From the NCBI GenBank assembly GCA_000934665.2, contig JYFJ02001344.1, positions 1 to 64,000 of the forward strand: a stretch of 64,000 bases of DNA, read 5' to 3'. Source of the DNA: Catajapyx aquilonaris. Lineage: Eukaryota. Position numbers and translations under genes: made by a program. Below, piece by piece: positions 1-64,000 of the stretch. The first letter of the stretch is position 1, and every line of letters begins with the position of its first letter. The notes beneath the pieces are model-generated. The model did no database searches and was not told where the DNA came from. It worked only from the letters and a program-made list of their open reading frames with translations.

Positions 1-265
1 TGAGTCAGTGAGTGAGTGAGTGTCATATTTTGACCGTTTCGGGAGATTTTAGGATTTTTTAAGTCGGAAATGAAAAGAGATATGAACATGGAAGTAAAGG
101 GGTATTATTTTTAATCGATTTTTATCTACCCAAATAAAAATTTTGAAGCCACCTATGTTCACCAGTGCGAAGATTCGAGGGGGTCAAAATGACGTGAGTT
201 GTGTCGGGTAAAGGTGGTCCGGCAGTGCGGCGAGAACTTGGCGGGGGCACTGCCGTGCCCCCTAA
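1..265 (+). mobile_element. Possible 3' end of a non-autonomous Helitron-like element
   Basis: GTGA microsatellite at the window start; GC-rich hairpin GGGGGCAC-tgcc-GTGCCCCC (243-262) running into CTAA|T, a CTRR-type terminus. Confidence 0.4.
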
Positions 266-469
266 TATTGAAAGATGGAAATGGTGATGGTGAAACAAAT
301 AGGTGATGCTAAAATAATAATAAAAAAGTGATGTGGAAAGACGGAAAAAAGTGATGAAATAATATCGGAGATGAGGATTTGCAGTTACGGTGATGAGAGT
401 GAAAAAGGACGCGTCGCCATCGCTAAACGAATGGTGGAAAAGGAGAGGAAAAGCGGGAAAGGAAATGTA

Positions 470-555
470 CAGGGTGTGTCAGTAAAAGTGTTAGCTCCTT
501 TTCCCATCTTGTTAAGTGGGTCGAAAAATCATCTCAGTTTTTTGGTGTCACCCTG
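470..555. mobile_element. Tiny Tc1/mariner-type MITE
   Basis: TA|CAGGGTG...CACCCTG|TA termini, the same terminal heptamer as the elements at 8471 and 17601. Confidence 0.6.
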
Positions 556-1237
556 TAGCCACAACGGCATCTCAGATTTACAGCCCAGCTTAGGGAATAC
601 TGTCGGTGGCCGGCTCAACTGAAATAGGAGTCTCCTAAACACTATCATAGATACAACCCATTCCTTCAGTACCCCTTTTTTTGGCGACCGACGTCAACAC
701 CCTTCTCTCTCTCTCTCTCAAAAAGAAAAAAAAATAGGGGAAGACTAGCATGGCCATAACATCAGATTTAAGGGCTGGTGGCGCCGCCTGTTTAGACCCG
801 GCTCGAAAAGGGGACACAACCTTGTGATGAGCACTCAAAACCGTCCTGGACAAATCCGGATTCTCTTTTTGTCCGGTTTCAAAATCCGGCAAGCAAATCG
901 ATTTGAATTTGACGGGCTCCACATGGGGGCTCTGATTGGCCGTCTTTTAAGGAAGGCTGGATGTGTCACGCCCGATGATTGGTCAATCTCAACAACAACG
1001 AACCAAAGACGAGGACCGGCCATGTGAACTCAACAGGAACGAACTGAACACGCTGCCATACTTTCGAATGTATAGAAGTCACTGCGTAATATATTTAGTG
1101 GCTCTACTAATATACGATAGTACCCGCTGACAACTAGCTATATTATTGGTTATTTTCGTACCCTTAATCCGCCCTATAACTGTTATTATATTAGTCATAA
1201 TATTATAGCTGGTAATATACATTTTACCTGACTGGTA

Positions 1238-1410
1238 ACATTAGTTTACTAAACTGGTTATAATATTAGTTTACTAAACTGCCTATAATATTAGTTTACT
1301 AAACTGCCTATAATATTAGTTTACTAAACTGGTTACAATATTAGTTTACTAAACTGGTTACAATATTAGTTTACTAAACTGGTTACAATATTAGTTTACT
1401 AAATTGGCTA
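1238..1410. repeat. ~25-bp minisatellite (atattagtttactaaactggttaca)
   Basis: About 6-7 directly visible tandem copies. Confidence 0.85.
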
Positions 1411-3184
1411 TATTACAGTATAATAATTAGTTGTATATTCTTAATAAATTGTTGTGTAATTTAGTGGCTACTATACTAATATCAGAAGCTGATAACTACT
1501 AGTTACATTACTGGTTATTTTCATCGCCTTTTTCCGACCTATAATGGTAATTAATATTAGTCACAAACTCATAATATTAGGCCTATAGCGGCCAATGTCA
1601 ATTTTCCTTGATTGGTTATCATGTTAGTTTAAGAGAATGGTTAGCATATTAGTTTTAAATAATAGGTTAGCATATTAGTTTTGAATAATAGGTTAGCATA
1701 TTAGTTTTAAATAGTCGGTTATGATATTCGTGTTAAATAATAGGTCATGATATTCGTGTTAAATAATAGGTTATGATATTAGTTTTGCTAAATTGGTTCA
1801 CATTAGTTATAAATATTTGGTTATGATATTAGCTTCTAAATCGGCCATATTAGTTTCACTAATATTGGTACAAGCTTACAACATATTGGTTTAATAGTGT
1901 CTATAATAACGGGTATACGGTATACAATAATGATATTAGTTATTAATATTAACTCCATTTTTTTCAAAGGGTGGTTATTCCCATAATTACTATAGAACAT
2001 TTTGAGACAGTAAAGCAGCCGCTATTGTTGTCTCCACCCTGCTGCGAACTACTTTCCGGATAGAGTCTAACAAGCTCTATTCTCTATTACACCCCCTGGA
2101 GGAGGAAAAAGGAGTAGTGAAAAGGGGGCGCTCGCTTCCTTCCATTTCCTCTCCAATGATGCAAACATCATTTATTCCTCCTCCTCCTCCTCCTTCCCCT
2201 ACCTCCCCACCTTCCTCCCTTCCTCCCCGATTGACAACGAAAACTCGTTTCAATGCCTGTGAAATTTGATACAATAGTGCCTCCGCCTTGGCTCCATATT
2301 GAACCTCCACAAAGACCTCTTTAGTATCTGGGCCCGGGGAACCCGATGCGTTTTCTTGGTCCTGTTATTCGACAGGCCCCCATCTTGTTTTCACTATATA
2401 CAGTAGAGAGGGTGAGGATGGGTGAAGTAGAGTGGGGTAAATTCCCGGGGTGATTTTATACTGTGTAGTACAGGGCGAGAGACATCTAGGACAGGCACGG
2501 GGCTAATCCCACTCTCTTTAATCCTTAAAGCCTGCGGGTCAAATCAGAGACTGAGGTCGTCGACCATTTCCGCGGTCAGAAATAGCTACAGGTCACATTA
2601 CGTGTCCCCTATCGAACTGGAGGGGGGAAAAAACTTCATTAGTTTCAACACCTCTTGTGTCGCTTTCGTATCGGAAGATCCAGCACTTTTAACTACTCTC
2701 GCGTGTATCCGCTGGAGGATAGTCTTGTATCCGCTGAAGGATAGGCGTGGATCCCCCGGGAAGGAAGGTTACGTCATGGAGTAGGTTGGTGCATCGTCCC
2801 CCTGTCACCTTCGGCCTCCCACTACGAAAGTCCTCGCACAGTAGCAGCTACTTTGTACATTCTTGGTTAGTAACACTGCTATTACTGCCGTCAGATGTGA
2901 GAGGACCGTAACTCATTATCCACTTCCCTTGCGGCGAGAAAAGAAACCAATGTTGCCGAAAGCATCCAAGAGGTGGCGTTGGGGGAAGGGGGGAAAAGGA
3001 ACGGCACCCCAACTCCTATTGGGTGCTTTTGGTACCACTGCTTTTTTTTTCTCGCCGCAAGGGGAAGTGGACATTGAGATACGGTCTTCTCATATCTGAC
3101 GGCAGATTAGCAGTTTTTGTATTATGATTTTACCCCCATTAGAGGGAGCTAAGCCCTTTTAGGGGGGCGGATTACCACCATTTG

Positions 3185-3464
3185 AATTTTCTGTTTTCTT
3201 CAATCTCTGGTGCAGGGAAATGGATGACAATGGGTAAGGATAGGGATTGATGTGGAGGGAACATGGATGCAAGTGCAATGCAATGTCGTTAAACGGCTCG
3301 TGTGTGGTGTTCCCCAGGAGGTTAGGTTTCCAGACACCTCCAAGGTACAGGTCAGAGACCCTCCCGACGCAGGTGAAAGGGAACTCCCAGGCGGGGATCG
3401 AACCTTGAACCTTTCACTCAGCAAGTCGAGCCGTGACCATCTCGTCCACCACACCTCCCCCTGC
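3185..3464 (-). mobile_element. tRNA-derived SINE
   Basis: Minus strand reads GGTGTGGTGGACGAGATGG (A-box-like) ... GGTTCGATCCCCG (B box), followed by a non-tRNA body and an A-rich end. Confidence 0.6.
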
Positions 3465-4059
3465 TATTAGCAATTTATGACCAGTTATAATAGTAATAGT
3501 TAGTTTAATTATTACTAGCTTTAAGTTGGTCCATAACGGCTGTTGGTATTAGTTACATGATATGGTTATTTTCCTATTTGATCATTAGTTATTAAAATCG
3601 CTAGTTGTTAAAAGCTATTTCGCTTGTTTCATTGGATATTGATATTATAGTGCTGGTTATTTGCCTTTACTCCTTCTATAACCGTTATTAATACGAGTTA
3701 CAAAGAGCGGTTATCGCCATTAGTCGAGTATTAGTTTCCCGTACTCGATATTTTAATGGCGTAGCCGTTTGGTAGTTTTATGGGTTATTGATAGTATGGT
3801 TGGTTTAGAATTCATAGCTGTTTTAGTGTTAATTGGATGTTAATTCATATTAGTTGGTAGCTAGTTATAAACGATATACTAGTAAGAATTATTGCTCTTC
3901 AATAATAGCTATTAGTAATAGCAGTTATTAATAATAGTTATTCTTGTAAGAATTATTGTGCTTTAATAACAGTTATTCTTGTCAGAATTATTGCGCTTTA
4001 ATAATAGTTATGCTGGTAAGAATTATTGCGCTTTAATAATAGTTATTAGTAATAGTGAT

Positions 4060-4312
4060 GGCGGTACGGTGGTGCGATTAGCGCCACAGGCTTCCACCTC
4101 TAAGGCCCCGAGTTCGCTCCCCGGATCAGACAGAGGATACTTATGTGTATAAAGAATTTCGATGGGTTCTGTCCGTGTTCGCGTGGGTTTTCTCGGGGTC
4201 CCGTTTCCTCCCACTATCAAAACCCATTACATCAAAGGCAATGATTAAAGTCGGTTAATTAAAAAGATGATCCCCTAAATATCCGAAGGAGGCTTATCAC
4301 GGGGTATCCATT
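4060..4312 (+). mobile_element. tRNA-derived SINE with a V-domain-like core
   Basis: Head ggcggtacggtggtgcgattag...gagttcgctcccc (A/B boxes); central gcgtgggttttctcggggtcccgtttcctcccac resembles the V-SINE core motif; inserted in AT-rich repeats. Confidence 0.6.
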
Positions 4313-5335
4313 ATTAGTGTAGTAATAGTAGTTATTAATAGTAGATGTCATGATCATACTGTTTGCAGAGTATAAATGCCCACTTCAGTTCTAACAGAAA
4401 GGTGTCGTGTGAACGGCACGAACTGGAACGTGCCGGGCCGATCCGATTGTTTCCGCCCAGGCTCGTTTGAACAGCAATGGATCGGAACGTACCGAGCGCT
4501 CCATGCCGCGCGGTGCCGCACGGCAACAAGGTGAGTGAATGATCTGTGGCACAAACAGCACGAGGCGCCATTTCCTGTCCCGTTTTCATTACCGTTTCCC
4601 TTTTCGCCCAACCGCCGCCTAATTAGCAGTGTGGCCAGGCCTCAAATCCCTTCCACAGAAGAGATTAACAAGCAGCCAGGTTTTCAGCCCAAAAGACAAA
4701 CCGGGACCAGAAGTCGCTGCGACCACTACTCTTCAAAGCTAATCGCCGAGGCTCTTCCTTTTTCTATATATATACTGTATATAAACAGCTCCCATCCACT
4801 GTCTATTACTAGCCAGGCTCAGACGGAAATAAATAGTGATTAGCCAATCAGGTCATTTCCTCTCCTCCCAGCAACCAAACCCGGAAATGCTTCTCGCGAG
4901 TGAGCTACCCTCAATAAAAACCCTCTACCTTCCACAGTCCCTTTATATTTACAGCCGCATTACACTTGGGCGGCCATGTTGGGTCCGACCGTCACGTAAG
5001 CTGTGTTTCCACTGTTACGGATAAAAAGGGGGTCGGGATATGTCCAAATTAATGGTGATTAACTTTAAATCCATTCTTGTTTGCTGGCAGTAAAAGGACA
5101 TCCCGGCAGGACGTGATGTGTCAGTGGAGTTTTATTTGCTGGATGTCTGTTGCAGGAGGGGCTGCATTTACTGCCAGGTATAAAATGGGTGCTATTGCGG
5201 TATTTAGTGGAGTAATCTGGGCACTTTTAACTGGGGGAGGGAAGCGGGTGGGGGGATTATGGTAAGCTGATTAGAGTGGGTGCCAAAAGTTGCTGAGTAC
5301 AGAGCAGCCCCCTATACCAGTACATTGCTACCCCC

Positions 5336-5608
5336 GTGAGCTTAGCTAATCTCCCCGACCGATGGGGGTTGGCCACGTTGGGCGCTAGAGTCAAGTGCCA
5401 CTACAGGTGGCGCCTTACCTAGCGGGGAAATTCTGAACACTTTTGGTCGACTCCGATTGGCTGGCATCCTTGGGCAGNCCAGCCAATCGGAGTCGACCAA
5501 AAGTGTTCAGAATTTCCCCGCTAGGTAAGGCGCCACCTGTAGTGGCACTTGACTCTAGCGCCCAACGTGGCCAACCCCCATCGGTCGGGGAGATTAGGTA
5601 AGTTCACG
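5336..5608. repeat. Inverted repeat with ~130-bp arms centred on an N
   Basis: 5336-5464 is the near-perfect reverse complement of 5479-5608. The N at 5478 means the middle may be collapsed. Confidence 0.75.
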
Positions 5609-6270
5609 CGAATAGAGGGCGAGTGACAGGTGGGGCTGGTACAGAGTGAGACACAAAATGTGGCACACTACTTCACCGGAAGTGAAGGCGGAAGTGACGC
5701 TGTAACCAATCACAGAGGTTTCAAGTTGCTTAACCATATTTGCAGTTAAATATTAAGTATTTTCCTTAAACACATTTATTTATACGGTGCATGTTATTAT
5801 ATTTGTTATATATTATATTTTTGTTATATATTATATTTTTGCTATATATTATATTTGTTATATATTATATTTTTGTTATTTATTATATATTTGTGGTATT
5901 TATTCATTTGTAACTTATATTACCACTTTTATTTTTGCATAATATATTATGATTTATTTTATTTGTATCATTTATTTCATTGGTATATTATTTATTTGTG
6001 TTATTTATTTCATTGGTATCTGTACGCTTATGATATTCACGCGTTAAAATTATTTTGATTGCGTTATTCCTTATATTGATCTATTTTGTTTTTGGAATGT
6101 TTATTTCTTTATTTTATTTTATTAACGTTTATTTTATTTATATTTATTCATATTTTGATATTTACTTATTTCACGTATTATTTATTTAACTTGTTAGACA
6201 ATTCATTTGTTCCTCCCCTTATTTGTTTTATTTTTATTGTTTATTTATTTGATTTGATTTACTTTAATTA

Positions 6271-7595
6271 CACAGCGCAACAAAAAAAAAACTTTCGGCG
6301 TGTTATTCAGAAACCACTATGCACATCATGTTAGTAGGACCCAAAGTAGCTGGGAAACGCCCGGGATTTCTCTCCCAAAATCTGCAGTGGGTCAGGGTGA
6401 CCAAAAATGCGAAAAATTCAAAATATTGACGTTTTTTGGCCTATTTCCAGGTCTGGCAACCACTGTAAGTTTCGGATTTTGTTTTTGCTGGCATTAGGTG
6501 TTACCTGGGACTGGTCTGAAGCCACTATGGTGTTTAAAGTCAATCTTTTATAGAAACTGTGGTTTTCCAGGGTCCTTCTTATGGAAAAAATTCCGATTTT
6601 TGGTACTTTTTCGTCAATTTTTGGGGAACAGTGTATGGACTTTTTTTTAAAAAAAGTGTAGCGTAATGGGCTCTTTAGAGACCCTACAATCAAGGAGTAA
6701 TAGTAGAACTTTCCTATGCAACCCTAGTACGCGTGTGCAAAAGCCTAATCTTGGGTAAAATCGCGTTTTTTCGCATTTTTGGTGATTTGACTTTTTTCAA
6801 CATTTAAAACCAAATATTCCTCGTCTATAAAATATATGAATTCTTCTGAGTCTAACAAACTGTCAGGGACCCCCATAGTATGGAAAAAGACTGCGATTTC
6901 CATAAGCAACCTATGTACGCGTGTATTTTTTTTGTGCGCGTACGCGTACATGGGTTGCTTATGGAAATCGCAGTCTTTTTCCATACTATGGGGGTCCCTG
7001 ACAGTTTGTTAGACTAAGAAGAATTCATATATTTTATAGACGAGGAATATTTGGTTTTAAATGTTGAAAAAAGTCAAATCACCAAAAATGCGAAAAAACG
7101 CGATTTTACCCAAGATTAGGCTTTTGCACACGCGTACTAGGGTTGCATAGGAAAGTTCTACTATTACTCCTTGATTGTAGGGTCTCTAAAGAGCCCATTA
7201 CGCTACACTTTTTTAAAAAAAAAGAAGTCCATACACTGTTCCCAAAAAATTGACGAAAAAGTACCAAAAAACGGAATTTTTTCCATAAAAAGGACCCTGG
7301 AAAACCACAGTTTCTATAAAAGATTGACTTTAAACACCATAGTGGCTTCAGACTAGACCCAGGTAACACCCAATGCCAGCAAAAACAAAATCCGAAACTT
7401 ACAGTGGTTGCCAGACCTGGAAATAGGCCAAAAAACGTCAATATTTTGAATTTTTCGCATTTTTGGTCACCCTGACCCACTGCAGATTTTGGGAGAGAAA
7501 TCCCGGGCGTTTCCCAGCTACTTTGGGTCCTACTAACATGATGTGCATAGTGGTTTCCGAATAACACGCCGAAAGTTTTTTTTTGTTGCGCTGTG
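6271..7595. mobile_element. 1.3-kb foldback/palindromic non-autonomous DNA transposon (CAC...GTG termini, TTA duplication; Chapaev3-like)
   Basis: Two ~655-bp arms in inverted orientation around ~6935, with scattered mismatches; TTA|CACAGCGC...GCGCTGTG|TTA. It explains the mirrored ORFs 6300/7106 and 6418/7171. Confidence 0.75.
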
Positions 7596-8470
7596 TTATT
7601 TATTTCCCTTGCCTACTACTTATTGTATGGTAATTTAATAACTGTTATCATTAATTAATATACTAATTTAACCTAATACTTCAAAGTTGCAGTATTACAG
7701 ATTAAATAAGTATCCGTTTCAACCAGACAAGTTCTTGTCTGGTTGAAACGGACCGGATCAGCCCGGCACGTTCCAGCGCCCGCCCGTGTAAATGCGACCC
7801 ACATCCTCCCAGAATCCGTAGCTCACACCCGAAAACAGACAGCGATTTTAGACAGCCCAGTTTTAGCATCCAACCGGTTTTAATCTCTACTCTTGGAGGG
7901 CCGTGCCTGAAAACCTCCGCGCCGAATCTAATCCCCCATGATTACTGCATCCCACTGTCTCTGTCTTTCTCTCTGGACCCCCCAAAAAACATATAAGAAC
8001 ATGCCAAATATATAAATATCGCTAAAAGAGGGGGGGGGGGAGAGAGAAAGAACAGTCCTCGCTCGCTTCCCCCCACTGCCTTTGTGCATACAGAAGTGAA
8101 ATAAATCTGCCTACAGGCATTTCTATGCACTTCTCTCTCGCTTTTCATGAGGGAGAGAAGGGGGGGGGGCTGAGAAATGGGCCAAAAGAAGCAAGCCTTG
8201 CGTGAGGAATGAGACCCGTCTCCGAATTAGTCGAACCGATGCACTTGGTCCTTCCTCCCCCTCCTTCATACACTACATCCCCCCAACAATCGCATTCTTC
8301 CAAACCACAACCAAAATAATTATTATACACAGTTATAAAGAGTGGAGGTGAACGAAATGAACTCATGTAAAACGCCAAAAGCGCGGGTGCCTCGGGTTTC
8401 ACACCCATCTAGAGACCGCCGGATTATGTATTACGCTATGTTATAATATTGTGTGCTGTACGGTATTATA

Positions 8471-9032
8471 CAGGGTGTTTATTGTAACTCTGCAAAGACT
8501 TTCATGGGTAATAGAGGGGACCAAGACAAGTATTTTTGACATAGGAACCCGTGTCCGGAAACGCCATCTAGAGGGGGTTCATAGACAAGGAACGGGTGCG
8601 CTCAGACGCGTCACGCGAGAGGTGCTAGGTGAGCGGATTGTTTTGTTGATAGATGGCGCTCGGATAGTAACCAACGATGCGATGTGCCATAACCTGGCAA
8701 TAACAGAGCCATCTAGCAACTAAAGTACGCCTCCTAGGAGATGCGCGGATAGTCAACAGCGGATTTGCTGTTGCCAGGTTATGGCGTATCGAGTTGTTGT
8801 TTACTTACAACGACGCGATACGCCATAACCTGGCAACAACTGCGCGTCATCTATCAACAAAACAGTCCGCTCTCCTAGCGCCTCTCGCGTGACGCGTCTG
8901 AGCGCACCCGTTCCTTGTCTATGAACCCCCTCTAAATGGCGTTTCCGGACATGGGTTCCTATGTCAAAAATACTTGTCTTGGTCCCCTCTATTACCCCTG
9001 AAAGTCTTTGCAGAGTTACAATAAACACCCTG
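8471..9032. mobile_element. Tc1/mariner-type MITE with long TIRs
   Basis: TA|CAGGGTGTTTATTGTAACTCTGC...GCAGAGTTACAATAAACACCCTG|TA; TIRs about 180 bp. Confidence 0.85.
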
Positions 9033-9169
9033 TATATGTATTGTATTATGGATAATGCATTGTGTATTATTTGTGTATTATATGCATTATGTATTATTTG
9101 TGTATTATATATGCATTATGTATTAATTATTTATGTCATGTATGTAGGCCTATTGTATAATTATGTAGC

Positions 9170-9630
9170 CTACTATGTATGAATTGTATATTATGTACTA
9201 TGTATGTATTGTATATTATGTACTATGTATATATTGTATATTATGTACTATGTATATATTGTATATTATGTACTATGTATATATTGTATATTATGTACTA
9301 TGTATGTATTGTACATTATGTACTATGTATGTATTGTACATTATGTACTATGTATGCATTGTATATTATGTACTATGTATGCATTGTATATTATGTACTA
9401 TATGCATATAATATGTATATAATTATGTACTCTATGTATATATGTAGGCCTATTGTATATGTAGCCTACTATGTATGAATGGTATATTATGTACTATGTA
9501 TGAATGGTATATTATGTAGGCTACTATGTATGAATGGTATATTATGTACTATGTATGAATTGTATATTATGTACTATGTATGAATTGTATATTATGTACT
9601 ATGTATGAATTGTATAATTATGTACTATAT
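9170..9630. repeat. 27-bp AT-rich minisatellite (tatgtactatgtatgtattgtatat)
   Basis: Many tandem copies; they generate the Y/C/I/M-rich spurious ORFs here. Confidence 0.9.
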
Positions 9631-11829
9631 GTATGTAATATATACTTGGTATTATGTATTATGTATTAGTATCTATGTATTTTTTGTAATATTTTATGTG
9701 TGTAGGCCCTATTTTATGTGTGTATTTTATGTCATATTTATGCACTGTTTGGGTAATGTTTTATGTACTATTCCTCTACTATTCCTGTAATATTCCTGTA
9801 ATATTCATGTATTAGTTTACACAATATTTATATAACTTTTGTATCGTGTATGTAATTTTTGTGTTATTTATGTAATTTTTGTATTATATAATGTAATGTT
9901 TATGTATTATTATTTGTGTCATTTTAATGTATTAGATTACAGCAGCATATTGTATATAGCCTATTATTTAATAGTCCAATACAAATATTTTATCATATGT
10001 AGTGCATTATGTAGTACATTGTTATGTGTATGTATATAAGCCAAGAATTGTTTGTTTGTTTGTCCAGATCGGGTTGCAAAAGGAGCACTCCGCTCGCCAG
10101 ATAGAGAAGAGCAGCCACGCCATCTCTGGAATCCCGCTCGAACTTTCCATTGCGTGTATTGCAGCTTCCAAGTCCGTCTCTTGAGACAATATATTGTCCA
10201 TCAATGGCACGTCGAAAGCAGGTCCCCGTAACACTCTGGGGTCTTCCTCCATCCCGCCCAGTCCATGTTAGCGACACTGACAGCTGATGTTGCCCTCTGG
10301 CAACGAAACCAAAATCTGAAGATACGAAACAGCAAGCAAAGCAAGGCAGGCCACCCCCCCCCCCCCCAACCCCCCCTTTGCCTGACATTCTTCCAATAAA
10401 TTATACATGAGATGCAGAGACCAAAATCCACTCCAAACACCCAAGGTAAGCAAAAGGGAATACGGAGAAGGGGGAGGGGTGGGTGGGGAGGGTTGGGTAC
10501 TACTAAGCCTTCTCTTGGCACCAAACTTCTCCGGGCACTTATTACATTTCCTGAATCCGGACTCACGCCAGGAGGAGCCTACAGTTAACCGGCTTAGAGG
10601 GCCTCTCTCTCTCTTGCTTTTCCTTCACGCTAGTTCCCAGGTGAGGACTTTGCAAATTTTTTTTTTGAGAGTGACAGAACATTTTTTTTGGCCAACCATG
10701 GCCCAGCAGGCACGGTGACGTAATTCCTACACTACATGCCTTAAAACTTATTTTTAAATCTTAAATACCAGAATAGCATGCGAAAATGTTTGCAAAAGAG
10801 TAAAATAGCAAATTAGGTGCGTGTGACCGAAAACTTCGTGTTAATATTTGCAAAGTTCATACACTTCAAAGCAAAAGCTTTTTTTTCGTAATAAAATTTT
10901 GCCTCGTTATAAAACCACTAACTCTGGTTCTACCTAAGGTGTACATAAGCTGATCCGTTCGCACAAAATTAGCAGACATTTTTTGCAACGAATTATGCAA
11001 CACTTGAAGTACAGTTAGTACATACTGTATAGAGCCAGCAATATAATCAAGTAATGCCTTCAAATATTGTTACCATAAGCTACTTATTTCAGGCATTTAA
11101 CAGCTATTTTTGAAAATATTAGCTGGCAATAATTAGCAATTTTAACAATTAGTTGCTCATTTCAGTCGTTACGTAACAGTTACTAATTTTCGAAAATGTC
11201 AGCTGGCAATATCCATCCATGTTTAACAATTTTTATCACAACCTGCTGATTTTCTTGATATTTTAACAGATATTAGCAAGAGCTGATATTAGTAGTTGTC
11301 AAAAATATTAGCTGCCAATAGTCATGTTTATTATTTTCTACTATAAGCTACTTATTCAGGCTCTTAGTTGCTTTTGAAAGTATTAGCTGATAATATTCAA
11401 TAATGTTCAGCCATTTTACCATAAGCTGCTTTTCCAGGCATTTTTGTAACAGGTTTTTGTCACAAATATTAGCTAGTAATAGTAATGTTTAACTATTTCT
11501 ACTATAAGCTGCTTATTCAGTCTCTTAGTAAGTTACGGTACTTTTGAAAGTATTAGCTGGTAATATTCAATAATGATTAGCCATTTTACCATAAGCTGCT
11601 TTTACAAGCATTTTGTAACCGTTTTATCACAAAAATTAGCTAGTATCGTAATAGTTTAACAATTTCTACTACAAGCTACTTATTCAGGCTGTTTCTGAGT
11701 CTCTTTTGAAAGTATATTAGCTGGTAATATTCAATAATGTTTAGCCATTTTACCATAAGCTGCTTTTCCAGGCATTTTGTAAGTTTTTTTTGTCACAAAA
11801 TTAATAATAATTAATAATAATAATTTAAT

Positions 11830-12113
11830 TTGATACCCCATTATCAGCCTACGGGCTTTCCTAGGGGGGGATTTCTCCCAATTTTTGTCTGGAACTCTTC
11901 CATTTTTACTATTTTTCTCATCACCGGAATGAAAGCAGGGAAAGGGTAGGAAGGAGGCGGCTGTGGCCTATATTACGGTAACGACCCCGGAATTATCCTG
12001 CAAGGACCATGGGAAACCACAGAAAACCATGGTCAGGGTCGCCGGCCTCCGGGATTCGAACCCAGGACCTCCCGATTAGCAGTCGGTCACCATACCACTA
12101 CACCACTACTGCT
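11830..12113 (-). mobile_element. tRNA-derived SINE of a type common in arthropods
   Basis: Minus strand GTAGTGTGGTAGTGGTATGG...CTGGGTTCGAATCCCGG (B box), then gaccctgaccatggttttctgtggtttccc...ggccacagccgcctccttcc. A fragment of the same body is at ~53897-53935. Confidence 0.7.
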
Positions 12114-13099
12114 TCGGTTCACAAAATTAATATTAGCTGGTAATATTCGGTTGCTTCTCTTCGACGGGTGCCTCTCAATCTTTCCTGAGAACTTTGAGCA
12201 GTAGTTCATTCCCCTCCAAAATTTCTCACCATCTTCTTCCCTAAGGTGCCATCCGCATCTGGGACAAAAATCCGTGGATCTGAAACTTGCCAAAACCCAA
12301 GCGCAGATAATGACTATCAATGGCACAGCCAAGCACAATCCTTCTCTTCTTTTTTTTGTCCCACCTCCCAAACTTCCACCTTTTAATGCATTTTACATCG
12401 CTTCGCCATGGGCCATACCTGATACTTCCATTACAGCAATGCCCCTCTATCCCCCTTTCGTTTCCTTCTGCTTGAGAATTAAGACATTCCTCTTGCTCCC
12501 TTCCTTTTTCCCCCTTCCCCATCTTGCTAAGTACGACACTTTCCCACGCCAAGCGCCAAAATGAAAGAAGAATGAAGAAGAAGAAGAAGAATTATTCATT
12601 GCCATTTGGAAGAGGGGGGGCCCCAGCTTCAAACTCTGAGGGGTGGAAAAAGAAACCTCCTCTTCCCCCCCACGTTTCTTGAAGCTTTGCCTCCCGGATT
12701 TAAGATGCCGGCCTGAGATATGCAGAACAACAGACTTTATAAATGTAAATGATGTCTACATCTGCCCTGGCTCCTCTTCGCGCTTATGGTGTGATTATAG
12801 ACTAGGTGGAAGGAAGGCTGGGGGAGAGAGGAAGAAAACAGTTGGCACCTCGTTTGTAGGTAATTCCATGCGAAAGACTGACAAATTTTAAGACTCCCCT
12901 GCCGACTCAATCTGTTTAAATTTTATTCCAAGAAAGAAGTAGGAAAAACGGCTGAGAATGAGCGATTGTATTGTTTTCCATAACTGCTAAAAGTAACTGT
13001 TATATATGAAGCAAATTCTTGCCAAAAATAGGGCATATCGCTACTTGCCCAGTTTGTTCCGTAAATTCCGCGATTTTTTAACGTAACAGTAATATTTAA

Positions 13100-13640
13100 T
13101 TTACGTAAGTTAAGGTTACGTAAGTAGACTGCGTAAGTAAAGGTTACGTAAGCAGACTACTTAAGTTATTAAGGCTACGTAAGCAGGCCTACTGCAGACT
13201 ACGTAAGTTGAGGTTACGTAAGTAGACTGCGTAAGTAAAGTTACGTAAGCAGGCTACGTAAGTTAAGGCTACGTAAGCAGACCTACTGTAGACTACGTAA
13301 GTTAAGGTTACGTAAGTACTGTAGACTACTATACGTAAGTTAAGGCTACGTAAGTACTGTAGACTACTATACGTAAGTTAAGGCTACGTAAGTACTGTAG
13401 ACTACTATACTTAAGTTAAGGCTACGTAAGTACTGTAGACTACTATACGTAAGTTAAGGCTACGTAAGTACTGTAAGCTACGTAAGTTAAGGCTACGTAA
13501 GTACTGTAAGCTACGTAAGTAAAGGCTACGTAAGTAGACTACATAAGTACTGCAGACTACCTGACTACGTAAGTAAAGGCTACGTAAGTAGACTACATAA
13601 GTACTGCAGACTACCTGACTACGCAAGCAGATTTCATAAG
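13100..13640. repeat. Complex minisatellite built on tacgtaag units (28- and 37-bp periods)
   Basis: Directly visible tandem repeats of tacgtaagttaaggctacgtaagtactgtagac. Confidence 0.9.
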
Positions 13641-15484
13641 TAGGCTACTGTAAACTTCTTCAGTATATCCAGTATATGTAAGTAGAGACTAGAAGCTACG
13701 TAAGTGAATACCGTATACGCGTAGATCGGAGTCTGTATATTTATTACAAGGAGGGACAACCTAACATGTCGTGGCTTAACTAAAACATGGCTCGAACAAC
13801 GTAACACTCGACTTACGTATCGCTGAACGTAAGTCAGGAACCGGCCGTACTACCCGCAGGCTTGCTCCACCGGGCAACATCCGAAGAGTTAATTCCATTT
13901 TCCCTGGCGGTGGCAATAATTGAATCGTCTGCAATTACAGGGCGCGTCCAGATGCCACGAAGAGGTCCCCCCTATATACTTCCTTAGTTTCCCCTCAGTG
14001 GAAATTCAGTCCAGGACTATCTCCCTTTGTTCAGTTCCTAAGGGAACAAAACGGGAATTATAAGCTCTCCTTGTCTCCTTCTCTCTCTACGGGACGACTT
14101 ATGGTGCGGCTCGCGTTTCCCATCAACACTCGCGGGGGTTTCCTATTTCAAATGAGTCGCGCGCTGTCTTACACAGACGCCCAATTACACTCGGAATGCC
14201 TGAACAGTTTTTATCGGATCGAGGACCCCCATCATCAAAGGACAGACTGCTGGTTGGTCAAAGCATCCACTTGGAAGGAAACACACTTTTCGACCACAGA
14301 AAGGCAGCACCATGCAGTCAGATCCTTCAGTACATGCTCACCACATTGACTGGATCATTCTGAAGAATAATGGCTGCCAAGATGGCCACTCACCCTTTGA
14401 AGTATCCCCATCAATATGAATGAGTTAATCAATCAAAAAAAAAAGAAGTTGGGGACAGGTTAGGCTCCCTAGAGACACTAGAGATTGTGTGACCTCCACC
14501 ATTTTTGATGTTACGACTCGCATGTATTGTGGGGGGAAAAAATGCGATGGACTGTGAGGAGCTGATAACAAAATCCGGTAAATGATGCGGAGATGGGAGG
14601 TCGATCCGAGGTCCAGATAATCTTATGACCTTTTTTCCCCCTCCCTGAATTTGGGGACCTAGGCTTGTGTGGACCCCCGGACTGATGACTCTTCTGGGTG
14701 TCATTCCAAACTCCAGGAGAGGATTGCGAAAAGATCATTTGCACAGGGTGGCAAGAATGGCACCAGAAGATAGCTCATATTGTTAAGTTTAATTTGAGAT
14801 AATGCAATGTGGCAAAAATGTGAAGTTTCGCAATGGTATTAGGACAAACAAAAAATAATCTCAATATTAAAAACAAAATTTTAATTAAAGCCCAAATGTT
14901 ATTGAATCCACTCACAATTGACTTGATTACATTTTTTTGCTATCTGTACGACCCTGTAATTAGCAAAGATGGGAGGGGGAAGCTGGATTGCTTTACAGCA
15001 ACCATAGTCTTTCCCCTCCTTCAATTTTCTTCCCTAACTTTACATCGCCCTACGAAGAAGAAAAAAAAACTGTTACAAAAGTTGAGTCGAGACAGCAATC
15101 TTCCGAGGTTGAATCAAGGGAGCAATGACTGTAGGGGACTTTAAAAAAAATAGGGTCATGGCACAGCGCAATTTGGACTTAACATTCCTGGAGATCTATT
15201 CCGTTTTCTTAAATCTTTTATATGGCTCCAGACCATTCACCACGGACATCCTAGGAAAAAAAAATAACAGTTTGTTACAAAGTCTGAGAGTAAATTGGTC
15301 AAAATGTGTTGGACAACATTTGTTTCCAGTTTATTACTAAGACAATGAGCATCATTGCTGTATGTCCTACTCTTCAAGTATGACATCTTGCTTCTGTGTT
15401 TCTATTTTCTTGCGACGCCCCGGTTACCGTCAGCGGTTCAGATAAATTATTGAGAATAGAATCGCCCCTGTTTGGGACACCTAT

Positions 15485-18400
15485 TCATTCCGGGAGACAC
15501 AGTTGCCTGCCAGGTGGTTTGGCCACGTACGGACAGAAGCTCCCGCTGTGCCTCTTCCGGCACTGGGCGCAGAACCTTGGTTGTATCGCGGGCCTTGAAG
15601 TACTCGGGTTCATAAGGACGAAGAGCCCTCTCAGCACCAGCTCCCTCTCGTCCCAGGACAGGTCCGTCCACTGTATCGGAGGAGCGTCCGGAGCAGCCGC
15701 CTGCCTCAGGACGGTCATGCTCCGGGTCATCCTGAACTCCAGCTCCACGTTGACCGACTGCCTCGCCGTGACCCCCAAGGTGCTCGGCTGCACCCGGGGC
15801 CACGAACGAGCGCCTTGCATGGCCTCTATCATCTCTCGGGTGTAACGCTCGCGCTCTTCTCTTTTCTCACGTTTCCTGGAAGGAAATTAGACAAATCTGT
15901 AGGTTAGATGATGTTCAGTTATGCCAGCTAATCGGTCGGTTAGCGAATAATTATGTCAGTTAGCAAATAAGCAGTTCACTAATATAAAAGTTAGCTAATG
16001 TGCAGTTCACTAATATAAAAGCTAATATGCAGTTCACTGTTATGATAGTTAGCTATTATGTCGGTTAGCTAATATTCAGTTGGGTAATATCCAGTTCACT
16101 ATGAAAGTTAGCTAATACGTTAGTTAGCTAATATGCAGTGTCCTAAAATTCGTTAGCTAATATGTCAGCTGGCTAATATTTAGTTCGCCAATATGTCAGC
16201 TGGCTAATATCTAGTTTGCTAATATTCAGTTAACTATGAAAGATCGCTAATACGTTAGCTAGCTAATATTCAGTTACCTAATATTTCGATAGGTAATATT
16301 AAGTTGTCTAATATTTTGTTAGCTAATATGAAAGTTAGCTAATATTTAGTTTGCTAATATTCAGTTAACTATGAAAGTTCGCTAATGTAAGAACCTAATA
16401 TTTCGTTAACTAATATTAAGTCATCTAATATTTAGCTAATATGAAAGTTAGCTAATATTCAGTTAGCTCATGTAGTTAGCTAATCAGTGAGCTAATATGT
16501 GAATTAACTAATATTTAGTTAGCTAATATGTGAATTAACTAATATTTAGTTAGCTAAAATTTAGTTAGCTGATATGTGAATTAACTAATATTAAGTTAGC
16601 TAATATGTCTGTTATCTGACCTGATTTCGTTGGCGTATCGTCTGACGTATTGCAAGGAGCTGAGCAGGAACGTCCTGACTATGTTGTCCTGCCTGCGTTT
16701 CCGTAGGGCACTGGCGGTGTTGGTGGCGCATTCGGCCGTCCGGGAAGCGTGGCCGCCGCACAAGGCGAGCTCCTTCTCCATCTGGGACAGCTTGTACCTC
16801 CAGTGGGCCCTCTCGTCCATCATCCGCTTTATGATGGTCTCCCTCTCCTTCCTCTTCTCTTCGATCTGGACCTTGATCTCGTTCTCCAGGACACTGGACT
16901 TCTCCTCCTGCTGTTGGAAGGAATAGCGTCGCAACGAGCTTTGAGTCATCAGTCTTCACCGATATTGACCGTAACATAATTGACCATCACGACACTACAT
17001 TATACGCTAGTAATGTATCAGTTTATTAGTTGGTTAAGTGTATCAGTTAATACTTCTTTTAACATATCAGTGACTAGTATCAGTACAAGTACAAAGCCCA
17101 TATCCGAGGATATAGGAGGAGGAGGAGGTTATAAAATAGAAAATATCTCGCACACGTCACGACGTCGTCGTAGCGAGACGGGAGATGGCTCGTTGCAAAG
17201 CTCTCGTCGACAATTTGTAAGCGAAAAATCCTCAAAATTGCAAATTTCCTCGTCGTTCTCAAGCTACGCCCCAAATAAGATTTTGAACGTTCACCCGCTC
17301 GCCGAACCGCGCGGATCGTCCGCCAGAATAGCGCCACCATCGCCTCCGCCTATAGCCTGCGACTCGCCACCCGTCCGCTTCAGGCCGCGCCACTCTCGTC
17401 CACCCCCCGCCAACTGGCAGCATTATCAACACCCCCCATCTGCGCTGCGTATATGGTATCGTCAGTTTGCCCCATTGTCCACACCGCCGAAGGCGCGCGA
17501 AAGGGGACGAAACCTCACCGCCGAGCGCAGCGAGTCAATAATTTACATAGCATTGCAGCAGTTGATACACCAATATGAAAATGTAGTATTATCAGTTATA
17601 CAGGGTGGTCCAAGTTCAAGTGTCGTTTTATAACGGCGATTAATAGAAGCGCTTAACGATGACGTAGCAGCGACGTGTAAAATTGCCCACTTCGATTGCG
17701 CCGAAGATGCGCCGAAGTGGGACATTTTACGCGTCGCTGCTACGTCATCGCAAAATCACTGCTATTAATCGCCGTTATAAAACGACACTTGAACTTGGAC
17801 CACCCTGTATATCATCAGGTTAAAATAACAGTTCCATATCATTTAGTTAAAATAACAGCTGCATATCATTTAGTTAAAATATTAGTTATTGTATCAGTTA
17901 CCTTATCGGTTGGAATTAACCGAATATAATGGTGCGTGTGTGTGTGTTTTTTTTAAAAAAATTCACCTTTGCTATTTTCTTCTCTTTGGCCTCCAGAACA
18001 GCCTGACTTCGAGTCAAATAGTCGGCCTGAATCTGCACGCGATACTTCTGCTCCTTGTACTCCTTTTCGGCTAGCTCCACTTTGCTTCTCTTGTCCTTGT
18101 TAACGTCCAGCAGCTGCGTTATCAGTTTGGTTAAGGTGCTGTTCTCGTCTTGGATGTGGGAGGTAAGACTGTTCAAGTTTCTGCGAAGGACGATCAAGTC
18201 TCGTTATATAGGCGAAATTTTTTTGTATATATATTTAAAAATAATAATAATAATAATTTAAGAGACTAAACCTGATTGCTGTAGCATACGACGCTTGAAA
18301 AACCATGCTGATATGTTGATCCGCCGCTTTCTTTATCTTAAGTTTATCTCCTTGAAACCTTCGGCTCACCTCGAACACCACCTCTTCATGCTCCTTTGCT

Positions 18401-19249
18401 GAAGCCACCATCAATCCTCGGAGCTTTAAGCACAATATGATATTTAGAGATGAAACCGTTTGCTTGGTCAAAAATATATATTTACTTACGTCGTCAACAC
18501 GTTTCTGCAGGGTTGCTCTGGTTTTCATCCAGTCCGAGATGCTGTTCATCTCGTGTTTGAGAAACTTGATCTTTGTGTCCTGTTCCATTGCTATATCCTT
18601 TAGTCTTTTATTGTCAGTTCCGTAAAGCTGCTTCGAATTCGCCATTTCGATCACTAGAAAAATAACATTACACGTGTCCTCACTAGAGAGTCATTGACAA
18701 ACATCAGAAGAAGAAGAAAAAAAATCATACTCAATTCATCATGTTGAACCAGGCATTTCTTCTTCGTCTCTTCAACACGCACTTTGTATTTATTCTCCAT
18801 CAATAGCCAATCAGCCTTATTTCTCAATATTTCTTTCTTAGTTCTGTATATAGATGTTCTCATGTTCTGATTATCATCTGCCAATTGCTTCAGGTTTGCC
18901 CTGTAACATATGAATCAATCGGGATGTCAAACACACTACCTTAAAGGGTCGTTCGCCTCGGACAAACAGAGGCATAGACAAATTCTACTTTGATCAAAAA
19001 GCCATAACAATACTTGATGTTCTCGTTGGACTTCATAATTGCTGCAATCTCATTCTCCAGAGAATTGGCTTCAACCGTCAGTCCATGGATAATCAGTTCC
19101 ACGCTCTCAATAATTTTTTTACCGCTATATCGGATTTAAGAAGAAAAAAAAACATGTAAAAATATTTGTTTAAAAAATAATCAACAAGATTTCTTGAGAA
19201 AACCATACCTCTTTGCAGATTTTCGTTTTCCTGTCGTCTTTGGCGCCAT
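15485..19249 (-). CDS. Coiled-coil protein, BBOF1 (CCDC176)-like; multi-exon
   Basis: Exon 1 19209-19249 (MAPKTTGKRKSAK) splices in frame through ~19017-19124 (SGKKIIESVE...) and ~18733-18900; further coiled-coil exons at ~17965-18655 and ~16621-16955; the last exon contains IQWTDLSWDERELVLRGLFVLMN, resembling the BBOF1 C-terminal LTWEQKExVLRLLFAKMN motif. Internal exon borders are approximate. Confidence 0.6.
17601..17807. mobile_element. Tc1/mariner-type MITE in an intron
   Basis: TA|CAGGGTGGTCCAAGTTCAAGTGTCG...CGACACTTGAACTTGGACCACCCTG|TA; the element is nearly fully palindromic. Confidence 0.85.
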
Positions 19250-19867
19250 TGCTCAACTGTCTTTTTTTCCCAATACAACCGGTCATACAACGCTATCAAA
19301 TCATAGACACTTTGTAAAGATTATGGTCATAAGCAAAGTTTGCTTGAGTTGAATTCAACAACCATGGAAACAAAAACTCTGTCAACAACCAACAATATTA
19401 TTCATGCAGATCTGAGGCGCCATACGCTCCCAGTTTTCCCCACCTCTGACACCATATTGTGGACACGTCTAGTCCAATGACAATGAAGACCATAGTGTCC
19501 ATATAGCTACTAATAGCATTTTTCTTAAAGCGAGTTTTTCCTATAGAGTTTCTCTTTATTTTTATTTTTATTTTCTCTGGAAGCTAACTCCTGGTTGAGG
19601 CAAAAGTCTTCTGGGGGTTAAAGAAAGAAGAAGATAGGAAGCGACATAAGAGTCTGGAGAAAATGAATGGAGCTGTCACCAATAGCTCCATTCTCTGCTC
19701 GCTCCCAGCCTCGCTAAGATTTACCGACTCCGCCTCGAAGCATTCTCCCAAAAACTTGCGAATCAGGAAAGAAAGAAATGCTGCAAAATTTCGGCAACAG
19801 AATAAACACCCCCAACACATTTAGATTTCCTTCTATATATAGACCAGTAATAGTCTGAACTGAATTT

Positions 19868-20165
19868 CTGGTGTCTTTGGACACATAGCAATCGGTGTTT
19901 AAGGTGTCTGAGGGCATACAAAGGTCTTTCTGGTGCATAAGGGTATACAACGTTCAATCTAGTGTCTTAAGACACACAACTATTTTTCAGGTGTCGTAAG
20001 GCACAAACCGGTCTTTCAAGTGTCTTAAGACACATAACGGTCTTTCAATTGTCTTAAGGCACAAAACGTTCATTCTAGTGTCTTAAGCCACAAAACAAAT
20101 TTTCAGGTGTCTAATGGCACACATTGGTCTTTCGTGTGTCTAAGGGCACACAAATGTTTCAGGTC
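19868..20165. repeat. ~29-bp minisatellite with palindromic core GTGTCTTAAGACAC
   Basis: About 10 degenerate copies upstream of the BBOF1-like gene. Confidence 0.75.
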
Positions 20166-21291
20166 GTCTAACTCGTTACCGGTTGGTCCTACGACATATC
20201 TTGCATCTACATTTTCGACTCGTTTTGGACCATTCTATCTATAGTGGCAGACATTTCGGAGGGTTTAATTTCTTCGAAGTGTTAGAAGAGGATTCGACGA
20301 TTGCACGTGCTGGAGAAATGTGGTTTTGGTAAGTAGGTGCAGGCGGGAATGGTCCGTGGCAGAGAGTTGGGTGTACGAGGTTTTGGGGAGCAAAGTCTGG
20401 GAGTCGATCCATAAGAAAAGGGGGNNGGGGGGGGGGGGAAGGAAGGATATGGCCCAAATGGTCCTCTAGGGTCTCGTCCAAAGAGGAGAGAGTGGGGAGG
20501 GGGGAGAGAGACTCTTCCTCATGGTTCCTTCTCTCTCTCTCTCTCTCTCTAGATTCTCTTTTTCCCCATCCAGCTTGCTCCGACCAAAGTTAATCAGTTG
20601 AATGAAAGACCTCTCCAATTCTGAAACATCATCCGCATGTCTTGATTCTGATTTCAGGGCTTTGTATGCTGGCCTCAGGAGACGTTCACACGGGGGCAAA
20701 CTGGCCAATGTTGGGCAACAACGAGTAAACAAATTGCAATAATTGTTATTTTCATGTTCATGCACTGTCTTTTTAAATAAAGGCATAACCACTTTCCTGA
20801 AGCAGAGTAGTAGTAGTAGTAGTAGTAGCAGCCATTTTGAATCCATATTCGGTTATCCGGCGAATACATGCAACATGCCAGCATGTTTTACTTGGCTTCA
20901 AAATATTGTCGATCCAAACCACGCCATATCATCAGTGGGTCGTCCCAAGAATGGTATGTTGTGTATAGTGACGCCATTTTTTTAGTCCAAAATAATACAC
21001 CAATTTCCCCCCCCCCCCCTCACTCTTGATCCGTCGCAAAATTTCCTACCAAGTGAGCAGTGATTCGAAGCGTGGTAATCAACCCATCCCCAACTGCTCT
21101 TCCTCCTCCTCCCCCTTATATGCGAAGGCAACTTAGATTGCTTACTTAGAAGGAATCTCATTGCTAATGCTGCTCCTGGCACCCATCACGCCCTCCGAAT
21201 TATTATGCATGAATAATTAACGTCGGCAGAAGCAAAGTGGGGGAGGGGGAGGAAGGAAGAGGGGGGGATAAGGATTTCGCAAAGGGGTTTT

Positions 21292-21418
<127 letters not shown>

Positions 21419-22273
21419 CATATATACTACTGCTCTGCTGGTGCCAAATCCATGCAATTTAACCTGCAAAAACGTAACGAGGAAAAGACTTTGTGAAAAA
21501 ATATGTACTCTGCCTGTAAAAAAAAATTATTTGGAATAATATTAAAATACAGTATATTAAGCAAGTAAAATAAATGGGTAACAGTTAAATAACAAATGTT
21601 AATCAAGACAATATAATTATCATAAACTCTCATATAAAGTAATATAAGAAATGCATTTTTTTAAAATAATGTAAGAACCATTGAGAAATAAAATAAGATC
21701 ATTAATAAAATAATAAAGTGATGACAATGCAATAAAATAGCAAAATGAAGACAACGTACGATAAAATGATAATATTGAAAAATGATAAAAATAATTACAT
21801 AATGACAAGAAAAATGAGCAAAAAATAAAACAATAATAAATGATATAACATAATAAAATAATGCAATGATAATAATCACAGCTCAAATAAAAATAATACT
21901 GATAGTGAATAATAATTAAAATAAAATCAAAACTACAATAAAATGATAAACGATTAACAAAATAATACATATTGAATATAAAAATATATAACAAAATAAT
22001 AACATAATAAAATTATAAATAAAACAATAGCAAAAAAGAAAACAATCTAACAATAATCATAGCTAAAATCAAAATAATATAACACTGATAATGAATAATC
22101 ATTAAATTAAAATAATAAGAACAGTAATAAAATGAGAAAATTACAATAATAAACTGTTAATAATATAACATTGGTTATTTATTTTCATTTTTATTTTTAT
22201 TTTCCACCCGAATAATTCGCTGGTCACCGCTGGCTCCCCATCTATCGGAATTAAGCTGTGACGTAATGTAAGA

Positions 22274-22338
<65 letters not shown>

Positions 22339-23376
22339 TAAATATGTAGAGGACACGGCTAAAAAAAATTCATTGTTATTTTCGTGTTCTTGCTTAGGAA
22401 TGACACGAATTTAATCACTTCATCAGCCTCATTTGCAAGTCCAAGAGAAGAGGGGGTGGCAACTCCCAACATTTGAAATTCCGAGTCTCGACCACCGTGA
22501 ATGGAGTATAATTTATCATTAAAGTGCTGTTGTAGCAGCCCCCCCTCCCAGCTTTTATGTTAACTGTAAATTCCCCCCCATTTCCTATCGCTTTAGCCTC
22601 GACTTCTTATCCTTAACGCAATCGGGAGGTAAAGGAGGAGGGTTTGTTTGGCGGAGGGATGAGATGAGGGACCATCTTGGCAAATTAGGGGGCCTCGAGC
22701 TTTTTGGGCCACCCAACCTCCACTGCCACACACTTCATCACTTCTCAAGAGTGAATGAAGCCACGCCTGTTTGCTGGGGGAAAAAAGAATAATTAAATTC
22801 TGTAAAAAAACAAATTTGATGGGAGAGAGAAAGTTAAATGTGTACGCCTTTTAAATGTCGAGGAACGCAAAGTTTGTCCGGAGAAATTTGTTTTCAACTG
22901 AAGTTTTCGGACAGCTAACAACACCATCCTGGGAACAGTCTGGGCAGCAGTTCCCATACCTTAGTGTATATGTGTAAAAGGCAAAGTTTGTTTGTTTGTA
23001 CATGGAAGCGTGATTACAATGGCAACAACATTCAATGGTGCTAAGTGCTTAATCGCTATCTCTATTAATATATTTAAAAATGGCAAAGTTTGTTTCTATA
23101 TGTACAAAATGCAAAGTTTGTCTGTACATGGCAACGGGATTGCCATGCCAACAGGCGTACACGGCAACGATGGCATTCGTCAGTGCCAATGTCATCAACA
23201 GTGATCGTCGTGTGTGGAAACCATGGAAATTTAACACTAAATTATTGTTTAAATTATTTAACTGAGAAGCCTGGCACTGAACTATTCATTGGTAATCGTT
23301 AGGGTTTAACTGCCAATTAAATTCACAACAAAATTAATTGTTAGGTGGATTAACATTCGGGTTGATTGTATTATTC

Positions 23377-24759
23377 ATGGAGTCGTTCCTGTTGGCATGC
23401 AAAGTCGGGAATGTGCAGACGGTGCAGACGCAGATGGAACTGGCTGGAGGTGTCCATGCGGCGATGCAGATTGCGGATTGGGTCGGGTGCGGAGGGCTTC
23501 ATTATGCCGTGACTTGGGGTAGCGAGGAGGTCGTTTCCTTCCTGTTGCGTCAAGGGTGGCCTGTGGATCACCGCGGCGGACAGAAGCAGATGACCCCGCT
23601 GCACTGCGCAGCCAAATTCGCACGCCCGATGATGGTGCTCATGCTGCGTACGATGGGTGCAGACACAGTGGCTAAGGACGCAGACGGTAAGACTCCGGTG
23701 GATCTGGCCCGCGAAAGTGGGTGTTTCGAAGCGATCCATGCCATGGAGGTAAGCTCTGAAAATTATTAGCAACATATGCTACAATTTTAGGCACAGATTT
23801 CAGAAGTTCAGCGGTCGCCTGCGGTCGCTCCAGTGCCTACAAACTGTCCGGCACCACGACAAAATTCGTGCATTACCCAAATAGTATGGGAGTGGTACAA
23901 CAGCGAACGGTGGGTCGAGTACACATCGGGTATCAACTCATGCGCAATTGAAGCGCTGTACATGACAAACCCATCCGGACTTGTCGCCTTCACGTCCGCC
24001 AACGGTAGGCACTACCAGATAAATCTCTGCACAAAGATTCAGACCAACATGGAGACGCAGCATAACCGCGAGGTACGCCGCACCGAGCTTATCACATACA
24101 CCAAACCGCCCTCGGACAACTATCCAGACAACTGGGAACCCATGACAGATGGACACAATCTTCAAGTTTTTATAGTTGCTCAAGGTTCGCCCGAGTTCGC
24201 CTCAATCGCCCAGCACTTCCGGGGTCAGAATGTGAGCCTGGTATTCCGCATCCAAAACAAGCATCTTTGGCAGACCTATCGGCTGAAGTGGGAGATGTGC
24301 CGGTTGGACGAACGCCGGTTGTTCCACGGGACATCCCGGATGTCCGTGAAAAGCATTGCGGAAAACAACTTGGACTGGCGGTTGTGCGGGAACAAAGTGG
24401 GGACGGCATACGGACAAGGAGTGTACTTTACATCGGACGCTGCGATGGCTGCCAGGTAAGATCGTACTTGCTCTTTATGTAGTGGTGAAAATTAATGGAT
24501 CGCCACCTTTACATGAAGCTTGTTTTAATGGTCTTTAATATGCAGGTACTGTCCGGACAAGCCCAAAGTAATATTCTGCTGCCGGGTCATGATCGGCAGT
24601 AAGGTCAAAGGCACCAGCTTGATGCAACGGCCGCCGCCTAATCCCGCCACAGGTCGACTGTACGACACAAGCGTGAACAACATCGAGGATCCGTCCATAT
24701 TCGTCAAGTACTACGACAACACGTTTGTCCCCGAGTATCTAGTCCAGCTGGACAATTAG
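23377..24759 (+). CDS. Ankyrin-WWE-PARP catalytic domain protein (PARP11/12-type mono-ADP-ribosyltransferase)
   Basis: Exons 23377-23748, 23791-24455 and 24546-24759 join in frame. Ankyrin motifs (GLHYA, TPLHCAA, GKTPVDLA), WWE (WEWYNSERWVEY...YQINL...QTNMETQHNREVRR) and ART core (LFHGT, YGQGVYF, YDTSVNN, PSIFV, PEYLV) with an H-Y-I triad. Confidence 0.9.
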
Positions 24760-24907
24760 CAGGTGCGATTGAACGCCAATAACAATATTAAGAGTACAAA
24801 ATGCGTGATTTTCCAGGGACGGACTGCGTTTATTACATGATTATACACCCCCATCACCACAACCGGGTGTATAATAATGTAAGATGCCTTCCATCCGACG
24901 CCTCGGC

Positions 24908-25558
24908 TCATTTCTTCTTCCTGAACGAGCAGCCTGCAACGAGACAACATGTTAGCGATGAACTTTTTTATTCCAACGAGTGACCGCATGTACCTTCGAC
25001 TAAGTGAGCACGTCCCCCTGTGGGTTCGCACAGCACACGGTCGCAGCTGCCGCATCGAACCTTTTCCTGGGCGTGGCTGAACATGGTCGTGATCTTGTAA
25101 CAACCTGTAACAACCCCGCAATTGTAATGTAATGAGGCCAAAATTTTTAATTAAATGGGGGATACAAATTACCGGGACACTTCACGTCCAAGAAGTACGA
25201 GTTGGGATGCTGGACGAGCCGCTTCTTCTTGTGCTTACGGCGTTCCAGCTCCGGTTGCGGGTGAAGGAAATCGACAGCCAACTGCGGGCAATATAATTGT
25301 TGTAATACACACGCACAACATGTAATATAATTAATAAATAATTAGTAATATTTTTTTTAAATACACAAAATGAAAAATAGATTGGAAAGCTTATGTCTAG
25401 AGTCCCGGCATGTTGTTCCGGATGGTTTTTCCGGGTGTTTTTTTTGGCCCGATTTTTCGCAGGCTTTTGATGCGCCGGATTGTTCCCCGTCCGGGGAGGA
25501 TCTTTCGTCGCGTCCGGGCACCTTGATTACGCGGGTAGGAAGCGGAACTCACCGGCAT
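24908..25558 (-). CDS. RPS27: 40S ribosomal protein eS27 (divergent copy), 83 aa, 4 exons
   Basis: Exons 25553-25558, 25173-25281, 24994-25104 and 24908-24933 give [83 protein letters not shown]; pyrimidine TOP/TCT-like tract (ctccttcttttgtctct) ~40 nt upstream. Not in the ORF track. Confidence 0.95.
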
Positions 25559-27030
25559 GTTGAGTTCTGATCATGTACGAACAGGATCGGACAGAGACAA
25601 AAGAAGGAGGCCGAACCAGGCGTTGCCAGACGAAGGGCAGCAGGTTAACGAGCTTGTAAAGGTCATTATTTTAACGTTATTCTAATTAGAAGGGGGGCAT
25701 TTATTTAAATGCTGTTAAACAACGTCAAGCTCATATTTAAATATCGTGCGTCGGGTATTTAGGTATTTACAACTTTCGTCTGTGCACCTTGTGGCGGCTA
25801 GTTTGAATGCATATTAGTTAGATCATATTTTAGTATAATATAATTATTATCTATTTCATTATAATAGCTATTATTTTCATAGTTATTAAATTAATTGGTA
25901 TTATAAACTGTCTAATTAGTATTGTGTTTCATTAATATACAGTATACATAATTTCATGGCGATTGAATTAACTGCAAATTAATGTATTGTTAATATATAG
26001 CTACTATTTATTGCAAACTATTATTTTGATAGCTATTAAATTTATAGGTGCTATTTATTAGACCTCTCATTCATTAACATTTATATAACTTTGCTATTAT
26101 ACTTATTTATTATTTATTATAACTATTAATATTTATTACTTAGTTATAAATATTTATTACTTAGTTATTAATATTTATTAGGCCTACATTTATTATTTAT
26201 TATAACTATTACTATTTATTACTTAGTTATTAATATTTATTAGAGCTCTAATTTATTATAACTATTATAACTTATTTATTATAACCATTTCGAAACATTT
26301 ATCACTCTTATAACTTATTTATTATAACCATTATGAAACATTTATAATTATTATAACTTATTTATTATAACCATTTTGAAACATTTATAACTATTATAAC
26401 TTATTTATTATAACCATTTTGAAACACATAACTATTATGAAACATTTATCACTATTATAACTTATTTACTATAACCTTTTTGAAACATTTATCACTATTA
26501 TAACTTATTTACTATAACCTTTTTGAAACATTTATAACTATTATGAAACATTTATAACTATTATAACTATTTTGACCCATTTATAACTATTTTGAGAGTT
26601 ATAACTATTATAACTATTGCTTAATATTCATTATAACTACTACATAATGTCCATTATAACTATTACTTGTTAATATCCATTATAACTATTACTTATTAAT
26701 ATCCATTCTAATGTGCTGGGAAAATATTCTGATGTGCTGCTCCGTGTGACAAGAAATGAAACTAGGGTTGCGTATGCAAATGTATGCCAACGTATTTTAA
26801 TTATTTCATGATGGATTTTACATGGTTCATTACTATCACATTATTCGGCGTTAAATTTGGCAGCCACTTGAGGGCACTTACCCATACCATTCAAATGAGG
26901 ACGTTATGTATGTGACATAAGCATGAAAATGGACTGTTGGCTTCTATTGATGACTAAACTTGACCAGACGGTGTGGTTCAATATAATCCGGTCCAGTTTT
27001 GCGAAACAGTGTCGACAACAGTGGCGCCAA

Positions 27031-30000
27031 CTACTCGTCCAAGTCCCTGATGGATCCCCGCTGAGCGAACCCAAATGCGGCCATCCTCCGTCCGCCCTGG
27101 TCCCAACCCCTCTGCTGCCTGTAGCTGGACGCAACAATGTCCCTCTGCTGGCCCCGCTCTCCTCTGTTGAATGGCGTGACTGTGGCTGCGTCTATGTCAC
27201 CGCAAAGAATGTCGTCCAGCGTGTGCGAGTCGATCTGCTCATGCTCCCTCAGCATGGATTCAACCCTCTGGAAGTCCATGCTCAGCTCCTTGCTTCCCTT
27301 GCCATCCACCGCAGCTCGGGCCTTCTCCACCTGAAATCAACACATCATGTGGACTCCCGAACAGTGCAACGTCAGGCTGACTTACAATATCCGACAGAAA
27401 GTTTTGCTTCTTGGTCATGGGCGTATCCTGCTGCAGTACGCTCCTGAACATCGTTATGACATCCTCCGGACGTCCCAAGTCAGACAGAGCCCCAGCACGA
27501 ATGTTACGAACTGTCACGTAATTCTGCTGCCGTGCCACAGCCACCAGCTCCAAAGCCACCTAGTGAAAAATAATTGTTAGTGACGACCTGGAGCCATATG
27601 GCCTAACATTAATCATTGTTAGCAGCTCATTAAACCAACCTGCGGACTCCCCTGCTTCAGAGCAAGCCCAGCCGCAAAGGTCACAGCCCTCCTTGTTGGT
27701 TCATGTCCGACCTCCTTGGCATCCTGCATCAATTTTATCATCCTCTCTAGCGCCTCCTTTGAATCCAGCTTGTACAGCGAGGCCAGCGCTAGTGTGAATG
27801 GGTTGCGTGGAAACTTCATTCCGCCCACTTGCTTCTCCTGAACACGAGCGAACACCTTCAGAGCCTCCTCATACTGCTCATTATGATGCAGCATGTCCAT
27901 TAGTAGCTGGAATGACATCAGCTGGTCGAAGAAACCCTCAAGCTCTGGGTCGTAAAATGCCTGCAATAAAAAAAAGTACATATGTAATATTATCCTGCCG
28001 CATAAACAGTGGTCCGCTTACCTCAAGCGCAGCGTCGACTTGTCCTAAGTGATGGTACATCCGCATTACGACTGGCCCGAACACAAACGTCCCAAACCGA
28101 AGCTGCTTGTTCTGCTGGTTGAACTTCCGCATCATCTGTTTAACCAGAGTCATATCCTCCGCCTTGGATTCAGCGAGATGCACCATGTTCTTCAGGTCCT
28201 CCGTAAACACCATCCCGCCCGCGTTCCTTCCTTCCTCGGACAGCACAATCTCCCGCATCTTGCCTCTGAACTTGTCCACCATGTTGGCGAACTGACGCTC
28301 AGTACGTTCACGTCCACGTACATAATTGTCGATGCCGAGGGCGGCCGGAGTGTACAGGTTACGACGAGCTCCTGTAAAGAACAATTGCTATTAATATTCG
28401 GCTAAAATCGCGGATTAAACTGAAACTGACATTGACAGCAGGAACCGCATGTCGCACTATTGACGAAACATGTGAACAAACTGTAATAAGCATAGTCCGT
28501 ATGTAATCATAGAAAATTAATGTACATTGTTGCGAGAATATCTGGCAGCGATTTTACTTAAGACGTAATAATTATGGCACATTCTCTTTTCCGTATGATT
28601 CAGTCACAATCAGTTGTTCGAGCCTGACTTGGTCCGACTGCGGATGTTGTGTCGCCTCCTGAATTTGGCGATCCATGTCTTGCTTGCGGTGAATTTGCAG
28701 GAGCCGTTATCTAGCTCGTTAAACTTCTGCATGGCCCACTGTTGTATTTCGGCTGATTTGACGACCTCGTTTTGTCGCCGAGCTGAATCGACCTTGTCCG
28801 CGACGAAGCTATCTATTGCGGTGTATATCTCATGTGAACTGCCACATGCGATTTGTTTTCTGAATCGGCTCAGTTGCGATTCGCTCTTGAGTTCACGAGC
28901 ATTAAGCCTCTTCTTCAGGGTGGTCAAGCTCCATTTTGGATGGTCGTCCTTCATCTTCACAATCTCTCTCTTCCGCTCAAGTGAAATCGAAGGCTTTCCT
29001 GTCCACTTCTCAGGAGGCGGAGGTTCCCATTCGTCGTCGCCTGAGATATCCTCATCCGCATTTTCACTGCTGGCGACGTCACTCGTACTAACAAACACAC
29101 CGTCGTGGCTACTGGGTCCTGGCTGGCAATCATCTATGTGAAGCACAAAATGTGTAAGTTGCAGGCAAATACTTGCAAAATATGCTACAACGTACCAGCT
29201 GGGTTCTCGATCTTCCCGACAATCTCGTTAGACCTAACCAGCTCCAGGACATAATCGAAAGCCCTTTGCGCAACCAATGTCTCAATCGCAGTTCTGTCTG
29301 GCGGAGTCGAACTTATATCGTCAGGCGCATATTGGTAGCACAATTCGGCGAACATGCAGGCCAAGTTCTTGAAGTTAACCGGGGCGTCCATCGCGACTTA
29401 ATCCTGCAGACAACGGGGGATTCACGAAGCCTTTACAATGCTGCAGGCATGGAGAAGAAAGAGTGCAGACCAAATTACTCTTTGGTCCTGGCACCTCCAG
29501 CAGGATATACAGAACATAAAATGAACAAACTTCGCCATAAAAATGGGCAAATGTTCATTTCATACCCATTCCACGCCCATTTCAAGTTGGCTTGTTTGTT
29601 TGTCCACTTCATCTGTTCCCCAAGCAGCACGAAATCACCCTGGAAAATCCCACGGTTATCCAGATATCCACTGAATCTCCAATGGCTATCCAGATATCCA
29701 CTGAATCTCCAGGGGACATCCAGATATCCACTGAATCTCCAATGGCTATCCAGATATCCACTGAATCTCCAGGGGACATCCAGATATCCACTGAATCTCC
29801 AATGGCTATCCAGATATCCACTGAATCTCCAGGGGACATCCAGATATCCACTGAATCTCCTATGGCTATCCAGATATCCACTGAATCTCCAGGGGACATC
29901 CAGATATCCACTGAATCTCCAATGGATATTTGGATATCCGTGGGATTTTCTAGAGCGATTCGAGCTACTTGGGTTTTGTTTATTGTCCAATATCCATGTT

Positions 30001-30215
30001 TGCCTGCCTGTTTGTCCACTTCATGTGTGTTTGCCTGTTTGTTATTGTCCACATTTTCATGTATGCCCAGCTCGTTTTTATGCCCATTTCCAAGTAGAGA
30101 GTCTTGCGGTGCTTGAAACGAAACACATTCCCTTGTTCTCACCTGTCCAGAGGGAGGAGAAGAGCCCGTTTCGTGCAGCGAACCTCGCCAGAATAAGCGT
30201 GCTCCTGTCCGCCAT
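27031..30215 (-). CDS. PTCD2: Pentatricopeptide repeat domain-containing protein 2, mitochondrial
   Basis: Exons with RNLYTPAALGIDNY, FTEDLKNMVHLAE, FGTFVFGPVVMRMYH, FFDQLMSFQLLMDML; stop at 27031. Proposed exon 1 30143-30215 (MADRSTLILARFAARNGLFSSLWT, transit-peptide-like) ends in phase 1, matching the phase-1 acceptors at ~28481 and 28371. The 5' model is inferred. Confidence 0.85.
28610..29391 (-). CDS. CENP-B/pogo-Tigger-type HTH DNA-binding protein without DDE domain, 239 aa, 2 exons
   Basis: Exons 29196-29391 and 28610-29133 joined by a 62-nt phase-1 GT-AG intron; SISLERKREIV...HPKWSLTTLKKR and EIQQWAM...FTASKTWIAKFRRRHNI match the two HTH domains of the family; stop follows immediately. 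Confidence 0.8.
29657..29925. repeat. 30-bp minisatellite with alternating A/B variants (60-bp higher-order unit)
   Basis: atccagatatccactgaatctccAATGGCT alternates strictly with ...ccAGGGGAC, 9 units; intronic. Confidence 0.95.
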
Positions 30216-30467
30216 CTTTGAAGAAAATCGTTCTATTTTTTATTTTTTTCTTCGATTCCAATTAGTTCATCTGCCGGCCATCCAGATGGCAGCACCTCCA
30301 CAATACTTATGATAATTGTCATATTAGTATATTTCAATGTTATATAAATTACTTATTAATTACGATAATGCTCGGGTACACTGTACTCGGTTTTTATTAT
30401 TAAAATTAAAGTTTTCAATTTTGTTGCTGTTGGCAACATTGGAAGCGGCTCTTGGGGAAAATTAAAG
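30216..30467. promoter_or_regulatory. Bidirectional promoter between PTCD2 and MRPS27
   Basis: Two divergent ATGs ~250 bp apart, both embedded in AAGATGGCG (YY1-like) motifs. Confidence 0.7.
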
Positions 30468-33400
30468 ATGGCGACGCCCACGTTGTCCCTCTGCAAAAAT
30501 TTGCTGAGATTTTCGCCAAATTTAAGTCGCATCCAAGGTGAAATATATTTAAAATATATTAAAATTAAATCACTGCCAAATATTTAGCATTCAATTTTGT
30601 GCCCATATTATTATTATTATTTTTTTTTAAACTAAACAAGAAAAAAACAAAAACATGTTTGATAAGTTCTTATTGTAGAAAACACAACGATTGTTTGTTC
30701 GTTTCGTTTGTCCAGGTTAGGTTGCCATGATACTTGGTGTCGCATGGCAACCGAACCTGGGCAAGCAAGCAAGCAAGCAAGCAAACAAACACCTCACCCT
30801 AGAACCAGAGGCGAAGTTTGTTTGTCCAGGTTCGGTTGCCATGAGACACCCAAGTGTCATGGCAACATAATCCGGACAAACAAACAAACACCTCACCCTA
30901 GAACCAGAGGCGAAGTTTGTTTGTCCAGGTTTGGTTGCCATGAGACACCCAAGTGTCATGGCAACATAATCCGGACAAACAAACAAACACCTTACCCTAG
31001 AACCCAATTTGTAGGGTCATTTTCTTAAAGAGGTGGAGTTTGTTTGTCCAGGTTTGGTTGCCATGAATCACCTTAGTTTCATGGCGACATAACATGGACA
31101 AACAAACAAACAAACACCTTACCCTAGAAATAATTAAAAAATGGTCGTTTTCTTAAAGAGGCGTAGTTTGTTTGTCCAGGTTCAGTTGCCATGAGACATG
31201 GCAACCTGATCTGGACAAACAAACAAAACACATTTAACCCTGCCTTACCTATAGCAATGCTGCCTATCACTGTTTTGTTTGTTTGTTTGTCCAGGTTTTC
31301 ATTTCACATGGCAATTGAACCTGGATAGACAAAAAAAAAGACGAACAATATTCCTCACTTGCCTAAAGAAATGCTTGCTCGTTTGTCCAGGGTTCGGTTG
31401 CAATGTGAAGCCAGGATTCACATGGCAACCCAACCTGGACAAACAACCTACCAACTTTCTCGATCACTCATTTTGTAAAGGCGACTATGTTTGACCAGGT
31501 TCCGTTGGCATGCTTACCTGGCGACGTTTATTTGCTTGTTTGTCCAGGTTGCCATGAGCAACCAAATTTCAAGTCAACCTACCCTGGACAAACAAACAAC
31601 CAGCTTTCCCAAAACACTCATTTTGTAGCGTAGCTTTCTAAAAGGCAATAAGTTTGTTTGTCCAGGTTCCGGTTGGCATGCTAACCTCCCAACAGTAATA
31701 TTGTTTGCGTGTTCGTCCAGGTTCGGTTGCCATGTCAAGCCAGGATTCACATGGCAACTGAACCTGGACGAAGAAACAACCAACCAGGTGTCCTGGCTTC
31801 ACATTGCAAGCAAACCTGGACGAACACGCAACCAATCGTTGCCATGTCAGCATGCCAACGAAACCTGGACGAACACGCAACCAACCATTGCCATGTCAGC
31901 ATGGCAACCGAACCCTGGACAAACAAGCAAACAAACGTTGCCATGTCAGCATGGCAACCGAACCCTGGACAAACAAGCGAAACAAACGTTGCCAGGTTAG
32001 CATGCCAACGAAACCTGGACAAACAAACTTTTAGTTGCCTTTTAGAAAACGACCCTACAAAATGAGTGTTTTGGGAAAGCTGGTTGGTTTGTTTGTTTGT
32101 CCAGAGTTTGGTTGCCATGTGAAGCCGGGATTCACATGGCAACCAAACTCGGACACCATCATCGTTCTTTAGTAGGGTCATTTTCTAACATGAATTATTA
32201 TAATTCTCATATGTTAATGACCTTGTTAATTATGATTCGATGTGTAAGTGTCGTTTCCCTCGTTATTAACTCCAGCGCGGACTTTCCTGTCGGACGCCTT
32301 CCGCTGCAGGGACGCATGGGACAAGCGTCTGGAGTCGTCCCTTCTGCGCAAGATAAAGATGGACGACTACTACTACGAGCTGGACCAGAAGCTGAACTCG
32401 GAGCGAAGAGCAAGCGCGGTTGACATCGACTTGGTACGTACCTGTACGTAACTTCACACTGGGAACGTAACGCATGTAATTGCAGTTCGCCAACAACGTG
32501 ACCCAACCGTCGCAACTAGACGACCTGGAGGATTTGCTTCACCGATTCAGACGTTCCCCAAACACAGCGTACATGCTCCCGTCAACTCCCCACGCTACGA
32601 TCCGCTCGTACCTTCAATTATCGCAAGACCCTTCAGACATCACGCGGATCCTAGACGACCGTGCTAATTACGGACTATTCGCAGACCACTTCTGCAGCTG
32701 CCTAATGATGGACCAGTTTCTAACATCAGGCGACAGCTGCAGCGCTGCGAAAGTCGCAATCCAGATGATGCTACAGGAGGACTTTGGTCCGCCCCTAGCC
32801 GCATCGCTTGCACTGTACGCCTGCCACAAGCACATACGGACGGACAAGCCATACTGGGACGTACCACCGCCGGAAGAGGACACAACCGAAGAGGTACTGT
32901 CCGCATACCGGTCGTCGCCATGTACTAATCATATATTCCGCAGGTTAAAGTGCGAGTCAGATTCGTCCGCAACCCGTTCTTCGACGACCATTTCGACCTC
33001 CGCGATCCGACGCATCTTCTCGGCAAGACCTTAGCGTTTGCCGGGATGGGACGGACAGACCAAATCGGATTAAGCTCGCAGCTGTTAGGTTGGGGAATGT
33101 ACCAAAAATGGGATAAGGTCCGAGCGGTACTGGAAAAGCATCCGGAGCTGGACAAGTTCGGATTGGAGATGCTCACAACCGAGTTGGAAACGGCGGACAA
33201 TCCGGACGCTCTAATATGTCAAGAGCTAATCCGGGATGTGCGGACGTCCGCTGATATGCTCCAGACGCTACAAAGTGAGGTCGAATCGATCACGGCGAAG
33301 TACGAATCGAGTATGGGCCAATCGCAGGTTCAATTGTACGACCAGTGGGACAAGCGACGTTGGGCCGAGTTAAAGCGGCAGGTGGCCCAATTCAAGCGGG

Positions 33401-33606
33401 AAGAGCGGCTCAGAGCGGTTGCGGACATGAAGCAGGAGATGGCCGAGAAAGAAGAAGTCCTATTCTTCTTCCAGAACAAGGACAAGCTGGAACTGCAGCT
33501 GGAGGAAGACGAGAAGGTCCTGGCCGAGCTCCGGAAAAACCTTCCGAAGCATATCCAGCTCCAAGCCGAAGCTGAAGAAGAGTACATCCCGCCTGATGTC
33601 CGCTAA
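30468..33606 (+). CDS. MRPS27: 28S mitochondrial ribosomal protein S27 (PPR protein)
   Basis: Exons 30468-30537, 32276-32433, 32486-32893 and 32944-33606 join in frame; RTFLSDAFRCRDAWDKRLES, SAVDIDLFAN, FRRSPNTAYMLPSTPHA, VRFVRNPFFDDHFDL. Confidence 0.93.
30700..32160. repeat. Array of ~70-bp imperfect hairpin repeats (tttgtttgtccagg..gttgccatg/catggcaac..cctggacaaacaaa)
   Basis: Fills MRPS27 intron 1; the same family occurs at ~22980-23230, 37790-38300, 41460-42000 and 63030-63115. Confidence 0.85.
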
Positions 33607-34088
33607 TTAATTAAATAAATTAGTGAAATGTACATTGACCGCATATGCCACATTAAATGTATAAAAAACCAACCCCGGTTAATTATTCCAACTGGCACTT
33701 TAATTCAAAATCGAACATTTTGCCTAACGTACTTCAAAAAAATGTTCAATGATTTACAAGTACATGTACGAATGATGTGACGTACTCGGCCAATTGTTCG
33801 ATGCACTAACACCGGTTAAATTATCAAACTGGCGCAATTAAAATCGAACCAAAAGCCATTTAAAATTTTGCCTAACGAACATGCTTTTAAACGCCATTAA
33901 ATTTTTCTAACAGCTCAAGTTCAATTGCAAACTTTATTCAAAATGCATTTTTTTTCATCCTATTTAAATCAAAATACATGTACATAAAAACAGGACAGTA
34001 CACAATCCAGTCAACAATCCGTCTGATACAAAACGTATCAATACAAAGTGTAAAAAACTTGTAAAAAAAATCACTCGAGTAAATAAGT

Positions 34089-36405
34089 TCAGAGGACAAT
34101 GGCCTTGACCCAGTCCTTCCGCAGCTGAGGAAGGGTCGCGACCTGGAGCAGCTTCCTCGAGGTGTACTTGAGCTGGACGGATTGGATCCTCCCGAGATCC
34201 CAAGTCAGCGGCTGGAGGATCATCTTCATCGTGGGCTTGAGCGCCGAGCAGTTGTATCGAGAGTAGAAAGCAAGGGTCGGAGTCCACAGGTCTTCGAGGC
34301 TCGGATTCTCATCGTTGCTCATCATTCTAATGGGGGAGGAAAAAGTCGACGCAAATAAACGCTAATTAGAGCAAATCAGGTTGCAATTACCCGAGAGCCA
34401 GCAGCAGAGCGGTTGCGGCGACCATCGACGGCTTGACGTGGCTCATGTTATGATCTAGCAAAGCCAGCTCCAGCAGGTACTTCGCCAGGTTGTGCTGCAC
34501 AGGCGTTACCTAGAAAATCGGCAACGATTAGCAATGAACACCCCGGAATCAATCGCAACGTACCATCCCAGCCTTCGAGAACCGCCTTAGGAAATGAAGC
34601 GGGAGCGGCCGGCCCATCTTAAAGTCAGTCTTCTTCAGGACGATCATCTCCATGGCACGGATCTCCCGCTTGGTGTACGTCGAGTCCGTCACATACACAA
34701 ACTCGTGCAGATCAGGCGCGTACATCTCCTCATACTTGGACGCCACGTACAGGCAGGTTACGCCCACCAGCTGGAACTTGTTGCGGGGGATGGTCGGCTC
34801 GGCCTGCAGGAAGAGGTCCAGGAGCGAGATGGCCATGAAGAGCGTCTCCTGCAGGAGCTTGAATTGAAGGTGGACCTCGACCATCCAGCCGACGAGGATC
34901 CGCCGCATCCGGGAGGTCACGACCCGCTGTCCGGCGAGGAAGTTCGGATGGATGGACATCTCGATCTCAAGCCGCCGCATGTGAGCGTAGATGTCGTTAA
35001 CGTACTCCTTGACCAGCTGGGGGTTGTCGCCGTCCTCCTCGTCTATGTCTTCAACCTAGGACCGTACGCATTAATTGCTGTACCAACTCCGGCTGGATAC
35101 GTACCTGTCCGATCAGCTTCATTGAGAATGCCCGCTGCTGGATGTCGGACAGTCGAAGCTGCTCCTCCTCAAGCGGCGACGGTAGAGCACTGCGGACTGC
35201 CGCCTCGCTCGGACCGGACGACGCCGGTTGTACTGGCTGCGGCTGCGCCACTGGAGTCGGCAGAACCGCCGGCTTCAAACTGCATCAACAGTTAGTTCTG
35301 CATAACAGCTCATACCGGCTGCATACTTACATGTTCTTGGCCAGTGGCTTCTTCGCAACCAGCTGCGACGACGTGGTCTTGACGACTGGCTTCTTCAGCA
35401 CATTTGACGTCCCGAGGACCTTCTTTGGGATCGCAGTCTTTCCAGGGATCCCAGTCTTTCCAGCAAGCACGGCTGGCTTGAGCGCCATGTTGTTCTGGAT
35501 CTCGCCAAAAGCTGGGCGCCCTGTTGTGCCTTGCATGTTGATCTTCCTGGGACGGAGCCCTGCCTGCCTCTGGAATATTTAAAATGTCAAAACATCAGTG
35601 ACTGTGTCCACTATATTGTCACAATATGGAATTTCATTTAAATATCCATAGGCACGTTCCATCCTGAACGAAAATAATTGTTTAATGCCCACAGGCCGAT
35701 TCCTTTAAAAAAATTAATTATGTCCATATGCATATTCTATTCTCAAAATTTTGTCCAAACGCATGTTCCATCACGGAAAAATATATATATGACTTGTCCG
35801 CAGGCCCATTCCATACTGATTTTTTTAAAAATAATGTCCACAGGCCTATTCCATACTGATTTTGTGAAGTGTCCACAGGCCTATTATACTGAAAATTGTA
35901 AAAAAAAAAATTTACTGTCCTGAAAAAAAAATATATTTTTAAAATGTTCATAGGCACGTTCCGTCCTGAAAAAAAAAAATTTATGTGTCCGTTTGGACCT
36001 TCCGCCCTGAAAATGAATTTTTAAATGCCCATAGGCATGTTCCGTCCTGGGAAAAAAATGTCAACAGGCACATTCCGTCCTGAAAAATATGGTTTTTAAA
36101 AAAAAATGTCCACAGGCCTATGCAGGCTTTTTTTTTTTCTTCAATATATTCATCAACATAATTATTACCTCTTNGGGGGGGGATAATACAAGTTAATTCC
36201 TCCAGACATGTTCCATTCTGAAAATAATTTCATATAAATATCCACAGGCCTTACTTTGGGGAAAAATATTAATCAAAACAAATTCCTCCGAACATGTTCC
36301 ATTCTGAAGGGAAGGAAAATACGTTAAGATTTCCTAGGCCTATTTAACTTATTATTTTTAAATGAAACTTACAGTGACTGGAGCGATTCCTTGAGTAGAA
36401 GCCAT
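34089..36405 (-). CDS. CycB: G2/mitotic-specific cyclin B, 6 exons
   Basis: Exon 1 36373-36405 ([11 protein letters not shown]); D-box RPAFGEIQN in exon 2; cyclin box [13 protein letters not shown]...LLQETL...[20 protein letters not shown]...[16 protein letters not shown]. Confidence 0.93.
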
Positions 36406-36599
36406 CTTTTTTTGTAATCCTTTTCGACTAGTGGGGGGTTCCTTCACTTCCTTAAGAGGGAGGCTTGTGTCCAGCAGAGATGATGGCTGGGGGGTGATGA
36501 CCAGTGTCCACTGTCTCTCCTGCTCCGTCTCTTTTCCTCCTGTTCCTTTCGTGTCCAGCAACAATCGCCCAACTGACTCCAACAAAAGTCCGGTTTTTG

Positions 36600-36810
36600 T
36601 TTAAATCCCCACTGGCAACGGACCGATTTCAAAAGGGGGGACGCTCATTGGCCAGGGGGATGGCGCACCTGGCGCTCGCAGCCAATCGGGGAGGGCGATG
36701 CAATAGAGCGACACACGAACCAATCGGAGCCACTGACAGATGCGGTGTAGGCCACAGGTTGGAATTTACACGCTGCCGGTATGCACCATCAAGCATAACA
36801 GCTGATTGGC
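36600..36810 (-). promoter_or_regulatory. Cyclin B promoter with CHR-like element and CCAAT boxes
   Basis: TTTGAA (gene orientation) at 36628-36633; CCAAT/ATTGG at 36647, 36682, 36720 and ~36805. Confidence 0.55.
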
Positions 36811-36846
36811 TGACAGTGTGAGCGCAAAGATGTAAATGTTCCAAAT

Positions 36847-37269
36847 TTTGCCAAAATGCAAGTTTATGCCTACTTTTTCGTCCAAATATTGAAGCATTTA
36901 TAAATGATGTAATTATTTATAGTTGCAACATTATTTGTGCAATTTGTGACAATATTTTGGATTTACATGCTGCCTGAATGTAGATTCATAGTTGAGCGGT
37001 GATTGGCTATTGATGTGTTCGCGCACCACTTTGTACGGTGTACTGTGTAAAATTACTTTTGCCAAAATAAAATGCAATTTTATGCCTAATTTTTCGTCCT
37101 AATATTTAAGCATTTATAAATGATGTAATTATTTACATTTGCAACATTATTTGTGCAATTTGTGACAATATTTTGGATTTACATGCTGCCTGAATGTAGA
37201 TTTATGGTTGAGCGGTGATTGGCTATTGATGTGTTCGCGCACCACTTTGTACGGTGTACTGTGTAAAAT
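36847..37269. repeat. Direct tandem duplication of ~210 bp
   Basis: 36847-37053 is nearly identical to 37058-37269. Confidence 0.9.
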
Positions 37270-38347
37270 CAAAAATCCAAGAACAATTTATTGTCGACCA
37301 AGTTGTCGACAATTGTGCAAATATTTAAAATTGCGGATATTATTTTTAGCAATAAATTTTTGTACACTATTAATGTGCCATAGTATGGCACAGTAATTGT
37401 ACTTTTTAAAAAAAGTGAAATCAGCCAATCAGCCGCATGTTCCGAGGCAGGTTCGGTTGACATGCGAATTATTTATGCTTTTAAAATATTGTTAATAATT
37501 TTAGATTTTTAAAAAATAATTTAATATCGTTACATGCTCATTGTTTTTGTTTGCAGTTCCAGTTTTTTTTAAAATGAAAATTAATATGTCGATCTGGCCA
37601 CGTTGCTCTTCAAAATTCGAACGGCATGGCCGCCATCTTAAGAAAGTGAAACGAACGTTCTTCAGCTCAACGTTTCGATCTCTTTTTTTTTTTGAAGTCT
37701 TCTGGGTGCCGGTACTGGACGCAGGAAGGTACAAAAAAGGGGGGCTACATACCCACATAACATTACACGTATTGTAAACGAGAAAAAAAAGTGTGATTGT
37801 GTGTCCATTGCAACCCAAAATCTGGACAAACAAACAAACTGATGTTGAATAACATTACCCATAAGAGCCTTTTTTTTTGCCTTTTGCTTGTCCATGGCAA
37901 CCCAAATCTGGACAAACACTCAAACAGACTTGTTGATGACATTGCTCTATGGATATATATTATAGTTTCTCTGTCCATGGCAACCAAACCATGGACGAAC
38001 ATGCAGACAAACTTGCCAATGGAAACAGCCGCCTTGTACGTCTGTTTGTTTGTCCATGGCAAACCAAGTCTGAACGAACAAGTTGATCACATTACTCATG
38101 GAAGTTTGTCCATGGCAACCAAACCCTGGACAAACAAACAAACTGTTGATTGCTGCATTACCTTGCGGAAACAGCCTAGTCTGTGCATGGCAACCAAACC
38201 CTGAACAAACGAACACCTTCCCCATGGAAACAACCTTGTCTGGCTGTCCATGGCAACCGAGTCTGGACAAACAAACAAACTGTTGATGATACTTGCCCAT
38301 CGAAACATGCTTACTCCTAATCCATGCTGATTAATTGCAGGTTGAGG

Positions 38348-39234
38348 ATGAAGGGGATCATGATGGGTGGTGTTACTGGGACGCTGGTGCGTGTCGGATG
38401 CGTGAGTGCGGCGTACTTGACATACCGCCTTGTGAAGAGGTGGTTCGTACGGAGGAATAAGCGGGAGGCGAGGAAGGAGAGGATGGCCAGGAGGAAGGAG
38501 GAGAGGGCCAGGAGGAAGGAGGAAAGGGCCAAGAGGGAGCTGGAGAGGGAGTACGGCGTGGGGGTGACGCCCATGGAGTACGCCATGTTCTTCCCATGCA
38601 CCGGGAAGCCGGAGTGGGGCTTCAAGGAGGAGGTGGACATCGACATGACACCCTTCATACACAAGGAGGACCACATTGTGTACGATCCGCGTTGACGTAT
38701 CACTTGCACACATCTAATCGATTCCTTTGCAGGACGATCATCGGCTTCCTGGATCGGACAGAGAAGACGCTGGACATCTGCATGTACCTCATTACCCATA
38801 CCCTGCTGAGCGACGCCACTATTCGCGCCAAGAAGAGGGGAGTCGAAGTGCGAATTATCACAGAGTACGACCACGTCACTGCCACCAAGTCGCAGGTGCC
38901 GCGTTTCAGTGATGCGGGTGCGTTACATGCCGCTGATTGAGGGAAAAGACAGCTTGTTGTTACATAAAGTGATCTTTACATTCCAGGTATACCCGTGGCA
39001 ACTAAGAAAGGGTCGTACATCATGCACAACAAGTTTGTGATAATGGACGGAAAGTACTGCATGATGGGCTCCCTGAACTGGACCAACCAAGCCATCTACG
39101 GGAACTGGGAGCACTGCCTGATCTCCAACAACAAGGTGCACATCGGCCTGATGCAAGGGGTCTTCAACGCCCTGTGGGACGAGTTCCAAGGCGGAGGTGA
39201 CTGTGACGCTCCAACCTTAGAGGAAGGCTGGTGA
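38348..39234 (+). CDS. PLD6: PLD6/zucchini-like single-HKD nuclease/cardiolipin hydrolase, 254 aa
   Basis: Exons 38348-38679, 38733-38917 and 38987-39234 in frame; N-terminal hydrophobic anchor, MFFP, TLDICMY, RGVEVRIIT, HNKFVIMD...GSLNWT...GNWE. Confidence 0.88.
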
Positions 39235-39899
39235 CATGCATTGCATGCTGAAGAAATCCATGTACCTGAATGAGCATTAAAGTCAAAACCATGGTACCTG
39301 AAAGATAACGTATGTCCTCTCCGCGTTTCTGATTACCAATTTCGCAGGATTCAATAGCAATGTTGATAAGCCACTATTAAAAATACTTGCACTGGACAGT
39401 AATCGTCAGTTGCTCGACTGCAAAGTAACTATATTTTCAGAGAATTTTCTATTACAGTAATTCGTATTCTTTTTAAAATGCGCTCCAAGCAGATACGGCA
39501 AGATAATTAAACTTACGTACAAGTAAAACATGTTAAGCGACATTTTGTGTTTTCATGTTTTAAAATGTATTTTTTTTATTCAGGTGAAAAGAATTCATTG
39601 ACAGGTACCCTTCAATAATTACGTACATTCAATAATAATTGAATAATTTTTTTCAACAACAATAAATGCAAATCATTTGCTACACTCGCATGTCACCTTG
39701 AATTGATTACGGGTTGGAAACGTTCTAGGATAGTAAGAAAATAATTTCAAAATTGATGGAATTAGCTAAGTATGTTTCATAGATTCTTTTTTAAAACCTC
39801 TATAAAAATGGCCTTGTGCCACCTACTACCCTACAGTGAACTACTTGAAAATCATTTACGTGCTAATCACGTATTACTTGCACAAGTGCTATACCCAAT

Positions 39900-50211: not shown

Positions 50212-51249
50212 ATGGCTCAGATGCAGTCTGCTGTGACCACACCAGAAGTGGAGCCCTTCTTCTTCCAGTGGACCATTGAGAAGTTCAGCCTCCTGAAGGA
50301 GATTGGGAGCGTCAAGTCTGATCTGTTCCACACGTTTCATCCCGTACCGGCCAAGTGGCAGATGGTCCTGCATCCGAAGGGGATCGGCGAAGGCTCACCA
50401 GACCATCTATCACTCATACTAAACTGCAACGTACCGCAAATAAGCAAGGCTGAACTGCCGGTCATAATATGCACGATGACTATTAAGAGCACGGGTAACG
50501 AGGATTACAGGACGGAGCCGTTGGTCAAAGATTTTTTGAAGTATCACTCCAGCAGCTTTGGTACAAACCGGTTCATTAGCCTCAGAGAGTTTGAAGAAAA
50601 CGCTGGGTTATTACTACCGGGCGATACACTCACTTTAATATGTAAGGGCGATATAGTCATTAAGGTCAATCAGGCGAAGGGACAGCAGCGTAAGCAGTCG
50701 ATTGATATTCCAGCTTCGGGTTTGTTAAAGGACGTTGAGAACATGCTGGTGTCTGACGTCGGACGGGACGTAACATTGGTCGCTGGCAACTCCGAGTTCG
50801 CTGTGCATAAGTTCATACTGTGTGCACGTAGCCCTGTGTTCGCTGCCATGTTCGCTCATGATACGTTAGAGAACAGTACAGGTAAAGTCGTAATCGAGGA
50901 TGTCGAACCGACTGTACTGGAAGGTCTGATTTATTACGTGTATACGGACAGTCCGCCGCCAAATATCCGGGACATTGCGGGCGATTTGATGGCTGCGGCT
51001 GATCGGTATGAGCTGCTGCGGCTTAAGGCCATATGCGCTGCACAGTTGGTTAACGCCCTGAAAGTAGATGATGTCCTGTCGGTACTGAGCTTTGCGATAA
51101 AGTTAAACTGTGACCAGCTGAAGAAGGTTTGCCTCAGGTTTACGAAGGCGAATATCGAGGAGGTCGTACACAGCTCTTCGTGGCGAGACGTCGAGTGCGT
51201 GTCTCGTGAAGCATTGGCTGCCGTTACCATGTACGTTGCTAGGAAATAA
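50212..51249 (+). CDS. SPOP-like MATH-BTB protein (intronless CDS)
   Basis: FQWTIEKF...WQMVLHPKG (MATH); DVTLVAG...HKFILCARSPVFAAMFAH...LMAAADRYELLRLK (BTB); acceptor ttttcag just upstream of the ATG. Confidence 0.92.
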   Translation: MAQMQSAVTTPEVEPFFFQWTIEKFSLLKEIGSVKSDLFHTFHPVPAKWQMVLHPKGIGEGSPDHLSLILNCNVPQISKAELPVIICTMTIKSTGNEDYRTEPLVKDFLKYHSSSFGTNRFISLREFEENAGLLLPGDTLTLICKGDIVIKVNQAKGQQRKQSIDIPASGLLKDVENMLVSDVGRDVTLVAGNSEFAVHKFILCARSPVFAAMFAHDTLENSTGKVVIEDVEPTVLEGLIYYVYTDSPPPNIRDIAGDLMAAADRYELLRLKAICAAQLVNALKVDDVLSVLSFAIKLNCDQLKKVCLRFTKANIEEVVHSSSWRDVECVSREALAAVTMYVARK

Positions 51250-51685
51250 TTACTGCTGAGATTGGAATTTTATAGGAATTTTTGTAACATAATGGTTCGA
51301 TGTAACGTACTAAATGTAGCGCACATATTCAACAGTCATTATAAGAAGCTCTATTAACATGTAGACAGTATTATTGCACAGTTCATAGAATTGCAAAAAC
51401 ATTATAAAAATTTGCAATGTCCTTAACATTTGTGCCAAGTGTATGATACGTACCGATGTTGTCTGCTAACATTTAGAGAATATAAAAGTCATACTGTTAT
51501 TGCCCTGTCTTTTTCATAGTATGTGTTATCCATGTTCTGAATATGTACTCGTCTTAATATTTTTTCTGCCAATGTAATAATAAACCATTACCTTCATGTA
51601 CATGTCATAATTGCGGACAAGAAATCGTTTAGATATTGGCTGAAACAGCTTTATTTATTACATAGGATGTTTTCGATAGCAGCGG

Positions 51686-53461
51686 TTATGAAAGTAAATT
51701 GAGTACTCTTCCAATGATTCTCTGAAAATAATATTTTAGTATATTAATATTAATTAATAATAATTTGTAAATTATGAACTTACAGGTGGTACGAAATCAA
51801 GCAGTGCTCCCAAGACGCCCTGAAAGCCACAATATTTTATCGTTAAGGAAATAATTATTCGTAAACACATAGTGTATAATTACATAATTAATGCTTGCAT
51901 GTTAATTAGTATTATCTTACAGGTGGTCCTCGTTATAAGTTGAAATGGTGTGACAATATTTTCAAGTCCCCAGTAGGAGTTACGAGTTTGAATAATTTTC
52001 ATTTAATTGTCAATTATGCGATGACTTACGTCTAGATAAAAATTGTTCGAACAAATTATGATGTGCAATTTCAGTCACATAACGAAGACTGCCTGTGCAG
52101 ATATTTTCTTAATGATCATACAAGTTGCGGTATTGTCTGTCATGTTGGTGCGTACATTGGTAGTGCTGTACTGTACTATTCTGCCATTAAGCGGTTGGGT
52201 CGGCCTGTAATTCCTTGTAATTAGCCCATCTGGACCCTGCAGCTTCCGAAACTCTGCCAGCTTTTAACCAGATCATATTAGCATAATGTCACATTAAATT
52301 AACCCTAAATTGTACCTGCTTCCAGGATATTCTGACACTTTGTTGCATAACGAACCAAGTGACAACCTCGTTACAGTCTGGTGTCGTTAGCGAGCCTTTG
52401 TAGGTGAAGAAGTTTGATTTGTACTGTGGCATCAGGAGATTGAGAGAGATGGGCTGGCCTTGGATTGGGGCGGACGAACCTGCACTCCGCACATTCCCCA
52501 AGGCATTAATGATCGGGCTGAAGTCCCAGTTGTCGCTTCCTTGAATCTGAAAAATGATGTTAATGAGTCAGTCCGGCTTAAAAGAACGGACAGGTGCGAC
52601 TCACATTGAACAGAATACTGATGACCACAAGACCGTCCTCATTCTGCAGGGCCTGTGGGGTCGTTGCGTACTTCTTGTTACGATGCACCAGATGCATCTC
52701 CAGCGGACGGCTGCGACATGAGCAAATGTTTACTATGGTTTTGAGTACATGGCATCTTGTGACTCACGGCTGGCCATTTATGGTGTGCTCGCTTCCAACG
52801 CGATCATTTTCACCCCAGTGGAAATGAATGTTCTGAAATACGTAACTACCCGATGGCAGGTTACCTCCAGATACTTCAGGTGTCGGCCCGTTCCATGTTG
52901 CTGTTACATCAGCTGTGTTGTAGAGTATTGTTAAATTATTAATATGCAGATAAATTTGTGCTACAGGTCGTACCGCCATATCCGACATTTTCAAGTCTGG
53001 CTGATGCCATGTTCGCAGAGTATCCGCTGGACAGCACCAGTGCTGGGACCCGGGCACGTGTAACCTCGGAGGTCACAATGTTAATCGGTGACTGTCTCCT
53101 GCCTCCAGAGTTGCAGAATCCTCCCCAAGTATTAGGACCTGGCAGACAAACATATATGACCACTTATGGCTTACAGATATTTAAGAAAAAATTGAGCAGA
53201 GACATTACCGTTATTTGGACCATAACCCACTACTGCACTCATAACTATCTGGCCTGAAATAAATATAAACCATTGTTGGGTATAAAAAGAAGAAACTTTG
53301 CCTTTTATAGTAATAGAACTGAAACAGTTTATCACATATTATAATAATTCACAATATAATATTTTTAAATGTAATATTATAACAAGTTGGATATTTTAAA
53401 TACCTTGTCCCAATAACATGGCCAGCACGATACAGTGGTATCGAATCCTATTGTTACCCAT
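51686..53461 (-). CDS. Alpha-carbonic anhydrase, copy 1 (signal-peptide-like N-terminus, multi-exon)
   Basis: [24 protein letters not shown]...[37 protein letters not shown] spread over short GT-AG exons; small 3' exons approximate. Confidence 0.88.
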
Positions 53462-54267
53462 GTTTCAGCAGAGACAAAGTGTGTGTTACAATAAATCACT
53501 CTCGTTGCGAACACTGCAATGCAAACTCTTATCCAGGTTTTCCCATGCATTATATATAGATGCAAATCCCATGCGCAATCAGTTCGGCGCTCCGTGTGCC
53601 AATATAAGTAAAGTAATTGCAGGAATTTTTATTGCCGCTATTTTACAGCTAAAAGTAACGATGAAGGTGTCTTTGGGTGATTGGGAAAGGGAGTAGGTGA
53701 GGCCACACTACTATTGTTGCCTCGCCAATAGTTCTTCTGGGGCGCCAACGTAAAATGCGCGCAAAATATTTTTGGCATTACAGCTGCACCTGATATGCAA
53801 TAGAAAAAAATAATTATTCGTGCAAGGAGTTAATTTCAATGTTACCCCACGGATTTAAGAAGCAATATTCAAGCTGCACATGTGCTGTGCAACTTAATAG
53901 GCCACAGCCGCCTCCTTCCTTTCCTATCCTATCCCAAAAAGCGCAGTAAAAACGAAACGAAGTGTTCCAGTCAAAAAAATCCTCCTTAAAGAGCCGCCGG
54001 CTGATAACGGGGTATGAATTATTATATGCTGTGCAACTGGGGGCCAGATTAGAGCCTCTCTAGGCCAGACACGTCAAAGTGCTGCGTATCAGCGTATGTC
54101 ACGTTTCAAGTGCAAATTGAGCAGTAAAATTTTGTGCAGAGGTCGTGTCACACAAATCGGCATGAAACGAACCTATTACGACACGAACAGTGCGAAGAAT
54201 ACAGTTACTAGCTTTAAAAATATACATATAAAATGTTACGATCCTGCAGAATTTATGAGGCTAATTA

Positions 54268-54617
54268 GGCCATATCAATTCAGGGAGGCAAAGAAAAAAC
54301 CTAACCTTCATAGTCTCAGATGTTTTTGAATGCAACATAATTATGTTAAAATTCAGGAAAAAATGAGAAATATTTGTAAAAATCTTGTGAAAAATATTTT
54401 AAAAGCTGGTTTCTTACCTTTTTCTGAATTTTAACATATTGTATGTTAAAATTCAGAAAAAGTAAGAACCCCGCTTTTAAAATTTTGTTCAAAATTTTTT
54501 TACAAATATTTTATTTCTCATTTTTTCCTGAATTTTAACACATGTTAAATTCAAAAAACGTCTGAGACTATGAAAGTAACCCCCCCCCCCCCCCCCTTGC
54601 CTGNATTGATATGGACC
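54268..54617. mobile_element. Palindromic MITE-like insertion present only in duplication copy 1
   Basis: ggccatatcaat...attgatatggacc termini with long internal inverted arms; absent at the paralogous site ~58885. Confidence 0.65.
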
Positions 54618-55919
54618 AGGCCACGGACCAGGCCATGAGGGAAATTTCCAGTTGCCTTATGGAGAGGTGTGTTACCTGGCAGGTGGACGCCGCCATTTTA
54701 GATCCACCTCAAGAAACACATTTTTTTGGAAAGAAATTTATTACGGCTTGTTTAGATTTATTACTATAATATTTTACATTTATATCGCATTAGTAATTCC
54801 TATTATAATATTACAACATTATATTTATATGATATTATATATTATATTGTACAGTATTTATATTTTGTTATATTTAGAGTGTATTATTTATATATCTTAT
54901 ATTTAGAGTGTATTATTTATATATTTTTATATTTAGAGTGTATTATTTATATATTTCTTATATTTATATTATATTATATTATTGTTATACCTATATACTT
55001 ATATTATTTATATATTATTACATTACATTATATATTATATTATATACATTATATTACTATATTTATATTATATATTATATACATTATATTACTGTATATT
55101 ATGTTATTTATGTATTTTTTCTATTTATATTATATTATTTATATATTTGTTATATTTATATTATATTATTTATATATTTGTTATATTTATATTATATTAT
55201 ATATTTTTGTTATATTTATATTATATATTTTTGTTATACTTATATATTTATATTATATATTTTTGTTATACTTATATATTTATATTATATTATTTATACA
55301 TTATATTACTATATTTATATTATGTTCAGATTTCATTAATTGTATTTAATTTTTTATTAATTATTATAAGTCAAGTCTTTAGTCTGGCACAAACCAATTA
55401 ATCTTTTACCGTACTTCCGTACGTACCAATAACTCTTTATCGTGAGATCCTCACTCAACTGTTTTGGCATCGTGACTCTCTGCTGAGCAATATGCGTATT
55501 CATTACCGATTAAATTAATAATAATTAACTTATTAATTAATGAATTAATACTTAAGAAAAGATAGGGAAATCAATCTCTGAACTTTCACTGCTCGTGCCC
55601 CCATTGGATCAGGGTAGCCAACCCACTTCTACCGTCCACTACCGTATCATTCTGTCCGCGACTCCATAGACGCGCCTAGTGGCCGGCGATGGAAACATAG
55701 CACTGTCTATAAATTTCGGTAATTTGACGCTTAATTTACAAACATTGCGCACTTGTGATGATGTCTAAAGTGTGCAGTAGAGTCTCCTTTACGGGAGAAA
55801 TCAGGACCGGTGCTCGAATGTGCATTGGTGTAATTGCAGACTCCTGATGAGCTGAGTACTATCGGTTTATAGCACGTCCTCTGTCGGTTTGTAGACGTCG
55901 TCCAATGCCTCAAAGTGCT

Positions 55920-56320
55920 ATCGCTTCTCGGCCTGTTGAACAATACCAAAATGAAGATGCTGAAAGCTCTGGAGAAGCTGCCCGTACTGGAGAGACTAGT
56001 ACTAGTGCTGGTCGCTCTACTGCGTGCCGTTCTGGAGATGCCGGACAGGGACACTCTGCATATGCCACCCTTTACATCTCTACAGGACCTGCTACTACTA
56101 CTGCTGCTGTTGCTGGGGCTACTCCTAATGATGGTGCTACTGGTGCTGGTGCTGCTGGTGGTGCAAGGTCTGGCGGATCTAATGGGTCGGTTGCAGCAGT
56201 CCTTGCCTTGGCACTAACTACAACAGGGTTGATCTGGCATTGCAGTACCGCCAGAATCAGCTCGCCTCTCCTTCCATGGAAGGGGAGAGAGAGCCTCTCC
56301 TTCCATGGAGGGAGAGGCCA
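55920..56320 (+). other. Chimeric U2-derived gene: U2 5' end + ~290-nt non-U2 insert + U2 SL IV + duplicated 3' hairpin
   Basis: ATCGCTTCTCGGCCT at 55920 downstream of a U2-type promoter; SL IV gggttgatctggc-attgcagtacc-gccagaatcagctc at 56226-56263; no branch-site or Sm sequence. Confidence 0.85.
55951..56217 (+). CDS. Putative 88-aa Leu-rich membrane microprotein inside the U2 shell
   Basis: First ATG after the U2 +1, in CAAAATG context; the stop is 8 nt before SL IV; hydrophobic segments LVLVLVALL and LLLLLLLLLGLLLMMVLLVLVLLVV. Low complexity, so coding status is uncertain. Confidence 0.4.
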   Translation: MKMLKALEKLPVLERLVLVLVALLRAVLEMPDRDTLHMPPFTSLQDLLLLLLLLLGLLLMMVLLVLVLLVVQGLADLMGRLQQSLPWH

Positions 56321-56518
56321 CATTTAAAAAATCAAAAATCAAAATTTTATAGTCTCTGCCTCCATTTTGTCCGGGGTGAGTCATCACTAGTGTCATTATT
56401 GTATGGCTTTCGGATGACCGCACCAGTCCCGATACATTCGAAGGAAACAATATCACTCAATGGATTGGCGAAAAAGAGCTTTATTTATTACATAGGACAT
56501 AGTCTATAGCAGGTGCAG

Positions 56519-58209
56519 TTATGGAAATGAATTGAGTATGATTCCAATGATGCTCTGAAAATAATATATTAGTATATTAATATCAATTAATCACATGTAA
56601 ATTAATTATGAACTTACAGGTGGAATGAAATCAAGGAGTGCTCCCATGATGCCCTGAAAGCCACAACATTGTATCATTCGTAAGCACATAGTGTATAATA
56701 ATTACATGATTAATTCTTGCATGTTAATTAGCATTATCTTACAGGTGGTCCTCGTTATAAGTTGTCCCTTAAGCTATAAAATGCTGTGACAATAATTTTA
56801 AGTCACCAATATGGGTTACTAGTTTGTCAGAATAATTTGCATTTAATTGCCAATTATGTTATTGGCAAATGCAATTTCATGTCACATAATGAAGACTGCC
56901 TTTGCATATTTTATGATCATACAAGTTGCGGTATTGTCTGTCATGCAGGTTCATACCTTGGGAGTGCTGTGCTGTATTATTCTGCCATTACGCTCTTGGA
57001 GCGGCCTGTAATTCCTTTTAATTGGCCCATCAGGACCCTCCAGTTTCCGAAACTCTGCCAGCTTTTAACCAGATCATAATATTAGCAGATTGTCACATTA
57101 AATATTAACCCCTAAATTATTGTACCTGCTTCGAGGATATTCCTACTCCTTGTTGCATAACAAACCAAGTGACAACCTCGTTACAGTCTGGTGTCGTTAG
57201 TGAGCCTTTGTATGTGAAGAAGTATGATTTGTGCCGTGGCATCAGGTGATTGAGAGAGATGGGCTGGCCTGCGATTGAGGTGGACGAGCCTTCCATCCGC
57301 ACATCCTCCAAGGCATTAATGATTGGACCGAAGTACCAGTTGTCGCTCACTTGAAGCTGAAAAAATGTTAATGAGTCAGCGGCTTAAGAAGAGCAGACAG
57401 GTGCGACTCACATTAAACAGAATACTGATGACCACAAGACCATCCTCATTCAGGAGGGCCTCTTCGGTCGTTGCATACTTCGTGTTACGATGCACCAGAT
57501 GCATCTCCAGTGGATAACTGCGAAATGAGCAAATGTTAACTATGGTTGGGTATACATGGCATCTTGTGACTCACGGCTGGCCATTTATTCTGTGTTCGCT
57601 GCCAGCACGATCATTTCCACCCCAATGGAAATGAATGTTCTGAAATTCGTAGCTGCCTGATAGGTTACCTCCAGATAATTCAGGTGTCGGCCCGTTCCAT
57701 GTTGCTGTTACATCAGCTGTGTTGTAATACAAATATTATTAAATTATTTATATGCAGATAAGGTGCTACAGGTCTTACCGGCATGTCCGTCGTTTCCAAG
57801 TGTGGCTGATGCCATGGTTGCAAAGTACCCGCTTGACAGCACCAGATCTGGGACATGAATCCCTGACACCTCGGAGGTCACAATGTTAATCGGTGACTGT
57901 CTCCTGCCTCCAGAGTTGCAGAATCCTCCCCACGTATCAGGACCTGGCAGACATACATACATGACCATGTGGCTTATTACATATTTTAAAAGGAAAAAAA
58001 TAATTAGTAGAGACATTACCGTTCTCTTCACCATAACGCACTGCTTCCTGCATTGACGGAACTATCTGGCCTGAAATAATTCACAATATAATAATTTTTT
58101 AAATGTAATTATAACAAATGGGATATTTTAAAATACCTTGACCCAATAATAGTGCCAGCAGGATACAGTGGTATGACTGCTGGTATCGAATCCAGTAATT
58201 GTCATCCAT
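56519..58209 (-). CDS. Alpha-carbonic anhydrase, copy 2 (tandem paralog)
   Basis: Same exon structure as copy 1; [20 protein letters not shown]...[20 protein letters not shown]; paralogy extends through the upstream region to ~59100. Confidence 0.88.
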
Positions 58210-60598
58210 GTTTCAGCAGAGACAAAGTGTACACGACACGTGCAACAAATCAATCACTCTCGTTGCAAACACTGCAATGCAAACTCTTATCCAGGTTTTA
58301 CCATGCATTATATATAGAGGCGCGAAAAAAAATTGCGTGCAAATCGCATGCGCAATGAGTTTGGCGCGCCGTGTGCCAATATAAGTAAAGCAATTGCAGG
58401 AATTTTCATTGCCGCGCTTTTACAACTAAAAGTAACGATGAAGGTGTCTTTGGGTGATTGGGAAAGGAGTAGGTGAGGCCACAGAATACTTTTGCCTCGC
58501 CAATAGTGGGGTGCCAACGTAAAATGCGCGAAAAATATTTTAAGCATTACGGCTGCACCTGATATGTAATAGAAAAATAATTATTCATGCAACGAGTTAA
58601 TGTCAATGTTACCCCACCACGGATTTAAGAAGCCATATTCAAGCTGCACATGTGCTGTGCAACTGCGGGGGGCCAGATTAAAGCCTCTCTAGGCCAGACA
58701 CGTCAAGTGCTGAGTATGTCACGTTTCAAGTGCAAATTGAGCAGTAAAATTTTGTGCAGACGTCGTGTCACACAAATCGGCATGAAACGAACCAATTACG
58801 ACACGAACAGTGCGAAGAATATACGATAAACTCGTAGTTGCTAGCATTAAGAAAATAATAATTAAAAGTTACGATCCTGCAGATATACTTATGGGGGAAA
58901 TTTCCAGTTGCCTTATGGAAAGGTGTGTTACCTGGCAGGTGGGCGCAGCCATTTTGGATCCACCTCACAGAGACACAAATTTTTGAAAGGAAATTTATTG
59001 CGGCTTGTTTTGATTTATTACATAATTTTACATAGATTTATATCACATTAGTAATTTCTGTAATAATATTTTAACATTATATTTATATTAAGATTATAAT
59101 ATTGTACAGTATTTATATATTTTGTTATGTTTATATAATATACTTATATTATATTACTAGACTTTATTATATTTTGTTCATATTTATTATATTTTGTTCA
59201 TATTTATTATATTTTGTTCATATTTTATTATATTTTGTTCATATTTTAATATATTTTGTTCATATTTTATTATATTCACACTTATATTTATGTGTGTATT
59301 TATATTGTGTTCATATTTTATCATATTTACATTACTACATTTATACTTATTATTATTTATATTTATGTATCACATGCGTATTTATACTATTCACGGTATT
59401 ATATTATTTACTGTTTAATTTTACACTTATTATTCATTATATTGTTATATGATAATTCCGTATTTTGTATCATTCATATTATTATTTTGTTTACGATATT
59501 ATATTATCTTATTCGTGTCGTTTTTATAATTTATTTACATACCAGTATTCGCATTATTTACACCATATTTATATCTTATATTTACATTATTTATGTGTTG
59601 CTTTTTAAAATTATTATTATTAGAGTACGCAGCATTTCATATTTACATTATATCTATATGTTGATTAATTTATTTCCTCCTTCATTGTGCATTTCCCTGG
59701 AGCTCTGACCTGTAGCCAGCATCTGCATAGCCATATTTTGCAAGAACGTGCGAATTTTTTTTAGCGAAAAAAGTTCATCGACATGATCACGTGTATTTCG
59801 GAGAATGAGTGACACCTGGCTTATTCACAAACAAGGAAAAATATTTAAGCATCACCAACTGTGCATATAGGCATTCTTGGCAGGCCAATTAATTGCCAAA
59901 AATATGTCCCATTTTTTCTTGCAAAAATAGGTACCAATCAGAGCGTCCCCTTCTGGGAATTATTAATATGCCAGAAAAGACATTTAAATAAAAAAATTCC
60001 ATGGCAGCAGCATTGTAAATTTTAACTATGCTACAAGCAACACATGTTCTCCTTTGAAGTGCGTCATGCAAAGGTGACGACGACGTAAGGCATTTCCTGA
60101 AGGGGCAACAATGTGCACTGTATGCAAAGCAATTTTTATAGGCTACTAACGTCACCCGTTATTAATTTTTAAATTTTTCCCCTGCCATTGTATGCATGAG
60201 TGTGTATACTAGGTACACTACGTACTCCAGACACTAATATTTAATATTAAGACGAAAAAGTATAATAATGAGTTATAACTGAGCCTTTAAATCATTAAAG
60301 GAAATAATTATAATTAACAGTTTAATTATAGCAACCAATTATAATTAAATTTATAATCACAACAATAAAAGTTAAAATAATTACAATTACAAAATAATAA
60401 AATAATTACAATGATAAATTTATAAAATAATTACAATGATAAATTTATAAAATAATTACAATGATAAATTTATAAAATAATTACAATGACAATTTTAAAT
60501 AATTACAATAAATAATATCAATGACATTTCAGATATGTCTAACAATAATTTTTTATTATTATTATTAATATTATTAATATTATTATTGTTATTGTTAA

Positions 60599-60632
<34 letters not shown>

Positions 60633-61946
60633 GTTATTATTAATATTAATAATATTATTATTATTATTATTACTGAAATGCCTTATAATTTTAACAATTC
60701 AATTTGAACTAATTATTATAATTGAACTCTGTAGAATCATAATAATTATACGAATGGAAATTTAATAACTTATAATTAGTAGAATTATTGAAAATTTTAT
60801 TAATATACTAATTAAATTTATATGCGAATTTAAATTTAGGCAGTTATGCCACTTAAGATTCAGAAAATTACACCGATTGAATTTTAAATAATAACATCGC
60901 TTAAATTTTTAACAATTACATTGATTAATTTTTAATAATAACATCGCTTAAATTTTTAACAATTAAATTGATTAATTTTTAATAATAACATCGCTTAAAT
61001 TTTTAACAATTACATTGATTAAAATAAAAATAATAATTATACAAATTAAAATTGAAATAATAATTATACAAATTAAAATAAAAATAATAATTACACAAAT
61101 AAAAATAAAAATAATAATTATACAAATTAAAATTGAAATAATAATTATACAAATTAAAATTGAAATAATAATTATACAAATTAAAATAAAAATAATAATT
61201 ATACAAATTAAAATTTAATTAATTATCAAACTTAGAATAATGATAAAAATCAAACATTAAATAATAATTATAATAATTGATAGGAAGAATTAAAATTTTC
61301 AGCTTACATTATAGCCTATTACTATACATATACAAGTAGTACAACTTGCTATGCAATTGTAGCCCATAAATTCTGCGAATTTCTGATGGCCATCTTGTTA
61401 AGCATGCGGTTTGACAAGGATTGCGATTAATTGGCAAAGGGAGAAGGTTTTGCTCATTAACCGCAGGCCGCAATTAATGACCGGTAAGTGACCCGTCATA
61501 AAAAGGGAAAGGGTCCAGCTCTGTTTTGGGGGGGTTATTATAGTACGTGTTTTAAGGACAATTGGGAGAAAATGTTGATCGAAACTGATTAAAAGTAGTG
61601 TACAGCATGCTCTGGAGCATGAAAGTGTACATGTCCACAGTTTGTTGTTGACATATAACCATATACTCACATATGTACACACTAGCTATACATATTATTC
61701 CAGGAAAGGAAAGAGACACAACAATACGCAGAATATTACTGTAGCATACTATAGTATTTTTGATCCGACACTTGCGCACTATTGTTCGTAACAACTGTTT
61801 GCGGGGGAATGTTCGGCTTAATGAAAATGTGGTTTTAGCCAACACCGTTTCAATCAGATAATTAATCAGGTGAAGGTGACAGTATGAGCGACAATAAATC
61901 AAGACCCAAAAAATGTTATATTATGCGCATTTTATTTTATAGGCAC

Positions 61947-62022
<76 letters not shown>

Positions 62023-62325
62023 CATTCATATTCCGCAATCTGACCTGAATAAAATTAAATAATTGACATTAATAATTATGTATGAAAATATGAAAATGAT
62101 TCCAAGTGTTTCCCCGCTACGTTTTCAAATCGATACTATCGAACCACTCGAACTATCAGTATCATTTTTTGTCACTATGGTATCGATTGATTACTATTTT
62201 TAATCTTTTCAAGATGGCCGCTTTGTAACAGTCGTTTTTTTTTTTTGGTTGAGCCGGTTAGAATTTTTTTTGAGTCGTTTTCAGGACGATTTTTGGTCCA
62301 AAAAGTGGTTGGAAATTAGGAAGAG

Positions 62326-64000
62326 ATGTTGGTGGTCGTAGTGGGCCTCGTGGTTGGGATTGGACTGGTGCTGGTCGTCCTCCAGCACGTCTTGAAGAAG
62401 CCAACGGACATCACAGGGAAGCACGTGATGGTATTAAAATATTTGGCATTGAGAAAGACTAATATTAAAAAATATTCATAATTATATATTTAAAAATAAT
62501 TTAAGAACCAAATGTATGACATATTCAGATGAGTTGTCGCATTATTTCCTATAATATGTTTACAGCGGACTGCAGACAATTTAATGCTTCGTGCGCATTG
62601 TTGCGACCAAATTATATTTTCATGCCTGTCGTACGCAAGGGGGTTGGTGCACCAGCCATTATTTTCTGTAGTCCCTGAATTACTCTTTCAGAACTCCCAC
62701 TGGTAGCGTCTCATGTCTTTTTGGCTTCGTATGCAGCTGGCGAATAACCTTCAATTTCTGTCACCGCTAGATGCTCCGCATGTTGGAATGTTGCCCAACC
62801 TTAACAGCTGCCAATTAATCGAGTTAGAGTGGGAATAAATCAGTTGCTCGACAGACTCACAACATGGGGCTGCTACTTTTGCAATATGTCACAAGAGGTA
62901 GTAACATACGAGGCCAAGTGTGCGTGTTTGTCCGACCATTTAATTTTTTATTCCCATAATGTAATATGAAAATGGGAATCAAATGGACAAGAAACTTTGC
63001 CATTATATGTTTCCACATCTTATGCAAATTTTGTTTGTTTGTTTGTCCAGGTTTGGGAACCATTGTAACCCATCATAATGGTTCCCAAACCTCGACAAAC
63101 AAATAAACAAACAAATGCAGTTACCGAAGCAACTAGATTATCAATTGTGTAATTAAATTGATTTTACGAATTAATTGATTTAATTCTAAGCCACCTTATT
63201 AATTATTTATTTTAGTAAGCAACCATTTTAATAATTATTTCAGTAATTAACCATTTTATTTATTAATTATTTTATTAATTAAACATTTTGATTATTATTT
63301 ATTTGAGCTATGATTTATGCGTTCGATTAATTATTAAATATGTGTTCATAATTTTCCATATGCTTATAGTGTATCTGTTGATTATTTTATTTGATGAATT
63401 ATCTCATTTTAGCAATTAATCACTTTCACAATTAATTTACTGAATAATCTATATATTTTAATAATCAATCAATTTCAATATGAATTAATTTTGTGTTCAA
63501 TATATTAATAATGGCATTTTATTTATTTATTGCACTATTAATATTTACTTAATTATTAGGGCTAATATTTAATTAATAAGTTATTTTATTGTTTAATCAA
63601 TTTATATTTAATTTGTGTGCGTAATTTATGTTATTTTTATTGTAAATGTATTTTATTGTGAATGCAATTTATTTCAGTTTATTGCCTATGTATTTATTTT
63701 TAGTTAATTTATCATTATATATTAATTGTGCATAAAATTGACTCGACAGCTGCGACAGATTCTGATGCTTTCTGTTCACTAGGTGACAGGGGGATCAAGT
63801 GGTATCGGCCTGTGCGTGGGTGTGGAGGCGGCCAAACGAGGTGCAAACGTGACCCTGATGGCCCGTGACCCGACCCGACTTGAACAGGCGAAAGAGGAGG
63901 TCAGGCGTCACCTGGTGTCCCCTCAGACCCAGAAGGTGCACACGGTGAGTGCGGACGTGTCGGGGGATTACGAGGAGGTGGAGCGGGCGGTGGAGGCGGC
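62326..64000 (+). CDS. KDSR: 3-ketodihydrosphingosine reductase (5' part, runs off the window)
   Basis: Exon 62326-62430 (TM anchor ...KKPTDITGKHVM) + exon from 63783 VTGGSSGIGLCVGVEAAKRGANVTLMARD...SADVSGDYEEV (SDR Rossmann motif). Confidence 0.88.

Follow-up and report, generated by a model that had tools for sequence, protein, structure and literature searches.

DNA-mediated snRNA pseudogenes and variants, such as the human variant U1 and U2 loci, keep the flanks of the gene. The LINE-mediated snRNA retropseudogenes comprise U6-mRNA chimeras and 3'-truncated U2 copies, and in the LINE-type chimeras the snRNA stands on the 5' side or is a 5' fragment, promoters and gene flanks are missing, and A-tails or target-site duplications are usually present. 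The HSUR genes of Herpesvirus saimiri, which are viral and have been demonstrated experimentally, keep the Sm site and have microRNA hairpins downstream. Defective snRNA variants have been described as transcribed (PMC12667742). According to Fuke and Ohno 2008 (PMC2241894), U1 genes made Sm-less and provided with inserts of 200-300 nt gave RNAs that were exported in Xenopus oocytes mainly by the mRNA pathway. Insertions of the Utopia and Keno retrotransposons in U2 genes have been described by Kojima and Jurka 2015 (PMC4640811), with the junction at nt 38/39, a precise 3' end and a variable 5' end.

The locus considered here lies in a window of 64,000 nt, the whole stretch analysed (positions 1 to 64,000 of contig JYFJ02001344.1, Catajapyx aquilonaris, assembly GCA_000934665.2), and is a copy of a U2 snRNA gene which has lost the capacity to make U2. 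In this shell (copy D; unit 55484-56430, plus strand; whole unit 1.1 kb), the U2 promoter region and both U2 ends are wrapped around foreign DNA. Like the DNA-mediated snRNA pseudogenes, it has a defective coding region between flanks homologous to the untranscribed 5' and 3' flanks of a real gene, the mark of DNA-mediated duplicates and pseudogenes, and it may be transcribed; unlike them, it shows a clean swap of the internal 130 nt for 290 nt instead of point decay or truncation, and both of its RNA ends and the 3' hairpins are spared. Like the LINE-type chimeras, in which parts of an snRNA adjoin another transcribed sequence, it combines snRNA pieces with coding-like DNA; unlike the LINE-type retropseudogenes, it keeps the promoter and the 3' flank, and at the junction of the insert with stem-loop IV no A-tail and, by eye, no convincing direct repeats were found. 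With the HSUR genes it shares snRNA-type promoter and 3'-end signals around a non-spliceosomal RNA and a long hairpin after the 3' stem, but the Sm site is missing and the 24-bp hairpin arose incidentally when 29 nt were duplicated. The laboratory U1 constructs (PMC2241894) are similar in that an Sm-less RNA with an insert is framed by the promoter and the 3' signals of an snRNA gene; they were engineered and tested in Xenopus oocytes, whereas the shell is a natural locus. Finally, the Utopia and Keno insertions (PMC4640811) resemble the shell in leaving U2 fragments downstream of the inserted DNA, the 3' junction being fixed and the 5' side variable, and differ from it in that the shell junction is at ~nt 141-149 and no retrotransposon sequence is found there. 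We regard it as moderately probable that the shell is a U2 pseudogene produced by template-switch rearrangement.

Promoter region and 5' end

The intact U2 snRNA gene of the window, copy A (43009..43202, plus strand), matches Rfam RF00004 with 159.3 bits (E 3.8e-33) and is the only match in the window at the gathering score, which is 46 bits for this family. By alignment to its upstream sequence, the promoter (upstream) region of the shell, of U2 type, is located at 55484..55919 on the plus strand, and the ~430 bp of such sequence claimed in the original prediction agree with the ~435 bp shared by the two loci. Over 421 columns, the segments 55533-55932 and 42610-43021 share 71.0% identity (E 1.6e-53), and the left edge of the shared sequence is marked by CTGAGCAATAT, at -437 in the shell and at -425 in copy A. 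The first 15 nt of canonical U2, also claimed earlier, follow at 55920..55934 (plus strand), with 13 nt identical to copy A and the next two, CT, fitting the Rfam consensus; the window contains the sequence ATCGCTTCTCGGC at two places, 43009 and 55920, where 0.01 occurrences would be expected.

Within the upstream region, CTATCGG at -61, TGTAG at -30 and TATAAAT at -212 stand at the same offsets in the shell and in copy A, and the earlier placement of the PSE-like motif at -61 in both copies is thus correct. The proximal part, from -204 to -1, is aligned to copy A with 0 gap columns and 38% substitutions; the neighbouring 3.7-kb duplication has 20 gap openings per kb at ~14% divergence. The distal conserved block (-310..-205; 55610..55715, plus strand, with TATAAAT at 55708-55714) is identical to the copy A upstream sequence in 97 of 106 ungapped columns (92%), as compared with 62% in the proximal 204 nt. 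Its 22-nt and 27-nt cores are present in the window at the shell and copy A loci only, and the scan of the 22-nt core against the genome contig and viral contig collections gave 0 matches in each. The gapless proximal 204 nt with three motifs at fixed offsets despite 38% substitutions count against the pseudogene reading, as does the 92% identity of the distal block, which would be unexpected if the shell were old and neutral. An excess of conservation at the PSE-like motif, on the other hand, could not be upheld, the window around it (-70..-45) being 69% identical against 62% over the proximal 204 nt, which is no real excess. Copy A is the only other snRNA gene in the window by which the PSE of this organism could be defined, and the PSE of the shell is a candidate.

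The preserved promoter spacing and distal block are also what would be expected of a working snRNA-type shell gene, in which the U2 promoter and 3'-end signals would drive a capped, non-polyadenylated RNA of ~350 nt, acting either as a noncoding RNA to which the proteins of stem-loop IV (U2A'/U2B'') would still bind or as a short mRNA for an 88-residue hydrophobic peptide. The original prediction put the snRNA-type transcript at ~345 nt, to be translated or to act as a new ncRNA, and supposed that U2 parts had been co-opted as expression cassettes. Such a gene appears unlikely to us. Its feasibility is favoured by the engineered Sm-less U1 genes with 200-300-nt cDNA inserts, which were transcribed from the snRNA promoter and exported (PMC2241894); however, a single such locus is found in the window, and human cells break down defective snRNAs that are not properly bound by proteins (PMC12667742). 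Recent descent from a working U2 gene explains the intact-looking promoter and stem-loop IV of the shell equally well.

Stem-loop IV and the doubled palindrome

The U2 stem-loop IV of the shell (56225..56264, plus strand) has standard pairs at 12 of 12 positions, and its loop, ATTGCAGTACC, is the consensus loop, in agreement with the canonical loop noticed earlier. The segment 56225-56289 is 86% identical to 43157-43219 of copy A over 65 columns, and the stem-loop IV fold of the shell has a free energy of -18.1 kcal/mol (z -3.97). The original prediction that paired changes keep this stem holds in part: all 12 pairs are standard, and the comparison with copy A shows a change of both partners in one pair (C-G to U-A) and of one partner in three more, but there is no statistical excess over shuffles, 60 of 500 of which reach the observed value, and the four sequences available are too few for covariation.

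The 3' palindrome is doubled in tandem, as had been proposed (56264..56318, plus strand; copies at 56264-56292 and 56293-56318), and the second copy is identical to 43196-43220 of copy A in 25 of 25 positions. Both copies together can pair as a 24-bp hairpin, the fold of which reaches -49.4 kcal/mol (z -6.9). The miRNA models score this hairpin below threshold (27.7 bits, gathering score 74). The matches of the palindrome in metagenomes were discarded, since the two loci concerned are both chance matches of unrelated sequence without U2. The 3' flank of the U2 unit at 56319..56430 (plus strand), with the A-rich box AATCAAAAATCAAAAT and with GACCGCACCAG, is common to two relics of the U2 3' end located upstream of the shell, B and C, and is not that of copy A; in relic C, identity is 19 of 19 with 48967-48985 and 12 of 12 with 49028-49039.

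The undamaged stem-loop IV, the consensus loop and the palindrome copy matched in 25 of 25 positions count against the pseudogene reading, and the fully paired stem with its double-sided change and consensus loop would suit a working shell gene. Such a gene is less well served by the palindrome doubling, which shifts the A-rich box ~29 nt further from the stem.

Loss of the U2 core

The branch-site region, stems II and III and the Sm site were said to be gone, and indeed U2 nt ~16-148, with the branch-site sequence, stems I-III and the Sm site, are replaced in the shell. In 54000-58000, Rfam gives 11 sub-threshold matches at E<=10, none of which is U2 (RF00004). Motif search, with 0-5 mismatches according to the motif, found neither the GUAGUA branch-site sequence nor the 3' strand of stem I with the U6-pairing region nor stem IIa in 55920-56330, and neither the Sm site ATTTTTGG, with 1 mismatch allowed, nor a loose Sm pattern was found. 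As a control, all of the motifs were recovered in copy A, the Sm motif at 43110. The shell therefore falls outside U2 by covariance score, by core motifs and by Sm site; with its 5' terminal sequence and stem-loop IV, it retains the two ends that relate it to the family RF00004. Since the U2 covariance model does not recognize the shell, annotation pipelines would miss it.

The insert and its open reading frame

The non-U2 insert that replaces U2 nt ~16-148 occupies 55935..56224 (plus strand), and with 290 nt devoid of U2 similarity it corresponds to the ~290-nt foreign insert first described. It is strongly period-3 and partly triplet-repeat, with sharp differences in base composition between the codon phases; the caveat of low complexity given with the original prediction was justified, TRF reporting a CTG-type array at 56089-56164. 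No further copy of the insert is present within the window, and tblastn of four insert frames against the window gave low-complexity matches only.

The 88-codon frame reported earlier is a Leu-rich ORF at 55951..56217 (plus strand), which opens with the first ATG (CAAAATG) at 55951, stops with TAA at 56215-56217, 8 nt before stem-loop IV, and covers 264 of the 290 inserted bases. A first-ATG ORF of at least 80 codons arises in 90 of 5000 mononucleotide shuffles, and the codon score of the ORF is 0.21, as compared with 0.18-0.24 for Pfam-supported local ORFs. The CAAAATG start of an ORF that takes up 264 of 290 bases and ends 8 nt short of the stem counts against the pseudogene reading, as does a codon score within the range of the local real genes, and a first-ATG ORF that spans the insert with a codon score like that of local genes would be in keeping with a working shell gene.

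However, the coding idea is weakened, because the openness of the frame is expected from composition, the codons are atypical and there is no credible relative. Thus, the ORF frame remains open in 6113 of 20000 phase-preserving shuffles (31%), the second, Ala/Gly/Thr-rich frame of the plus strand has 0 stops across the insert, as claimed before, and two minus-strand frames have 1 stop each. Both insert frames of the plus strand show an atypical choice among synonymous codons, with CTA making up 33% of the Leu codons of the ORF against 4% in local genes. In the search for homologues, 0 of 433 candidates passed for the Leu-rich ORF and 0 of 674 for the Ala/Gly/Thr frame at E<=0.1; no Pfam domain was detected in either plus-strand frame, and the Atlas search gave no usable match, the Atlas recognition value of the insert ORF being 1178, below the 2300 reached by most real families. 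The exhaustive HMMER search among 1.84 billion cluster representatives gave P0060 as the sole match, which was rejected as spurious, being a 15-fold tandem-repeat translation in which a short 11/45 stretch is counted many times. The 88-codon ORF is without signal of selection, and the homologues, domain and open-frame excess by which a protein-coding small ORF is recognized were not found for it; the same observations speak against a working shell gene.

Relics of the U2 3' end and the duplication junction

Relic B (45504..45660, plus strand) consists of stem-loop IV, palindrome and flank, and is followed 364-453 nt further downstream by the ATG of an Ank-kinase-Ank gene. Its Rfam U2 match of 24.3 bits is below the gathering score and rests almost wholly on stem-loop IV; its second partial copy (45632-45660), 94 nt downstream, consists of the stem-loop IV 3' strand and the left palindrome arm. 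Relic C (48890..49039, plus strand) overlaps the 3' end of the Ank-kinase-Ank gene by one base, the last of its TAG stop. The two relics and the shell are on the same strand as copy A, all within 13.3 kb, and the profile of the stem-loop IV/palindrome module finds in the window 4 full copies and 2 partial ones (56293-56316 and 45632-45660), the other matches at E<1 being minus-strand images of the palindrome and a single weak one (E 0.66) at 14976-15025. Decayed U2 upstream of relics B and C was sought with nucleotide and purine/pyrimidine-collapsed local alignments, the results of which were within the shuffle range.

In B, C and the shell, U2 similarity begins at ~nt 141-149, at the 3' foot of stem-loop III (fold of -21.1 kcal/mol), with the left edges no more than ~8 nt apart in U2 coordinates. 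The three modules are preceded by mutually unrelated sequences, one of them the kinase/ankyrin gene. The shared left edge may alternatively mean that a unit of stem-loop IV and 3' box was kept for function, which counts against the pseudogene reading, and a related claim holds that such modules are 3'-end cassettes for neighbouring genes. It has in its favour that relic C starts at the stop codon of the kinase gene; however, this gene has an ATTAAA ~205 nt past its stop and therefore need not depend on the U2 module for 3'-end formation. A natural snRNA-derived cassette is very unlikely. In it, the U2 promoter, the cap-proximal 15 nt, stem-loop IV and the 3' processing hairpin would serve to express an Sm-less, capped, non-polyadenylated RNA of ~350 nt, of sufficient length for mRNA-like export, which would either encode an 88-residue membrane-type peptide or titrate the stem-loop IV proteins, and the module of stem-loop IV and 3' box would have spread as a portable 3' unit that now brackets the kinase gene.

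The position of the three left edges, at or just inside the stem-loop III 3' strand, would also fit an RNA-mediated origin, in which reverse transcriptase on a read-through pre-U2 RNA would have stalled at the stem-loop III foot and switched templates, the chimeric cDNAs then repairing breaks and, at the shell, converting a resident U2 gene. The coding-like (period-3) insert and the joining of coding-like sequence to stem-loop IV in both relic C and the shell are compatible with such an origin, which we nevertheless hold to be quite unlikely. The modules include at least 50-130 nt of 3' flank past the mature U2 end, A-tails and clear target-site duplications are lacking, and the shell retains ~435 bp of untranscribed promoter; moreover, the gene upstream of relic C is spread over three different frames (45948, 47206 and 48279) and is therefore probably intron-bearing and not a cDNA.

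The elements that target U2 often leave only a downstream U2 fragment (PMC4640811), and the three modules could in principle be the footprint of such a mobile element (a Utopia/Keno retrotransposon or a Dada-type transposon), with the insert as the truncated element. This is extremely improbable: the downstream fragment of Utopia/Keno starts at nt 39 in the same source, against ~nt 141-149 here, a junction position that contradicts Utopia/Keno targeting; the unrelated upstream sequences, one of them a kinase/ankyrin gene, and the missing Pfam domain of the insert speak against the element as well.

The shell is flanked by the two copies of the 3.7-kb duplication. Copy 1, which carries an alpha-carbonic anhydrase on the minus strand, is at 51643..55370 and ends ~110 nt before the shell; copy 2 is at 56473..59623 and begins ~40 nt after the shell 3' flank. 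Identity between the copies amounts to 82-83% with blastn and to 85.7% with MAFFT. The shell unit thus fills the duplication junction, with ~110 nt and ~40 nt unaccounted for on its two sides. The window also encodes a MATH-BTB protein, the best relatives of which are 27-44% identical and mostly arthropod SPOP-like.

Palindromes and repeats are prone to assembly error, and a shell made by mis-joined reads was considered for this reason. Four DNA runs contain all of the sampled words, but all four were made from a single sample, which may itself be the source of the window, and are therefore not independent; a fifth DNA run contains next to none of these words. Nevertheless, an assembly chimera is hardly credible, since the U2 parts of the shell are diverged from copy A (71% identity upstream, 86% in stem-loop IV), so that the shell is no collage of A, and the flanking duplication copies are themselves diverged.

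Probable origin of the shell locus

In the preferred reading as a rearranged U2 pseudogene, the parent of the shell would have been a U2 gene with flanks of a second type, its 3' flank being like that of relics B and C and unlike that of copy A. A rearrangement at the DNA level would have taken out U2 nt ~16/20-148 and substituted ~290 nt of unrelated, coding-like, low-complexity DNA, duplicating also the 29-nt palindrome segment and leaving untouched the promoter, the first 15 nt, stem-loop IV and the 3' flank. As the mechanism we infer polymerase stalling and template switching at the three stable hairpins that adjoin each other in the U2 3' region, those of stem-loop III, stem-loop IV and the palindrome; the doubled palindrome of the shell and the second partial copy in relic B are signs of local replication error. 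The event may have been the same as the 3.7-kb carbonic anhydrase duplication, because the whole 1.1-kb unit lies exactly at the junction of both copies.

The promoter spacing, the compensatory pair and the canonical loop would be an inheritance from the working parent gene, in which case they give no evidence of selection on the shell. The shell is presumably without function and is assumed to be transcriptionally silent. If its promoter still fires, a capped RNA of ~350 nt would be made, without the Sm site and without evident function, which would either be degraded as a faulty snRNA or, owing to its length, enter the export route of mRNAs.

Implications

If expressed, the shell would correspond in nature to the engineered constructs in which foreign sequence stands between an snRNA promoter and its 3' signals and which served the study of Pol II transcript sorting by length (PMC2241894), and it would be a rare example of a cellular gene that arose from pieces of snRNA genes. 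As things stand, its interest is mainly one of genome dynamics. Four U2-derived 3' modules are found on one strand within no more than 13 kb, three of them have their left edges at the stem-loop III foot, two carry local duplications and one is located at a segmental-duplication junction. This clustering, together with the shared left edges, the local duplications and the junction position, suggests that the hairpin-rich 3' end of the U2 gene is a hot spot of template-switch rearrangement in this genome.

Organization of the intact and shell U2 loci

The intact U2 snRNA gene (copy A, 43009-43202, plus strand) was the sole gathering-score match in the window (Rfam RF00004, 159.3 bits, E 3.8e-33). 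The flagged shell locus (copy D, ~55484-56430, plus strand) is a diverged duplicate of a U2 gene unit. Its upstream region 55533-55932 aligns with 42610-43021 of A at 71.0% identity over 421 columns (E 1.6e-53), and the homology begins on the left with a common CTGAGCAATAT at -437 in D and -425 in A, counted from the U2 starts at 55920 and 43009. The U2 5' end ATCGCTTCTCGGC occurs in the window only at these two starts, with 0.01 occurrences expected by chance, and the two bases following it in D agree with the Rfam consensus, so that 15 nt of U2 are kept. There follow 290 nt without U2 similarity (55935-56224, plus strand), and none of the 11 sub-threshold Rfam matches (E<=10) in 54000-58000 was to U2. 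The similarity restarts at 56225 with stem-loop IV (86% identity to 43157-43219 over 65 columns) and continues into a tandem palindrome doublet (56264-56292 and 56293-56318, plus strand), which overlaps the mature 3' end and whose second copy is identical to the palindrome of A at 25/25 positions. The described anatomy of U2-type upstream sequence, 15-nt 5' end, foreign insert, stem-loop IV and doubled palindrome was thus borne out by the alignments, as was the loss of the branch-site sequence and Sm site; both are missing from D but occur in A, and the same holds for the 3' side of stem I and for stem IIa. An assembly chimera is unlikely, since the parts of D are diverged from A.

Conservation of the upstream region

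The identity between the A and D upstream regions is uneven, with a variance of windowed identity above that of 2000/2000 permutations. The distal segment (-310 to -205), including TATAAAT at -212, is 92% identical (97/106 ungapped columns), the proximal segment (-204 to -1) is 62% identical with 0 gap columns, and the surroundings of CTATCGG (-70 to -45) are 69% identical, while CTATCGG (-61), TGTAG (-30) and TATAAAT (-212) keep the same offsets in both copies. The PSE-like motif is therefore found at the shared -61 position, as proposed, but 69% versus 62% represents no notable excess conservation, and the conserved element of the upstream region is the distal one rather than this motif. The distal block of ~106 nt (42699-42804 in A, 55610-55715 in D; 205-310 nt upstream of the U2 starts, with TATAAAT at its end) matched no Rfam family at E<=1; it could act as a distal enhancer, or be an element in its own right. 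Scans for the palindrome in the metagenome collection, and for the 22-nt core of this block in the prokaryote-genome and viral collections, yielded nothing related.

In the neighbouring 3.7-kb duplication, whose divergence is only ~14%, 61 gaps are opened over 2999 aligned columns (20 per kb). Against this rate, the striking lack of indels in the proximal 204 nt argues that the promoter spacing was constrained in both the A and D lineages over most of their separation, as would be expected if the parent of D was a working U2 gene; this is no demonstration of selection on the shell itself.

The insert and its reading frames

The first ATG past 55920 lies at 55951 in the context CAAAATG and opens, as originally described, a frame of 88 codons that ends with TAA at 56215-56217, 8 nt upstream of the stem of stem-loop IV. 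Three-base periodicity is very strong in the insert, with G at 50/96 positions of one phase and T at 53/96 of another, and part of it is a degenerate CTG/GCT array. The periodicity and the array together account for the lack of stops in another plus-strand frame, one with abundant Ala, Gly, Thr and Ser, as the original caveat on low complexity had stated, and for two minus-strand frames having 1 stop each. The 88-codon frame was open in 6113/20000 shuffles of bases within codon phase, and a first-ATG frame of at least 80 codons arose in 90/5000 mononucleotide shuffles. Its codon score is 0.21, against 0.18-0.24 for the Pfam-supported ORFs of the window, and its synonymous choice is odd, CTA making up 33% of Leu codons versus 4% locally. 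In the Ala/Gly/Thr frame, T-ending codons are far commoner than in local genes; in our own reading, this frame has the G-nonG-N pattern general to coding DNA and a short hydrophobic end. The periodicity suggests, likewise in our own reading, that the insert was derived from coding sequence.

Among the word-sharing candidates for homologues of the insert frames, 0/674 and 0/433 passed, an Atlas search gave no usable match (recognition value low, 1178), Pfam gave no match for either plus-strand frame, and the window contained no further copies of the insert. P0060, the sole match among 1.84 billion representatives, was rejected as a 15-fold tandem-repeat translation in which an 11/45 stretch was matched repeatedly.

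Stem-loop IV and the putative transcript

In the alignment of stem-loop IV from four copies (A, D and two 3'-end relics, B and C), 97.9% of the cells for the 12 stem pairs hold a standard pair. In D, 12/12 are standard; compared with A, both bases have changed in one of them (C-G to U-A) and a single base in three. The paired changes reported for this stem hold in so far as the stem is kept and one change is two-sided, but with four sequences they are not distinguishable from shuffles, in which the observed value was reached in 60/500 cases. Stem-loop IV of D folds at -18.1 kcal/mol (z -3.97), its loop ATTGCAGTACC is nearer the Rfam consensus than that of A, and the doubled palindrome could form a 24-bp hairpin of -49.4 kcal/mol, which largely accounts for the z-score (-5.6) of the complete putative transcript.

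The proposal that the shell yields an snRNA-type, possibly translated transcript is mechanistically possible, because engineered U1 genes without the Sm site and with cDNA inserts of 200-300 nt are described as transcribed from the snRNA promoter in Xenopus oocytes, their transcripts being exported mostly by the mRNA pathway (PMC2241894). However, defective snRNA variants are described as undergoing degradation in human cells (PMC12667742), and a functional shell gene is considered unlikely.

Relics B and C and the module cluster

A profile of stem-loop IV and palindrome found four full copies in the window, all on the plus strand and inside 13.3 kb, namely A, D, relic B (45504-45593) and relic C (48890-48976), and two partial copies at 56293-56316 and 45632-45660; the remaining matches at E <1 were minus-strand images of the palindrome and a weak one at 14976-15025 (E 0.66). 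Over 63-67 nt, B matches A at 91% identity and C at 94%, and no U2 similarity was found to the left of their modules. An Ank-kinase-Ank gene (ORFs 45948-46961, 47206-48318 and 48279-48890) ends in a TAG stop whose last base is also the first of relic C, and relic B lies ~360-450 nt upstream of the ATG of this gene, so that the gene stands between two direct module copies (extents 45504-45660 and 48890-49039). An ATTAAA occurs at 49095-49100, ~205 nt past the stop. The 3' flanks of B, C and D have features absent from A, among them identical stretches shared by C and D (19/19 and 12/12) and by B and C (13/13), and all three therefore derive from U2 genes of a different type than A. In relic B, part of the module recurs 94 nt downstream, namely the 3' strand of stem-loop IV and the left palindrome arm; this echoes the tandem doubling in D.

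The U2 similarity begins on the left with GCCGCCG in B, GCCG in C and AGGG in D, a spread of ~8 nt at, or slightly inside, the 3' strand of stem-loop III (fold -21.1 kcal/mol). B and C may not be independent of each other, and the shared edge thus rests on two or three events; by our own rough estimate, the chance of such agreement is ~8% for two and well <1% for three. Reverse transcriptase stalling at stem-loop III would account for this edge under an RNA-mediated origin of D and the relics. Nevertheless, the 3' flanks are long, A-tails are missing, the gene upstream of C is probably intron-containing and the promoter is retained in D, which makes this origin improbable. U2-targeting retrotransposons were excluded by the position of the junction; for Utopia, the downstream U2 fragment is described as beginning at nt 39 (PMC4640811).

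Genomic neighbourhood

D lies exactly between the copies of the 3.7-kb duplication (51643-55370 and 56473-59623), which share 82-83% identity in blastn and 85.7% in a MAFFT alignment. Besides an AT-rich tail of low complexity, each copy contains an alpha-carbonic-anhydrase gene with introns on the minus strand (Pfam PF00194). The 1.1 kb separating them consists of the U2 unit with ~110 and ~40 further, unassigned bases. The near-perfect 80-nt hairpin at 54400-54479 scored 47 bits on both strands to the plant MIR6288 model (gathering score 74) and is probably a small inverted-repeat element, not a microRNA. Directly downstream of A, nested inverted and direct repeats of 73-78% identity (43369-44080) look like a foldback-type repeat, and an AT-rich tandem array with offsets of ~50-60 bp and copies 75-87% identical lies immediately past relic C (49112-49945). 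Two MATH-BTB (SPOP-like) paralogues stand in opposite orientation on either side of the U2-relic region (39900-40910, minus; 50173-51249, plus); for the MATH-BTB protein, identity to the best relatives in the database is only 27-44%, which indicates a poorly sampled organism. A WWE-PARP fragment occurs at 23791-24459.

Proposed origin of the shell locus

In the simplest account, polymerase would stall and switch templates at the hairpin-rich 3' end of U2 genes in this genome, and D would be either a rearranged gene copy or an insertion of complex structure at the junction. Read in order, D would comprise the promoter and U2 nt 1-15/19 from a gene of the second type, a templated piece of 290 nt from some coding sequence, U2 sequence again from the foot of stem-loop III onwards with a single slip at the palindrome, and the 3' flank. 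The palindrome copies of D differ at 3 of ~28 columns (2 gap columns and 1 further gap), with 27-28 shared bases; since this divergence is of the same order as that of the duplication copies, the palindrome doubling and the 3.7-kb duplication are weakly compatible with a single event. We lean towards the view that D was dead as U2 from birth and that its intact-looking parts were inherited. The shell locus is a real, unusual-looking U2 gene relic and most likely a rearrangement product without function; it would represent an snRNA pseudogene whose body has been cleanly replaced, situated within a cluster of stem-loop IV modules.
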